In this document: piece after piece, positions 1-64,000 of the stretch
Layout of the letters: each line of letters begins with the position of its first letter
Position numbering within the stretch: the stretch's first letter is position 1
NCBI GenBank assembly: GCA_963663965.2
Contig: CAXXFK010000030.1
Span: 32,001-96,000, forward strand
DNA from: Sedimentisphaerales bacterium
GTDB taxonomy: Bacteria; Planctomycetota; Phycisphaerae; Sedimentisphaerales; SM23-30
Direction of reading: 5' to 3'
Length of the DNA: 64,000 nt
Translations under genes and position numbers: made by a program
The notes under the pieces: model-generated
What the model was told of the DNA's origin: nothing
The model's database searches: none
Seen by the model: only the letters and a program-made list of their open reading frames with translations

Positions 1-309
1 ATGTTTGGCGCGGAAGGCGCGCTGGCCACGGAGTATGGCGGGCAGGTGGTGATCCTGGGCGACCATTTCTACCAGGGGGGCAAGACCTCGGGGATTTATG
101 GCGAAGGGGCGGCGGCCAATATTGCGACGTTTTATGACAATATCAAGGCGGGGAACTACGACAATGTGACGGTGGAGCCGAGTGTGCAGAGTAACCTGGT
201 GAGTATCCTGGGGCGGGAGGCCGCGCGGCGTCAGACGACGGTGACCTGGGAGCAGCTGATGAAAGACGCGCCCCGGCTGGAATATGATTTTAAGGGGTTG
301 AAGCGTTAG
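1..309 (+). CDS. C-terminal part of a probable Gfo/Idh/MocA-family oxidoreductase (5' truncated by window edge)
   Basis: ORF starts at base 1. The C-terminal pattern F..NI......SNLVSILGREAA....VTW resembles planctomycete Gfo/Idh/MocA C-termini; the Rossmann domain is not visible. Confidence 0.6.
   Translation: MFGAEGALATEYGGQVVILGDHFYQGGKTSGIYGEGAAANIATFYDNIKAGNYDNVTVEPSVQSNLVSILGREAARRQTTVTWEQLMKDAPRLEYDFKGLKR
247..309 (+). repeat. Direct repeat copy 1 (3' end of the oxidoreductase gene)
   Basis: 63 bp matching 2709..2771 with 6 mismatches; 273..309 is identical to 2735..2771 (37 bp). Confidence 0.95.
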
Positions 310-344
310 AGATTAATCTCATATGATAAGACAGGTTTCTGGTA

Positions 345-1163
345 ATGGCTAACAAAAATCAGCCGGTGGCATATGCCCGGATTCATGTTCTGATGGCCCG
401 GAGCGCGCTGTATGGGGTGGTTATGCGACGGGGGCCGTCTAAGCAGGTTTGTACGATCGGGTGGGACCGGGAGCATGATACTTTCCAGATCGGGCAGTGG
501 CTGAAGGGGCGTATTTATGAACGGCGCTGCGATTTGTCGCCGGATGGCAAACGCATGATTTATTTTGCCATGAACGGGAAATGGCAGTCAGATGTCGGGG
601 GGAGTTGGACGGCCATTTCCAGGGCGCCGTATCTGAACTCGGACATGCTGGAGGGTAAGGGAGACTGTTGGCATGGGGGTGGTCTTTTTATGGATAATGA
701 GACTTACTGGATTAACGACGGGTATGGCCATAAAGTTGTTCCGGGTCATGCTCCTTTCGATTTCAGTTTTAAAGAGAATAATTATCTCGGAGAATGTCCG
801 GGTGTTTATTATCCTCGACTCAAGCGTGACGGCTGGGTGATGACAGGAAAAACCGATACGATCAGTTCTTTTGAGAAAGAGTTGTGGGGCGGCTGGATAT
901 TGCGGAAGCAAGCTTATGCTACAATCGATCATCCGCCCGGCAAGGGGTGTTATTATGATGAACATGAATTGATCCATACGACAAGAGGGAAGGCTATTCG
1001 CCATCCAGATTGGGAATGGGCCGAACGGGATCGGGACCGTCTGGTCTGGGCCGAGAAGGGGTGTTTGTACACCGGCACGCTAAATAATGATGGGCTGGCA
1101 GAGATTCAGTTGCTGCGGGATTTTAACGATATGGTTTTTGAGCCGATTAAGGCGCCTTATTAA
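345..1163 (+). CDS. Hypothetical protein, Trp/Gly-rich, possibly beta-propeller-like
   Basis: 272-aa ORF with a DLSPDG-type turn motif; no function assignable. Confidence 0.75.
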   Translation: MANKNQPVAYARIHVLMARSALYGVVMRRGPSKQVCTIGWDREHDTFQIGQWLKGRIYERRCDLSPDGKRMIYFAMNGKWQSDVGGSWTAISRAPYLNSDMLEGKGDCWHGGGLFMDNETYWINDGYGHKVVPGHAPFDFSFKENNYLGECPGVYYPRLKRDGWVMTGKTDTISSFEKELWGGWILRKQAYATIDHPPGKGCYYDEHELIHTTRGKAIRHPDWEWAERDRDRLVWAEKGCLYTGTLNNDGLAEIQLLRDFNDMVFEPIKAPY

Positions 1164-1236
1164 CCTGAAGTTGCTTAAAGAGATTTTTCAGGTAATTCAT
1201 AAAATCACTCAAAATCCTTGGGCAAATACAATGTCT

Positions 1237-1305
1237 TGGCCCCGACGCTCGATGGACCTAAATTGCACAATCGAACTCCTTGCCGGTCAATGGAACTTTC
1301 TGCAT
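1237..1305 (-). pseudogene. Truncated GxxExxY gene remnant
   Basis: Translates MQKVPLTGKEFDCAI*VHRASGP versus intact MQKDPLTGKVIGCAIEVHRALGP (start 2421). It has an in-frame TAG and homology is lost after ~23 codons; the upstream flank is also homologous. Confidence 0.9.
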
Positions 1306-1334
1306 CTTATACCTCAATACAATAAACAACAATA

Positions 1335-1473
1335 ACCACAGAGGGCACAGAGAACACAGAGTAAAATAACAGCCGCCAGTGGCTTGTTGACGAATAATAA
1401 GATACCCGAACATAGGAATAAAATCTTGTGGGTGCAATGAAATCTGAGTGTTTTTCTCTGTGCCCTTTGTGGT
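1335..1473. repeat. Inverted-repeat-bounded element, copy 1 (REPIN-like/invertible segment)
   Basis: ACCACAGAGGGCACAGAGAA (1335-1354) and TTCTCTGTGCCCTTTGTGGT (1454-1473), 19/20 complementary. The interior is the reverse complement homologue of the interior of 2450..2623. Confidence 0.9.
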
Positions 1474-1572
1474 AGTATTTTTTCAAAACCTGTCATATTT
1501 TCATTATCGACTTTTTGTCTTAACGTATGTAAAAATTCGTTCGTCGCTTCTTTTCATGGAGCAAAGGAGTCT

Positions 1573-2016
1573 TTATATCTTTTTAATCAGATCAGCAAAA
1601 TGGGCCGGGTATTGAACCGTTTTATTGGAGACATGATCAAAAAGAGTCTCGCCGCGAATTTCATATCTGGCCAGTAACGTTTGGGTATCGAAAACCAGCA
1701 TGCCGCCAATGGATAGACGGCGGAACAGCGCGTAAGTTACAGAAGCCATCGTCATCAGTTGTAAAGGCCGAAAGTCCGCGTCGGACCATGGAGTGCGAAT
1801 ACTGATTTTATATTGAAAGTTTTCAACGTCCAGCTCGCCATCATTTTCAAGGGTATGTTCGCCAAAATAAAATTCCATACCCAAAAGCCAACAGAAACGA
1901 TAGTCATCGGGATCTTCGCGTGAGGCAAACCGGCACCCAATCCATCCTTCCAGATCTTTGAGCAACGTCTCCTGATCGCCATCGTAATTAAACAAGAAAT
2001 CTATTGTAATACTCAT
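1573..2016 (-). CDS. Small acidic hypothetical protein
   Basis: 147-aa ORF, co-oriented 33 bp downstream of the GxxExxY gene. Confidence 0.75.
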   Translation of the reverse strand: MSITIDFLFNYDGDQETLLKDLEGWIGCRFASREDPDDYRFCWLLGMEFYFGEHTLENDGELDVENFQYKISIRTPWSDADFRPLQLMTMASVTYALFRRLSIGGMLVFDTQTLLARYEIRGETLFDHVSNKTVQYPAHFADLIKKI

Positions 2017-2049
2017 ATATTCATTTTCTGAAGGGATATCACAAAGCCC

Positions 2050-2421
2050 CTAAAACACGTACCGTTGAATGCCGTCAACCAGCCTCAGCACATTAAAATT
2101 GATTAACAATCCCTTATGGATATCCGCCAGTTTCATATAGGTCATTAATTGGGCCTTATGGATCTCCTGGACCGTATCTACCGCCTTCAACTCTACAATC
2201 AGCTTGCCTTCGACCATGAGATCTATTCTGTAGCCACAATCCAGTTTTATCCCTTTATAGACCACCGGTAGCGATGCTTCGACTTGATGTGTCACAGCAT
2301 TCAATCCCAACTCGTGAGCCAGACATTTCTGGTAAGTCGATTCCAGCAATCCCGGCCCCAATGCCCGATGAACTTCAATCGCACAACCAATCACTTTTCC
2401 TGTCAATGGGTCTTTTTGCAT
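2050..2421 (-). CDS. GxxExxY protein (PD-(D/E)XK nuclease-like family)
   Basis: Motifs LGPGLLESTY, RIDLMVE..LIVELK, AQLMTYMK and GLLINF. The ATG at 2421 is preceded by GGAGG (the track start at 2499 is probably too long). Confidence 0.92.
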   Translation of the reverse strand: MQKDPLTGKVIGCAIEVHRALGPGLLESTYQKCLAHELGLNAVTHQVEASLPVVYKGIKLDCGYRIDLMVEGKLIVELKAVDTVQEIHKAQLMTYMKLADIHKGLLINFNVLRLVDGIQRYVF

Positions 2422-2449
2422 CTTACACCTCCACTCAATAAAAGCACTA

Positions 2450-2623
2450 ACCACAGAGGGCGCAGGGTTCACAGAGAAAAAACACTTGTGATTAAACACT
2501 CAGATTCCATTATAACAACAAGCCATTTATAATCAATTTATTTCTATGTTCTATATGCCGTTATCCGTTAGCTAGTCATTGGCGACTTTTGTTTTACTCT
2601 GAGTTCTTAGCGCCCTCTGTGGT
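2450..2623. repeat. Inverted-repeat-bounded element, copy 2
   Basis: Perfect 14-bp IR ACCACAGAGGGCGC (2450-2463) / GCGCCCTCTGTGGT (2610-2623), directly upstream of the GxxExxY gene. Confidence 0.9.
2509..2536 (-). promoter_or_regulatory. Candidate sigma70 promoter for GxxExxY inside the IR element
   Basis: Minus strand TTGATT-N16-TATAAT with an extended -10 (TGnTATAAT), ~90 bp upstream of the ATG. Confidence 0.7.
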
Positions 2624-2708
2624 AACAATATTTTTATCAGCCCGGTCGATTCGTAAAAAGCAGGCTCATTTACCCTTCTCCCTGTCTCATGGTACCATTT
2701 CGATCATG

Positions 2709-2771
2709 TGAGAGCAGTTGAAGAAAGATGCGATCCGGCTGGAATATGATTTTAAGGGGTTGAAGCGTTAG
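2709..2771 (+). repeat. Direct repeat copy 2 (degenerate duplicate of the oxidoreductase 3' end)
   Basis: 57/63 identical to 247..309; the Trp TGG has become TGA, so this copy is non-coding. Confidence 0.95.
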
Positions 2772-2893
2772 GCTTGATCTGCATTTATAGATTTAAGGGC
2801 TCCCCTAAAAATTCAATATGTGAATTATTTCCAGAAATTCTATGTATGTTTATTCCGCATGGAGCGAGGCCCCGTTCGCGAAACTGTTCCTTA

Positions 2894-5437
2894 TTAATCC
2901 TTGAGAAGGAAAAGTCCGTCTTTAGGTCCGAGCGTGACGGTTTGGGCTATGGCTGTTCCGTTGTTGGTCCGGGTGTCCTGGTTGGCGGTCGCCTGGAGTC
3001 GACGGTAGCTGTTGCCGGGGGCGATCTGTGACAGGTCGAAGGTGAAGGGTTTCAGGCCGGGATTGGCCAGGACGATCCCCTTTTCGTAGATTCGATACAT
3101 GGCGTCGGGCTTGTTGTGGAGGGTCATCGACGAGATGGTGACAGGTTCTGTGCCCTCGATGTAACAGGTCAGGTTGATGGTATTGGATTTGATGTGGCGG
3201 TAGTAGAACGTTGAGGCGAGGGGTTCGGAGCCCGCCCAGGTCATGAAACGTTCCGGCGGGGTCAGTCGTTCCGGATCGACGTTCTTTGGGATGATAAAGA
3301 CGTCCGACCAATAGGCGTGGTCGGTCGTGGCATTGTTCTGCGGCCCGCAGTCGGCAACGAATTTCAGGCGGATTTGCTTGTCCGCATAGGGTGTGAGGTT
3401 GACGGTCAGGTCTGTCCATTTGTATTCTTTGGTATGCGTTTCTTTAAGTTTTTTGAAGGGCCCCGGTGTGCCATTGGTGAGTTCGGCCGCATGGATACTG
3501 AACCAGACACCATCGCTTCTGGTTGGGCTTTTCGGTCCCATACCGATGGCGCAGGTAAGTACGGCGTCCCCGGTGAGCTGAACATCCCTGGTCCAATAGA
3601 CGTAGCCTTTCGAGTCGACATAGGGCGGGTGGACAAAGAACGCGTCGCGCTGTTCTTGGCCGATGGTGGGGCGCTGGCGTCGGAACATGGCGCCCGAGGC
3701 TGGGTCGAGGGGCTGTTCATCCCGGCCGCGCAGTCCCATGCCGATATCGGGCTCATCCCCGGTCATCAGGTTGATCCCGCTCGACGCTTCGAGCTGGATG
3801 AAGCGGGCACAGGTCTCAGGGTAATCCTTCATGGGCTCCGCCTTCATAACGAGAGATACCGTTAAATCTGGGCCAGTGGTCGGGATATTACGAATGGAGA
3901 AGTGATAACCGTCAGGCGACAGCGACCTGGGTGACACGCACAGTCCATCGGGTTTTGTGTTGAGTGTGACATCACCTGTAATGCACTGTATCAGCGGCTT
4001 GCCGTTGAGCAGGTCGGGGGATTTCATTGCCAGGTGGACAGCGGGTCCGACCGGCTTCCCAAGCCAGCCTAATTTGTTGTCGACACCGCAGCGTAATTCA
4101 TCCCAGATGCCGAACTTGCCATCAGGATCGCTCGCCGGCGGGAAGGCATAACAGATGGCCGTGTCCGTGAAGCAGCCGGCAGCAAAGACCAGTCGATGGA
4201 TATTGAATTCAACCTCCGGACGGCGTTGCGCGCCGGGCGGTCCGCCGGGTACGCTTTCGACGTACTTGTGATTGATGTAATTAAATACGGGCTTACGGGC
4301 ATAGGCCTGCCAGGCGCTGTGGCGATTCAGACCTCCGGACCAGTTGTGAACTTCAGGATCGCCCAGGTCCGGCCAGCCCTCGCTCTCGATGCCGTTGAGG
4401 TATCCCCAGGCGCGCTGTGATCGGACGCTGTCGGGGCCAAGCGCACCGTCACCAAGGATCAGGAAATCATCGCCCATGCGTTCTCGCAGCTGACGGCAGA
4501 ACTTGACCATGCCGATACCGTAGTGATTGATGCCGTCGATGACACCGTCATCCTCGATGCCGTTGCCGCTGGTGTCGCCGTGCGTGTCGTTGAAGAGCAC
4601 GTCGAACTCAAGACCGTCGTATTGAGCCAGCGGGCCAGTGGGTCCGAACCATCGCGCGATGTCATCGATGTAGCGATCGGCCGCAGTCTTGCCGGTACTG
4701 TCTTTCGGGCAAAGATCTGAGAAGTTGTAGTACCACATGATATTGTTGTTCTTACCCCACGGGCCCTCGACCTGATGGGCAACGGCACGGGCTTTTCCGG
4801 CCGTGAACGCCAGCGGCTTCGTCCCGTATTGGCCGCGACGTACCCGGATGGTGTTGGTATTCATATCGATGGAAACGAGCTGAACTTCTTCGCAGCAATC
4901 CCAGTCGTACGTACCGTCGGCCTTGAGTCTGAACAACGCGATATCATCATTGCTGTCGGCGTATCGTCCCATTTTTACGCGGAATCGGCCTGCGTCACTG
5001 ACCTGAATAGTCGTCTCGCCTGTGACGGCAGGAATATCGTGCAGGATTTCGGCGGGAGTGCGGTAGATCCAATGGCCCGGGAAGAAGTTGGATGCCTCGA
5101 ATCGCGGGTCGCGGGCGTTGCCGTTGAGATGGAGCAATACGACCTGGTCCGGGTGCTCGTGTTTGAACCGGCTGAAGACCGCCGGGTTGTTTTTCATGCG
5201 GCCCTGGACCTCCTCGTCGAGAGATTTGCCGATGATACCCATCAGCCGGCTGTAGTCGGCATGCCATTTGTCGTAATCGAAATTCGTTTGGGCCGGCGGC
5301 CCCTCGCACGATCGGAAGAAAAACGCGCGTGGCCAGCCGTCGTTAAGGATGCGCAGTTGCCCGGGATTGCGTGTCTGTCCGCTGATGCCGGTTGCCGTCA
5401 GTATTGCAGTAAGGATAATTATAAACCTACTGTGCAT
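2894..5437 (-). CDS. Secreted putative glycoside hydrolase-like protein with an inserted beta-sandwich (CBM/NPCBM-like) module
   Basis: Signal peptide after MHSRF (GGAG RBS). DGLEFD and LNGIESE strands suggest a TIM barrel; the GIVLANP...YRRL...NNG tail recalls GHL15-type proteins; HPPY-containing insert. Confidence 0.55.
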   Translation of the reverse strand: MHSRFIIILTAILTATGISGQTRNPGQLRILNDGWPRAFFFRSCEGPPAQTNFDYDKWHADYSRLMGIIGKSLDEEVQGRMKNNPAVFSRFKHEHPDQVVLLHLNGNARDPRFEASNFFPGHWIYRTPAEILHDIPAVTGETTIQVSDAGRFRVKMGRYADSNDDIALFRLKADGTYDWDCCEEVQLVSIDMNTNTIRVRRGQYGTKPLAFTAGKARAVAHQVEGPWGKNNNIMWYYNFSDLCPKDSTGKTAADRYIDDIARWFGPTGPLAQYDGLEFDVLFNDTHGDTSGNGIEDDGVIDGINHYGIGMVKFCRQLRERMGDDFLILGDGALGPDSVRSQRAWGYLNGIESEGWPDLGDPEVHNWSGGLNRHSAWQAYARKPVFNYINHKYVESVPGGPPGAQRRPEVEFNIHRLVFAAGCFTDTAICYAFPPASDPDGKFGIWDELRCGVDNKLGWLGKPVGPAVHLAMKSPDLLNGKPLIQCITGDVTLNTKPDGLCVSPRSLSPDGYHFSIRNIPTTGPDLTVSLVMKAEPMKDYPETCARFIQLEASSGINLMTGDEPDIGMGLRGRDEQPLDPASGAMFRRQRPTIGQEQRDAFFVHPPYVDSKGYVYWTRDVQLTGDAVLTCAIGMGPKSPTRSDGVWFSIHAAELTNGTPGPFKKLKETHTKEYKWTDLTVNLTPYADKQIRLKFVADCGPQNNATTDHAYWSDVFIIPKNVDPERLTPPERFMTWAGSEPLASTFYYRHIKSNTINLTCYIEGTEPVTISSMTLHNKPDAMYRIYEKGIVLANPGLKPFTFDLSQIAPGNSYRRLQATANQDTRTNNGTAIAQTVTLGPKDGLFLLKD

Positions 5438-5577
5438 TTTGATACTCCATGTTCTAGGCGCCGTAATAGCGCACCTGACAAAATGAATTTCCACCTGCAA
5501 CCGGTTGCCAAAACGGGCCGCTTTGTTCCAGGAGCCAAATATCCTCAACAGCTTGTCAGCCACTCATAGTTTATTTT

Positions 5578-6366
5578 TCAAGGTGCGATTTCGCCGACGT
5601 GGTTGAGGATGAGGCCGGGTTGGTAGGGGTAGTTGTTGAGGTCGTCCATCTGGGTGATACCGGAGAGGACCAGGATGGTATCGATTTCGGATTCAATCCC
5701 GGCGATGATATCGGTATCCATGCGGTCGCCGATAATGGCGGTTTCTTCGCGTCGGCACTGGATGAGTTTAAGAGCGTGGCGCATGATGAGCGGGTTGGGC
5801 TTACCGATGAAGTAGGCGTTGCGTTTGGTGGCCAGTTCGATGGGCGCGACCAGGGCGCGGCAGGCGGGCGAGATGCCATATTCAGTGGGGCCGGTGATAT
5901 CGGGATTGGTGCCGATGAGTTTGGCGCCGTTGATGACATGGCGAACGGCCAGTTCGAGTTTTTCGAAGCCGTAGGAACGGGTTTCGCCGATGACGACGTA
6001 GTCGGGTTTGCTTTCGTCGATGACCAGGCCAGCGTCGTGCAGGGCCTGGGTCAGGCCAGGATCGCCAATGACAAAGACGCGGCCGCCGGGACACTGTGAG
6101 GCGATGAACCAGGCGGTGGCCATGGCCGAAGTAATGAAATGATCTTCGGTGACGTGGATACCCAGTCCGGCGAGCTTGCTTTTGAGTTCGCGGGGTGACC
6201 GGGCGGAACTGTTGGTCAGGAAGAGAAATTGTTTATTGGATTGCTGGAGCCATTGCACAAAATGCCGGGCGCCGTCAAGGACCCGGCTGCCATGGTAAAT
6301 GACACCGTCCATATCACAGATAAAGCCGCGTTTGTTCCGGATACTGGTCAGGTCCGGTTTCTGCAT
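5578..6366 (-). CDS. nagD: HAD-IIA family hydrolase (NagD-like)
   Basis: Motifs DMDGV, LTN, GTNPD, GKP and IGDRMDTDI. Confidence 0.88.
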   Translation of the reverse strand: MQKPDLTSIRNKRGFICDMDGVIYHGSRVLDGARHFVQWLQQSNKQFLFLTNSSARSPRELKSKLAGLGIHVTEDHFITSAMATAWFIASQCPGGRVFVIGDPGLTQALHDAGLVIDESKPDYVVIGETRSYGFEKLELAVRHVINGAKLIGTNPDITGPTEYGISPACRALVAPIELATKRNAYFIGKPNPLIMRHALKLIQCRREETAIIGDRMDTDIIAGIESEIDTILVLSGITQMDDLNNYPYQPGLILNHVGEIAP

Positions 6367-6625
6367 GAGTTTACTCCATTTAAGTGTGCCGGGCGTTTTT
6401 GGCGCTTGATGAAAACACTGGATCAGTTTATATTGATATTATCCCGGCAACGCCGGTACCAAACAGGGTTACGGCAGCATTTGCCTCCCTGTCAGGATTT
6501 ATTTGCCATTTTGTGCAATATTCTTCTCGTAAAAGCTTATTATGTCATGATCCGGGCAAAATGCAACAGGTGGCTAAAAATGTCCGGCCCGGGCCGCTTG
6601 AGCCTATTGTGAAAGGAACTCACTG

Positions 6626-8950
6626 ATGAAACGATTGTCGGCAGTATGGATGATATTGTGTTTGAGTTTGCCCCTGGCGGCACAATCCACAGGTTCATTG
6701 CCGCGCAGTACGCCGGAGGCGCAGGGTGTTTCATCAGCGGGATTGGTTGATTTTCTGGACGCGGTGGCGCAGAGTCCGCATGAGCTGCATAGTGTGATGG
6801 TGGTGCGGCATGGCTATGTGGTGGCCGAGGGTTGGTGGTCGCCGTACCGGCCGGACCTGAAACATATGCTGTATTCCACCAGTAAGAGTTTTACCGCGAC
6901 GGCGGTTGGTTTCGCGGTGGCGGAAAAGAAATTGACGGTTGATGACAAGGTGATCGACATTTTTCCGGAGGATGTACCGGAGACGATCAGTGCGGAACTG
7001 GCGGCGCTGCGGGTGCGGGATCTGTTGAGTATGAGTGTGGGTCATGGCTCGGATCCGACCTGGACGATCGGGACAAATCATGACAACTGGGTCAAGGCAT
7101 TTCTGGCGACACCGATTGTGAACCGGCCGGGCAGCAAGTTTCTGTATAATTCGATGGCCACCTATATGCTGTCGGCCATTGTGCAGAAGGTGACGGGCGA
7201 GAAGGTGATCGATTATCTGGGGCCGAGATTGTTTGCGCCGTTGGGGATCGAAGGGATGGACTGGGAAACCGATCCGCGCGGGATTAATTCCGGGGGGTGG
7301 GGGCTGCGGTTGAAGACGGAGGATATGGCGAAATTCGGTCAGTTATTTTTGCAGAAGGGGGTCTGGCAGGGCCGGCGGCTGTTGCCGGAGAGCTGGATCG
7401 ATGAGGCGAGCAGTATGAAGATCGAGCAGGATCCGGGCGCGCCCCAGTCCCGCAAGGACAGCAATGACTGGCTGCAGGGTTATTGTTATCAGATGTGGCG
7501 TTGCCGGCATAATGGCTACCGGGCGGATGGGGCTTACGGGCAGTTTATTATTATGCTGCCGGATGAAGATGCGGTAGTGGCGATTACGGCGGAGACCGGT
7601 GATATGCAGTCGGAATTGAACCTGGTATGGGACCATATTTTGCCGGCTTTTCATCAGGAGGCGCTGCCGGCCGATCCGCAAGCGGCCGGTCAGTTGAAGG
7701 AGAGGCTGGCCGGGCTGGCATTGAAGCCGCTGAAGGGCGGGGATTCGCCGCTGGCTAAGGGTGTGTCGGGTAAGCGTTATCGGTTCGCGGATAACGATCA
7801 GAAGCTGCAAGGTGTTCGGGTGGTATTTGAAGATGGGGCGTGCCGGTTGACGCTGGTGACGGAGGCGGGCCGGTATCGATTGCGCTTTGGCGCGGGGCAG
7901 TGGCTGGCAGGGGAGACTACGAGGCTGGGGCCGAATCTGGTGGGCGGGATTCGAAACAGTCAGGCGGGTTTACCGCCGTTTAAGGTGGCGGGCAGTTATG
8001 GCTGGGAGGATGACCAGACGCTCGCTTTGGGCCTGCGGTATGTGGAGGGGCCGCATACCGAAATGATCCGGTTGCGATTTAATGACGATAAGGTGGAGTT
8101 GAGTTTTAATACCCTGTTTAACAAAAATAATGTCAAGACCTATGAAGGGCTGGCCCAGGATGAGTCGGCCGCAGCGCGTTTGATCGTGCGCGGGGATGAT
8201 ATGGGGTATACCCAGGCTGGTAATGAAGCGCTGGCGGCCTGTTACCGGGATGGGATTGAACAAACGATTGAGGTGATGGCGCCAACACCCTGGTTTCCGC
8301 AGGCGGTGGCGATGCTGAAGGATTATCCGGGTGTCGATGTGGGCGTGCATCTGACGCTGACCAGTGAATGGGATACGCTGAAATGGCGGCCGTTGACTGA
8401 CTGTCCGAGTTTGATGGGTGAGGATGGCTATTTCTATCCATTTGTGTATCCGAATACCAAATATCCCGGCCGGTCGATGATGGAAAATGGCTGGAAGATC
8501 GAGGAGGTGGAACGGGAATTTCGCGCACAGATCGAGAGGACGATGAACGTGATTCCGCAGGTCAGTCATCTGTCGGCTCATATGGGCTGCAGCGGGCTGG
8601 ATGAAGAAGTTAAGGCGCTGACGGAGAGGCTGGCGCGGGACTATGGGATCCGCAATGATATCCAGGGGACTGCGGTGCGCCGGGTGGGCTATGACGGACC
8701 CTCGAAAACATCTGAGGAGAAGATCCAGAGTTTTATGAAGATGTTAACGAGTCTGGAGCCGGGTCAGACTTATCTGTTTCTGGATCATCCGGGGTTGGAT
8801 ACCCCGGAACTGCGGGCGGTGCGCCATGTGGGGTATGATCAGGTGGCGATGGACCGGCAAGGGGTGACGGATATGTTTACCGATAAGCGGGTGAAGGCGC
8901 TGATTGAAGAGAAGGGGATTGAGTTGATCGGTTATGATGATCTGGAATAG
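6626..8950 (+). CDS. Secreted serine hydrolase (class C beta-lactamase/AmpC-like) fused to a YdjC/ChbG-like carbohydrate deacetylase
   Basis: Signal peptide, SxxK (STSK), FLYNS and LFAPLGI in the N-terminal part. The C-terminal part has RLIVRGDDMG, VGVHLTLTSEW, HLSAHM and HPG. Confidence 0.85.
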   Translation: MKRLSAVWMILCLSLPLAAQSTGSLPRSTPEAQGVSSAGLVDFLDAVAQSPHELHSVMVVRHGYVVAEGWWSPYRPDLKHMLYSTSKSFTATAVGFAVAEKKLTVDDKVIDIFPEDVPETISAELAALRVRDLLSMSVGHGSDPTWTIGTNHDNWVKAFLATPIVNRPGSKFLYNSMATYMLSAIVQKVTGEKVIDYLGPRLFAPLGIEGMDWETDPRGINSGGWGLRLKTEDMAKFGQLFLQKGVWQGRRLLPESWIDEASSMKIEQDPGAPQSRKDSNDWLQGYCYQMWRCRHNGYRADGAYGQFIIMLPDEDAVVAITAETGDMQSELNLVWDHILPAFHQEALPADPQAAGQLKERLAGLALKPLKGGDSPLAKGVSGKRYRFADNDQKLQGVRVVFEDGACRLTLVTEAGRYRLRFGAGQWLAGETTRLGPNLVGGIRNSQAGLPPFKVAGSYGWEDDQTLALGLRYVEGPHTEMIRLRFNDDKVELSFNTLFNKNNVKTYEGLAQDESAAARLIVRGDDMGYTQAGNEALAACYRDGIEQTIEVMAPTPWFPQAVAMLKDYPGVDVGVHLTLTSEWDTLKWRPLTDCPSLMGEDGYFYPFVYPNTKYPGRSMMENGWKIEEVEREFRAQIERTMNVIPQVSHLSAHMGCSGLDEEVKALTERLARDYGIRNDIQGTAVRRVGYDGPSKTSEEKIQSFMKMLTSLEPGQTYLFLDHPGLDTPELRAVRHVGYDQVAMDRQGVTDMFTDKRVKALIEEKGIELIGYDDLE

Positions 8951-9125
8951 TCTTTATCGGAAGGAATTTTTACAAGCATATTATGGTTTGATTACTATTT
9001 AATATGAATGTTATACGGAAATAACGGTCCAATAATTAAATTTATACTTATGCTATATTTGCTTGAATTTTTGGGGCAAAAGCAATATAATTATATACTC
9101 AGTTTTATTAGATGGTTTCGTAACG

Positions 9126-9139
9126 GGCATGGTGCATGC
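9126..9139 (+). promoter_or_regulatory. Possible sigma54 -24/-12 promoter
   Basis: GGCATG-GTGC-ATGC (GG-N10-GC) ~50 bp upstream of the FGE gene, behind an AT-rich tract. Confidence 0.35.
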
Positions 9140-9187
9140 TTGCGATTGCCATCGTGAAATGAACAGCAATTCATCGGAGGAGATGAA

Positions 9188-10255
9188 ATGAAGAAGGCAA
9201 CGCTTGCTACTGTTATTATGCTGGCATCTGTTATCGGGGTGTTGCCGGTGGGAGCCGGTTGTCCCTCGGCGGATTTGAATGGGGATTGTCAGGTCGATCT
9301 GGAAGATTTTGGCATTGTCTCGGCGCAATGGCTGATCACCTACGATCAGGTTAATCTGACGCAGATCACAGATCAATGGCGTATGGGGCCGGTGGTTCCG
9401 GCGGGGATCGAATTTGCGACGATTCCGGGCGGGACGTTTCAGATGGGCGACAGTTTTTCGGAAGGTCTGCCGTTTGAAAGGCCGGTTCATACCGTTACGG
9501 TGAGTTCGTTTAAGATGAGCCGTCATGCAATTACCGCAGCCCAGTATGTTCATTTTCTCAATGAGGCGGCCGCGGCGGGATTAGTCAAGGAACGTTACGG
9601 CACAATCTATCCGATAGACGATCATGTGTATGGTCAGCCCTGGTGTGATATTTCATCGTGGTACGGTTCCAGTCCGATCGTTTATGATAACGGTGTTTTT
9701 TCGGTTCAGGTGGTGGATGGCGAGGACCGTAGCAATCATCCGGTGGTGCATGTCAGCTGGATAGGCGCGAAGGCGTTTTGCGATCAATATGGTTTCATAT
9801 TCCCAACCGAGGCGCAATGGGAGTATGCGGCGCGCAGCGGTGAAGCGGGCCGGCGATACCCGTGGGGGAACACTATTACTCATGACCTGGCGAATTATTA
9901 TAGCGATCCATATTATGCCTACGATATCAGTGACACCCGGGGCTATCATCCGCATTTTAAAACCACCGCATTTAATTACACTGCTCCGGTTGGTACTTTT
10001 GCACCGACGGGTTATGGCCTGCATGAGATGATCGGCAATGTTTATGAGTGGTGTGGAGACTGGTACGCGGATTATTCCGCCGAGCCGCAGATCGATCCGA
10101 CCGGACCGACGACCAAGCCGGAAATTGCCGCGGCGCGGGTGACTCGCGGCGGCTGCTGGCAGTTTGGCGCTTATTACTGCCGCAATTCGTCGCGTTCGGC
10201 CCGGGAGCCCGATTTTCGCGAGCCCTATATCGGGTTCCGGGTGGTGCAGCCGTAA
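9188..10255 (+). CDS. Secreted FGE/sulfatase-modifying-factor (SUMF1-like, CLec fold) protein with an N-terminal dockerin-like repeat
   Basis: ADLNGDCQVDLEDF...W repeat, then GGTFQMG, HPVVHVSW, PTEAQWEYAAR, YGLHEMIGNVYEW, RGG and IGFR. Confidence 0.9.
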   Translation: MKKATLATVIMLASVIGVLPVGAGCPSADLNGDCQVDLEDFGIVSAQWLITYDQVNLTQITDQWRMGPVVPAGIEFATIPGGTFQMGDSFSEGLPFERPVHTVTVSSFKMSRHAITAAQYVHFLNEAAAAGLVKERYGTIYPIDDHVYGQPWCDISSWYGSSPIVYDNGVFSVQVVDGEDRSNHPVVHVSWIGAKAFCDQYGFIFPTEAQWEYAARSGEAGRRYPWGNTITHDLANYYSDPYYAYDISDTRGYHPHFKTTAFNYTAPVGTFAPTGYGLHEMIGNVYEWCGDWYADYSAEPQIDPTGPTTKPEIAAARVTRGGCWQFGAYYCRNSSRSAREPDFREPYIGFRVVQP

Positions 10256-10436
10256 GGAACCGCGCATAAATAACTACTCCATTTTTCATCCCATCTTGCC
10301 ACCATCTTCAGCCGCTTCTCAATCGCGAAATCCTCGACATAGAATAGCTATGCCTGCGGTTTTGCTCAATCGGCGCGACTGAATCTGACAACAAACTGTG
10401 CGAGAAATGTAGCATTTATTTATGCGCGGCTCCTTA
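10253..10436. mobile_element. MITE-like non-autonomous element (180 bp plus TA duplication)
   Basis: 19-bp TIRs AGGAACCGCGCATAAATAA (10255-10273) / TTATTTATGCGCGGCTCCT (10416-10434) with 1 mismatch, flanked by TA on both sides; no credible ORF. Confidence 0.75.
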
Positions 10437-10676
10437 GCTACGGATTTTTAGTTTTGGCTTGGTTGCATGAATCAACTGAAATTTCTATCAGTTGGGTTCG
10501 GGTAGTTTTGTTTGCGCGTGCGGGAACGATCGGGCTAATTTGACCCCATTGCTTTTATACTTGACTCCGGTAAGTCGGTGAATATAGTAATGTTTGTTGG
10601 CCGCGTTGATCATGATTTGATTTGCGACTTCAAAAGCGGCTTGTTTGATATTTTTTTTATTATTTTGGGGATCATA

Positions 10677-11549
10677 ATGATAATTCGAGGTAAGTTGATT
10701 ATTGGTTTGGTAAGTTTATCGATGATTATTGTGAGTGGTTGTATCCGGGTGATGCCAAAGGAGACAGCCGGGGTGGAAGAACAGGTATCGGATTCGGTTG
10801 CTATTGCCATGTGTCAGATTTTTTGTCTGGACGGGGATCGGGAGGGTAATTTTGTGCGGATCGAGAACGCCTTAAAGAAAGCGGTCGCGGCGGGGGCGGA
10901 GGTGGCGTGTTTTCCGGAGACGGCGTTGCTGGGCTGGGTGAATCCGGACGCCCATCAGCGGGCGCTGGCGATACCGGGGGCGGATTCGGAGCGGCTGTGT
11001 GGTCTGGCGGCGCGTTATGGTGTTTATCTCTGCATCGGGCTGGCGGAGAAAGAAGGTGACAAGCTGTACGATACGGCGTTGCTGATTGATGATAACGGTG
11101 AGATTCTGCTTAAGCATCGCAAGATCAATATTATGCAGGGGTTGATGACGCCGGGTTATACCCCGGGGGACTCGGTTCGGGCGGTCGATACCGAGCTGGG
11201 GCGTATGGGTGTGTTGATATGCGCGGATACCTTTGATGACAAGATACTGGAGAAGATGCGGGCGCAAAGGCCGGAGATCCTGCTGGTACCTTATGGCTGG
11301 GCGGCGCGGGAGGAGCAATGGCCGGGCCATGGCAAGGCATTGGAAAACACTGTGGTCAGGGCGGCCCAGGCGGTTGGATGTCCATTGGTTGGCACTGATC
11401 TGGTGGGGGCCATTTCACAGGGGCCGTGGCAGAAGATGGTTTATGGCGGGCAGAGTATTGCGGTGGATGCCGAGGGGCAGGTTCTGGGACGCTGTTGTGA
11501 TCGGGATTGGGATGTGCAATTGGTTCGAGTGAGGCGGAGTAAACGATGA
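10677..11549 (+). CDS. Carbon-nitrogen hydrolase (nitrilase superfamily), probable lipoprotein
   Basis: E-K-C triad motifs FPE, HRK and ICAD; hydrophobic leader ending VSGC. The start is uncertain (track start 10578). Confidence 0.85.
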   Translation: MIIRGKLIIGLVSLSMIIVSGCIRVMPKETAGVEEQVSDSVAIAMCQIFCLDGDREGNFVRIENALKKAVAAGAEVACFPETALLGWVNPDAHQRALAIPGADSERLCGLAARYGVYLCIGLAEKEGDKLYDTALLIDDNGEILLKHRKINIMQGLMTPGYTPGDSVRAVDTELGRMGVLICADTFDDKILEKMRAQRPEILLVPYGWAAREEQWPGHGKALENTVVRAAQAVGCPLVGTDLVGAISQGPWQKMVYGGQSIAVDAEGQVLGRCCDRDWDVQLVRVRRSKR

Positions 11550-11932
11550 AGATTGAGCATATCGCGATCTGGGCGCGGGATATTGAACGGCTGCGGGAAT
11601 TTTATGAAACCTATTTTGAGGCGAAAGCGGGGGAACGGTATGTCAATGATGCGAAGGGTTTTTCATCCCGGTTTCTCAGGTTTGAATCGGGCGCGCGGTT
11701 TGAGTTAATGCAAATGGATGGGATTGAGGCCGGGCCTGAATCTGATGGGCTTTGTTTTGGATTGGCGCATTTTGCGATATCGGTGGGATCGGAAACCAGG
11801 GTGGATCAGTTAACGGCCAGGCTCAAAGCCGACGGGTATTGCGTGTTGGATGGCCCAAGGCGGACCGGGGATGGGTATTATGAGGCGACGGTTCTGGATC
11901 CGGAGAATAATCGGCTGGAAATTACGGTTTGA
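11546..11932 (+). CDS. VOC/glyoxalase family protein
   Basis: Motifs IEHIAIW, ELM, HFAISVG, GPRRTGDGYYE and DPENNRLE; ATGA overlap with the upstream gene. Confidence 0.9.
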   Translation: MKIEHIAIWARDIERLREFYETYFEAKAGERYVNDAKGFSSRFLRFESGARFELMQMDGIEAGPESDGLCFGLAHFAISVGSETRVDQLTARLKADGYCVLDGPRRTGDGYYEATVLDPENNRLEITV

Positions 11933-11952
11933 AAGAAACAAAATCATAAAAG

Positions 11953-11988
11953 AAACCTCCAGGTCTGTTATCAGAACCTGGAGGTTTT
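11953..11988. terminator. Bidirectional intrinsic terminator
   Basis: AAACCTCCAGGT-loop-ACCTGGAGGTTTT between convergent genes. Confidence 0.75.
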
Positions 11989-12042
11989 GAAATTGGTTTA
12001 CAAGCAGTCAAGGCGATTCATCATCGCCAGTATAAACAGGAT

Positions 12043-12762
12043 TTATCGTTGGGTTCGTTTTCTGAACCAGCCGATTACTCCGGTACCCAATCCGCTCAAT
12101 AATAATGCACCCGGGGCCGGGACTGCTGAAGTGCAGCCAGCTGATGCGTAAACTACATTATCGTAGCCTATAATGTCACTGCCAACACCGTCAAATTGGA
12201 TAGTTAATTTGGTTATGTTCTGAGCGTCACTCATCAGACCCATGAAATAAAGATTATTGGGCTGGAAATTAAGGTTAATGCTGTCAAAGGTTCCCAATAC
12301 GTTATCGTAACTATCATAGGCTGTCATGATCACTTCACTGCCATAATCAATACCATACCATTTGTCAATCGTGAACAAACCGGCACCCATAACAGCATTA
12401 TCAAACGTCAGTGTCAGGATTGAGTTGGCATACGCGCGAATGAAGTAAGATGGGGTATGTGTGCCTTCACCTGATTGCGAATAGTCATGATTGGCCTGGG
12501 CGGGTCCGGTACCAAATTCAACTGATCCAATGTTAGCATAATTTATCGTAACACCACTATAGAAGCCACTTTGTAAAGAACCGGTGGGGTGAGTATCGAA
12601 GTTCATATCGGTATTGATGGTTGCCCCGGCCGCATTGGCGGCATTGAACCAGTCCAGTGAATTGGATGATGGATTACTCACAAATCCTGTTATACCCGCA
12701 TTAAGCTGGATGCAAAACAGGCAAACGACCACAATGGATGACCATACAAATTTTCTTGTCAT
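12043..12762 (-). CDS. PEP-CTERM-type sorted surface protein (VPAPGA variant)
   Basis: N-terminal signal peptide; C-terminal VPAPGALLL, TM helix and basic RKR tail. Confidence 0.85.
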   Translation of the reverse strand: MTRKFVWSSIVVVCLFCIQLNAGITGFVSNPSSNSLDWFNAANAAGATINTDMNFDTHPTGSLQSGFYSGVTINYANIGSVEFGTGPAQANHDYSQSGEGTHTPSYFIRAYANSILTLTFDNAVMGAGLFTIDKWYGIDYGSEVIMTAYDSYDNVLGTFDSINLNFQPNNLYFMGLMSDAQNITKLTIQFDGVGSDIIGYDNVVYASAGCTSAVPAPGALLLSGLGTGVIGWFRKRTQR

Positions 12763-13157
12763 AACTCTATTCTCCTAAGAACGTTATATGACTCTATTTT
12801 TATTATCGGACGACTTGCCGATAACCAGTTGTCAGTAAACAATAAACAAAACCTTTGCGGAAAATCCTGAAAAGCAGGGTGTTCACCCAAACAACGGAAT
12901 ACCAATCATCATAAAAGGATTTTATCAAAATTCGCCCATTATGTCAATCGTGGTTACTACGGTATTTTTCATGTTTTTCTGTTGATAATTATTTACATGG
13001 TGTGATTCTGTCAACAATACCAATTTTTTCGATTGACTTTATGAAAAGGGGAAACCTATAAAAGTATGGTTGATAGCGGAAGCGTTGTTATCGGACTGGC
13101 AAGGTCGATAAGCGAGTTTCGCCATAAGGAGATCAGGGATTTAGAAAGGAGCTTCTA

Positions 13158-13781
13158 ATGGAAACTGGCGTACCGGCAATTGAGGTTGGCAGCGAGGTAT
13201 GGGAACAACTGGTCAAACTGGCCAGTTTTGGAACGGCGGGCGTGTGTGTTTTGATCGTATTTATTGTCGGGGTGTGTATCATGCGATTACCCAGTGATAC
13301 CTCTGCGTTGAAAGTATCGTTGATTAAGTGGTATATGACGGTTTGTACTATCATCGCGTTCATTTCAGCGGGATCAGGGATTGCCAACGCCTATTTTAAT
13401 CGGGAGAAGCTGGTCGTCGCGAATCGTCAGATCGGGATTGCCAACCAGCAGATCGAAGAAGCGGAAACGCAAGCGGAGACGGCCCGTATCGAGCAGCAGG
13501 CCACATTGGAGGTGCTGGAAAGGAACCGGGCGGAGATCGACGATACCAAACTGGCTTTGTCACGGATCATTAGCGATTTGGAACCGGTTAGCGCCATACC
13601 GAGAACCAAGATTGACGAGTTGAAATCGGCCCAGGTTCGCTTGCAGGAGATCAGCGGCAGGCGGGTAGAGGCAATCGAAGAAGGCGTTCAGAAACGCCGA
13701 CCTGAGACACGTATCAATGAGGGGGCTAATAAAGCGGTTCCGGTACCGGGACGGGATTCGCGTTTGCAGCCTGGTGGATAA
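13158..13781 (+). CDS. Hypothetical membrane protein (2 TM plus coiled coil)
   Basis: AAGGAG RBS; two hydrophobic helices followed by an E/Q/A-rich heptad region. Confidence 0.75.
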   Translation: METGVPAIEVGSEVWEQLVKLASFGTAGVCVLIVFIVGVCIMRLPSDTSALKVSLIKWYMTVCTIIAFISAGSGIANAYFNREKLVVANRQIGIANQQIEEAETQAETARIEQQATLEVLERNRAEIDDTKLALSRIISDLEPVSAIPRTKIDELKSAQVRLQEISGRRVEAIEEGVQKRRPETRINEGANKAVPVPGRDSRLQPGG

Positions 13782-13841
13782 ATATGGTTGTGAGGCGTTT
13801 TAAATTTCAATAGCACTTTTAAACTGGAGGTATAGACGATT

Positions 13842-14417
13842 ATGGCAATTGAGCTTTTTTCCGATTTAATCGATGTCCTGGGCAAGGTGGCTAATAGTAT
13901 CAAGAGTATGGCCGAGTTTTCCGCTGCCGAGCGAGATAAGATCCGTCAGACCCTGGATGAGACTTATCGGTTAATCGATTCGACGTTGAATATGGTGATT
14001 GTGCGACTGGGAGACATTAAGCTGGAAGAGGAGGATGGCAAGTTTCTGGCGGAATGTTTCCAACTGGATAATTATAACGACTGGATGCAGGTTGAGCGGG
14101 ATTTTCGATTATGCCGGGCGCTGAGGGTGGCCCTGCGTGAGATGGAGACGCTGAAAGGAAAACTGGCCAGTAAGGTCAGCGCCAAAGACTGGGATACCTT
14201 GCTCTATTTAATGAACTCAATTATTGCCACGGAGGGAGAAGTGGCGATGTTCATATCACAGAAATTTCGGCAACTGGCCGATGAGGCCCGTGCCGCGAGT
14301 GAGGGAAGTCCGGCGGTACCGGCGATCCGATCCGATTTACAAGCGTTTCGTTCGGCGCTGATTGATGAGCGACAGGCGCTGATTCAGCAGGAAATCACGC
14401 TGTATGATGTTGTGTAG
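13842..14417 (+). CDS. Hypothetical all-helical protein
   Basis: GGAGG RBS; 191-aa amphipathic helical pattern. Confidence 0.8.
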   Translation: MAIELFSDLIDVLGKVANSIKSMAEFSAAERDKIRQTLDETYRLIDSTLNMVIVRLGDIKLEEEDGKFLAECFQLDNYNDWMQVERDFRLCRALRVALREMETLKGKLASKVSAKDWDTLLYLMNSIIATEGEVAMFISQKFRQLADEARAASEGSPAVPAIRSDLQAFRSALIDERQALIQQEITLYDVV

Positions 14418-14492
14418 ATTTGGGGCAATTCCGCACAAACGTTTCATTGTTGACAATTTATTATTTTGACAGAAATTAAACAGGAGGCGATC

Positions 14493-16079
14493 ATGTCGAT
14501 CAATACGCATCATCCCTATCACCCTATTATATTTGTGCGCGGTTTTGCCATGACCCAGAGCGAGATCGAAGAGGCGGTTGCCGATCCGTATATGGGATTT
14601 AATATCGGCTCGACCAAGACGCGGATGGCCTGGTCCGGGGATGTCAGGCGGTTTTTCTTCGAGTCGCCGCTGGTGCGGCTGATGACCGAATATCAATACA
14701 GCGACACTTACTATGACGGGGACGATCTGCTGGCCAAGGATCATTCGGATATCGCCATGCCCTATCGCAGTATCGTCATCTATCGCTATTATGACGAAGC
14801 GAGCAAGGATTTTGGTTCGGGCGAAACCCCACCGATCGAGCAGTTTGCCAAAGGATTGAACCAGTTGATTCTGGTATTGCGCGATCGCATTTGCAGTAAT
14901 CCGAAAAACGAAGTGACACCGGGCGATTTTCGGGTTTATCTAGTGGCTCATTCCATGGGCGGATTGATCTGTCGGGCGTTTATGCAGAATTCGAAGCTGA
15001 GCGAACCGGAAGCCAGACAGGCGGTCGATAAACTATTTACCTATGCCACACCCCACAACGGGATCGACATGCGGGTTGTGCGTAATGTTCCGGGCTGGTT
15101 GAGTTTTGGCGATATCAACAATTTCAATCGCGATCGGATGGCCGGCTATCTGGGGTATGCGGAAGCTGAAAAGGATGGCAACGTCTCGCGTATTGTCCAT
15201 TTTCCGGCTGAGCGCGTTTTTAACCTGGTAGGGACTAACGCGCGCGATTACGCGGTGGCGAGCGGGTTATCGGCCTGGGCGGTTGGGGACGCCAGCGACG
15301 GTCTGGTACGGATCGAAAACGCCACCACCTTTGGCATTGGTCCTGATGGCAGTAAAGTGACCTCGCCGCGCGCGTTTGTGCATCGCAGTCATTCGGGCCA
15401 TTACGGGATCGTGAATTCGGAAGAGGGCTATCAGAACCTGACCCGGTTTTTGTTTGGGGCCTTGCGGATCGATGGCATTCTGGATATCGACGCGATATCT
15501 CTGCCCCCGGAGGTCCAGCGTGAATATCAGGATGGCAAGAAGATCCGGGCGTCCTATCAGTTTGAGATCGCGGTAAGTGTGCGAGGGTGTCAATGGCAGT
15601 TGACGCGCCGGGAAGTGCGTGAAAATTCGGCGATGTTCCGGGAATACGACACGTTATTTCCAAAGAGCGGCGATGGAAAACGCGCGCCGGATCGCTCCCA
15701 GAGTCCGCATCTGTTTTCGGTTTTTCTCGATCCGAGTCAAAGCGTCAAGGCGTCCGGTTCGGTCAGTTTCGCGTTTGATTTGAAAATGCTGGTGCCCGAT
15801 TACGAAGTTGACGGCATTCTTTTCATGAAGCGGCATTATGAAGGCGGTTATATTTTGCGCGAATTGATCCTGGTGGAGGCCATTCCGGATAAGAAGACGG
15901 ACACCGGCTGGCGTATCAAATATGGTTATCAGGAAATGAATCCAGGCAAGCCCGGCAAATCGGCTGATATGTACGCAATCGATCAAGGCAATGGAATTGC
16001 GTTTGATATTCCCATCGAACAGAAGACGCGGCCCGGCATGAAAGGGACGCTCAGGATTGAAGCGCGGCCCTGGCGGTAA
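14493..16079 (+). CDS. Alpha/beta-hydrolase (lipase/PGAP1-like) with a C-terminal beta-rich extension
   Basis: Motifs PIIFVRG, VAHSMGGL, TPHNG, SDGLV and RSHSG; AGGAGG RBS before ATG 14493. Confidence 0.8.
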   Translation: MSINTHHPYHPIIFVRGFAMTQSEIEEAVADPYMGFNIGSTKTRMAWSGDVRRFFFESPLVRLMTEYQYSDTYYDGDDLLAKDHSDIAMPYRSIVIYRYYDEASKDFGSGETPPIEQFAKGLNQLILVLRDRICSNPKNEVTPGDFRVYLVAHSMGGLICRAFMQNSKLSEPEARQAVDKLFTYATPHNGIDMRVVRNVPGWLSFGDINNFNRDRMAGYLGYAEAEKDGNVSRIVHFPAERVFNLVGTNARDYAVASGLSAWAVGDASDGLVRIENATTFGIGPDGSKVTSPRAFVHRSHSGHYGIVNSEEGYQNLTRFLFGALRIDGILDIDAISLPPEVQREYQDGKKIRASYQFEIAVSVRGCQWQLTRREVRENSAMFREYDTLFPKSGDGKRAPDRSQSPHLFSVFLDPSQSVKASGSVSFAFDLKMLVPDYEVDGILFMKRHYEGGYILRELILVEAIPDKKTDTGWRIKYGYQEMNPGKPGKSADMYAIDQGNGIAFDIPIEQKTRPGMKGTLRIEARPWR

Positions 16080-16084
16080 ACAGT

Positions 16085-19000
16085 TTAATTGTCGTTTTTG
16101 AGCCAGTTGCCGGCCAGAATAAAGAAGTCTGTCATATCGACGGCGCTGTTGCCGTTCAGGTCGGCGCCCTGGCAGCGCGGGTTATCCATGCAGCCGGTTG
16201 TCATCCATTGCGACACCAGACCCAGCAAATCTTCCATGCCCTGGGAGCCGGAATAGATGTTGGCAACCTGAATTGTCATCTGAGCCGTATCGAACAGGCC
16301 TTCGGGGTCCTGGACACGGATTTTAAAGGCATTGAGACCGACATTGGTATTCTGTGGCGTTCCGGAAAGTGAGCCATTACCGGCGATGGTCAACCAGTTG
16401 GGTCCGGACATTTTGCTGAACGTGACGGTAGCCATGCCATCCGCATCGGTCGCATAGGTCGAAAGTGGGGCGCCGGTATAACTGCTGAGTTCGATTCCAT
16501 TCAGATTGCCGATTGGATCGGTAATAAATGAGGGCGCGGTATTTCCTGCGGCAATCGCGGCGATCTGGGTCGCTGACAGGGCGTAGTTATAAATGCGGAA
16601 ATCGTCAATGCGGCCGTTAAAAAGCGGATCTCCGGGCCATTGGCTATCGCCAATAAAGTTATTGGCCGGATTGAAATCAGATGGATTGATGGAAATGTTA
16701 TTGTCAGAATCCCGTTGAGTACCGTTCACATAGAGTTTGCCGACATTGCCTTGCAGTGTGACCGCTATGTGCACCCACTGACCGGTTGGCAATATGGCGG
16801 TTTCCAGCATCTGTTCGGCGCCGTTACCTGATGTCGTGACCGCGAACCGCAGGGTGCCGCCGCCTGAGCGCGGCGTCAGGAACATGTACTGAGAGGTATT
16901 ATTGCCGAAATCAAAAATACGCTGCCAATAGCCGCCGCCATCCCAGTTTACCCATGCGGTTACGGTTATATCCTCCATGTTGAACAGACCGGCCGGCAAG
17001 GTCACATAATCCTGGCTGCCGTCCAGGTCAATGGCCTGATCGATTCTACCGGCAGGATAAGTTACGGCTCCGGTAATGGTGCCATGGTTGGTACCGATAC
17101 TGTCGTTTGGGTTATTATCAAAAGTATAATGGGCTATCATACTCAGGCTGTGGACGGTTATGGAGAGCATGGCATCGTCATAGTCGCCATTACTATCGCT
17201 GACTCGCAGGGTAAATATATTTTCGCCGACATCCGTTGCTGTGGGTATGCCGGAAAGGGCGCCATTGGAATCCACGGTAAGCCAGTCCGGCCCGTTTATT
17301 TTACTGAAGGTCAGGGTATCCCCGGCATCGATGTCGGACGCCTCGCCGGAAATCGAGCCGCTGTAAAGGGTGTTTTCCAGAGCGTCGGTTATGATAATCG
17401 ATTGCGTATTCCAGGCGGGCGGGTCATTGACATTGATGACATTGATGATCAGCGCCGCTTCGTCACTATTATCGTTACTATCGCTGACACGAATGGTGAA
17501 TGTATTCGAGCCCGTGTCACTATTGGCGGGTGTGCCGGAGAGTTCGCCATTGCCAGCTACGATGAGCCAGTCCGGTCCGCTTACCTTGCGGTAGGTTAAC
17601 GGATCGTTTTGGGGATCGGTGGCGCTGTCGGCGATGGAGTCAAGATAGGCTGAATCTTGGGTGGCGTCGGTCGCGTTGACCGGATTACTTAAAAAAACCG
17701 GAGAATTCAATTCCCGGCCGATGGTCACCAGGGCCATAATGTCTGGTTTTGGCAGGGCATGATGGTAGATTCTGAAATCATCGAACAGGCCATGAAAATA
17801 CGGGTCCGACCAGCGGCTTTTGCCAATGAAATTTTCGGTTGGATTAAGATCGGTTGGATTCAAGGTGATGTTGTCGCTAGTAGCCGCCTCCAAACCATTG
17901 ACGTACAGTGTTCCCGTATCGCCTGCCAGGGTAACGGCGACATGAGTCCACTGACCGACGGCGAGTCGGGAAGATTCGAGTGTCTGTTCACCGCCGCTGG
18001 TGGTCCGGATGGTGAAACGCATCGTTTTATTACTGGTAGAGGGAGTCAGGTACATATATTTAGAGGTACTGCTGCCGAAATCAAAAATCCGCTGCCAGTT
18101 GCTGCCGCCATCCCATCTGATCCAGGTTGCGATGGTGATATCCTCATGATTAACGGTGTCGCCGGGAATTGACAAATAATCGTCGGCGCCATCCAGATCG
18201 ATGGCATGATCACCAAGGTATCCGGCTGAGTATGCCGGGGCGCCATTGGGAGTCGCGTGAAAATTGTTGCCGGATGAGTCAAAGGTGTCGCCTTCGAAGT
18301 CGTATTGCACATCAGCGGTTTCAACGGCGGTCCGGTCAATCATATCGGCGATAAAGGTATGGTCGCCGGCATAGACCGATCCCAGGCTCAGCGCGCTTTT
18401 AGCGCTGGTGCGATAGGCTGAACCGCCGGGATAGCCATTGCTGTTGACGCCGGCAGTTTCAAAAGAAAAGTTCGGGCCGGAAGAGGGTACGGTGATATCG
18501 AAGGCGTATTGGGTATCTGGTGGTAAGGCGATCACCTGGCCCAGATCGAAATGGATCCAGGTTCCCGTTCCAGTGTTATTCGTGGCGGGATCGGCCATCA
18601 GGGTGTTGCCCGGTTCATCGCCGGTTACGGTGTAATTCGATACCAGTATCTCTGACAAGGATGATCCTTGCACAGAGAGTAAGCGAATCTGGAGGCGGGC
18701 GCCGCGGTTATTGATATCCCATTCGGTGGGGGCGTAATTTACATGCCTGAGCCAGAGGCCGGAGAGTAGATAGCCTTGCGGATCGGGACCGGTAGTAAAG
18801 GTCTGTCCCAGCGAGTTATTATCTTGAGAGATGACGGTCGCTGCGTCATTGCCTTCGTTTACATTGCCGGTGTCGGCGGTTGATTCATTCAGAAAATAGA
18901 TATCCTCACTGCCGTAATCGGGCAGATCGCCCTGGAATCGGATGCTTACCTGCTGTTTTCCCTTGAAGGTTACTGAAATGGTATAATTACCGCGGACATT

Positions 19001-20740
19001 ATTAAAGGTGTAACTGTCCAGGGTACCGATGGGTAATCCGTTCAATAAGACCTGATCAACTTCAAAGCCGGGGTCAGGATTAAAGGTAAATGTCTGAGAG
19101 CCGCCGGCATTAACCGAAACGGGACCGGCGGGAATGATGGCGCCGTTGATATCGGCCGAAGCCGTGATGGTATAGCTGGATGGCGAGTAGTTGTACCATC
19201 GCGTGTAGATATTGGCTTTCTGGGTGATGCCTTCATCCAGAGACAGGGTATAATCAAATTTCGCGGTGCGGGTGCTTTCGCCATTGTATATGTAGTCGGT
19301 ATTGCAGATGACCGCGATGATGACATTATTCATGACATTAGCCAACGGGATACTACACGCGCCACTGCTGACCGGGACACCGTAGTGAATGGATCCGCCG
19401 GTATCGCGATAAACCAGCTGGCAGCTCATGTTGGCGCCGATGGGATTGAATGTGACGGAGGCTTGCGCGGCGGCGGGATCGATCGTGAGTGGAATTTGAT
19501 TGGCCCCGCTCCATCCGGGCAAGGTGCGTTCTTCCGGAATCAGCACGTTGTCAGATTGAGAGGTGTTGACATAACAGGTGGCGTTCCAGGTGGGGCAATT
19601 GATCCAGTAAGGCTGCCATTCGGGTTCGATCGACGCATTCCAGGAATTATTCAGCAATTGTCGGAAGGCATAAGACCAGGGACCGAAATCGCAAAAGGCC
19701 TGACGCGCGCGGTATTCCTGGATCAGGCGTCGGGTCTGCGCGGCGCCCAATCCTCCCGGCGCCTCGGCCAGATCCTGTAACACGCGGCCGCTATAGTGGC
19801 AATTGCGCCAGATCCAGGCGATGCTTTTTGGGCCCAGAATGACTTCGAGTGCGTGCGGGAAGCATTCGCCGTATTGAGCGCCGCCCAGCAGGTTTCGCCA
19901 GGTACAGATTTGCTGGTTATCTTCGAAGCGATTAACCCCTTCGGCGCAAGGACCGCCAAAGGAACCATCCTGCAACCAGCCGCTATAGCATTCAATCGGC
20001 ATGAAGGGCGCGATCGCCGCGCCGACGCTCAACCAGCCCAGCCCGCTGAAGTTGCCGGATCGCTGCGCTTCCATGGTGCCTTGCAACCAGGTATTGCCTC
20101 CTTCATGGAACCAGCAGGAACGGGTGCAGCCGGGCATACTGGCCAGAATGCAGTGAATGCCCTCATGAACCATGGCGCCGGTTTGATAGCCTTTATCGCT
20201 ATTGGTGTATGAGGGATCGAAACAATTGACTGGATAATAGGAGGCGAGTATCATCGGCCAGTTCTGGCCATTGTAATACACCGAACCCATCCAGCCGCCG
20301 GTGTCGGTATTGGAGGCGTTGTCGGTGCTTAAGCCGGAGCCGTATAAATAGACGGCGCTGTAATAGCCGTTGCGGGCGCGGAGATCACGCGGCCAGCGCA
20401 TGATGTCAGTGATATAGGCGAAATCTTCGTTGAGCCGCTCGAGCATCGGTATCCAGTCGGCCTCGGTGACGGCTGGGTTTTTATTGGCGCCCCAGCGAAA
20501 ACACCACCAGCCATCGGTATAGGTTCCCGCGACGCCCGATACATCATTCAGCACTTTGGTTGGGGGATTGAGTGTGCCGAATTCATCCTGGTAGTCGTAA
20601 GCGATGGCGGGCTGGTATTGCGGCCATTGGAAATACTGGGATGATTGCGCGGGGCATTTTGTGGCTAGCACGACCATTACCAAAAATAACAAGAATAATC
20701 GAATGCCTGAGCTGCTTTTTTTCACGTTCGAAGATTTCAT
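16085..20740 (-). CDS. Large secreted modular protein: HExxH domain, bacterial beta-repeat, 2 LamG domains, 3 Ig/cadherin-like repeats, dockerin-like C-terminus
   Basis: Signal peptide and VHEGIH. LamG motifs WQRIFDFG, WTHVAVT and IDDFRIY occur twice; GPDWL...G.LSG.P occurs three times; ends ADLNGNSAVDMTDF...W. Confidence 0.85.
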   Translation of the reverse strand: MKSSNVKKSSSGIRLFLLFLVMVVLATKCPAQSSQYFQWPQYQPAIAYDYQDEFGTLNPPTKVLNDVSGVAGTYTDGWWCFRWGANKNPAVTEADWIPMLERLNEDFAYITDIMRWPRDLRARNGYYSAVYLYGSGLSTDNASNTDTGGWMGSVYYNGQNWPMILASYYPVNCFDPSYTNSDKGYQTGAMVHEGIHCILASMPGCTRSCWFHEGGNTWLQGTMEAQRSGNFSGLGWLSVGAAIAPFMPIECYSGWLQDGSFGGPCAEGVNRFEDNQQICTWRNLLGGAQYGECFPHALEVILGPKSIAWIWRNCHYSGRVLQDLAEAPGGLGAAQTRRLIQEYRARQAFCDFGPWSYAFRQLLNNSWNASIEPEWQPYWINCPTWNATCYVNTSQSDNVLIPEERTLPGWSGANQIPLTIDPAAAQASVTFNPIGANMSCQLVYRDTGGSIHYGVPVSSGACSIPLANVMNNVIIAVICNTDYIYNGESTRTAKFDYTLSLDEGITQKANIYTRWYNYSPSSYTITASADINGAIIPAGPVSVNAGGSQTFTFNPDPGFEVDQVLLNGLPIGTLDSYTFNNVRGNYTISVTFKGKQQVSIRFQGDLPDYGSEDIYFLNESTADTGNVNEGNDAATVISQDNNSLGQTFTTGPDPQGYLLSGLWLRHVNYAPTEWDINNRGARLQIRLLSVQGSSLSEILVSNYTVTGDEPGNTLMADPATNNTGTGTWIHFDLGQVIALPPDTQYAFDITVPSSGPNFSFETAGVNSNGYPGGSAYRTSAKSALSLGSVYAGDHTFIADMIDRTAVETADVQYDFEGDTFDSSGNNFHATPNGAPAYSAGYLGDHAIDLDGADDYLSIPGDTVNHEDITIATWIRWDGGSNWQRIFDFGSSTSKYMYLTPSTSNKTMRFTIRTTSGGEQTLESSRLAVGQWTHVAVTLAGDTGTLYVNGLEAATSDNITLNPTDLNPTENFIGKSRWSDPYFHGLFDDFRIYHHALPKPDIMALVTIGRELNSPVFLSNPVNATDATQDSAYLDSIADSATDPQNDPLTYRKVSGPDWLIVAGNGELSGTPANSDTGSNTFTIRVSDSNDNSDEAALIINVINVNDPPAWNTQSIIITDALENTLYSGSISGEASDIDAGDTLTFSKINGPDWLTVDSNGALSGIPTATDVGENIFTLRVSDSNGDYDDAMLSITVHSLSMIAHYTFDNNPNDSIGTNHGTITGAVTYPAGRIDQAIDLDGSQDYVTLPAGLFNMEDITVTAWVNWDGGGYWQRIFDFGNNTSQYMFLTPRSGGGTLRFAVTTSGNGAEQMLETAILPTGQWVHIAVTLQGNVGKLYVNGTQRDSDNNISINPSDFNPANNFIGDSQWPGDPLFNGRIDDFRIYNYALSATQIAAIAAGNTAPSFITDPIGNLNGIELSSYTGAPLSTYATDADGMATVTFSKMSGPNWLTIAGNGSLSGTPQNTNVGLNAFKIRVQDPEGLFDTAQMTIQVANIYSGSQGMEDLLGLVSQWMTTGCMDNPRCQGADLNGNSAVDMTDFFILAGNWLKNDN

Positions 20741-21072
20741 AACAGGCCTTTAAAAAAAGCTTTTAATTTCAGCTGTTCGAAATAATATTGTTTCGATATC
20801 TGCCTGTTACGATTATATCATTGTCATGTGATTTTACCAAAAGAAAACCTGCCGGACAAGGCTAACTGAAACTATTATGAGAATCAGATATGATCTAATA
20901 GTGAGACGATAAACTAAGTAGGCTATTTCCAGACAGTTATCAATGGCGAGACCATTGCCGGCCTTATCCGGTTTCAGACTGCTGGGATAAGCTTATTGTC
21001 AGTATATCCAACTTAATGTTACAATCAAAGCATATCAGGGATGCCGGTTGGGGAGCAGATCGACAGGGCAGG

Positions 21073-22455
21073 TTACGCCATGGGATCGGCTTCCAACTGG
21101 TAGTGTTTCATTTTTTTGTAGAGAGTCGTGCGGTTGATATCGAGCAGATCGGCGGCGGCCTGCCGGTTCCAATTGACTTTGCGAAGCGCCACTTCAATGA
21201 TGCGTTTTTCCGGTTCTTCGAGCGCTTTTTTCAGACTGACGATCTGATCGGACCGGTCTTCATGATGGTCATCCTGAACCCATTTGAGGATGTGTTCGGG
21301 CAGATCTTCCGGTCGTACCAGCGGATTGCGGCTGAGGACCACGGCGCGTTCGATGACGTTTTCCAGTTCGCGGACGTTACCGGGCCAGTTATAACTTTCA
21401 AGGATTTTGAGCGCTTCATCGGAGAACCCGGTTTTAGTGCGCTGGTGAGTGGCGCACATATTTTTAAGGAACCGTTCGGACAGCAGGGCGATATCGGTGA
21501 TTCGTTCATGCAGGGGCGGCAGTTCGATATTGACGACATTGATACGATAATAAAGGTCTTCGCGGAATCGGCCGGCTCGGACCTCTTCGCGCAGATCGAC
21601 ATTGGCCGCCAGTACCACGCGGACATCGATAGTGTGGGTCTGGTTGCTGCCGACCGGTTCGAACTGGCGTTCCTGCAGGACGCGCAGCAGTTTCATCTGC
21701 ATGGTCATAGGCGCGGAATTAATTTCGTCCAGAAAGATTGTGCCGCCATCGGCTGCCAGGAATTTGCCGGGTTTATCGTTAACGGCGCCGGTGAAAGAGC
21801 CTTTGACATGACCGAACAGTTCGCTTTCGAGCAAGGTTTCGGGCAAGGCGCCGCAACTTAACTCAATAAAAGGTTTGTCCATGCGATCCGATCGATGATG
21901 AATGGCGCGCGCAATCAGACTTTTACCGGTACCGCTCTGGCCGCTGATCAGGACGGTGGCCTTGCTTTCGGCGACGGCGTCGACCAGTTCGAATACCTTG
22001 AGCATTTTGAAATCGTGGCCCACGACATTTTCCAGGCCGTACTGCTGGCGGAGTTGCTGTTTGAGGTTGCGGTTTTCCTCGAGCAGGGCCTGTTGGTCCA
22101 GCGCTCGTTTGATAGTCAGGCGAATTTCATCATCGACGATCGGTTTAGTCAGATAGTCATAAGCGCCCATCTTGATGGCTTCGACGGCGCTTTCGATGGT
22201 GCCGTAACCGGTGACGACGATCGTGACGATGGCCGGATAGCGTTTGCGTATAACCCGGAGCAATTCAAAGCCATCGGAACCGGGCATATTGACATCGGTA
22301 ATTACCAGATGGTAGGGGTGGCGTTCCAGTTCTTTGAGGGCGCTATTGAAACTGTCGGCGCCCTGGCACTGATAGCCTTCCATTTTAATGAATTCACAGA
22401 GGGAATCACGAATGATCTGGTCATCGTCAACGATAAGGATTCTCTTGTCTGACAT
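21073..22455 (-). CDS. Sigma54-dependent response regulator (NtrC/AtoC/ZraR family)
   Basis: REC domain (ILIVDDD, TDVNMP, KP), Walker A GQSGTGKS, ESELFGH..GSFTGA, FLDEI, WPGNVREL and a Fis-type HTH. Confidence 0.95.
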   Translation of the reverse strand: MSDKRILIVDDDQIIRDSLCEFIKMEGYQCQGADSFNSALKELERHPYHLVITDVNMPGSDGFELLRVIRKRYPAIVTIVVTGYGTIESAVEAIKMGAYDYLTKPIVDDEIRLTIKRALDQQALLEENRNLKQQLRQQYGLENVVGHDFKMLKVFELVDAVAESKATVLISGQSGTGKSLIARAIHHRSDRMDKPFIELSCGALPETLLESELFGHVKGSFTGAVNDKPGKFLAADGGTIFLDEINSAPMTMQMKLLRVLQERQFEPVGSNQTHTIDVRVVLAANVDLREEVRAGRFREDLYYRINVVNIELPPLHERITDIALLSERFLKNMCATHQRTKTGFSDEALKILESYNWPGNVRELENVIERAVVLSRNPLVRPEDLPEHILKWVQDDHHEDRSDQIVSLKKALEEPEKRIIEVALRKVNWNRQAAADLLDINRTTLYKKMKHYQLEADPMA

Positions 22456-22514
22456 AGATAACACTCTCCGGTGGGTTAAGCTGGTTATCCCATTCAAGGA
22501 TAGCAGGTCGATTA

Positions 22515-23606
22515 TTAGTTACTCATTTCGGATTGGCCATTGGCCCAGCTGGTTTGATCCAGCGGGATGGTAATAGTAAAAGTACAGCCCCGGTCGGGAT
22601 TATTAGCGACGGTAAGCCGGCCGCCATAACGTTCGATGATATCGCGGCAGATGGGCAGGCCCAGGCCGGTGCCTTTGCCGGTTTCTTTTGTGGTAAAGAA
22701 TGGTTCAAATACGCGGTCTATCAGATTCTGATCGATACCGCTGCCCTGATCGGAGCAGGTGACGATCATATTGGTGTCATTGGTTTCAGTGGCCAGGACA
22801 ATCCGGCCGCCATCGGGCATGGCATCAATCGCATTTTTAATCAGGTTGCAAAAGACCTGGAACAGATTGCCGCTACGGATATTGGGCATGGGTTCCTGTA
22901 AGTCGCGTACAATTTCAATATCGAACTCTTCCGCCTTGAGTTCCAGCATGCGCACGGCGTCTTCCAGTAGTTTGTTGACGTCGGCATGTTCGGACGAGGA
23001 ACGGGCCTCCCGGGAAAAATCGAGCATATCGCTCAGAATGCGCACCATGCGTAACAGGCCGTGATGGGATTCCTTGAGATATTTAATCAGGGTCAGATTT
23101 TCCTGCTGCTGGGCCAGCCGGATGCCCAGATTCAGATAGCGGATAATCCCATCGAGAGGATTATTCAACTCGTGGGCCACTTTGGAAGATAATTTACCAA
23201 GGGCCGCCAGGCGTTCGGCATTGGCCAGATCGCGGGTCACGAGGGCTTCTCGAGTGACATCTTCGGCAATCAGATATCCGCCGGCAGAGGGCGAGCGATC
23301 CTCCTGCAGCATAGGAATGCAGATCAATTTAAGAATCAGGTCGCGTTGGGGGTGTTGACAGGTTACCTGCTCGAAAGAACGGGTCTGATTATTATGTAAT
23401 ATGGTCTGGAACAGGTTGTGCCAGGAATCTCCATTGGGTGGCGTTGCCCCGATTAGCAAATCGGGCAGTTCATCGCCGGCCGGCAGAAGCTTGACGGCGG
23501 CTGGATTCGAGTCGATGATCTTTAGTTCATGATCGAACACAACCACTGCCATGGGCATCTGGCTGATGAATTGGCGGGCAAATTTTGTTAAAAGGCTTCC
23601 TGACAT
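22515..23606 (-). CDS. Cytoplasmic PAS sensor histidine kinase
   Basis: AHELNNPL, NLIKNAIDA, DQGSG, FEPFFTTK and GTGLGL; N-terminal PAS-like region, no TM. Confidence 0.93.
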   Translation of the reverse strand: MSGSLLTKFARQFISQMPMAVVVFDHELKIIDSNPAAVKLLPAGDELPDLLIGATPPNGDSWHNLFQTILHNNQTRSFEQVTCQHPQRDLILKLICIPMLQEDRSPSAGGYLIAEDVTREALVTRDLANAERLAALGKLSSKVAHELNNPLDGIIRYLNLGIRLAQQQENLTLIKYLKESHHGLLRMVRILSDMLDFSREARSSSEHADVNKLLEDAVRMLELKAEEFDIEIVRDLQEPMPNIRSGNLFQVFCNLIKNAIDAMPDGGRIVLATETNDTNMIVTCSDQGSGIDQNLIDRVFEPFFTTKETGKGTGLGLPICRDIIERYGGRLTVANNPDRGCTFTITIPLDQTSWANGQSEMSN

Positions 23607-23881
23607 GGTGATGTTTCATTAAATCACACTTGTTTATTTCTGGCACACCGCGGTACAATCCCCGCAACATGTTCAATATGAAAAATAAAATTGATTTGGT
23701 AGGGTGTCAAGCGAGTTGTTGAATTAAAACAACATTCATGAGGTGTTTCGTTGCATTGTCTAGAATGGCGATACGATTATATGGATTATATAAAATTTAA
23801 GGATAAAATAGACTATAACGATTGTATTGATTATAATGGATGTGTTTATTGTAGTCAGAGAATCCAAACAGGAGACCAGCG

Positions 23882-24196
23882 ATGATTCGTAACGCTTTTA
23901 AAATGAAGTTAAAACCGGGCCATGAAGAAGAATATAAGCGCCGTCACGACGCGCTCTGGCCGGAATTGGCTGACGCGCTGAAACAGGCGGGCATATCCGA
24001 TTACGCGATTTTTCTGGATGAAGAGACACTGACTCTCTTTGCCGTTCAGAAACTGGCCGAAGGGCATCGCGCCGACACTCTTCCGGACCATCCGGTGGTA
24101 AAAAAGTGGTGGGCCTATATGGCGGATATCATGGAGACCAATCCGGATAATTCTCCGGCCTGGGAACCCTTGCGGGAGGTGTTTTATTTACCGTAA
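23882..24196 (+). CDS. rhaM: L-rhamnose mutarotase
   Basis: [30 protein letters not shown] and L.EVFYL. Confidence 0.93.
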
Positions 24197-24259
24197 CCGC
24201 GGCCTGTCAAGCAGGGGGGAATTCTGGGGAAGAGAAATCGGCAGGATTGCCGGGCTGTT

Positions 24260-25459
24260 TTATTGAATTTGCAAGCCGACGATGGTGACGTCATCCCTTG
24301 GGTGGAGCGACCCTTCTTCCATATCGATGATCTGAGCCAGTTGGTTGCACATGGATTCGATATCGAGATTGGAAAGGTAGGCGAATTCATGGCGGAACTG
24401 GAGCGTGCTTTCGGGACCTTCATTGGTGAAGGCCAGTTCGACGCCATCGCTATAGAGCAGGAGTTTGTCGCCCTGATGCAGCTGGAAAGTCTGGGTTTCC
24501 CAGCTCTGGTTATCAAAGACTCCCAGCAGGGAACCCCGAACATCCAGTTCGTGATTCAAATGATTGCAATCGATGCGCAGCGGCATGGGATGGCCGCCGT
24601 TGGCGATTCTTAGTTCCAGTGTTTTATAATTCAGGATGCCGTAACAGCAGGTTACGAACTGAAAATCGCTCAGATGCTGGTTGAGCAGATCGTTATTGAG
24701 CATCATCAGCGCTTCGCCGGGATCGACCAGTTCATAGTTGTGTCCGGTGATGCGTTTGGTAATGAGGGCCCGTTTGATAAAAATGGTTAACAAGGCGGCC
24801 GGCATACCATGCCCAACGGCATCGGCGACATAGAAGCCCACGTGCTCTTCATCCAGTCGCATGATATCGTAAATGTCACCGCTGACCCAGGTGGCGGGAC
24901 GGAAAACCGTGGTGAATTTCAAGCCGGGCAGTTCCGGCAGGCTTTTGGGCAGAAAATCGCGCTGCAAACGCGCGGCGAGGTGCATTTCTTCATTGACTTC
25001 CTGGAAATGATGACTGAGCGGTTGGCCAACGAGTTTCAGGCGCTGAATTTCCTGGTAGAGATTCTGGATATGTCCCCGAACATCGCGTAAAGCCGCCAAT
25101 CGGCCCTTGAACATATCGATGGATTCCCGGCTATCGACTGTAAAAATACCCCTGTCGCCATCGGCGATTGGTCCGGCTTGATTTTGATTGGGATCGGCCA
25201 AAACCAGCGTTTGTATCGTCAGGCGATTCAATTCATGGAGCAACGGCTTGATCTCCGCGTGCAGCGAGCTGGCTGACAACCCCTCCAGTGTCAGAACAGC
25301 CGCCGCAAACGGATGATTGGATTTTGCCAGATTCAACGCGTCTTCCGGACAGCAGGCACGGCAAATGAGTCCTAACTCCGTGATGGCAGATTCCAGTGAG
25401 GCGACCTGCTCAGAGGGCCGCTGAGGATCTGTGATCAGTAAAATTTCTTTTGTGGTCAT
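24260..25459 (-). CDS. PP2C/SpoIIE-family (RsbU-like) Ser phosphatase with a degenerate receiver-like N-terminus
   Basis: A.LQ..LP, VSGD.YD, ADAVGHG, NGGHP, YSDG and DDVT. The start is probably MTTKE (track start 25567). Confidence 0.9.
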   Translation of the reverse strand: MTTKEILLITDPQRPSEQVASLESAITELGLICRACCPEDALNLAKSNHPFAAAVLTLEGLSASSLHAEIKPLLHELNRLTIQTLVLADPNQNQAGPIADGDRGIFTVDSRESIDMFKGRLAALRDVRGHIQNLYQEIQRLKLVGQPLSHHFQEVNEEMHLAARLQRDFLPKSLPELPGLKFTTVFRPATWVSGDIYDIMRLDEEHVGFYVADAVGHGMPAALLTIFIKRALITKRITGHNYELVDPGEALMMLNNDLLNQHLSDFQFVTCCYGILNYKTLELRIANGGHPMPLRIDCNHLNHELDVRGSLLGVFDNQSWETQTFQLHQGDKLLLYSDGVELAFTNEGPESTLQFRHEFAYLSNLDIESMCNQLAQIIDMEEGSLHPRDDVTIVGLQIQ

Positions 25460-25622
25460 GAAAAATCTGGTTAAAACACTTGATAGAAAACAAGTTATTG
25501 CTTGATGACTCCGGTCGGCAAACCGGTCGCCGGGCATTTTCCTGGGGAAACTTGCCCTACTTAACATCGTCGTTAACCGGGGGCGTCTTTATCCTTAAAA
25601 TCGATAAAGTTTAAATATCATA

Positions 25623-25647
25623 AAAAAAGCGCACCTTTAGGGTGCGC
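25623..25647 (-). terminator. Intrinsic terminator after the aldolase-like gene
   Basis: GCGCACC/GGTGCGC stem followed by a T-run on the minus strand. Confidence 0.6.
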
Positions 25648-25695
25648 CAGGGAAAATCTGATTTAAAGTTAATAATACAAGAGCATTATCAGCGT

Positions 25696-26664
25696 TTACG
25701 CTTCATTCAATTTATCATAGAATTTGACAAATTGATCACGTTCCGGGCTGTCCAGCCATTCGATGGCGGCTGAAGGATGGCGGTTGAGATGGGCAGTGAC
25801 CAGATAGGGGATCATATAGCCCCATTCCATTTCAGTACGAAGTTTAAGGAAATGATCTTCGATGCACTTAAGTATCGGACGTAATTGATATTTGGGATTT
25901 TTGATAAACGATATCAGCAATTCGAGGGGGCAGTTGCCGGCGCCGCGGCCCATGCCGAAAATGGTTGCGTCGAGACGGGTAACCCCGGCAAACATCGCTT
26001 CGAGAGTATTGGAAAAGCCCAGCTGCAGGTTGTTGTGACCATGGAAACCGACTTCTTTGCCGGTGGCGCGGGCGGCCTTGAGATATTTTTTGGCCAGATC
26101 ACGGATATGTTCACCCATGAGGGTGCCAAAACTGTCAACAATAACGATGGTTTCGGCTTCGGACTGGGAAAAGATTTCGAGCGCTTCGAGCAGTTCCTTG
26201 TCTTTAACGATGGAAATGGCCATTAAATTGACGCAGACTTCATAGCCTTTATCCTTGGCATCTTTGATCATATTGATGGCAGTGGGTATCTGGTGGATAT
26301 AGGTGGCCACCCGAATCAGGTCGATCACGCTTTGTTCGCGGGGCAGGATATCGGTCCGATAATCGGTTTTTTCGGCGTCGGCCATAACGGAGAGTTTCAG
26401 ATCGGTTGGGTTATCGCCGACGATCCGGCGGATACTGTCTTCGTCGCTGAATTTCCAGTCGCCGAATTTATTACGTGCGAAAATCTTTTTATCTCCTTTG
26501 TAGCCAACTTCCATGTAATCGACGCCGCCTTCGACACAGGCGTGGTAGACGCCGCGTACGACCTCGTCATCAAACAGGTGACTGTTGATTAATCCGCCAT
26601 CGCGAATCGTGCAGTCAAGCACTTTGACATCCGATCTGGAATCGAGCAGGGTTACTTGTGCCAT
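25696..26664 (-). CDS. DRE-TIM (HMGL-like) metallolyase, 4-hydroxy-2-oxovalerate aldolase-like catalytic domain
   Basis: LDCTIRDGG, VDSFG, GFHGHNN and GMGRGAGN. Confidence 0.85.
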   Translation of the reverse strand: MAQVTLLDSRSDVKVLDCTIRDGGLINSHLFDDEVVRGVYHACVEGGVDYMEVGYKGDKKIFARNKFGDWKFSDEDSIRRIVGDNPTDLKLSVMADAEKTDYRTDILPREQSVIDLIRVATYIHQIPTAINMIKDAKDKGYEVCVNLMAISIVKDKELLEALEIFSQSEAETIVIVDSFGTLMGEHIRDLAKKYLKAARATGKEVGFHGHNNLQLGFSNTLEAMFAGVTRLDATIFGMGRGAGNCPLELLISFIKNPKYQLRPILKCIEDHFLKLRTEMEWGYMIPYLVTAHLNRHPSAAIEWLDSPERDQFVKFYDKLNEA

Positions 26665-26823
26665 TGGGATTCTCCGGTTAACAAGGTTTCCAATCCAGCC
26701 AGAGAAAGACGGTTGGATGTGAATGAATTATTAAAGCTGACTGAAAGCCCGATAAATAGCGGGCCAATTCGAATAATTCATTATACCATACGGCGCGGGA
26801 AACGGGAATAGAAAATCAGGTTA

Positions 26824-28152
26824 TCAGGAGTTTTCGCCTGGTTTGGCGCGCTCGAGCCATTCATCGAGGAGTGCTTTGTTTTCGCGAAGAAACCGGACGG
26901 GTTTGGTGTTGCGGGGGGTGATCATGCCGGCGGGCGACAGGATGAGCCAATCCGTGAGCTGGTTGACGGGATGCCGGCCGCGATCCCCCAGTTTCATGTT
27001 TTGAATATTGAATGGATTGCATTCCAGGGTCGCATCGATTTCGTTGTCATAGAGATCATTCACGGAAAACCACATATGTTCCAGGTCGTCTGGACCGCCA
27101 TTATCGATGGGATACCCGATTTTAATCAGGGGTTGAAATCCGTAGGGCAGGAATTCCCGGGTATAGGTTCTATAAGCGTGATACGTTGCCCGGGCCCGTT
27201 CGGCCATCATTAAGGACGCGGCGTGAGAAAATTGAATCAGGCCTTCATCTTCGAAGGGTTGGGACAGGAATTTTGACGGGATGATTTTTCTGGATCGGAA
27301 GAACGCAAAGCCTCTTTGAGGTTCACACGCAACGGATCGTTTGGCGGAATGATATTCATCATGATCCCGCAGGCCGGTGAATGACTTTTCAGCGTTCGAC
27401 TGAAAATCGGCCGCCGGTACCAGGCGAATCGGTTTGTTATGGGCCAGCGAGAATTTATCCGTATTGGGTTTGAGGTTGCCTTCGATAATGGCAAAGATTA
27501 AAGACCTTAAGACATCTTTGGCGCGACCGGTCACGTCTTCTGAAGGCCGCAGGATGTCGATATCAAAGAATCCGATCTCGGCCAGGCCATGGGAATGGAG
27601 CCAGTTTACCGGAGTATTGGAATTATCGTCCTTTTCGTTGTCTGATTCCGCATGGACGGCATGCCAGTGAATGATATGATCGACATCCAGGTCGGCGTTG
27701 TGGGCCACTTCTTCAGCCAGCGCCTGGGGCGACCAGATGGACCGGGCCAGCAGGTCTATAGCCCCCAGTCCATCCTGTCCCATGATGGCGTGCATGAAGC
27801 GCAAGGCGCATTTCCGATCATGCAGGATGTTATTTTTCTGCGAATTCATCGATAGCGACAGCCAGTGTCCGGCGCGCGAGACTTCCTGTCGTTCCAGATC
27901 GGTTAACGACACCACCTGCTCGACCAGGCTTCGAAGGGGGGGGCTGGTTTTTTGCGGGCAAAATAAAGTCGCGCGACCCCATTCGGAATGATTCAGTTCG
28001 AGAGCCCAGCGATGGGGATGTTCCGGCCGAGCGGGTTTGAGTTCGATACAGTTTTGAGTTAGAAACTGAAAATCTTCCGGACGGGCCGGCAAAGATCCGG
28101 GAAACAGCAGGCCGCCCATAAACGGCACAGGTTTTTTAAAAAGGTCAAACAC
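26824..28152 (-). CDS. DUF4026/DUF2314-like protein
   Basis: WLHSHGL motif; C-terminal ERARAT, EHMWF and TDW; GTG start with AGGAGG RBS. Confidence 0.65.
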   Translation of the reverse strand: MFDLFKKPVPFMGGLLFPGSLPARPEDFQFLTQNCIELKPARPEHPHRWALELNHSEWGRATLFCPQKTSPPLRSLVEQVVSLTDLERQEVSRAGHWLSLSMNSQKNNILHDRKCALRFMHAIMGQDGLGAIDLLARSIWSPQALAEEVAHNADLDVDHIIHWHAVHAESDNEKDDNSNTPVNWLHSHGLAEIGFFDIDILRPSEDVTGRAKDVLRSLIFAIIEGNLKPNTDKFSLAHNKPIRLVPAADFQSNAEKSFTGLRDHDEYHSAKRSVACEPQRGFAFFRSRKIIPSKFLSQPFEDEGLIQFSHAASLMMAERARATYHAYRTYTREFLPYGFQPLIKIGYPIDNGGPDDLEHMWFSVNDLYDNEIDATLECNPFNIQNMKLGDRGRHPVNQLTDWLILSPAGMITPRNTKPVRFLRENKALLDEWLERAKPGENS

Positions 28153-28260
28153 AATGAATTCCTCCTGACTCAGGGTACCTCATATCGATTAAGTTACTTG
28201 TTTTTTTGCTATCGTAGTCCGCTTTGAGGCGTACACGCCTGCCAAATTGCCAACGGGGAT

Positions 28261-30174
28261 TTATGGCAAAGGTGCGGACCATTCCAGTACCGATTTTGCG
28301 GGGATGACGGGCGTCTGGGTGACGCCGGGCGGGGTCATCAGGATTGGCAACCGAATGGATTGGTTGGGCTCGAGCCGGACTTCAAAGCCGATCATGATGG
28401 TGTTGGGATTGGGTTCGTCATAATCTGCTTTCGGCTCGGTGGAATAGGTCGTCAACCTGGCCGGGAGGTCGCCCAGCAATTGAAATGCCATGGTTTTGCC
28501 ATTTAGTTTTAAATCGGCGTTGAGATCGTCTTTGATAGCCACCTGGGCCGGGGTGGCCATGGCCCAGCGGATGGAGGCGGGTTTATCGAGAGCGGTTATT
28601 TCATCCTGAATCAGAATCTGGCCGGTAGGCAGTAAGGCGGCTCCGCGCAGGGCTTTCTCGAGCTGACCGAGATAGACATTGGACATATCCATAACGGCAT
28701 GATTAAAAGGTTTGTCGTTGCTGAAGCGGGTAAACGAGGCTTTGCCGGAGACAATTTGGTGTTGGCCGTTTACCACGAGCGTATTATGTGACAGATTGTT
28801 GTAGCGGAATATTGCCCAGCGTTGCGCATCCTGGCCCATGGCCCAGAGGTTCATGCCGAGGGTTTCGATTTTGTTATAGTCTTCGGGGCCAAGATCCACT
28901 GCCCAGCGCTGGCCGGCGGCGTCCAGCACAAACGAGCCGACGTCCATGTGACCGTGTGAAACCGAAGGTGAACCAGCTTTAATGGCCAGCCAGGTGGCGT
29001 TGTTGTCGGTCCAGTTTGTGCGAAACATGGCCACGGGAGTCTGTCCCCGGCCCATCCAGCCCAGCGATTGAGGGGGTGTCGCTTTATCGCCCGCCCAGAT
29101 CAATGCCAGGGGAGCCGTTCGATCGTTGGCAAATTCACTGGTTTTATTGGGAAAACGGCTTGAGACATAACGGTGCTGCATCCAAGCCATTGTGGGATCG
29201 TTGTAATGATGTGCGAACCAGAAAACCGCCGGAGTAAAACCCACCTTGGAGCCGCTGTCGGGGTAATTGAAGTATTGGCGGAATGGTCCGGTGACATTAT
29301 TCAGGTAGACTGCGGCATGGGAAAAACCCTGTTTGTCAGAGAGGCCGAAATCGGTTCCCAGCGCGGATTCGAGCGCGGCCAGCAGCATAACATTATAAGT
29401 CGTACCATACACCCAGTAGCCAGGGCCTTCGGGATAGGCGCCATCCGGTTCGTAGAGTTCCATAACAGTCTGAACATTATTGACAGCGCGATGTACGATC
29501 TCGCGAGCGAGTTGCCCCTGATCTTCCAGAATGGCCAGGGCGCCCATGGTCATACCACTATGGCAGACCTGGTTCCAGTTGTTACGGCCGCGTACAAACC
29601 AGTTGTAGCGGGCGTCAAAGGAGGGTTTGAGGCCTTTTTCCAGGATGGCATCGGCAATTGATTGGCGGCTGGCCGGATCCAGTTCAGGGTACAGCCAGTC
29701 ATAACCGAGCGCCAGGGCGGCCGTCATTTCGGCGACATCGAGGAAGTGGCTGGGATTCCAATTGGTAAATTCGGCGGCGGCGAGCATTTCCTGTTCGCAT
29801 CGGTTCAGAAAGCGGCGATCATCGGTCATGCGCCAGGCATAGCTGAGCAGCATGGTCCTGCGCAGGCATTCGCGCGAGACCGAGAGTAAGCGCCGGCCGG
29901 TCACAACCCTTTTTAGGGGGGGCTGGTCGATGAGCCGTTCCGCCCCGGCAATCAGCGCGTCGTGGATTCCGGTCAGCATTTGATCGGATTTGATTTTCTG
30001 TTTTAAAGTGGTTAATTGGGGCTCGGTCAGGAACAGGCGGGGGTGATTGGGAATGGGTTTCTCGAAAGCCGCATTAACCGTTTCTTCTGAAATTTTTATG
30101 ATTTTTGCGGTCGTAACGTTGCTGGTTAATGTCAGAGCGAAAATAAGACCGATGAGTGATAATAGAGTTTTCAT
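28261..30174 (-). CDS. Secreted heparinase II/III-family polysaccharide lyase-like protein
   Basis: HPRL, HFLDVAEM, NNWNQVC, DGAYPEGPGYW.YG, HGHMDVGSF and SHNTL. Confidence 0.88.
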   Translation of the reverse strand: MKTLLSLIGLIFALTLTSNVTTAKIIKISEETVNAAFEKPIPNHPRLFLTEPQLTTLKQKIKSDQMLTGIHDALIAGAERLIDQPPLKRVVTGRRLLSVSRECLRRTMLLSYAWRMTDDRRFLNRCEQEMLAAAEFTNWNPSHFLDVAEMTAALALGYDWLYPELDPASRQSIADAILEKGLKPSFDARYNWFVRGRNNWNQVCHSGMTMGALAILEDQGQLAREIVHRAVNNVQTVMELYEPDGAYPEGPGYWVYGTTYNVMLLAALESALGTDFGLSDKQGFSHAAVYLNNVTGPFRQYFNYPDSGSKVGFTPAVFWFAHHYNDPTMAWMQHRYVSSRFPNKTSEFANDRTAPLALIWAGDKATPPQSLGWMGRGQTPVAMFRTNWTDNNATWLAIKAGSPSVSHGHMDVGSFVLDAAGQRWAVDLGPEDYNKIETLGMNLWAMGQDAQRWAIFRYNNLSHNTLVVNGQHQIVSGKASFTRFSNDKPFNHAVMDMSNVYLGQLEKALRGAALLPTGQILIQDEITALDKPASIRWAMATPAQVAIKDDLNADLKLNGKTMAFQLLGDLPARLTTYSTEPKADYDEPNPNTIMIGFEVRLEPNQSIRLPILMTPPGVTQTPVIPAKSVLEWSAPLP

Positions 30175-30339
30175 AGTCAAGATCCTTAATTTACCTTAAA
30201 TGAGCCATGTAATTGAAATAACAACGCTACGGTGTCAATTTTATTGCCAGATAATTCACGGTTGCGGAGGGCGGGGCGGTGAGGTAAGATAGTAACCCGT
30301 AAAGTTCGTATGTGAACATCAATTTGCGCGGAGATTGTT

Positions 30340-30879
30340 ATGGACTTGTTTGAAGCGATACAAAAGCGGCACAGTTATCGGGGCGAATTCCGATTGCAGC
30401 GGATACCCCGTGAGGACTTGCAGAAAATTGTTCAGGCCGGATTGCAGGCGCCATCGGGGAAAAACTGTCAGACGACGGAATTTGTGATTATAGACGATAC
30501 GGATATTATCGCCAAGATCCGGTCGATGCATCCGACCAATAAAGCCATGCAGCAGGCGGCGGCGTATATTGCGTGTATTGTCAACGTTGACGCACCGGAA
30601 ACCTACGAGGGTTTTTCGTTTGAGATTGAAGATTGTGCGGCCGCGGTAGAGAATATGCTGCTGGCAATCACGGCGCTGGGTTATGCCAGCGTGTGGGTGG
30701 ATGGCTGGTTGCGACTGGAAGGCCGGGCCGGAGAAATTGGTAAGGAGATCGGATTACCCGTGGGGAAAATTATCCGGATTATATTGCCGGTGGGCGTGCC
30801 GACTGAGCAGCGCAGTCAGCCGGAGAAGAAGCCGTTTGAGGAGCGGGCCTGGTTTAACCGCTATCGCGATCTGCCTTAA
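30340..30879 (+). CDS. Nitroreductase family protein
   Basis: I.KRHS.R, APSGKN.Q, D...AVENMLLA.TALG.ASVW. Confidence 0.92.
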   Translation: MDLFEAIQKRHSYRGEFRLQRIPREDLQKIVQAGLQAPSGKNCQTTEFVIIDDTDIIAKIRSMHPTNKAMQQAAAYIACIVNVDAPETYEGFSFEIEDCAAAVENMLLAITALGYASVWVDGWLRLEGRAGEIGKEIGLPVGKIIRIILPVGVPTEQRSQPEKKPFEERAWFNRYRDLP

Positions 30880-30886
30880 TGGAAAC

Positions 30887-30926
30887 AAAAAAAACAGGCC
30901 GGCAATAATACCAGCCTGTTCTTTTT
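30887..30926. terminator. Bidirectional terminator
   Basis: A-run, ACAGGCCGG-loop-CCAGCCTGT, T-run between convergent genes. Confidence 0.65.
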
Positions 30927-30929
30927 ATA

Positions 30930-32270
30930 TTATTCTGCGATGCAGTAAAGGGATTTTTTGCCTTTGAGATAGAGTTCGTTGCCCACGATTACAGGCGAGC
31001 AATCGATACGGTCGTCCAGTTGGTTGAGAGCAAGCACTTCAAGTTTGTCTGAATTTTTAATTACGCAGGTGGCGCCGTTGCGTCCAATGAAATAGACGCG
31101 TCCGGCAGCGGCGGCGGGAGAGGCGTACACGCCTTGCAGGCCGTCAAGATTTTGCTTTTGATAGTAGTTCTGGCCGGTTTGGGCGTTATAACAACTGACG
31201 ACATTGTTGTTACTGGTGAGAACATAGAGTTTATCTTGATAGAGCAAAGGGGAAGGAACATAAGGTGTGGCGGTATTGACTTCCCAGGCGATGGCGTCGG
31301 TACCAGTCAGATCACCAGCATGGCCGAGTTTGATCGCTTGCAGTTTACTGCCTCGATATCCGCTGGTGCAGAAGACCATATTGAATCCGGCAACGGGCGT
31401 TGGAATCACATTGTCGGTCTGGCCACCGCATTCCCAGATCACGTTGCCGTTGGCCGGATCGTAGGCACGAGTCAGGTTGGTGCATGCGACAACGATTTGA
31501 GGTTTGCCATTGGCTTCGACAATAAACGGGGTCGTCCAGGAGGTTCGTTCGTCGCGACTTTGACGCCAGATTGGGTCACCGGTGATTTTATTAAAGGCGG
31601 CGATAAAGGAATCGCCTTCATGATCACAAAGAATAATCAATTTGTCATCAACCAGAGTGGCCGAGCCGCCTTCGCCAAATCCGGCGCGGATCGTCATTTG
31701 GGGTAATTCCTTGCTCCATTTAATGTTACCCTCCATATCGAGACAATAGAGACCGCGTGAACCGAAGTTGGCCCAGATCAATTTGCCGTCGGTAACCGGT
31801 GAGTAGGAGACGAAACCATGGTCGTTATGGTGGCCTTCGTGAGGCAGGACTTCGGTGACGGTTTTTTCCCAGACAGGCTGACCGTTGGCACGATTGAGGC
31901 AGACGACATTGAATTGATAAATATTGGTTGGCTTGCCTCCACCCATCCCGCCTCGTCTGCCGGAATTCTGGGAAGGTTGTGGCTGGGCCGTTGCTCCCTG
32001 ATCGGCTTTATCGGTTTTGACCGCTTCAAGAAAGATGATTTTGTTGCCCCAGACAACCGGGGTTGAGTTGGAGCCATCCCCTTTCAGGGCTACCTTCCAT
32101 TTGATATTTTCTGATTCGCTCCATTTAACGGGAGGATTGCCATCGGGCGAAACACCCGACAGTCCTATGCCACGCCAGGTTGGCCAGTTGGCCTGGGCCA
32201 GGACCGACGAGGTGAAAATTGCCAGTATCATTAGTGGCAGGTAAGGGGTGAGTTTGATGCGGACATTCAT
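30930..32270 (-). CDS. Secreted PQQ-binding-like beta-propeller protein (BamB-like, planctomycete-expanded)
   Basis: NWPTWRG, W....NIKWK, repeated SP/TP plus G...W blades, and PYVPSP. Confidence 0.9.
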   Translation of the reverse strand: MNVRIKLTPYLPLMILAIFTSSVLAQANWPTWRGIGLSGVSPDGNPPVKWSESENIKWKVALKGDGSNSTPVVWGNKIIFLEAVKTDKADQGATAQPQPSQNSGRRGGMGGGKPTNIYQFNVVCLNRANGQPVWEKTVTEVLPHEGHHNDHGFVSYSPVTDGKLIWANFGSRGLYCLDMEGNIKWSKELPQMTIRAGFGEGGSATLVDDKLIILCDHEGDSFIAAFNKITGDPIWRQSRDERTSWTTPFIVEANGKPQIVVACTNLTRAYDPANGNVIWECGGQTDNVIPTPVAGFNMVFCTSGYRGSKLQAIKLGHAGDLTGTDAIAWEVNTATPYVPSPLLYQDKLYVLTSNNNVVSCYNAQTGQNYYQKQNLDGLQGVYASPAAAAGRVYFIGRNGATCVIKNSDKLEVLALNQLDDRIDCSPVIVGNELYLKGKKSLYCIAE

Positions 32271-32774
32271 AGAAGCTCCTGAAGTATGTGTATGTGGCCA
32301 GACCTTTGCTGTCTCGGCCGGGGTTTAACTCTCATAATTATAACGGCCGATAACAGAAATGCCTGCGTTAAAATCCTCGGCAAACAGGGCAGCCCAGCAA
32401 GAGGGTTCAATTCTCCAGCTGTGGCCAAATATCAATCATGGGTACCGGGTATCTTTATGTATCTATTAAATAAGGGATTATGGTTATTTTGATCTGTGTC
32501 AACCCAATAATAAACACTGTGTATAGTAAAAGGTTGGGTTTGATGAAAGGGTGAAATTTTTAGAAATTTTGAAGAAAAGTGATAATGTTTTGATTTTAGC
32601 GGTTATGAGGAAATATAATCTAGGATAAATGATCGCAGGAATATCATAAGGTCAATATGATGATTAATCCCGCGGTTTTCCTAATTTGATTTATATCATG
32701 TAGAAACATCCCGGGATGCGGGTGTTATTTAATTGATGCACTTTTAATTTAATCAATAGTTATGGAGGCAAAAC

Positions 32775-34454
32775 ATGCGACAGTTGATGGGTGTGTTCAT
32801 TGTGGTGATTATTGCATTGACGGCGGGACTGGGTCTGGGGGCGGAAGCGGCAGCATCCAAGGCGCTTACGGTTAGTGATCCAACCATTCCGGTAGAAGAT
32901 CTGGAGTTATTGCTCAAGCCGTTACGGAAAGAGCAACTGGTCATTGAAGCGGAGGCCTGGTTTCAACTTCTGGAGGATAAGGTTCGTCAGATTGGTTTGA
33001 CAGAGATTGGAGTAAAGAACACGAACCGTGATATTTCCAAGACGAAGGATGAGGCCAAAGATAAGATCGAGCAAATTAAAAAAGAACCGTCCGCGCCTGA
33101 GCAAGGAGCGGAGGCGCCGTCGACAGAACCCAAGGTAGAAGCAGAGCTTCAGAAAAGTGTCGAAGCGCTGAAGACGAAATCGGAAGAAGTTGACCAGAAA
33201 GTTCGCGAAGTCACACAGGCAGTCGTTGAGAATGCGGCGAATGGCAAAGATCAGGAATTGCGCGCATCGGATAAAGAGGTGATGCAGAGCGCCGAAGAGG
33301 TGGAGGCGGTCAAAGCCAAACTGGACGAAGCTGCCGAGCAGTTGGAGCAGGCGGATGTCAAGCTGGAGGACAAGGTCAAGCAAATTGCAGATGTGCAGGT
33401 TGAGTTACATACCAAGATGAAAGAGCATCTGCTGGCCAGTCTGAACAAATTACGGGAAGAGCAGACGTCCCTGGTGGATCGATGTAATACGGTTATCCAG
33501 GCCTTGAAGAGCAAGGGCGGCGACATCGGAGAGTACGAAAAGTATATCGCCGCGGTCACCGGTATTAAAGTGGACGTGAAGGATGTGAGCGCGACGAAGT
33601 CGCTGGTGGTTGGCTGGCTGAAATCCCCGGAGGGCGGCATTCGTTGGGGCTGGAATATTGTTTCGTTTATTTTGATTATCATTGCGTTCAGGATTCTTTC
33701 GGTATTTCTGGGCGGCATGACGCGTCACGCGATGAAGATTCATAAAGGCAGTTCCGGACTGCTGAAGGAGTTTTTTGGCAATACCGTATCCAAGGTGACG
33801 ATGATCATTGGCTTTGTAGTGGCGATGTCGATGCTGGGCATCAATATCGGGCCGCTGGTGGCCGGTATTGGGGCGATTGGTTTTATTATTGGTTTTGCTT
33901 TGCAAGGCACCCTGAACAATTTTGCGGCGGGGATTATGATTTTAATGCACCGTCCGTATGATGTGGGCGATGTAGTAACCGCCGGCGGCGTAACGGGTAA
34001 AGTGGTATCGATGAATTTGAATACCACCACGATAACAACCTTTGATAATCAGATCGTGGTCGTACCCAATGGATCGATCTGGGGCGGCGTGATTACGAAT
34101 ATCACCGGCAGCAGTACCCGTCGAGTAGATATGAAGTTCGGCATCAGTTACAGTGACGATCTGGACAAGACCCAGGCGGTTCTGGAACAGATAGTCAAAT
34201 CGCATCCTCTGGTGCTGGCCGATCCCGAGCCGGTGATCCGTATGCATGAACTGGGTGATTCGTCGGTGAATTTCATCTGCCGACCGTGGAGCAAGACCGC
34301 GGATTACTGGACCGTTTACTGGGATATCACCAAAGCAGTAAAAGAACAGTTCGATCAGCAGGACATCTCGATTCCGTTTCCGCAGCGCGATGTTCATATT
34401 TATCATACTGGAACGGATGTTTCAGGCAAGGCGGCCCATGCCGGCCAGGACTGA
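32775..34454 (+). CDS. MscS-family mechanosensitive channel with a long N-terminal coiled coil
   Basis: IGFALQGTL.NFAAG, RPYDVGD, VPN, RRVD, LGDSSVNF and IPFPQRDV. Confidence 0.92.
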   Translation: MRQLMGVFIVVIIALTAGLGLGAEAAASKALTVSDPTIPVEDLELLLKPLRKEQLVIEAEAWFQLLEDKVRQIGLTEIGVKNTNRDISKTKDEAKDKIEQIKKEPSAPEQGAEAPSTEPKVEAELQKSVEALKTKSEEVDQKVREVTQAVVENAANGKDQELRASDKEVMQSAEEVEAVKAKLDEAAEQLEQADVKLEDKVKQIADVQVELHTKMKEHLLASLNKLREEQTSLVDRCNTVIQALKSKGGDIGEYEKYIAAVTGIKVDVKDVSATKSLVVGWLKSPEGGIRWGWNIVSFILIIIAFRILSVFLGGMTRHAMKIHKGSSGLLKEFFGNTVSKVTMIIGFVVAMSMLGINIGPLVAGIGAIGFIIGFALQGTLNNFAAGIMILMHRPYDVGDVVTAGGVTGKVVSMNLNTTTITTFDNQIVVVPNGSIWGGVITNITGSSTRRVDMKFGISYSDDLDKTQAVLEQIVKSHPLVLADPEPVIRMHELGDSSVNFICRPWSKTADYWTVYWDITKAVKEQFDQQDISIPFPQRDVHIYHTGTDVSGKAAHAGQD

Positions 34455-34523
34455 AGATCCGGTGTGATAAGGGGCGGTCTTTGTTTAAGGGCCGATAATT
34501 AATGAAATAGTTAAAGCCAACAC

Positions 34524-34554
34524 GGGCACCTTAAAATCTGTTTTTGAGGTGCCC
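34524..34554. terminator. Strong hairpin downstream of mscS (terminator or collapsed MITE ends)
   Basis: GGGCACCTTAAAA-N5-TTTTGAGGTGCCC. Confidence 0.45.
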
Positions 34555-35146
34555 ATAATATTTAATACGAGGTTTAACCCTGGCGGATTTTAAAACGCGG
34601 GCAAAAGGATATTTGAGCGATAACTTGTTTTAAAGGCCATAGTAATAAGCCGGCCACAACGTTGAATCCAATAAAGAGAGAGAGTGAATTATTATTTATC
34701 TTATGGCAAGTCATGGTCAAGTCGAAACAAGTTACGTGCCACCGGATTTTCCGTGATGCGGTGTTGCCCGGGGATACGGGCATTGTATCCATTCACGGGA
34801 AACTCCTTTGTTGGAGATAAGATCTAAAACCGGCACATTAAAAATCTGGTGGATTGAGCCGTGTGATTTGAGCCAAGAGAGAGAAGAGATGAAAAGTGAA
34901 TCTGGAATAAGCGGGACCGGGAGAGAACGATGGCGGGCGGGTATTCATCGTTGCCGTTTGAGTTATGCGAGCAGACCGATCATTCTCGGGAACGGGTCCG
35001 GAATTCCAGCACGAATCAACAGGGTGACGTTAAACGATTTGAAATTCGGGGAGATGGTTTAGTACATTGAGGCTTACGGTGTTGATGGTTTCTGCGACCG
35101 GTGATCGCCGGATTACGGCAATCAATCAGGCCAGAAAGAGGTAACA

Positions 35147-35659
35147 ATGGCACAGAGAACGATATTTGCAAGCATTTCAGAGCGTGCCAGTATGGATGGA
35201 CAATATTTAACCTTTGCACTGGGCCGGGAAGAGTATGGCCTGGAGATCATGAAAGTTCGAGAGATTATCGGGTACATGGAGATTACCCAGATCCCCCAGG
35301 CGAGAGATTATGTTCGAGGGGTGATCAATCTGCGGGGCCAGGTCATTGGGGTGATTGATTTGCGAACCCGATTCGGCATGGCGGCAATCGATCCAACGGA
35401 ACAGACCTGTATTATTGTTGTTGAAATTCAATTCGGCGCGGGATGTCTGAGTATCGGGATTATCGTTGACCGGGTATTGGAAGTTCTGGATATTGGCGCG
35501 GATCAGATAGAGCCGGCGCCAGCGCTGGGCAAACACGGCGAGACCGATTTCATTCTGGGTATGGGCAAACTGGGCGACCGGGTGAAGCTATTGCTGGATA
35601 TTGACAAGGTGCTCACCGAGGGTGAGTTGACAGAAATTGCAGAACAGAAACAGGAGTAA
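35147..35659 (+). CDS. cheW: Chemotaxis coupling protein CheW
   Basis: YLTF.L..EEYG.....VREI, GVINLRG, IDLR, GIIVD.V.EV. Confidence 0.95.
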   Translation: MAQRTIFASISERASMDGQYLTFALGREEYGLEIMKVREIIGYMEITQIPQARDYVRGVINLRGQVIGVIDLRTRFGMAAIDPTEQTCIIVVEIQFGAGCLSIGIIVDRVLEVLDIGADQIEPAPALGKHGETDFILGMGKLGDRVKLLLDIDKVLTEGELTEIAEQKQE

Positions 35660-35686
35660 TCGATCCAAATCTTGAAAGGGAATGGC

Positions 35687-37693
35687 ATGTTCAAAAAAAT
35701 GAAACTCAGCGTTAAGTTGATCTCATCCTTTTTGCTGGTATGTGTGATCACAACGATCATCGGCCTGGTAGGGGTATGGGGGTTGCGGGATGTCAGTCGG
35801 GATGTTGTCGAAATTGCTGATGGCAGTCTGCCCGCCATACAGAATCTGGAAATTATTAAGGAGAAACTGGAGCGGCTGAAGGCGTCACAGCGAACCCTGC
35901 TGAATCCCAACCTGACTCAGGATCAACGCCAGGAACAGTATGTCAATATTGACAAGGCCCGTGAAGACTATCAGAAGGCATGGGCGGTTTATGAGGCGTT
36001 GCCCAGAGCTGAGGAGGAAGATCGTCTCTGGCAAGAGTTTGTCACTCATGTCGGGACGTGGAAACAGGAAAATCTGAAATTTATGGACATGTGCCGTCTG
36101 CTGGATGAAAAAGACATTCTCAATCCAGACGCGCTGAAAGAGCGTATCGAGGGTTTTCGAGGAGACCATTATAAGGTAATGGCCGCGATTGGCCAGATGC
36201 TTCAGGACAAGCAAGTCTTTGAGGGGGGAGAAGACCATACGTTATGCAATTACGGTCAATGGGTGTCCACCTTCAGCAGCCGGAATCCGGCATTAACCAG
36301 TTCGATACAAAAAAGCCTGAGTTCGCATGAGGTGTTTCATGAACAGGTTAAGGAGATCAAGGCCCTGATTCGTCAGAATAATCTGGCGGAAGCCCAAAGC
36401 GTGTATCAGGAGATGACCAACGCGGCGAATGAGGTGTTTAATTGTTTTCGGGATATCCGCAATGAAATCTCTCAGGCCCAGGATTTATATCGTCAGATCA
36501 ATCAACAGACCATGGTCGTCTGTCGGGATATTCAAAAACAGGCTTTTGCCAAGCTGGACCGGATTATTGAGATAAGTGATTCGCAAGCGTATGAAGCCGG
36601 AGAATCCTCCAAACAGACGGCCTCGACCAGCACACTCACCATGATCATCTCGCTGGTAGTCGGCGTGGCGACTTCGATCCTGATGGGTGTCTTTCTGGCA
36701 TTGAGTATAACGCGGCCAATCAACGCCATTATCCGGGACATGACGGCAGGTGCGGAGCAGGTTGCCTCTGCTTCGGGGCAGGTGTCATCGGCATCGCAAT
36801 CGCTGGCGGAAGGGTCAACCGAGCAGGCGGCGGGCCTGGAAGAAACGTCCAGCAGCCTGGAAGAGATGGCTTCAATGACGCGACGGAACTCTGATAATGC
36901 CGAGCAGTGTAATACCATGATGCAAGATGAGGCGGCCGTAATCTCTAAAGAGGTCGCCGAAGCCAACCACCAGATGGCCGGGGCCATGGCGCGCTCGGTT
37001 GAATTTGGCCGGCAGACCGGTCATATTATCAAGACGATCGATGAGATCGCTTTTCAGACGAATTTACTGGCCTTGAATGCCGCGGTGGAAGCGGCGCGGG
37101 CCGGTGAAGCCGGCAAGGGATTCGCCGTGGTTGCCGAAGAAGTACGAAATCTGGCGATGCGCGCTGCCAGCGCCGCCAAGGAGACCGGTGACCTGATCGG
37201 ACAATCGAATTCTCAGATCGACCAGGCTTCCAATCTGCACAACAAAGTGCACGGCCTGCTTGAAAAGAATACTGAGATTGGCCAGAAAGTGGCGATTATG
37301 GTCAACGAGATCTACCAATCCAGCCGGGAACAGGCCCAGGGGATCGAGCAGATCAATACCGCGATGAGCCAGATGGACAAGGTGACACAACAGAACGCGG
37401 CCAACGCGGAAGAATCTGCCAGCGCTTCTGAAGAACTGAACGCCCAGGCGGCGCAGATGCACCAGATTGTCGAGGAACTGGCCGCCCTGGTGGGCGGAAA
37501 CCGAGCCGGATCAGGCAACCTGATACGCCCTGAAATCCGAACAAGCGCCGGGGCCGGCAATAAAGCTCGTATGGGACTGAGTGATCAGGCGTATCATCAA
37601 ATTGCCAAGGGGAAGAAACCGATGTCGTCGACAGTTAATCCGGAATCAGTGATTCCGATGGGCAAGGGATCATTTAATGAATTCAATGGATGA
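35687..37693 (+). CDS. Methyl-accepting chemotaxis protein with 4HB and CZB sensor region
   Basis: Two TMs; [37 protein letters not shown] residues H...HTLCNYGQW...HEVFH between the TMs. Confidence 0.93.
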
Positions 37694-37720
37694 TTTCGAT
37701 CGTTGAATGAGGTATCATCG

Positions 37721-37753
37721 AACCGGCGTATTTTTAAAATACGTCGGTTTTTT
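37721..37753 (+). terminator. Intrinsic terminator after the MCP gene
   Basis: AACCGGCGTATTT-loop-AAATACGTCGGTT followed by a T-run. Confidence 0.75.
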
Positions 37754-40388
37754 ATTGGGATTCATTGCCGGATGGTTTGGAATCTGATGGTTTAATGGAG
37801 TCGATAAATTCGCGGAACCAGGGTTTGTCTTTCATGGCGGCCAGGTCCGGGTCCTGTTCGATATAATCCGCATCGATGCTTCGCGTTTTTGTTGTGGAAT
37901 TTTTCAGATTGGCAAGGCATTTGGCCTCGTCGCCCAGCAAGGCATAAACACAAGCGAGATTGTAGGCGGCCCCCCCCAGTTTTTCGGTTAGCTGATCGAT
38001 GCGCAAGAAAAGTTGTTCGGCTTGTTGCAGGCAATAGCGGCGCTGGTCGCCATCCAGTTGATGAGCCTGGTTGATATAATCGCAGCCAACCACGGTAAGC
38101 AATATTTCGTCCTGGGGCGCGACATTTAAAGCGACCCGGCATATATCGGCGGCAAGCTTGCGTTCGGGGCTGTTCTGGTTGTATCGCGTATCCGTGAAAT
38201 ACGTATAGTAGAGCGCGTAGGCATAGCCGGTGGCGGCTCCAGGCAAGGTAGGACGGTATTCATAGGCTTTGCGATAGCTGGCGACGCTTTGTTCGAGCAG
38301 GGTTATTTTCTGGTCTCGTTGGGAATAGCTGAGCCGCAGGGCTGTTTGCCCCAAACCGATAAGCGCGTCCACACTCCAGGGCCCCAGTTCGACAGCCCGT
38401 TCAAAGGCCTTGTGGGCTTCCTGGTGCAGAGAGATATTCTGATTGGGATCGTTGGAATTGGCCAGCTGGATCGCCGACCAGGCCAGCATGTTATAGCCGT
38501 CGAACCCATCAGGATTGACTTCGACCGCCTGGCGGTAATAATCCAGCGCCTGGCGGAAATCTTTTTTTGCCAGGCAATCATCCCCCAGCGCCTGCCACTG
38601 GGTAGCGAGTTCTTCAGGATCGCCGGGTTCGATTTGAATTCCGCCAAGAGCATTGTTTTGTGCCTGATTGTTGTTTTCGAGAGTTGCTTCGGCCCCGGCC
38701 CAGGCGATAATGCCCCAGGCGCCGTTATCATTGGCGGAGTTATCGGTCAAGTTAGCGGAACTGCGAATACCACGCAGGCCGATACCGGCCCAGCGGTTGT
38801 TGTGGCACTGATTGTTATGTATAACAGCCACAGAACTTTTTTGTATTAATATCCCACTATAATTATTGTATTCACAAAAATTATTAACTAGTTGGATGTC
38901 TTTAGATTCTTCATTAACTAAAATACCATCCATTTGATTCTGCTGACATTGGTTCGATTTCACAATTATTTCCAATGAGTGGTGGACATTGATCCCATTT
39001 TCAGTATTGTTCGAGCAGGTATTATTGCTAATCTGAAAATTTGCACTATCAACACAATCGATACCTCGACATTTACTCTCACAATAATTCCCTGTGACAT
39101 CTCCCCCTTGTTTACACCTTTTGATATAGATTGATGGCTGATTGGAATTTTCTATATGGTTATTAGTGATGGAACAACTTGTGCAGCTTAAGTTCTCAAG
39201 AGCGATCCCACAACGATTTGGATTCATGCAAGTATTATGGCGGATTGCTAATGTCTTTGTGATTTCGACAATTTGCATGTCATCATAACCGTTGTTTTTA
39301 AGTTGATTATGATTTATCTCTAAATTTTTGATTCCTTTAATATAAATACCGTTTTCGCCGTTATTTTCAATGACATTATTCGCACAAAGCAGTTTTTCAA
39401 GGTTTGAGTTTTCAGCAACGGCCAGACCTATTTTTTTTGATCGAGCTATCTGACAATGTTCAATCTTACCTTCCAAAGCTTTCGCAATATAAATGCCATA
39501 ATCTTTGTTGTTGACACATTGGGTTTTGCTGATTTCGAATTGACCAACATTGTCACGAAAAAAAATACTGTATCCATCACAATTTTCTAGAATATTATCA
39601 GTGATAATATATCTTACCGGCGCATTGGGTTCGAATTTTTTGTAATTGGGATGGCTTGGCTCCCGGGAAATAAATAAACTTCCATGTTTGCATCCACTAA
39701 TTAGATTATTCGAGATTGTTATAGTCTGATTTGCATTGCACACGATCAAACCGGCAGTGCAATTAATAAACTTATTATTCGTTACAAATCCTTTGCAGAA
39801 TTCCAGATGAATGCCATTTGAGCTGATGTTTTGAAACGTACAATTTTCGACAATACATTCCGGAGTCCAATATGCGCTTCCCTCCATGATAGAATTTTCA
39901 AAAAGACAGTTTTTCAAGGTAAAATGTTTGCCATAACCATGAATACCTCGGTCTCCAATTTTGTTAAAATGACAATTTGAAATCTCCAGACTGCTGCCTG
40001 CGGCGTTGATAGCAGTGGTGTTTGAATTGGGATTATGATCATCATGGTTGCCAAGTCGCTGAAAGGTCAGATTGCTGAGCAGAACAACAGGACAGACATC
40101 AATCGTGAAGATATCCGGCTCGCTAATATCTTGCTGGATAATGACGCCGTCACGGCTCTCACCCTGGATATGGATTCGATCTTTTTTTGCAAGGGAGAGA
40201 AATTCAGTATAAGTTCCGTTTTTGATGTAAATCGTGTCGCCGTCAACTGCCCGATCAAGAGCTCCTTGAATAGTAGAAATGTCATCCGGAACGGTTATTA
40301 TATTGGTAGCAGATGTTTCAGACTGGACGGGTCTGGTTGCGAATATTGTTAATAAAACGGTTATCAGGGTCAGTTGGAAATGCTTCAT
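37752..40388 (-). CDS. Secreted right-handed beta-helix (NosD/pectin-lyase-like) plus TPR protein
   Basis: Signal peptide, VPDD.STIQ.A, many I.NN/GI coils, C-terminal TPRs ending YNLAC...DPDL. The start could be 40397 or 40394. Confidence 0.82.
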   Translation of the reverse strand: MKHFQLTLITVLLTIFATRPVQSETSATNIITVPDDISTIQGALDRAVDGDTIYIKNGTYTEFLSLAKKDRIHIQGESRDGVIIQQDISEPDIFTIDVCPVVLLSNLTFQRLGNHDDHNPNSNTTAINAAGSSLEISNCHFNKIGDRGIHGYGKHFTLKNCLFENSIMEGSAYWTPECIVENCTFQNISSNGIHLEFCKGFVTNNKFINCTAGLIVCNANQTITISNNLISGCKHGSLFISREPSHPNYKKFEPNAPVRYIITDNILENCDGYSIFFRDNVGQFEISKTQCVNNKDYGIYIAKALEGKIEHCQIARSKKIGLAVAENSNLEKLLCANNVIENNGENGIYIKGIKNLEINHNQLKNNGYDDMQIVEITKTLAIRHNTCMNPNRCGIALENLSCTSCSITNNHIENSNQPSIYIKRCKQGGDVTGNYCESKCRGIDCVDSANFQISNNTCSNNTENGINVHHSLEIIVKSNQCQQNQMDGILVNEESKDIQLVNNFCEYNNYSGILIQKSSVAVIHNNQCHNNRWAGIGLRGIRSSANLTDNSANDNGAWGIIAWAGAEATLENNNQAQNNALGGIQIEPGDPEELATQWQALGDDCLAKKDFRQALDYYRQAVEVNPDGFDGYNMLAWSAIQLANSNDPNQNISLHQEAHKAFERAVELGPWSVDALIGLGQTALRLSYSQRDQKITLLEQSVASYRKAYEYRPTLPGAATGYAYALYYTYFTDTRYNQNSPERKLAADICRVALNVAPQDEILLTVVGCDYINQAHQLDGDQRRYCLQQAEQLFLRIDQLTEKLGGAAYNLACVYALLGDEAKCLANLKNSTTKTRSIDADYIEQDPDLAAMKDKPWFREFIDSIKPSDSKPSGNESQ

Positions 40389-40421
40389 GATCATCACCTC
40401 TAAACAACAGATATTATCAAA

Positions 40422-41210
40422 TTAAAAGTAGTTCTGAGAAGGATCTGGTGGGAGTTCGATATCCGTACTTAATTTCATATCCCAGGGGAGTCGATTCCAA
40501 GGGCTGCCAGGTGCTTCGATCAGGCGACGATAGGCATCTCGCATACGTTCGCCGGACTTGCGGGTTTGAGTGGCGGACCAGTATTCCCGTCCGATGAGAT
40601 AATTACGACCGAGTTCTTCCCAGGAATGGTAATTGGCCTGCAGGGCCCGGGCGTAGGCCATGATGCGGGTCCAGGCTTCCTCTTCGGTGAGCCAGCCAAG
40701 CGCATAGCCCTCACGACAGAGCATAATCAGCCGGCTCAGATCCCAGGCCAGAATGCCTGCTTCGGGTACCTGATCTTTGTATTTCAAGACGACACGAAAA
40801 TCACGCAGGCTTTCGGATGTCAGGCAGTTGCGGGCCATATAGTCATTGATTTGTTCAGGCGGCAGACTTTTGACTACATTTAATATTTTTTGAAATCCGG
40901 CACGGTGTCCGCGGATTTCCATGCTGCGCAAAGAGGCCAGAAGTTCTTTGCGGCTGGTAATACCCCACCATTCATCCAGGAGTTTCTTGGTTTCCGCCAG
41001 CCCATTCTCATCGGTAATTTGTTCTTCCAATAAATCATGGCGATGGCCATTGTATTCGGCCAGGACTGCTGCGCAAGCCAGGGCCCAGGCCTGGGGGCCT
41101 TCAGTATAGGTTCTGGGCTGTTGAGATGGCCCTTGACCGGCAGTCAGGTTATTGAGAAATAAGATACCCGCAATTAGCAGGCCCGCGGCCAGAATCCACC
41201 ACTTTTTCAT
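40422..41210 (-). CDS. DUF1266-like protein with an N-terminal signal/TM
   Basis: L..WWGI, AWDL.R, Y.SWEE....Y..GR..W and SPW..LPW. Confidence 0.8.
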   Translation of the reverse strand: MKKWWILAAGLLIAGILFLNNLTAGQGPSQQPRTYTEGPQAWALACAAVLAEYNGHRHDLLEEQITDENGLAETKKLLDEWWGITSRKELLASLRSMEIRGHRAGFQKILNVVKSLPPEQINDYMARNCLTSESLRDFRVVLKYKDQVPEAGILAWDLSRLIMLCREGYALGWLTEEEAWTRIMAYARALQANYHSWEELGRNYLIGREYWSATQTRKSGERMRDAYRRLIEAPGSPWNRLPWDMKLSTDIELPPDPSQNYF

Positions 41211-41465
41211 CCGATTGTCTCCGAAAACTGCTCGCAATTATAACATGTATACCGGACTGCCCCTTGACACCTGGAGCAGGTAAGACACTTATATAATAAA
41301 CCTGGTCTATTCGATCATCAAATTAATTTCAAAACTTTTGGGATGAATATTGGAATTTTCGGTTAATCAGTTTTTTAATCAGGATGTTCTAGTCGAATGA
41401 GAGGTTATATCTGGCAAGCGGCTGGTTTTACCTCGGGTCTGCTGGTACGGATGGTTTCTAACGGA

Positions 41466-43667
41466 TTATTTTACCTCAAGTTCCGTTGAGACTGGTTTTG
41501 CTGCGCCAAGGGCGAGGCTGCGGGGGGAGGGGCAGCTGGATGCAATGGTGACCTGGAAGCGGCCGGGTTCGAGGATGCGCTGGCCGTCGTTGTCGACGAT
41601 CTGGAGCAATTTGGGGGTGATTTCAAAGGAGACCTGACTTTTCTGGCCGGGTTTGAGCGCGAGGCGCTGCATGCCTTTGAGGGCATATTGCGGGACGGGG
41701 ACAGAGGCTTGCAGGTCGGTAATATAGAGCTGGGCGACTTCTTCGCCGGCGGTCTGGCCGGTATTGGTGATGGTAGCGGTGATGGTGACGGATTGGCCGG
41801 ATGAAATGGATTGCCGGCTCAGCTTGATGTTGCTGTAGGCGAATTGGGTGTAACTTAAGCCGAAACCGAATGGGTACATGGGTTCTTTGGTCATATAGCG
41901 ATAGGTGCGGCCGGCCATGGCGTAGTCTTCATAAAGGGGCAGATCGGCCAGCGATCTGGGGAAGGTAATGGGCAGGCGTCCGGAAGGAACTGCGTCACCA
42001 AAGAGGACATCGGCGACCGCCTGGCCGCCTTGCTGGCCGGGATACCAGACCAGCAGAAGCGCGTCGGCCAGGTCGTATAATTCGGGACAGACCACCGGGC
42101 TGCCGGTAGTGAGGATGACGACCAGCTTTTTCGCGTTGCGGCGAATTTTCTTGAGGAAGTCGATCTGGTTTTGAGGCAGGTCGATATTGAACCGGTCGCC
42201 TTTGTCGGGCGAAGCAATCGATTCGCCTTCTTCACCTTCGAGCAGGCTGTTGATGCCCAGGCAGGCGATGGTGATATCGGATTCTGCCGCGACGCCGCTG
42301 AACCAGTCGATGGGATTGATGTTGGGGCGATCGAGCAGGGCGCCCTGACGATATTGTACCGAGGTGTGTGGGCTGACTTTGCCGACGATCCCTTCGAGAA
42401 TCGTGACCATGTTTTCGTTCTGGCCGTAATAATTGGCCAGTAGAGAGTCGAGATCGGTAGCCAATGGTCCGCAGACATAGACCTGGCGGAGGTCTTTGGC
42501 GATGGGCAGGGTGTTTTGGGTGTTTTTGAGCAGGACCAGCGATTTGACGGCGGCTTCATGGGCAAGCCGGACATGGGCTTCGCAACCGATTTTATCCGGG
42601 CCGATCTGATTAAACGGCACCCTGTCCGGCGGATCGAACAGGCCCAACCGGAACCGGATCGGCAGCAGATCGGCCAGGTTCATATCGACATCTTTTTCGG
42701 TAATCAGGCCATCTTTAAGAGCCTGGGGCAGGGCGCGATAGGCATCGCCGCAGTTTAGATTACAGCCGGCAAGCAGGGCTGTGGCGGCCGATTCCGCGGC
42801 GGTTTTGACGATCTTGTGGCCCTGGAAGAAGTCGTTGATGGCCCAGCAATCGGAGGTGAAGTAGCCATCAAAACCCCATTGGACACGAAGCACTTCATGC
42901 ATCAGATAGGGATGGGCACAACAGGGATGGCCGTTGGTACGGTTGTAAGCCCCCATGACACCCTGGACCCGTGCTTCGGTGACGAGTGTTTCAAACGCGG
43001 GCAGGTAGGTATCCCAGAGGTCGCGGGGTGAGACGACCGCGTCAAATTCGTGGCGCAGGCCTTCGGGGCCGCTATGGACGGCATAATGTTTGGCGCAGCC
43101 GGCGGCCTGGAGGTAGCGGGGATTGTCACCTTGCAGGCCACGGACAAACGCGCCGGCCATCTGACCGGTGAGGAAAGGGTCTTCGCCGTAGGTTTCCTGG
43201 CCACGGCCCCAGCGCGGATCGCGAAAGATATTGATATTAGGAGTCCAGAAGGTGAGGCCCTGATACTGGCCGCGATAACCCTGGGCGGAGCAGGCATTGA
43301 ACTTGGCGCGGCCTTCGACACCGATGGCCGAACCGATCTGTTGCATCAGGTCGGTATCGAAAGTGGCGGCCATGCCGATGGCCTGGGGGAAGATGGTGGC
43401 CCGACCATTACGCGCGACTCCATGCAGGCATTCGTTCCACCAGTTGTAAGCCGGGATGCCCAGCCGTTCAATGGCGGGGGCGTTCCACATCAACTGGCCC
43501 ATTTTTTCTTCAGGGGTCATGCGACCGATCAGATCGGCAACCCGCTGGGCTTCGGGAAGGCTGGGATTCTGAAAGGGATATTGATATTCTGCTGACCAAC
43601 CCAAAGCGCTTAAGAGGCCCACAATTAATAAAACCGATTTCCAATTGAAGACAAAATGCTTTTTCAT
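41466..43667 (-). CDS. GH3 beta-glucosidase/beta-xylosidase with Fn3-like C-terminus
   Basis: WWNECLHG, RDPRWGRGQETYGEDP, KHY, nucleophile SDCW, and YPFGFGLSYT. Confidence 0.95.
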   Translation of the reverse strand: MKKHFVFNWKSVLLIVGLLSALGWSAEYQYPFQNPSLPEAQRVADLIGRMTPEEKMGQLMWNAPAIERLGIPAYNWWNECLHGVARNGRATIFPQAIGMAATFDTDLMQQIGSAIGVEGRAKFNACSAQGYRGQYQGLTFWTPNINIFRDPRWGRGQETYGEDPFLTGQMAGAFVRGLQGDNPRYLQAAGCAKHYAVHSGPEGLRHEFDAVVSPRDLWDTYLPAFETLVTEARVQGVMGAYNRTNGHPCCAHPYLMHEVLRVQWGFDGYFTSDCWAINDFFQGHKIVKTAAESAATALLAGCNLNCGDAYRALPQALKDGLITEKDVDMNLADLLPIRFRLGLFDPPDRVPFNQIGPDKIGCEAHVRLAHEAAVKSLVLLKNTQNTLPIAKDLRQVYVCGPLATDLDSLLANYYGQNENMVTILEGIVGKVSPHTSVQYRQGALLDRPNINPIDWFSGVAAESDITIACLGINSLLEGEEGESIASPDKGDRFNIDLPQNQIDFLKKIRRNAKKLVVILTTGSPVVCPELYDLADALLLVWYPGQQGGQAVADVLFGDAVPSGRLPITFPRSLADLPLYEDYAMAGRTYRYMTKEPMYPFGFGLSYTQFAYSNIKLSRQSISSGQSVTITATITNTGQTAGEEVAQLYITDLQASVPVPQYALKGMQRLALKPGQKSQVSFEITPKLLQIVDNDGQRILEPGRFQVTIASSCPSPRSLALGAAKPVSTELEVK

Positions 43668-44097
43668 AATAAGAGCTCCCGTAAATAAAATAATACAATT
43701 TGGTCAATTTATAATGGATTTATCTGAACATGGCAATTCAATAACGAACAGTAAGATATTTTGAACAAACGACAGTTGTTCCAGGTGGCGAGTCATCGCA
43801 GATAAAAAAAGCGGATTTTTATTTTGCAATATGATTCATATAACTATATGATTTGAAAAGAATTAGAAAAATATTAGTTACAGGCGGGTCATGACGCAAA
43901 GTCATGCTTGCCAGAGTTGGTGGATTGCGATAGAATTTCTGACAATAGTTTTAATCAGACAAACGCAAGGAGCCGGGGGGAGGGGCCATAGTTGTAACTA
44001 TACCCTTATAATGCAGTTACGGTTCGAAAATCAAGTATAAGCTTTATTGAATAATTCCTCCTGAGCAGTTGGCTAACCGAACAAAAGGAACCCGATT

Positions 44098-45150
44098 GTG
44101 ATCATTGATTCTATATTAGGTTTATTTTCAGTGGATATGGGCATTGACCTGGGTACCTGTAATACGCTGGTTTGTGTCCGGGGCGAGGGTATCGTCCTAA
44201 ACGAACCTTCGGTGGTCGCTGTCAGGAAAGGAACCAACCAGGTCTTGCAGGGCGGAAACGCAGTGGGTCTGGTGGCGAAAGAAATGCTGGGTAAGACACC
44301 GGGTTCGATTTCTGCAATCCGGCCTTTGAAAGATGGGGTTATCAGTGATTTTGAAATAACCGAAGCGATGCTGAGTTATTTTATCCGTAAAGTACATGGC
44401 CGACGAGGATTGATCCGTCCGCGCGTGGTGATTGCAGTGCCATCCGGCATAACGGCGGTTGAAAAACGCGCAGTACTGGATTCTGCGGAGCGAGCCAATG
44501 CGCGAAAGGTATACCTGGTGCAAGAACCGATGGCGGCCGGACTGGGCGCCGGGCTGCCGATTACAGAGCCGACCGCATCCATGATTGTCGATATCGGAGG
44601 CGGAACCACGGAAGTGGCGATCATGTCACTGGCGGATGTCAGTGTGCGGGAATCGGTGCGGGTGGCCGGCGATGATATGGATGACGCCATCATCAATCAT
44701 TTAAAACGCACTTATAACCTGCTGATCGGTGCGCCCCGTGCGGAGAAAATCAAGATTGAAATCGGATCAGCCTCGTCTTTAGACAAAGAGCTGACGATGG
44801 AAGTTGCCGGCCGTGATACTATATCTGGTTTACCCCGAAAGATTGTCATTACCAGTGAAGAGATTCGGGAAGCGCTGAAAGAGCCGGTGTCGGCTATTAT
44901 TGACGCGGTAACGCGAACTCTTGAACGGGCCGAGCCGGAACTGGCCGCGGATTTGATCGATAACGGCATCTGTCTGGCCGGTGGTGGCGCCCTGTTGCGG
45001 CGGCTGGATGTGGTACTGTGTAACGCCACTGGTCTGGCCGTGCGTATCGCAGATGATCCATTGTCATGTGTGGCGCGGGGCACCAGCGTTTATCTGGAAA
45101 ATCTCGAGCTTTGGAAAGACACGCTCGAATCAGACGATATCAATGTCTAG
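44098..45150 (+). CDS. mreB: Rod shape-determining protein MreB
   Basis: GIDLGT, EPSVVA, IRPLKDGVI.DF, EPMAA, VDIGGGTTEVA and GGGALL; GTG start. Confidence 0.97.
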   Translation: MIIDSILGLFSVDMGIDLGTCNTLVCVRGEGIVLNEPSVVAVRKGTNQVLQGGNAVGLVAKEMLGKTPGSISAIRPLKDGVISDFEITEAMLSYFIRKVHGRRGLIRPRVVIAVPSGITAVEKRAVLDSAERANARKVYLVQEPMAAGLGAGLPITEPTASMIVDIGGGTTEVAIMSLADVSVRESVRVAGDDMDDAIINHLKRTYNLLIGAPRAEKIKIEIGSASSLDKELTMEVAGRDTISGLPRKIVITSEEIREALKEPVSAIIDAVTRTLERAEPELAADLIDNGICLAGGGALLRRLDVVLCNATGLAVRIADDPLSCVARGTSVYLENLELWKDTLESDDINV

Positions 45151-45168
45151 TTATTTTGAGTTGTTGCC

Positions 45169-46125
45169 ATGGGTTTCAAAACTCCCGGTTATCTAGGTTA
45201 CAGGGAAGCGTTCATTTACCTGATGGTTGTGTCGCTGATCGCCGTTTGTCTGCCTGCCCGGGTGACCGAGAGATTTGACCATGCCATGGCAAAAATATTG
45301 GGACCATTTTATCTCCGGTCGCGTCAAAGCGGACTGGCGATTTCGGAACAGTTAAGAACGAATGATTCCGATCAGATATCTCCCCGCGAATGGCGTATGT
45401 TGATAGAGGAAACAAAACGCTATCAGATGGAAAACTCCAACTTGCGTCAGGAACTGATCAACCAGAAACAACTCGTCGAGCGACTGGCCGGATTGCGTCA
45501 ATCGCTCCGGATGGAACGAATGAGTTTTGTCGCGGCGTCGGTAATGGGATCGACAGGAAATGCCGCCAGCCGGATTTATCTGCTGGATCATGGTACTGCC
45601 AGCCAGGTGCGCCCTGGATTGTATGCAGTCGGAGGCTCAGATTGGGAAAAAGATGGGGAGCAGACGTCCGATAAGCCCGATATTGGGGTGTCGGATGAAT
45701 CCGTGGCCGGTTATTACGATCATGCTGTGGTAGGCCGGATCGTATCGTCCGGCGCTCAAACAAGCAATTTGCAGTTGATTACTGATCCTGCGTTTCGAGT
45801 GCCGGTGATTATTGAGCCAAGTCCGGAGCGGGGCGAGAACTGGCAAGCGGAAGGAATGCTTATTGGTCAGGGGATGCAGCCGATCATTATTACAATGGTT
45901 TCTTCGAATTATCCGGTTCAGCCCAATGACCCGGTTTTTATCCGTAGCGCGCCGGATACTTTGCCAATCCCGGTTGTAACCGGGAAGGTTCAGTCTGCCC
46001 AGCGTGATGAGAAAAATCCCGTCATGCTGAATATTACCGTCCGGCCAATGATTGAACTGGAACGCCTTAATGAGGTGGTGGTCGTGACCCCTGTGCATGA
46101 AGCGCATACCGAGGAGATTCGCTAA
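45169..46125 (+). CDS. mreC: Rod shape-determining protein MreC
   Basis: TM, coiled coil (EN..LR..L), LLDHG, VGRI, LITDP and P......L.EV.V; directly after mreB. Confidence 0.85.
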   Translation: MGFKTPGYLGYREAFIYLMVVSLIAVCLPARVTERFDHAMAKILGPFYLRSRQSGLAISEQLRTNDSDQISPREWRMLIEETKRYQMENSNLRQELINQKQLVERLAGLRQSLRMERMSFVAASVMGSTGNAASRIYLLDHGTASQVRPGLYAVGGSDWEKDGEQTSDKPDIGVSDESVAGYYDHAVVGRIVSSGAQTSNLQLITDPAFRVPVIIEPSPERGENWQAEGMLIGQGMQPIIITMVSSNYPVQPNDPVFIRSAPDTLPIPVVTGKVQSAQRDEKNPVMLNITVRPMIELERLNEVVVVTPVHEAHTEEIR

Positions 46126-46128
46126 GTT

Positions 46129-46638
46129 ATGCGCTGGATTCCTTTTTTGATATTAACAGTGGTTATCCTGATTTTTCAGGTTGGCATTGTCCCTCCCCTG
46201 GGACTGGGCCCCCAGCGGATAGTGCCCGATTTAATGCTCATGTTAACGGTGGTTCTGGCATTGCGAGGCGAAAAAAACCGCGTATTGCTGGCTTGCTGGA
46301 TCATTGGCACATTTAAAGATCTGGCCAGTGAAGCTCCACTGGGATGTCATGCCCTGACCTATGGCCTGGCGGCAATCTTTATTGTTTCGATTCGTGATTA
46401 TCTTTATGGCAACCGACCGGTCATCCTGATGCTGCTGACTCTGGTTCTGGCTTTTCTGACGCAATTGTTTGAATTATGGCTTTATCTAGTCAGGCAGGGC
46501 GCTTTGATGGAGTCTTTTCGCCCGGCGCTTTTGAATGTGCTGTTTTCCGCCCTGTTTACGGCGGCACTGGCGCCTTATATGAGCTGGTTGATCGCATCGA
46601 TGCATCATCAACTCGGATTACCCGGGCGCCGTAATTGA
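46129..46638 (+). CDS. mreD: Rod shape-determining protein MreD
   Basis: Multi-TM protein with PDL, G..KD and PLG.HAL.Y; follows mreC. Confidence 0.88.
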   Translation: MRWIPFLILTVVILIFQVGIVPPLGLGPQRIVPDLMLMLTVVLALRGEKNRVLLACWIIGTFKDLASEAPLGCHALTYGLAAIFIVSIRDYLYGNRPVILMLLTLVLAFLTQLFELWLYLVRQGALMESFRPALLNVLFSALFTAALAPYMSWLIASMHHQLGLPGRRN

Positions 46639-46811
46639 CAGTGATAAGAAACGGAAATGAATACGATCCGATGTAAAAGAAAAAGCGGTGTTTTTCAGGT
46701 ACAGGGCAAATTTACAGGCAAAAAATTACCTTTAATACACAAAGGAAAAGTTTACTGCTCATCCTTTATCTATTAAAGGTATATGATTAAGGAGTGCTGT
46801 AGTGTCGGCAA

Positions 46812-46982
46812 TTAATGGAACGGAACTACGATGGGCGTGCAGGCAGTCAGGTCGTTAATCTCGACTTTCATCAGGTGATCCAGATATTCCTGCAATTCTT
46901 CTTCACTGAACTGCGAAAGAAACTCCACAGAAGCGGTGAAATTCAAGCTGCGTATCTCTTCGATCAATTCAAATTTAGTCAT
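46812..46982 (-). CDS. Small acidic hypothetical protein (56 aa, not in the ORF track)
   Basis: MTKFELIEEIRSLNFTASVEFLSQFSEEELQEYLDHLMKVEINDLTACTPIVVPFH; GGAG RBS; amphipathic helices. Confidence 0.75.
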   Translation of the reverse strand: MTKFELIEEIRSLNFTASVEFLSQFSEEELQEYLDHLMKVEINDLTACTPIVVPFH

Positions 46983-47364
46983 TTGATTCTGCTCCGTGCC
47001 CGGGGTTATTTATTCTGCTCAAACAAAAGAGCCGGGATTAACCGAGGCTTTCAATCCTGGCGGTAAAATGTATCGACAGCAAGTGTTGCATTTCTTTAAC
47101 GCTTTTCCACCAAGTAATAACGACTTTTTTTTGTCCGATAAAAACTGTCTGGTCAGGCTGAATTTGGCCACTTTATCGGTCCGCCCTTTCGGGCTCAGAA
47201 TTTTACCAGGATACCCAATCGTCTTTCCGGGATTTTCATTCTGGTTGGGGGGGATAATAAAGAGAATTGACCTGTTCTAACGTATAGTTTATTGTCTGGA
47301 TGAATTCATAAAACGCATCAGGATTTTCTGTTACTTCGGACGATGAAAGGATAACATATTAATA

Positions 47365-48450
47365 GTGACCATGTTAGAAACCGATCTCAACGAGAATTGT
47401 TATAACCGGCGTACTCCCAGAAGTCAGCCGAGATTTAAGCTTTGGCATTCAGTGGGTCTGATGCTCACCTACTGGTGTTCAAGCCGGTGTGCCTGCTGTT
47501 ACGTCTATTGCGGTCCCGACGCGGATGTGCAGTCAGAGCCAATGAGTACTGAACTGGCCATCTCCTGCTGGCGGAGTATATTGAGATTGGCCGGTACGCG
47601 CGGCAAGGTCCATATAACTGGCGGAGAGCCTTTTAAACATTATGCCAGAATTAAAGATATATTGCATCGGGCTGGAGAGCTGGCATTATCCGGTTTGGAG
47701 AAGGTTGAGACCAACGCATATTGGTGTATGGATGAATTAACTGCCCGTGAACGACTGACCGAACTGGATCGATTGGGTCTGACACTACTGCAGATCAGTA
47801 CTGATATCTATCATCAGGAATATATCCCAATAGAGCGTGTCCAGTTGTGTTATCGTATTGCCTGTGAGATCCTTGGACACGATCGGGTACGTTTGCGCTG
47901 GCATGAATTTTATGAAAATCCAGTCTTATTGAAAGATCTTGAACCTGACATCCGTGAAGAGCTGCTGCGAGATGAGCTGACGAAGCGTCCCGAACGAATG
48001 GTGGGACGAGCCGGGGATTGTCTGGCCCGCCTGGCTCGGGCCGATGATGAGATACCGGCGATTAAGTTAATTTCTTACCAAGATTTAACCGATTTTAGTT
48101 GTACGGCGATACTAGGAGCAGGCCATGTCCATATTGATGCGGCCGGCCGAGTTTTTTCTGGTACCTGTGCCGGCATCATACTTTGCACCGTTGACAGCAC
48201 CGATGATAATAACCTCTTTGAACAATGGAAGCGATTTGATCCAGAGCGCCATCCAATATGGTCGGTCCTGTTGCATGAAGGTCCTGCGGGCCTTGCCCGG
48301 ATTGCCAGTGAATATGGTTTCGAGCCAGAAACACAATATGCAGGAAAATGCCATTTGTGCTTTGAGGTTCGTAAATACTTGTATAACAAGGGTTTGTTTT
48401 TGGAGTGGCTGGGGCCGGCTTTATGTTATGGCAGTAAAGCGGAAAGTTAA
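47365..48450 (+). CDS. Radical SAM protein
   Basis: CxxxCxxC (CSSRCACC), TGGEPF, ETNA and C-terminal CHLC. Confidence 0.88.
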   Translation: MTMLETDLNENCYNRRTPRSQPRFKLWHSVGLMLTYWCSSRCACCYVYCGPDADVQSEPMSTELAISCWRSILRLAGTRGKVHITGGEPFKHYARIKDILHRAGELALSGLEKVETNAYWCMDELTARERLTELDRLGLTLLQISTDIYHQEYIPIERVQLCYRIACEILGHDRVRLRWHEFYENPVLLKDLEPDIREELLRDELTKRPERMVGRAGDCLARLARADDEIPAIKLISYQDLTDFSCTAILGAGHVHIDAAGRVFSGTCAGIILCTVDSTDDNNLFEQWKRFDPERHPIWSVLLHEGPAGLARIASEYGFEPETQYAGKCHLCFEVRKYLYNKGLFLEWLGPALCYGSKAES

Positions 48451-48558
48451 ATTTAAAGATTTTATAACTTGACGCACTGTTTGGCAGTGCTAAAATTAAC
48501 GTTTCTAATAAGGTGGTCCTTTGCAAACCTTTGCCGTACCCTTAAGTAATGTGTAACT

Positions 48559-49794
48559 ATGGCTGAAACGAATATAGATTCTATTCTAGGCAAACTCGTG
48601 GTTGAGAACAACCTCTGCACGCCTGAAGAAGTCAAAAGATGCATCGAAACGATAAAGAAGACTTCAGGCGAAAATCCCAAGAGTTTGCAGGAATCTTTGC
48701 TCGATAACGGGTTTTTGACCCGGACCCAGCTGGCCCGGATCCGCCGGAGTATAGAGGAGTCGAGGCCGGCCCAGCGGATACCCGGATTTCAGATACTGGA
48801 GAAGCTGGGCGCCGGGGCGATGGCGACCGTGTTTAAAGCGCGTCAGATTTCACTGGATCGGCTGGTGGCGATCAAGGTATTGCCCAAGCGCCTCAGTGAG
48901 AATCCTGAATATGTCGAACGGTTTTACAAAGAAGGCAAAGCGGCGGCCAAGCTTAATCATCGAAATATCGTGCAGGCGATCGATGTCGGCGAGGCCGGGG
49001 GATATCACTATTTTGTGATGGAGTATGTCAAGGGCAAGACAGTCTATGATGATCTGGCGGCAGGTAAGGTTTACAGCGAGAAAGAGGCGCTCGATATCGT
49101 TTGTCAGATCGCTGACGCGTTGGAACACGCTCATAGCTGTGGTCTGATCCACCGTGATGTCAAGCCTAAAAATGTGATGCTAACCGAGGATGGAGTGGCT
49201 AAGCTGGCTGATATGGGTCTGGCGCGTGAGGCGGCGGATGAGGAGGCCGCGCAGATGGAGGCTGGTCGGGCTTATGGTACGCCCTATTATATCGCGCCTG
49301 AGCAGATCCGTGGTGAAATCGACATTGATTTCCGGGCGGACATCTATTCACTGGGCGCCATGTTTTATCATATGGTTACCGGTAAGGTTCCATTTGAAGC
49401 GCCTACGCCTTCGGCGGTTATGCACAAGCACCTCAAGGAACAACTGGTGCCTCCGGACCATCTTAACAAATCACTGAGTGTCGGAGTGGCTGAGGTTATC
49501 GAGGTGATGATGGCCAAAGATCGTAATACGCGATACAGCAGTGTGAAACTGTTAAAAGAAGATCTGGAAAGCATCCGACAAGGCGAGCCGCCACTGCATG
49601 CCCATAAAAGTATCGATCCGATGGTACTGGAGAATCTGGAAAAAGGCAGCAGTCAGGCCGATATTGAGTTGGAAGATGTGCTGGCGGAACGCGATAAGAA
49701 TATCGGCTTGAAGATGGCTGTGATCGTTTTAGCGGGTATGCTGGCAATCTCGGTGTTGACGATTATTGTTCTGGTTATGTCAAAAAATGGTTAA
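48559..49794 (+). CDS. Hanks-type Ser/Thr protein kinase with a C-terminal TM
   Basis: LGAGAMATV, VAIK, HRDVKPKN, DMGLA, GTPYYIAPE and DIYSLG. Confidence 0.95.
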   Translation: MAETNIDSILGKLVVENNLCTPEEVKRCIETIKKTSGENPKSLQESLLDNGFLTRTQLARIRRSIEESRPAQRIPGFQILEKLGAGAMATVFKARQISLDRLVAIKVLPKRLSENPEYVERFYKEGKAAAKLNHRNIVQAIDVGEAGGYHYFVMEYVKGKTVYDDLAAGKVYSEKEALDIVCQIADALEHAHSCGLIHRDVKPKNVMLTEDGVAKLADMGLAREAADEEAAQMEAGRAYGTPYYIAPEQIRGEIDIDFRADIYSLGAMFYHMVTGKVPFEAPTPSAVMHKHLKEQLVPPDHLNKSLSVGVAEVIEVMMAKDRNTRYSSVKLLKEDLESIRQGEPPLHAHKSIDPMVLENLEKGSSQADIELEDVLAERDKNIGLKMAVIVLAGMLAISVLTIIVLVMSKNG

Positions 49795-49939
49795 AGGCTC
49801 GTGATTTTCCGGGTTACCAACATCTCCTGAAGCTCATTTCCCTGTTCGGCCGATAGATAAGATATGAATTTGGAATTTCTCTCAGGCCTTTGAGTAATAT
49901 ATACCCCTTAAGCCGGTTTTGCTGGTTTGAGTTTGTTTT

Positions 49940-50965
49940 ATGTCCGCTTTGCTGAAAATCAAACAACGGAAGCCGATCAGTAAGCTCACAATCATTTTGT
50001 GTCTGCTTTTTCTGGTTATTGGCGTGGGGATTGTGGGTTTCAGCCTGGCGGGGCATCGGTCGTTACTGGATTCCTTTTATCTGACCCTGGTAACCATCAG
50101 TACGTTGGGGATGCTCAGTGGCGAGTATCATTTTAATGACGGCGAGAAGTTGGTGGTGATGTTTATGATCGTGGTGGGTATCGCCGTGGCGACGACGGCG
50201 CTGAGTACACTGGTGGCTGTAGTGGTTGAAGGCCAGGTTCGCGGTATTTTCGGGAGACGCAAAGTGGATAAGATTATTGCCTCACTGAATCGTCATATTG
50301 TTGTATGCGGCTATGGCCGGACCGGCGCTTCGGTTTGTGAAACCCTTCAACGGCGCGATGTGCCGATTGTAGTGGTCGAGCGTGATGAGCAGGCCTGTGC
50401 CCGCGCTGAGGAAGATGGTTTGTTGTATATCCGTGGCGACGCCAGCGAAGAGTCAGTCTTGATCGACGCCGGTATCAAGAACGCACGCGGATTGATCAGC
50501 GTGCTGGATTCGGACGCGGCCAATGTATTTGTAACATTGATCGCGCGGGATTTGAATCCGAAAATTGTGATTGCGGCGCGTAGTGAAAAGCCGGAAAGCC
50601 AATCGCGCTTAAAACGGGCCGGCGCCAACGAGGTGGTTTGTTCTCAGATTATTGGCGCGACCCGGCTGGCGAATATCCTGACCCGGCCGGGAGTGGTTAA
50701 TTTTCTGGACTTTGCCGCCCAGGGGGTGGATCTGGAGGCGGAACAATATCGTATCGGCGAAGGCAATAAACTGATTGGACAATCGCTGCGCCAGGCCAAT
50801 CTGCCGCGTCAGGTGGGGGTTTTGATCATTGCCCTGAAACGGCACGATGGCATCACACTATTTAATCCGGATCCGGATACGGTGATTCAGCTAAACGATC
50901 AACTGCTGGTCACTGGCAAGGTGGGTTCGCTGGCCCGTCTGGAACATGGGTTCGCGCCGGAATGA
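49940..50965 (+). CDS. Potassium-channel-family protein (2 TM pore plus TrkA-N/TrkA-C)
   Basis: TM, pore helix TIST.G, TM; VCGYGRTG, GDA....L..AGI..A and NP.PD. Confidence 0.88.
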   Translation: MSALLKIKQRKPISKLTIILCLLFLVIGVGIVGFSLAGHRSLLDSFYLTLVTISTLGMLSGEYHFNDGEKLVVMFMIVVGIAVATTALSTLVAVVVEGQVRGIFGRRKVDKIIASLNRHIVVCGYGRTGASVCETLQRRDVPIVVVERDEQACARAEEDGLLYIRGDASEESVLIDAGIKNARGLISVLDSDAANVFVTLIARDLNPKIVIAARSEKPESQSRLKRAGANEVVCSQIIGATRLANILTRPGVVNFLDFAAQGVDLEAEQYRIGEGNKLIGQSLRQANLPRQVGVLIIALKRHDGITLFNPDPDTVIQLNDQLLVTGKVGSLARLEHGFAPE

Positions 50966-51153
50966 GAAAGGAACTTTGGGAAATATTTTTTAGAGGATAT
51001 TTCCGGAAATAATGGCAGAACGGATTATGGCGCCTGCTTTACTCTTCTGTTACATGTGACTGGGATAACATTATGATGATATAGCTATGGTCGCCAAAGT
51101 CGAGTTCGAGATAATCAAGTTTCTTATCAGGGTCGATAATTTTTCATTTTTTT

Positions 51154-51181
51154 GAACTTTTTCCAGGGGGCTGTACGCCTA
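51154..51181 (+). promoter_or_regulatory. Candidate autoregulatory ECF promoter
   Basis: GAACTT-N16-CGCCTA, 50 bp upstream of the ECF sigma gene. Confidence 0.5.
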
Positions 51182-51231
51182 TATAGTAGTGCAAGAACTT
51201 ATGGCGTAAATAAAGATTCAGGATTATTCGT

Positions 51232-51813
51232 ATGACTGACAAGTCCAGGCAACTAACTACCCATCATCGCAAGGCGTTGCGGCGGCTGTGGTTTCAGACC
51301 CTGGTTATACGCTTTCAAGCCGGGGATGACAGGGCACTGGGCGAGATCGTCGCAGAAATGCACCCGCCTTTACAGCAATTTCTGATTCACTCGTTTCGTC
51401 TGCCAAAGGATCAAACCGAGGACCTGCTTCAGGATGTCTGGCTTGAAGTGTGCCGTACACTGGGCCGGCTGCGCGAACCTGCGGCCTTGCGAACCTGGCT
51501 TTATCGTATCGCTCGCAGTCATGCTCTTTCTTTTGTTCGCACACAAACCCGCGGTCTCATTTCACTCGATATGGATACCGCCAGTCAGATTCCCGCGTTG
51601 CCTGACGTTCGATCTGGACCTGCAGGATTGCTCGAACTGATCGCGCCGCTGACGTTCCCGTTGCGCCAGGTTCTGGTTCTGCGTTTTTATGCCGGATTCT
51701 CCTATGACGAGATTGCCCGGACGCTGGATTGTCCCGTGGGGACGGTCCGTTCACGAATACATCACGCGAAAAATCAGTTACGAACACTTTTATCAAAGGA
51801 AAACCAATCATGA
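51232..51813 (+). CDS. ECF RNA polymerase sigma factor
   Basis: EDLLQDVW, TWLYRIA, and SYDEIA..L.CPVGTVRSR. Confidence 0.93.
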   Translation: MTDKSRQLTTHHRKALRRLWFQTLVIRFQAGDDRALGEIVAEMHPPLQQFLIHSFRLPKDQTEDLLQDVWLEVCRTLGRLREPAALRTWLYRIARSHALSFVRTQTRGLISLDMDTASQIPALPDVRSGPAGLLELIAPLTFPLRQVLVLRFYAGFSYDEIARTLDCPVGTVRSRIHHAKNQLRTLLSKENQS

Positions 51814-52244
51814 CTACTCAAAAAACCATTCAAAGTGAATTAATGGATACGAATGAAGTGACCCAGATGGTTTTAAATCGTTCGCGTCGCCGGTTACGCC
51901 TGTGGGCGGGCACTGCGATTTTGTTGTGGATTCTGATCGCCATATTAATGGTTAGCGCCACTTACTTTTACTTTATCTGGATATTTCCTATTCAGAACGA
52001 AGTGGTTTATCAGATGATCAATGGCGCCCAACCGGCCTCTGCGATGGCTGATCGTTATCGGGAAATGATGCCGATTACTGCCAATTTATTTTCCTGGAGC
52101 GCTTTGATGGGAGCTGTCTTTCTGATTGCAGCTGCCATTGTGACCCTTCTTTACATCCGCGCCAGCAATCGGGCGAACCTGACTCTTATACGAAGTGAAC
52201 TGGCGGCAATTTCTGAGCAACTTCGACAGTTGACCTGTTCCTGA
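51810..52244 (+). CDS. 2-TM membrane protein, candidate anti-sigma/ECF partner
   Basis: ATGA overlap with the sigma gene; two hydrophobic helices. Confidence 0.7.
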   Translation: MTTQKTIQSELMDTNEVTQMVLNRSRRRLRLWAGTAILLWILIAILMVSATYFYFIWIFPIQNEVVYQMINGAQPASAMADRYREMMPITANLFSWSALMGAVFLIAAAIVTLLYIRASNRANLTLIRSELAAISEQLRQLTCS

Positions 52245-52295
52245 ACAACATTTATGGAAAAGTATCCGGGCATCCAGAAGCCTAGAGAGCTGATA

Positions 52296-53558
52296 TCAGA
52301 TAATTTTGTCGAGCAGGTGGTTCCAGAAGAGGGTGGATTTTTGTTTGCTTTCCACGGAAACTCTCTGGCGGCGGCTGGATGGGGTATTATGCCTGGGCAA
52401 AATACGATAGGGGCCGGTGCAGGCCCAGTGTGTTAAATCGGGCGGGAATTTGAGGATGCATAGTAAGGCCAGGAAAAAGCATATCGGGACCACACACAAT
52501 GTGTTAATAAGAAAGAGTTTGTCAGGCAATAAAGTTGAATATTTTATAATCAGCTGGGCTGCTTTGAATGGGATCAATGTCAGTAGGATGGCCAGAATGG
52601 GAGCAACGAAAATGATGTCATAAGATGGGATGATCCATTGACCTGACCGTAATCGCCCCCAGAATGAAATGGGTGACAATCCGCAGCTAAAGATATACTT
52701 GAATCTGGAAATAATACTGACGTAAAGAATAATATTAACATTAGTGAATATGATAAAAAATGATGATATTGAAAATATTTCTTCCGTGCTTGTGAACAGC
52801 TTAATAATAGCCGGCACTTCAATCCACCAGGTAATAATGCCGCAGATAAGCAACGCTTTTTTCATACTGATGGTGCGAATCGTATCAGCGGGAGACAGAA
52901 TGCCAATTTCTGAATTAGTTAAGGTAGCCAGAAATAATTTGTTTTTTTGCGAGACAGGCACGTCTTTTTCAAAGCTGGTGTTCCAGGGATAATTCTTGAG
53001 CCAATCGTTTATCAAGGAGGCGCAGAGAATATAGAGTATGAGAACGGCAAAAGTAGTCAGCCAGGGAATACGATAAGACCAGATGCAGACCGGCATGATC
53101 AAGAAAATGAAAATGGACCGGATCGGGTAGTCTTTCCAGCGCAGCAGTATAAAATGAGTTACACTGTAGCTGAACAGAATCAGATTGAGAATAAAAGTTG
53201 GAGCAAAAACCGGGATGGAGACTGTCAGATAACGGGTTCCAGAAAAATAATACAACGCCGTGAAGGCGCTGATCATGAAGAGGTCGATACTGTTGAGATG
53301 GATGGGGCCCAGTAATAAGCGATTGTTGCTGGGGTATGGGCTTAAGGCTGTGAGTTGATGATAGGACGGTCTGAAAAGGGGGTGATAATATAATACGCGC
53401 CAAACCGCATAAGTCGGTGCAACGATCGAAGTCAGGACCACGCAGGGATTGTGAATTTCGCTATTATTATTTTCCAGATGGCCGATCAGGTAGAATAATC
53501 CGATAGTAGTGAGATTACCTAAAAGAAAGGGCAGGGTAAAACGCCATTGTTTTTTCAT
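52296..53558 (-). CDS. Multi-pass membrane protein, probable ABC permease
   Basis: About 10 hydrophobic segments; ATGA overlap with the ABC ATPase gene. Confidence 0.7.
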   Translation of the reverse strand: MKKQWRFTLPFLLGNLTTIGLFYLIGHLENNNSEIHNPCVVLTSIVAPTYAVWRVLYYHPLFRPSYHQLTALSPYPSNNRLLLGPIHLNSIDLFMISAFTALYYFSGTRYLTVSIPVFAPTFILNLILFSYSVTHFILLRWKDYPIRSIFIFLIMPVCIWSYRIPWLTTFAVLILYILCASLINDWLKNYPWNTSFEKDVPVSQKNKLFLATLTNSEIGILSPADTIRTISMKKALLICGIITWWIEVPAIIKLFTSTEEIFSISSFFIIFTNVNIILYVSIISRFKYIFSCGLSPISFWGRLRSGQWIIPSYDIIFVAPILAILLTLIPFKAAQLIIKYSTLLPDKLFLINTLCVVPICFFLALLCILKFPPDLTHWACTGPYRILPRHNTPSSRRQRVSVESKQKSTLFWNHLLDKII

Positions 53559-54334
53559 GACAGGCGCTCCTTGAGGTAAGTTTCTACTTTGTCAAGCGCC
53601 TGGGGATTGCCAATTTTTTCCAGAATTTCCGCCAGCGAGCCATTGCACTGGCTTTGCTCGCGCAATTCCTGAAGAGTGCCACAGGTCAGCATCTTGCCGG
53701 ACTGGATGACGGCAATGCGGCCGGACAGTTCTTCAACGAGTTCGGGGACGGGCACGGCGATGACAACGGTGCTTTCTTTACGCTCGGCCAGGCGCCGCAG
53801 GATGCGAGTGACGGCAACCAGCGCCGATGAGTCCAGACCGCCGGAAAGGGGTTCATCCAGGACCATGACCGGGGTTTCGGTGATGAAGGCGGCGCAAAGA
53901 CCGATTTTTTTGCGTTGACCGGTTGAATAGGAATGAATGAGCGAATCGCCCTGATCTTTCAAATCGAAAATGTCCAGCAGGGATTCCATGTGCGGTATCA
54001 TTGCCATATCATCCCGTCCCCACAGGCGGCCGATCCCGAGGATATATTCACGCCCGGTCAACCCCAGGGGTAAATATGGATCGGCCGGCAGGTAAAATAC
54101 GATTTTTCGAATTTCTTTTTCGGCGGCAATAGCGCTGCGGCGGACTTTGGCATCGATAATAATCTGGCCGCGGGTGGGTTTCATCATGCCGCCAATCAAG
54201 GCCAGTAGGGTGCTCTTACCCATTCCGTTAGGACCCATGACGGTGACTAACTCACCCGCTTTGATATGCAGATTGATTCCTTTTAAGACCGGTTTGACGC
54301 TATAGGTATGCCAGACATTGTCCACTTTAATCAT
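53555..54334 (-). CDS. ABC transporter ATP-binding protein
   Basis: GPNGMGKST, YSTGQ and VLDEP; no His at the H-loop. Confidence 0.92.
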   Translation of the reverse strand: MIKVDNVWHTYSVKPVLKGINLHIKAGELVTVMGPNGMGKSTLLALIGGMMKPTRGQIIIDAKVRRSAIAAEKEIRKIVFYLPADPYLPLGLTGREYILGIGRLWGRDDMAMIPHMESLLDIFDLKDQGDSLIHSYSTGQRKKIGLCAAFITETPVMVLDEPLSGGLDSSALVAVTRILRRLAERKESTVVIAVPVPELVEELSGRIAVIQSGKMLTCGTLQELREQSQCNGSLAEILEKIGNPQALDKVETYLKERLS

Positions 54335-54430
54335 AAACAGGCCTCTTATATTGTTTTTGGTCGGTTACTATATAGACGCAAGAACAACCCAAGTATTTCA
54401 TGGAAGTGTAATCTGTTGTATCAGATAGAG

Positions 54431-56374
54431 TTAGCGACGACTCTTTTTTTGGGGGGGGCTTTTCTTTGTTTTTTTATGAGGGGTTGGGTTGGGGGAGGTG
54501 TGTTGACTGGCCCGAATCTGGTTCAGCAGTTTTTGTTTTTCGGCCGGATTCATTGGATAATCACGGAGAAATTCACTGATCAGCTTCCAGGATTGGGGTT
54601 CATAGTAACGCAACAGGGCCATCTGGAGCCGTTTTTCTTTGCGGCCGGAGGGAATATGAATCGGCCGGCCGTCGGGCGCCCGGCCAGAGGCGTACATGGC
54701 GCATGACAAGGTAAGGGGTATGGGGGTAAAATCCTGAACCTGGCGAACACGCCAGTTGCGTTTGATCAGGTAACGGCATAATTCCATGGCGTGTTCCACG
54801 GTGCTGCCGGGATGGCCGCTGATGAGGTAGGGAACCAGATACTGTTCTTTATTGGCCCGGCGTGATGCTTCGGCAAAGAGGTGTTCAAATCGTTCGAATT
54901 GTTCAAAAGATGGCTTGCCCATAAGCGCCAGGATATCCGGACAGATATGCTCGGGCGCGACTTTGAGGTGGCCTCCGACATAATCCCGGCAGAGCAATTC
55001 AATATAGTTGGTTTGTCTGGGATTTTGCGTAGCCATGGCCAGGTCGTAACGGACTCCTGACGCCACAAAAATGCGAACGGGGGGTTTCTGGTTTCTGGCC
55101 CATTGTCCCAGGGTTCGCATCAGGTCCATTAAGGCGTGGGTGTCTTTATCCAGATTGGCGCAGACGCCTTTGCTTAAGCAGCTTGGTTTATTACAGGTGC
55201 GTTCACAACTGCAGTTCATACCGTACATATTGGCCGTTGGTCCCCCAACATCAGAGATAGTGCCGCGAAAATCGGGATGTTTCAAATAGCTATGGGCTTC
55301 GTTGAGGATGGATGTTTGTGAACGGCGACTGATAACCTTGCCTTGATGGTAGTAGAGTGAGCAGAACGAACAGCCGCCAAAGCAGCCGCGATGGGTGGTT
55401 ATGGAAAATTGCACGGTCTCCAGTGCAGGTATTCCTCCAACTGCGGCGTAACGTGGATGGGCACATCGGGTAAAAGGCAGATCGTAGAGTGTATCCATTT
55501 CTTCCAGGGTCAAAGGCCGAGCCGGGGGTAAAACTGCAATTGAAATCGGGCACTGGTCCTGGATAACCGGTTTGCCGTTATGGTCAGCCTGGGGATGGTA
55601 GGCCTGATGGGCAGACATAATCTGTCCGGGATCCTGCTGTTGAGTTTCCAATGAAGGCAGGGTAACGGATGGTTCGGGAGCTATTCTTCCTTTGGTGACT
55701 GGCCAGGCGGTACCGGGAATGTCGGTCAGGGTTTCAATGGATTCGCCGGCCTGAAGGCGACGGGCGATTTCGGTCAGGGCCAATTCTCCCATACCGTGTA
55801 CCAGTAGGTCCGCTTTGGCATCGATAAGCACCGAGCGTTTGAGTTTGTCTTCGATATAATCGTAGTGAACCAGCCGGCGTAATGAGGCTTCCAGGCCGCC
55901 CAGAATAATCGGGACCTCTTTGAATGCTTCGCGGGCTCGTGCGGCATAGGTCAGCAACGGCTTATCGGGTCGTAATCCGGCCTGTCCGCCGGGACTGTAG
56001 CTGTCCTCTTTTCGTTTGTTGCCGAAAGAACTATACTGATTAAGCCGGGTATCGACACAACCGGATGTGATACCCCAGAACAGGCGGGGCGGACCGAACT
56101 GACGAAAATCGTCAGCGCTTTTCCAATCGGGCTGGGCCAGGATCGCCACGCGATAGCCCTGATGTTCCAGCCAGCGTCCGATGAGGGCCACTCCAAATGA
56201 GGGATGATCGACGTAAGCGTCCGCGGTAACCAGAATCGCATCGACATAGTCCCAGCCCCGCAGTTGCATTTCTTGGGCGCCGGCCGGCAGGAGTTGCCTT
56301 ATGTCTGGATAGTTGTTTGATGATCGACTGGGCGTACGACTCTTGCCAGGTTTGTTGTTTAATGCTTTAGTCAT
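54431..56374 (-). CDS. ygiQ: YgiQ/UPF0313 family radical SAM protein
   Basis: DAYVDHPSFG, GGLEASLRR, HRGCFGGCSFC, DVGGPTANMY, LKVAPEH and QVQDF. The start is probably MTKAL (track start 56482 overlaps the neighbour). Confidence 0.93.
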   Translation of the reverse strand: MTKALNNKPGKSRTPSRSSNNYPDIRQLLPAGAQEMQLRGWDYVDAILVTADAYVDHPSFGVALIGRWLEHQGYRVAILAQPDWKSADDFRQFGPPRLFWGITSGCVDTRLNQYSSFGNKRKEDSYSPGGQAGLRPDKPLLTYAARAREAFKEVPIILGGLEASLRRLVHYDYIEDKLKRSVLIDAKADLLVHGMGELALTEIARRLQAGESIETLTDIPGTAWPVTKGRIAPEPSVTLPSLETQQQDPGQIMSAHQAYHPQADHNGKPVIQDQCPISIAVLPPARPLTLEEMDTLYDLPFTRCAHPRYAAVGGIPALETVQFSITTHRGCFGGCSFCSLYYHQGKVISRRSQTSILNEAHSYLKHPDFRGTISDVGGPTANMYGMNCSCERTCNKPSCLSKGVCANLDKDTHALMDLMRTLGQWARNQKPPVRIFVASGVRYDLAMATQNPRQTNYIELLCRDYVGGHLKVAPEHICPDILALMGKPSFEQFERFEHLFAEASRRANKEQYLVPYLISGHPGSTVEHAMELCRYLIKRNWRVRQVQDFTPIPLTLSCAMYASGRAPDGRPIHIPSGRKEKRLQMALLRYYEPQSWKLISEFLRDYPMNPAEKQKLLNQIRASQHTSPNPTPHKKTKKSPPQKKSRR

Positions 56375-56400
56375 ATTTTGCCGAATCGCATATCGGGGTG

Positions 56401-59127
56401 TTATTTTATAGGGACCTGATAATTGACCCGGCGAGTTCCTTCGGGATCGTATAATCCTACCCGGATAAACATGCCATACCATTTCAGCACATCGGGAATC
56501 AGGTACATTTTGGTTGTTGTCTGACCGGGCGGCAATTCAGTAATGGGCAGTTCCTGATGTTCAAGATTGGGCAGATCCATGAAGCTGCGCAGGGATATTG
56601 ACTGGTCCGATTCGTTGGTAATAATCTGTTGAATACGCATGCTGCTATCACCCAGCCGCTGGGCAAAGGTGCTGACGTCGATCCCGTTTAATTGTATCTC
56701 GAACGGCAGGTGCAAGTCGATCGCATAATTTCTGTCCGCGTTGATCACCATGTGCGTTCGCAGGCTTTTCCAGCCGCCCAATTCGGACGAGGGGAATTTC
56801 ACACTGATTGTTCGGCGAAATTCCTGATCATTACGCAGAACAAAATTGATGGTCTGGGGGGATATTTCCCAGCCACGTCTGCCATTACTCATTTCGGAGG
56901 TAATAAAACGAATCGAACCGGCAATCGTGTCTGGCCAGGGATTTTTAAAGACCAGTTCCATTTCCTGTCGTGAAATATCGGCTTCGACATAATCGGGTTC
57001 GAGATGGGTACTGGCCCGCAATTTGGCCAGGGGGATATTAATATCCCGCAGGATGACCGGCCATTGATTCAGAGTCAGCTTCGATCGGCCTCCGCCGTTG
57101 ATGATGGATTGAGGGTTGCCAAATATGTCTATCATGGTTGGTTCTTCACCCAGATACATATCCAGTTCAGCAGGAACATTGTCACCGTAGGGATCATAGT
57201 TATTGTTCCATACGACAAGATAGCCGATACCATGATTATCGAAAATCATTGCGTGGACCTGATGAGCCAGTTCCAATTCGTTGCAATATTTACTGCCACC
57301 CAGCAGGTCGGCGATGGTACGGAAAACCAGGAACGCTTCGGTCGGTTCCATTTGAGTGCGGGCGCTGTCGGTGCGCAGTTGCCAGGGATGACGAATAAAA
57401 ACAGAATCCGCAGCGCTGCGCTGTGAGAAAACCAGCCGCTTGGCCAGATCGATCAGGGAGTAATCCCGTTCCCGTTCGAGATTATCATACCAGTCAACGG
57501 TCAGCCAGATGGATTTGAATCCCTGATTGATGAAGTCGTCGACATAGGAAGGGATCTGATCCGGCGGTATAGAGCGGGGGAGAAAGATGGAGAGTTCTTC
57601 AGATTTCATCTGGTCGGTCTGCACCAATTGGGTGGCGGAGACCGGGGCGATCAGGATGGTATCGCCCACTAGTTTTTTGAATTCCGGCCGAATGGTTTCG
57701 ATAGTTCGTCCAATCCGGCTGTCGAGACGATAGCGGTTATAATCGTTGCTGATCTGCCAGTAAACGATCTGGCGGGCATACTGGGCTAGTAACAGCGATA
57801 AATCACTTTGCCATAACTGGGCATCCTGTTGAAACAGATCGAGGATGGTTCCGTCCGGCGTAATCATTTTATTTGCCATTTCGTCGAGAACTTCGTCGAA
57901 AACAGCGATAATTTTGATCCGTTCGCGCAGGAGTTGGAGTAATTTGCTGTCAAAATCGGGCTCCATGGCGATTGCGCCGCTGGAAAGCCCTTTTCGTCGC
58001 CAGACCGGAAGTTTGACCAGGCGGGCACGCAATGCCCGAATCATGTCAATATTGGTGTCAAGCGGGCCGGACTGGGGATCCAGAGCCAGCACGCCGAATC
58101 CCTGGCCACTCTGGTCGGCATCACCGTAGAGGGGCGCCAGTACGCCAAAGGTTATGCGGCGGCTGGCGATTTGTTCTTCATTGGAATAAATATGCAGATA
58201 TGCAGAATAAATTCCGGCCGGCAGACTGGGGAATTCAAATGGTCGGATTTTGATTTCGCCTTCCAGTCCGGTCAGGACCCAGCGTTCGTTGTGTAAAATG
58301 CGATGCCAGCTGTCCTGTAATTCCAATCGTGCCTGATAATCGAGAGTGCCCACACCCTGAACTTCGACATCAATGCGGGGCGTCTGATCCCAGGCAAACA
58401 GATTATTATCATGAGATGATTTGAGCACCACGCGGGGGAGTTGATAGATGGATATGTCGTCGAACCAGGCTTCGGCCCAGACATTTTTTTGATAGATATG
58501 CGAGATTCCGCCACTTTGCGCCCATTGCTCTTCCTGCATGAACCAGATGCTGACCGAAATATAGCGCGCTTCATTAAAGTTTCCGGGGACATAGACTTCC
58601 ATTTGCGCCCAACCATTATCGTCGACGTCGACAGGACCAACCAGTTTAGATTTCCGTTCACTTTCGGGGATCGGTTGTCCCATACGATCAGTCAGGATAC
58701 AACGGAGTTGCGCCCGGCAGCGGTCGGCTTTGTTGAAAAAGACATAACCAGTGACCTGAGAGTCGCCACCGGGTTTAACCAGGATTCTACGATGGTCAAA
58801 TTCATAGGCGACACTGCCGCCGTTGGGGGCCATTTTGAAGCTGTATTGTCCACTGCGGGCGTGGGCGTTATCCAGCATGCCTTCGGAATAATGGGGGTAT
58901 CCATCGCCGGCGTCCAGTTTATTCCAGTACATGGGCAATTCCTGGAAGTTAACGGTGCGTTCTTCGAAATCGAAGGTTTGGGTGACCTGCTGGCCGGAGA
59001 GTTGTTCATGAATTGGCCGATTGGGGGGGATGGGATTGTTCTGCGCGTAAGCGGAGGTGTTCCATGCTGCCAGACAGATGGTCGTAACTATTTGTATTAT
59101 AATGAGATATCGCTGTTTGCGGGTCAT
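56401..59127 (-). CDS. Large secreted hypothetical protein
   Basis: 908 aa with a signal peptide; N-terminal CBM-like sandwich (FDFEE...WFDDI) and a possible degenerate GH-A barrel (YWQISND). Confidence 0.75.
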   Translation of the reverse strand: MTRKQRYLIIIQIVTTICLAAWNTSAYAQNNPIPPNRPIHEQLSGQQVTQTFDFEERTVNFQELPMYWNKLDAGDGYPHYSEGMLDNAHARSGQYSFKMAPNGGSVAYEFDHRRILVKPGGDSQVTGYVFFNKADRCRAQLRCILTDRMGQPIPESERKSKLVGPVDVDDNGWAQMEVYVPGNFNEARYISVSIWFMQEEQWAQSGGISHIYQKNVWAEAWFDDISIYQLPRVVLKSSHDNNLFAWDQTPRIDVEVQGVGTLDYQARLELQDSWHRILHNERWVLTGLEGEIKIRPFEFPSLPAGIYSAYLHIYSNEEQIASRRITFGVLAPLYGDADQSGQGFGVLALDPQSGPLDTNIDMIRALRARLVKLPVWRRKGLSSGAIAMEPDFDSKLLQLLRERIKIIAVFDEVLDEMANKMITPDGTILDLFQQDAQLWQSDLSLLLAQYARQIVYWQISNDYNRYRLDSRIGRTIETIRPEFKKLVGDTILIAPVSATQLVQTDQMKSEELSIFLPRSIPPDQIPSYVDDFINQGFKSIWLTVDWYDNLERERDYSLIDLAKRLVFSQRSAADSVFIRHPWQLRTDSARTQMEPTEAFLVFRTIADLLGGSKYCNELELAHQVHAMIFDNHGIGYLVVWNNNYDPYGDNVPAELDMYLGEEPTMIDIFGNPQSIINGGGRSKLTLNQWPVILRDINIPLAKLRASTHLEPDYVEADISRQEMELVFKNPWPDTIAGSIRFITSEMSNGRRGWEISPQTINFVLRNDQEFRRTISVKFPSSELGGWKSLRTHMVINADRNYAIDLHLPFEIQLNGIDVSTFAQRLGDSSMRIQQIITNESDQSISLRSFMDLPNLEHQELPITELPPGQTTTKMYLIPDVLKWYGMFIRVGLYDPEGTRRVNYQVPIK

Positions 59128-59266
59128 GAATCCTCTTGTCGATCAGCTGGTTATCGGAACAGGATATACGTACAGTAACTATATCGGCAAAATTCCGATA
59201 ATACCAGATTAAGTGAGAAAAAAACCCGTTAAGTCGTTTATCTGATGCAGCTGATCACCAGGAAAT

Positions 59267-60298
59267 TCAGCGGAGTTCATCGCATCCGATATCAATTTGA
59301 TCCCCGACGATACGGTCTTCCTGATCGATATCGGTTTCTGTCTGCAATTTTGTGATAATACCGGCGTCCACACAGACGGAACTGGAAGAGGAAATATGAC
59401 CCTCGCTGTTCAGTTGTGGGTCGGTTTCGATGTTGCCTTTGCCGCCGAAGAATTCCTGCAGGACGCAATAGCTGACCTGGAGTTCGTTCCAGGCGTGGCC
59501 GCCGCCCAGGCCGGGATACTGGTTGTTCCAGATAATGGTATTGACAATAGCGGCAGAGGTGCCCAGGTCGCCGATGCCGTAAATGCCGCCGGCGAATTCG
59601 GCTTTATTTTCGATAATGGTGCAATTAATCACATAGATCGAGCGGTTATCGCGACAGTAGATTCCACCGCCTTTGCTTTCGGCGGTGTTATCCTGCAGCA
59701 GGCAGTTGATAATTTTCAGGTGTTTATTATCGTTGCAGCAGATCGCGCCACCGGTATGGGACGAAAGATTTTCGCGGAAAATGCAATTGGAAATAAGAAC
59801 ATTATCCGTATAGAAACAGGCAATCGCGCCGCCATTGCTGTTGTGGGCGGTATTGTTTTTGAAAAGGCAATTGCGAATGGCGGGGCTGCCGCCCTGGCAT
59901 AAAATTGCGCCGCCTTCGAAGGCGACACCGTTGGTGATGGTCAGCCCATCGACCACTGCATTGGGATCTTCGCCGTTTCGAAAGATAAATGCACGGTGTA
60001 AGTCAGAATCTGTACCCTGACAATCGATTACTGTCGATTCAACGATGTTCCAGTCGTCGGGCATTTCGGAGCGAACGGTAATCAGTTTGCCTTTAAAATC
60101 GATATCGCAGTTGCCCGGGCCGGTATATTGGCCTGGTTTTAAAATAATGTTATCGCCGTTGGAAGCGGCATCGACGGCTGCCTGAATGGTGTTATAATCA
60201 TCGGGAACGCGCAGATCTGCTGCCCACAGCGTCGCGGCGCTGAATAAAGATAATATCATCACAGATGAAATCAGCAGGGTTGTTTTGCGAATTCCCAT
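59267..60298 (-). CDS. Secreted beta-helix protein with Pmp-like GGAI repeats
   Basis: VPDDYNTIQAA, repeated F..N.A...GGAI, and C-terminal R......DIGCDE. Confidence 0.85.
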   Translation of the reverse strand: MGIRKTTLLISSVMILSLFSAATLWAADLRVPDDYNTIQAAVDAASNGDNIILKPGQYTGPGNCDIDFKGKLITVRSEMPDDWNIVESTVIDCQGTDSDLHRAFIFRNGEDPNAVVDGLTITNGVAFEGGAILCQGGSPAIRNCLFKNNTAHNSNGGAIACFYTDNVLISNCIFRENLSSHTGGAICCNDNKHLKIINCLLQDNTAESKGGGIYCRDNRSIYVINCTIIENKAEFAGGIYGIGDLGTSAAIVNTIIWNNQYPGLGGGHAWNELQVSYCVLQEFFGGKGNIETDPQLNSEGHISSSSSVCVDAGIITKLQTETDIDQEDRIVGDQIDIGCDELR

Positions 60299-60748
60299 AA
60301 TAATTCAATCGTTCCTAACTCACCATTATTGCAGAAATTATTCTCGATTTCCAGCTTTATTCACAATCATTAATCACGTTTTGACTAAGTAATTATTAGA
60401 TCGTCTATTATAGCAGTAATCTTGAGGTCGCTTCTATTTAATTATTGGGGTTTCAGGACAATAAAAGTAGTTTTTATTAAAAAAAGTTATAAATTGTTAT
60501 AATTCAGGTGTTTGTAAAGATTTCGGGATATCGGGAATGGGTGAATATTTCTTAAAATATACCAAATATTGTACTTATGATGATTATTGGTCTGTATTTT
60601 GTATTCGGTCCAGATGCTATAATCCAGATAGCCGCTGTTGTGGGCGGCAGTAATGTAAATTTATGTTCTTTTGTATAAGACGGTTATGAAATGGCCGAAA
60701 GAGTAAATGATATGTAAAAGGTGATCAAGAGGTTAAGTTTGGTAAGAT

Positions 60749-61327
60749 ATGATTGAGCGACAGAGCCAGTTTAAGGATCGCAAACAATCTCCAACCCGGC
60801 AATGCCGGTGGAATGGCGGGGGCGGTTTCAGCCTGGTTGAGCTGGTGATTGTCATTGTTATTCTGGCGGTGATCGCGGCGATTGCGGTACCGCGGATTAA
60901 TACGGCGGGTGAAAAGGCCGAGCGGGTGGCATTGCGGGCGCGGCTGCGGACGGTGCGGGACGCGATTGACCGGTATTATGTTGATCATCGAAATATCTAT
61001 CCGGGGGTGCGGACCGATGGGGTTAATCCGGCGGGTTCGAAGGAGGCGTTCAAGAACCAGCTGCTGCTGTACAGCAATATCAAGGGGGTAGTATCGGAAA
61101 AGCTGGATCCGGCGTATCCATTCGGGCCTTATATCCGGGGCGAGTTTCCGGCGTTGCCAACTGGGGATAATGAGGGGAGTGACGATGTGTCGATAGTGAG
61201 CAGCGCTGATGCGATCGAAGCGGATACCAGCGAGGATACGGGTTGGGTATATAATGCCGGGACAGGGGAGTTTATCGCCAATTCGGATGAGACGACTGAG
61301 GATGGTGTTCGGCTGGATAAGTTTTAG
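60749..61327 (+). CDS. Type II secretion pseudopilin (GspG-like) / type IV prepilin
   Basis: G|FSLVELVIVIVILAVIAAIAVP, L..VR.AID.Y..DH...YP, GPY and GWVY. Confidence 0.9.
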   Translation: MIERQSQFKDRKQSPTRQCRWNGGGGFSLVELVIVIVILAVIAAIAVPRINTAGEKAERVALRARLRTVRDAIDRYYVDHRNIYPGVRTDGVNPAGSKEAFKNQLLLYSNIKGVVSEKLDPAYPFGPYIRGEFPALPTGDNEGSDDVSIVSSADAIEADTSEDTGWVYNAGTGEFIANSDETTEDGVRLDKF

Positions 61328-61599
61328 CGGGCGGTTGTAAGTGTTGCTTTAGTAGTGGGTTAATGCCGGTTTTGTGTGGATTGGGTTCGTTTTGTTTTGG
61401 GTTGGCGGCAGTATGAGAAGGGGGCTATTTAAGAAAGTACGGCCATATTCCGTGGGGAAGTGGAGATAGTGGAGAGAACGGGCTGGTCGGGTGTATCGGG
61501 ACAAGTCTTTAGCGACGGTGGGAAAGCAGGGAGATGAAGAGAACGAGACCAGATAAAACGAGGATGTAATTTTAATGTGTTTTAATATAAGAAGTTATA

Positions 61600-61672
61600 A
61601 CCACGAAGCGCCTTCGGCTGCACGAAGAGCGCCCTCCTGAGGCGGATCTACGACCTGCGGCGCTACACGAAG
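61600..61672. repeat. CACGAAG triad interrupted by palindromic inserts
   Basis: CACGAAG at 61602, 61621 and 61666; inserts GCCTTCGGC and AGCGCC...GGCGCT. Confidence 0.6.
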
Positions 61673-61792
61673 GGCCAGTGGCCTGGTTTAGGTATTGATT
61701 TAAATGGTTTCTTTTTTGATTAAAATGCGATAATCCATTAATTTACAGTGAGATAGAGATCGTTTTTTTATTATTGGGTTCGTTTGGGAACA

Positions 61793-61920
61793 AGGTGAAT
61801 AGTCAAGAAGGCAAGAAGTCGGGAAGGTGAGAAGGCGAAAAGGCGAATAGTCGAAAAGGCAAAAAGGTAAGTAGGTAAGAAGGCAAGAAGGTGAGGAGGC
61901 AAAGAGTCGAAAAGGTGAAG
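61793..61920. repeat. Degenerate octamer tandem repeat (16 units)
   Basis: Consensus AG(G/T)(C/T)RRRN, e.g. AGGCGAAA, AGTCGAAA and AGGTAAGA, in perfect 8-bp register over 128 bp. Confidence 0.9.
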
Positions 61921-62034
61921 AATTAAAACCCTGTTCATCTGGGCCTACCTTATGTTGGCGGTATTTGGTTTTCAAAGAGCGCATGGTTTAATGGCTTTTT
62001 TGTTTCGGATGGCGGGAGGATTAACCTTTGGGTT

Positions 62035-62063
62035 ATTATAGGGCATTGTTTTGTGTAAGTCAA
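62035..62063 (-). promoter_or_regulatory. Near-consensus sigma70 promoter followed by a boxA-like site
   Basis: Minus strand TTGACT-N17-TATAAT, with CGCTCTTTGAAAA at 61969-61981. Confidence 0.65.
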
Positions 62064-62532
62064 ATATATTGTTATGTATTTTTATTAGTTAATTTGTGGC
62101 TGTTTGATAGGGGGTGATTCTGGATTATGGCGTGGCCGGGGCGTGTTGGGCGGGCCAGAAGGGTGGCTGGTTTAGAATTGGATTGATTCTTGATATTGAG
62201 ATCGTATAATAAAGGGGTATTCAGGTTGATTTTACAAAACTGGTTTGAGTGGCTGACCATGGAAAGAGTAATGGACAAGGATATTGTGTTTGGCCGGGCC
62301 GGCTGTGGGGTTGGGTGGCGATGCGCATTGGGAGTGTTTATGGTGAAGCGGGTACTTTTTAACTGATGGGAAATTTATGCATGCTGATTTTCAGTTGATG
62401 ATTTTGGGATTGATCGAGATAGTGTTGGCGTGTGACCGGCCGGTTTTGCAGGAAGTCTCAGGGGGGTCAAGCCGCAAGCAAAGAAAAATCGTTCACGCAA
62501 GGCCGCGAAGCCACGAAGAGTAACAGCCATTT

Positions 62533-62567
62533 AGACAGGATCACAGGATTGATAGGATGGATCAGAA
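62533..62567 (+). repeat. 35-bp direct repeat copy 1 (ACAGGAT-periodic)
   Basis: AGACAGGATCACAGGATTGATAGGATGGATCAGAA; 34/35 identical to 63282..63316. Confidence 0.93.
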
Positions 62568-62819
62568 GGAATGTAAAATGCAGAATGCAAAATGGGGAAG
62601 GGTGGCGTTGCTTGTGACATTTTGTTTTTTAATAGAGATGGTTACATGATGGCAATTGACGCGTCAGGCACCCACAAGCTCGCTTTGCTGCGCTTGAAGA
62701 TGGTACTCGAGATGGGGTGTCGAGGCTGGCCGGCTATTAGCAGGAAATATAATGTATCCTTAGATGAGGGAGGCTCATTGTCAAATGATAAGATCCTGTC
62801 ATCTCGATTTATTTAAAGA

Positions 62820-63092
62820 GTGCAATTAATGGATATAATTTTCAAAATATTACTTAATGACGAGGTTACAACTATACCATTAGGTTTAATATGTTTATTT
62901 TTAGCACATCATACGCATAAAAAAGTGAAGGCTAAAAACTTAGAGTTGCTAAAGAAAGGGGATATCACTGAGACAGAATGGTTAGAAAAAGAAAAGTCTT
63001 CAAAAGTTCTCCCTATAATTATTTCCATATGTGCCATCATTGGAATCATTTTTGAGATACTGGCTTGGTTATCGCCAGGAAATAATCAATGA
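62820..63092 (+). CDS. Small AT-rich 2-TM hypothetical protein
   Basis: 90-aa ORF (start possibly ATG 62829) with two hydrophobic segments. Confidence 0.6.
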   Translation: MQLMDIIFKILLNDEVTTIPLGLICLFLAHHTHKKVKAKNLELLKKGDITETEWLEKEKSSKVLPIIISICAIIGIIFEILAWLSPGNNQ

Positions 63093-63268
63093 AGAAAAAA
63101 GCAAAATATGTAATGTTGTATATGGCGCTTGTTTTAGGCTGGTCGCTTTCTGTATATAAAAATATTTCAGAGAACATTGCCATGGATAAGGTAATTATCA
63201 TCGGTGTGATTAGTTTTATCATGTTATCGGCAATGTTTGTATTTATGGTAAAGAAATGGGGGCGCTAA
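63089..63268 (+). CDS. Small 2-TM hypothetical protein (59 aa, not in the ORF track)
   Basis: MKKKAKYVMLYMALVLGWSLSV...IIIGVISFIMLSAMFVFMVKKWGR; ATGA overlap with the upstream ORF. Confidence 0.65.
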   Translation: MKKKAKYVMLYMALVLGWSLSVYKNISENIAMDKVIIIGVISFIMLSAMFVFMVKKWGR

Positions 63269-63281
63269 TATTTAAAATTTC

Positions 63282-63316
63282 AGACAGGATCACAGGATTG
63301 ACAGGATGGATCAGAA
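63282..63316 (+). repeat. 35-bp direct repeat copy 2
   Basis: AGACAGGATCACAGGATTGACAGGATGGATCAGAA. Confidence 0.93.
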
Positions 63317-63554
63317 TGAAATTAGAACTGTATGCCAATCAGCCGGAGTACAAGTGCAGCACTAGGGCGATTAGCACTTATGTGAGCATTGAGTAGGGAT
63401 GTTGAGACTGGATAGAGTTCTGAACCGTTGGTATTGAACCCCAATCAATATTATTCTCAATTGCCCCATAGCTGATTTTGTGTGAGATGGGTAAAAGAGA
63501 TTAATGGCAGAATATTTCTTTCACCACCTCAAAAAAACAATTCTGAAATATCAC

Positions 63555-64000
63555 TCAATCACAGGGATAAGTCAACCATTTTGAGGATAAGATGGAAAAG
63601 TCGATCATATTCACTGAATCATCATGATTCAAGTCTGCCGTCAGTAATAGTTGATCAGGTGTTTTAAGCCACTGCTGAACCATTTCATTTAAATCGAGTA
63701 AATCGATATGACAATCGCCATTGATATCAGCCGGTTCAGGGACGAACTCCATGCCGATCTGCATAAAAATCCCATCTTCACTATAATCGAAATAATTGGC
63801 AGTGAAGGAAATCGTCTCAAATGATCCCTCCAGTTGTATTGTTCCATTTGTGTCATATCCTTTCGGATTGTCTCTTAATATCCCAGATACTATATTGTCC
63901 GCAACTAAAAAATCCGGATCACCACTCAGGCGAATAATATTGGAAGTTGAAAAAGTCAAGCCTGAAGCGAGAGAGTAGAAATGGAACACAGGATTTTTTA
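63555..64000 (-). CDS. C-terminal part of a protein ending in VPEP plus a dockerin-like domain (5' end beyond window)
   Basis: Frame open to the window edge; FVPEP-ADINGDCHIDLLDL...W and ADLNHDDSVNMIDF...W. Confidence 0.8.
   Translation of the reverse strand, partial: KNPVFHFYSLASGLTFSTSNIIRLSGDPDFLVADNIVSGILRDNPKGYDTNGTIQLEGSFETISFTANYFDYSEDGIFMQIGMEFVPEPADINGDCHIDLLDLNEMVQQWLKTPDQLLLTADLNHDDSVNMIDFSILSSKWLTYPCD

Follow-up and report, generated by a model that had tools for sequence, protein, structure and literature searches.

Oppositely oriented hairpin spacers beside two GxxExxY gene copies suggest an ancient inversion between heptad arms

We analyzed a 64,000-nt stretch of DNA from a Sedimentisphaerales bacterium (assembly GCA_963663965.2, contig CAXXFK010000030.1, positions 32,001 to 96,000; hereafter the window), in which an intact GxxExxY gene and a GxxExxY pseudogene are each preceded by a hairpin, and found that the spacers of the two hairpins are reverse complements of each other between co-oriented gene-side flanks. 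The explanation that we favor, judging it somewhat likelier to be right than wrong, is a one-off ancient inversion of one spacer in place between its arms, which would make the locus a fossil and not a working phase switch.

Two GxxExxY copies and their hairpins

Both GxxExxY/hairpin units sit within a 2.4-kb insert of lower GC content (310-2708; 45% G+C as against 60% and 57% beside it). The intact gene (copy B; 2050-2421, minus strand) encodes 123 amino acids and matches TIGR04256 (E 1e-42, 145.2 bits, cut-off 35) and PF13366 (PDDEXK_3; E 3.7e-41, 140.6 bits, cut-off 22); its 5' leader, with a GGAGG ribosome-binding site (2422-2449, minus strand), is homologous to 1306-1334. Copy A is a pseudogene (1237-1305, minus strand) that holds codons 1-23 only, with a TAG at codon 16 (1258-1260), and beyond these 23 codons it aligns with nothing further of copy B. 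Gene, leader, and arm are homologous between the copies as one run of 129 nt (77.5%). Within the shared gene part 18 of 69 nt differ, and because these substitutions fall mostly at third positions (12, at 12 of the 23 third codon positions), both copies appear to have been coding long after they split. Judged from the alignments, the copies are old paralogues and not alleles of one locus; their co-oriented homology and old divergence are evident in the sequence, and the whole hairpin-plus-gene unit would share a common ancestry.

The original prediction placed inverted repeats at the ends of the segment ahead of each copy. Such repeats are present, and we could refine them to arrays of 9-nt units, three in each arm save for two in the far arm of A. 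Hairpin A consists of a gene-side arm of three CACAGAG heptads with a 9-nt period (1335-1361, plus strand), a spacer (1362-1455), and a far arm of two heptads from which one 9-nt unit has been lost (1456-1473, minus strand). Hairpin B has a gene-side arm of three heptads, the middle one decayed (2450-2476, plus strand), a spacer (2477-2596), and a far arm (2597-2623, minus strand) whose first 14 nt are perfectly complementary to the gene-side arm. Both segments fold as hairpins (z -4.2 and -4.8), and the arm pairs are perfect over 14 nt only in B, with 19 of 20 positions matching in A. Over the outer 14 nt there are 0 and 1 mismatches within each hairpin compared with 1-2 across the copies, a likeness that fits homogenization of the arms and whose signal amounts to one or two bases.

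The reverse complement of 1335-1397 matches 2561-2623 at 50 of 63 positions without gaps, as the original prediction had it; 27 of these 63 nt belong to the repeat arm, and the spacer part alone matches at 27 of 36. When the ends were trimmed by 12, 20, or 32 nt, the flipped alignment scored 84, 69.5, and 25.5, compared with 3, -5, and -30 for the same orientation and 3.5, 1, and -1.5 for the best of 1000 shuffles. The gene-side 30-nt flanks of A and B are homologous in the same orientation, with a score that none of 2000 shuffles reached. The far-side flanks show no significant likeness (p 0.06-0.70), so the flip is firmly anchored on one side only and an inversion in place is read from a single flank. 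The third heptad and its neighbors follow the orientation of the spacer, which would place the crossover in the outer one or two heptads. By hand count the spacers differ at 16 of 82 aligned nt and are better conserved than the shared gene part. A small stem within them (AGCC/GGCT at 1371-1384 in A; AGTC/GACT at 2574-2587, on the minus strand, in B) shows by eye one compensatory change between the copies, which hints at selection on the spacer. We found no third copy of the spacer in this genome, and neither 60 relatives nor 400 genomes from the phylum had more than short matches to it.

A 7-nt word at 1328-1334 (plus strand) is repeated exactly at 2624-2630 (plus strand), that is, around 1335-2623; the chance of this is 1.4e-4 per pairing, with four pairings tried. 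No target-site duplication was found around either hairpin taken alone. Because B's own gene-side flank matches the word at 5 of 7 positions, the repeat may date from an old target duplication around the ancestral hairpin that survives on one side in A and on the opposite side in B. It also fits a single cassette spanning 1335-2623, for which no flip is needed, and in this respect counts against an inversion in place. According to this alternative, hairpin A, a 147-aa ORF, the intact GxxExxY gene, and hairpin B form one unit whose hairpins are its inverted ends, and which entered an older GxxExxY gene within its leader, duplicating the 7-nt target and severing that gene from its promoter. The outer 131 nt are indeed inverted repeats at 70%, the layout seen most often among armed genes places the gene between inverted arms (12 of 177 GxxExxY genes), and a hairpin-gene-hairpin cassette elsewhere in the family (L004/L224, discussed below) has inverted outer flanks. 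We nevertheless consider a single cassette unlikely, if well worth keeping in mind: arm A is placed exactly as arm B within the homologous run of 129 nt, which would require chance or a second targeted insertion, a flanking direct repeat of at least 5 nt accompanies only 1 of 25 gene-bracketing cassettes, and the ends are just 70-79% alike.

The insert as a whole is enclosed by a 63-nt direct repeat found in a repeat search (copies at 247-309 and 2709-2771, both plus strand; 90% identical, 37 nt perfect). The left copy is the 3' end of an oxidoreductase-like gene (ORF end 309) and the right copy a duplicated gene end, and together with the lower GC content this looks like integration into a gene end; no integrase was found in the window. 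The family label of the upstream gene is our reading of the translation. A Pfam search with its 102-aa in-window part gave no match, and neither arms nor insert genes occurred within 1.5 kb of nine relatives of the oxidoreductase, which at 48-58% are too distant to define an empty site. As cargo the insert carries a 272-aa ORF (345-1163, plus strand), for which profile search gave no family and which falls into unnamed Atlas clusters (0.97-0.98, recognition below 2300). The 147-aa ORF (1573-2016, minus strand) lies directly behind the intact GxxExxY gene and has no known family and three relatives at 46-53%; PF28107 appears on 42% of its third-ranked cluster (score 0.90), and at the feature level it weakly resembles SitI3 immunity proteins. 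An Rfam search of 1-4000 gave a chance match alone (E 0.34), and among the sequencing runs listed no RNA run held the locus, which has no bearing on its expression. As to other inverted repeats of this genome, a 14-nt perfect inverted repeat with its halves about 170 nt apart is shared by window positions 10260-10429 and C1:117558-117727 and makes up a small two-copy element, and C28:96038-96995 is an inverted repeat of nearly 1 kb that contributes nested perfect matches to the repeat count.

The predicted promoter and the orientation of spacers

The spacer of hairpin B carries a predicted sigma-70-type promoter, TTGATT-16-TATAAT with an extended -10 TG (2509-2536, minus strand), that faces the intact gene. 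It was the best of five sites in 1100-2900, and among 3000 dinucleotide-shuffled versions of the spacer strand 0.3% contained a TGnTATAAT with a -35 matching at least 4 of 6 positions. Upstream regions of tRNA genes in this genome carry a 10/12 site toward the gene in 19 of 51 cases, with 4 facing away, so this type of promoter is in use here, and the promoter of copy B, while a prediction, is credible. In copy A the -35 block is gone (a 12-nt gap), a -10 relic, TGCAAT (1433-1438, plus strand), points away from the pseudogene, and the best promoter site reaches 8/12. Both states had been recognized in the original prediction. Among 137 other GxxExxY loci, the 250 nt upstream held a 10/12 promoter facing the gene in only 7, with 4 facing away; the promoter is therefore not a family trait.

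We propose that an ancestral unit of promoter-bearing hairpin and gene gave rise long ago to two co-oriented copies, and that the spacer of one of them, most likely A, was inverted once in place between its arms. The inversion could have come about by a generic homology-driven process, for example a template switch during replication or recombination of one arm with the other; a nick or extrusion of the hairpin may have set it off. According to excerpts from two reports, template switching between inverted repeats homogenizes arms and inverts spacers (PMC8604942; PMC5941160), the inverted spacers described in the former being 2-5 bp long and from yeast. After the flip the promoter would have faced away from gene A; promoter A would then have lost its -35 and decayed, and gene A would have shrunk to 23 codons. 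The end states of promoter A and gene A are directly visible, and the flip may have preceded or followed the death of the gene. We infer the process, its direction, and a contribution of promoter loss to the death of copy A. A strong promoter inside inverted arms is, however, what a switch would look like, and this counts against reading the locus as a fossil.

The original prediction had indeed proposed that the two copies show an ON/OFF switch in its two states. Were it a true reversible switch, a recombinase encoded elsewhere would flip 2450-2623 and thereby toggle GxxExxY and the 147-aa gene, copy A having been locked OFF and decayed. The 14-nt perfect inverted ends around a strong predicted promoter facing the gene, the use of such promoters in this genome (the 19 of 51 tRNA upstream regions), the flipped homologous copy, and 16 tyrosine recombinase matches in the genome would all agree with a switch of this kind, which we still hold to be improbable. 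The genome, which is 94.6% complete, has 0 matches to the serine resolvase family PF00239, and its matches to PF00589 (16) and PF01548/IS110 (4) all lie outside the window, in line with the earlier remark that the window has no recombinase. The nearest tyrosine and IS110 matches on this contig are about 172 kb and about 120 kb off; according to PMC11892184, the invertase that flips an inverton is often encoded no more than 5 kb from it. The arms, moreover, are tandem heptads found at 24 places, and perfect repeats of at least 14 nt, 30-1000 nt apart, number 69 in this genome; the promoter, as seen above, faces the gene in 7 of 137 other loci and away from it in 4.

One contig from a single sample, probably the source, spans 280-2764 without differences and in a single orientation (depth 4.5 and 2.4). 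No strand-change joint was listed in the contigs of this low-depth sample, which is a weak test since contigs drop rare variants. Joints from 1361 to 2126 or 2311 (27-nt side) proved to be partial 38-48 nt matches of other contigs and not of this locus. With the two orientations residing in old paralogues, a single one in the contigs (weakly tested), and flips absent or very rare in the family, the claim that a switch had been caught both ways is not supported.

A survey of spacer orientation at GxxExxY loci likewise turned out against switching, with one weak candidate. Within loci, 162 inner spacer pairs had the same orientation, 0 were flipped, and 41 were unrelated; the outer pairs comprised 580 in the same orientation, 0 flipped, 53 unrelated, and 1 ambiguous. 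All 28 near-identical copies of a gene-in-arms cassette in a Waddliaceae assembly had one orientation, and 0 two-flank inversions were found among 6142 locus pairs with any match, 258 of them colinear over at least 800 nt. Flanks were resolvable in 10 groups of homologous hairpins, and 8 of these were concordant, the exceptions being the present pair, which this comparison does recover, and L004/L224. Most of the concordant pairs belong to tandem arrays that were amplified recently or to nearly identical copies; they are not independent of one another, and there has been little time for a flip to occur. The arm detector misses the far arm of hairpin B, and the window pair was entered by hand in several of the comparisons. 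Apart from the tally of the 28 Waddliaceae copies, the counts leave out 27 of these copies (24 in the BLAST comparison) and duplicate window loci. Outside the present pair, arm-bounded flips appear to be very rare in the family, if they occur at all. Among 20 viral hairpins there was no resolvable homologous pair.

The L004/L224 cassette (G019:C1:211759-212452, in a genome of the same family) is enclosed by outer flanks that are inverted copies of each other (0 of 5000 shuffles), and its spacers look direct (global p 0.018, local p 0.21), which makes it a weak second candidate for a flip. Other inversion candidates were rejected: L290 versus L292 is a colinear orthologue with palindromic arms, the candidates at L277 are palindromic arrays, and six pairs in which the gene seemed flipped against shared flanks were three repeat-array matches and three cases of adjacent copies of the multi-copy element. 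In the Waddliaceae assembly the 28 loci (L062-L091) have GxxExxY between inverted arms in a near-identical multi-copy element that extends about 1.19 kb downstream, which may represent recent spread or strain copies within the assembly.

Spacers near GxxExxY genes are A-rich on the sense strand (inner spacers at 47 of 55 loci, outer spacers at 57 of 59). Spacer B follows the family in this polarity (+0.10) and spacer A is reversed (-0.12), so A probably has the derived orientation; the polarity signal is weak, holding for 13 of 19 spacers of at least 50 nt.

The heptad arms and the GxxExxY nuclease

From their distribution, the arms are a dispersed repeat family linked to GxxExxY genes and not invertase sites peculiar to this locus. 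CACAGAG arrays gave 25 matches of at least 18/23 (24 arrays) in this genome, compared with 0 in the reversed genome, and only at this locus does an array have an inverted partner within 1.5 kb. The other arrays are single or co-oriented, include several heptad variants, and separate different cargo genes. In genomes of the same order, exact double heptads occurred in 73 of 101 (0 for the reversed pattern) and PF13366 in 80 of 101. By hand count, arms were present in 64 of the 80 genomes with PF13366 and in 9 of the 21 without it (Fisher p 0.002, which is overstated as kin are not independent). Several arm-rich genomes lack PF13366, among them G053, which is 97% complete and has 42 arm matches.

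Around GxxExxY relatives in many phyla, the arms enclose the gene, pair up as gene-less hairpins next to it, or make up alternating arrays, which fits the suggestion of a REPIN-like element tied to GxxExxY. Gene-less doublets were found in 7 of 201 relatives' genomes (for one spacing range). Across 177 distinct GxxExxY genes, a single plus arm upstream with a minus arm downstream was the commonest armed layout (12 genes), and 95 genes had no arm by that strict pattern. Open-access article texts (supplements aside) yielded no description of this gene-plus-heptad family.

A 13-nt leader ending in ACAGCC occurs in 27 copies (1 in the control) about 7 nt ahead of arms of several heptad variants; a near copy of it stands at the start of spacer A (1363-1374). 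At L217 (C30:95500-113500, from window position 63500), five co-oriented heptad arms lie between different small cargo genes at a spacing of 3-5 kb and share a leader of 80-240 nt that is 82-90% alike, an arrangement resembling a cassette array, and similar direct-repeat units are seen in L218-L220. A multi-copy Y1 transposase element with internal repeats (copies 90-99.8% alike; C11:18156, C30:159552, C22:74080, and C28:556388 of this genome) is found near heptad arms and is a possible other mobilizer of these repeats; Y1 transposases have 11 matches in the genome, 0 of them in the window and 3 within 4 kb of other arm arrays.

Of the remaining GxxExxY genes in this genome, three (C36:13724-14316, C28:607735-608717, and C30:139746-140411) are framed by direct, not inverted, repeats on other heptads, and the fifth (C42) has no arms. 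At L266 (G004:C1:4382306-4393193), four GxxExxY matches lie within 11 kb in both orientations, and one of them, at about 27 codons, is a fragment comparable to copy A. We know of no known function for GxxExxY genes. PDDEXK_3 is entered as of unknown function in an excerpt from PMC3424549.

The intact protein keeps the motif residues G24, E27, Y30, D67, E77, and K79, and D67, E77, K79, Q91, and Y95 are invariant across 48 relatives. It models confidently (pLDDT 96.5) as a minimal PD-(D/E)XK nuclease of Cas4/RecB-like type, and the fold closest to the model is Cas4 SSO0001 (Foldseek E 5.5e-4; Z 7.8, rmsd 5.0, 101 aligned; a Z below 8 may mean a common fold only). No recombinase fold was among the listed structural matches, a search by sequence found no related solved structure, and 0 of 17 candidate GxxExxY relatives on viral contigs were confirmed.

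A nuclease of this kind might itself have made the flip, by cutting the heptad arms so that repair or re-insertion returned the spacer or the whole hairpin in either orientation, in which case the flip would be a trace left by the way in which the family itself moves. The invariant catalytic-type residues, the fold nearest to Cas4 SSO0001, the co-occurrence of arms with PF13366 (64 of 80 genomes versus 9 of 21), the breakpoints inside the arms, and the weak second case in a genome of the same family (L004/L224) would fit such a role, which we regard as unlikely. Flips are nearly absent in the family, G053 has its 42 arm matches and no PF13366, and the Y1 transposase matches near arm arrays offer another enzyme. 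Moreover, a nuclease fold provides cutting, not joining. A regulatory version, in which GxxExxY and host repair reversibly invert the promoter spacer and toggle both its own gene and the cargo gene, copy A being trapped OFF, seems to us quite improbable.

Comparison with known systems

The locus shares with REPIN-RAYT systems, as described in excerpts from PMC8049555 and PMC3733652, a short variable spacer set between inverted repeats, with folding into a hairpin, many singlets, local tandem arrays, and a linked small DNA-cutting enzyme. It differs in that the arms here are tandem heptads, whereas REPs are self-palindromic and GTAG/CGTC-tagged, and in that the linked gene is predicted to encode a PD-(D/E)XK nuclease (PF13366) whereas RAYT is a Y1 HUH transposase, according to the same excerpts. 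Nor is there a genome-wide population of doublets, this locus having the only one among the 24 arrays. With a linked gene other than a RAYT and no spread of doublets across the genome, the element would be REPIN-like in its working but falls outside the REPINs. MITE/IS-like elements would come as several near-identical dispersed copies, whereas the spacer occurs at two places only. With Cas4/RecB-like nucleases (SSO0001, PDB 4ic1) the modeled GxxExxY protein shares the core fold and the D...ExK...QxxxY residues; it differs in its size of 123 aa and in that no CRISPR context was seen.

Template switching, as excerpted from PMC8604942 and PMC5941160, likewise yields an inverted spacer and homogenized arms without a dedicated enzyme and is favored by arms longer than 9 bp. 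The inverted spacers in the excerpted yeast genes are 2-5 bp (PMC8604942), compared with 94-120 nt here, and the proteobacterial paper covers, in its excerpted part, arm correction and not inversion (PMC5941160).

Hin, fimS, and Mpi are invertible systems. Invertons, in the excerpted account of PMC11892184, have short inverted repeats around a promoter ahead of a gene, and homologous segments occur in the other orientation; the present locus resembles them in this, with inverted repeats in the range of 10-40 nt and a predicted promoter inside the segment (in B only). It differs in that the two orientations reside in old paralogues and not alleles, that no invertase is nearby, that the repeats are a dispersed family, and that the regulated gene would be a nuclease and not a surface structure. 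If the flip were reversible and driven by the nuclease, it would add to the known kinds of phase variation one in which a PD-(D/E)XK nuclease, and not a serine or tyrosine recombinase, operates the inverton. Hairpin B in its native and flipped forms is a ready pair of substrates for probing the enzyme. The evidence points to a single old event. What the locus adds to the known systems is a rearrangement with its ends within the arms, together with a promoter located between these; it indicates that hairpins of this kind are able to turn a promoter around, which may silence a neighboring gene over evolutionary time.
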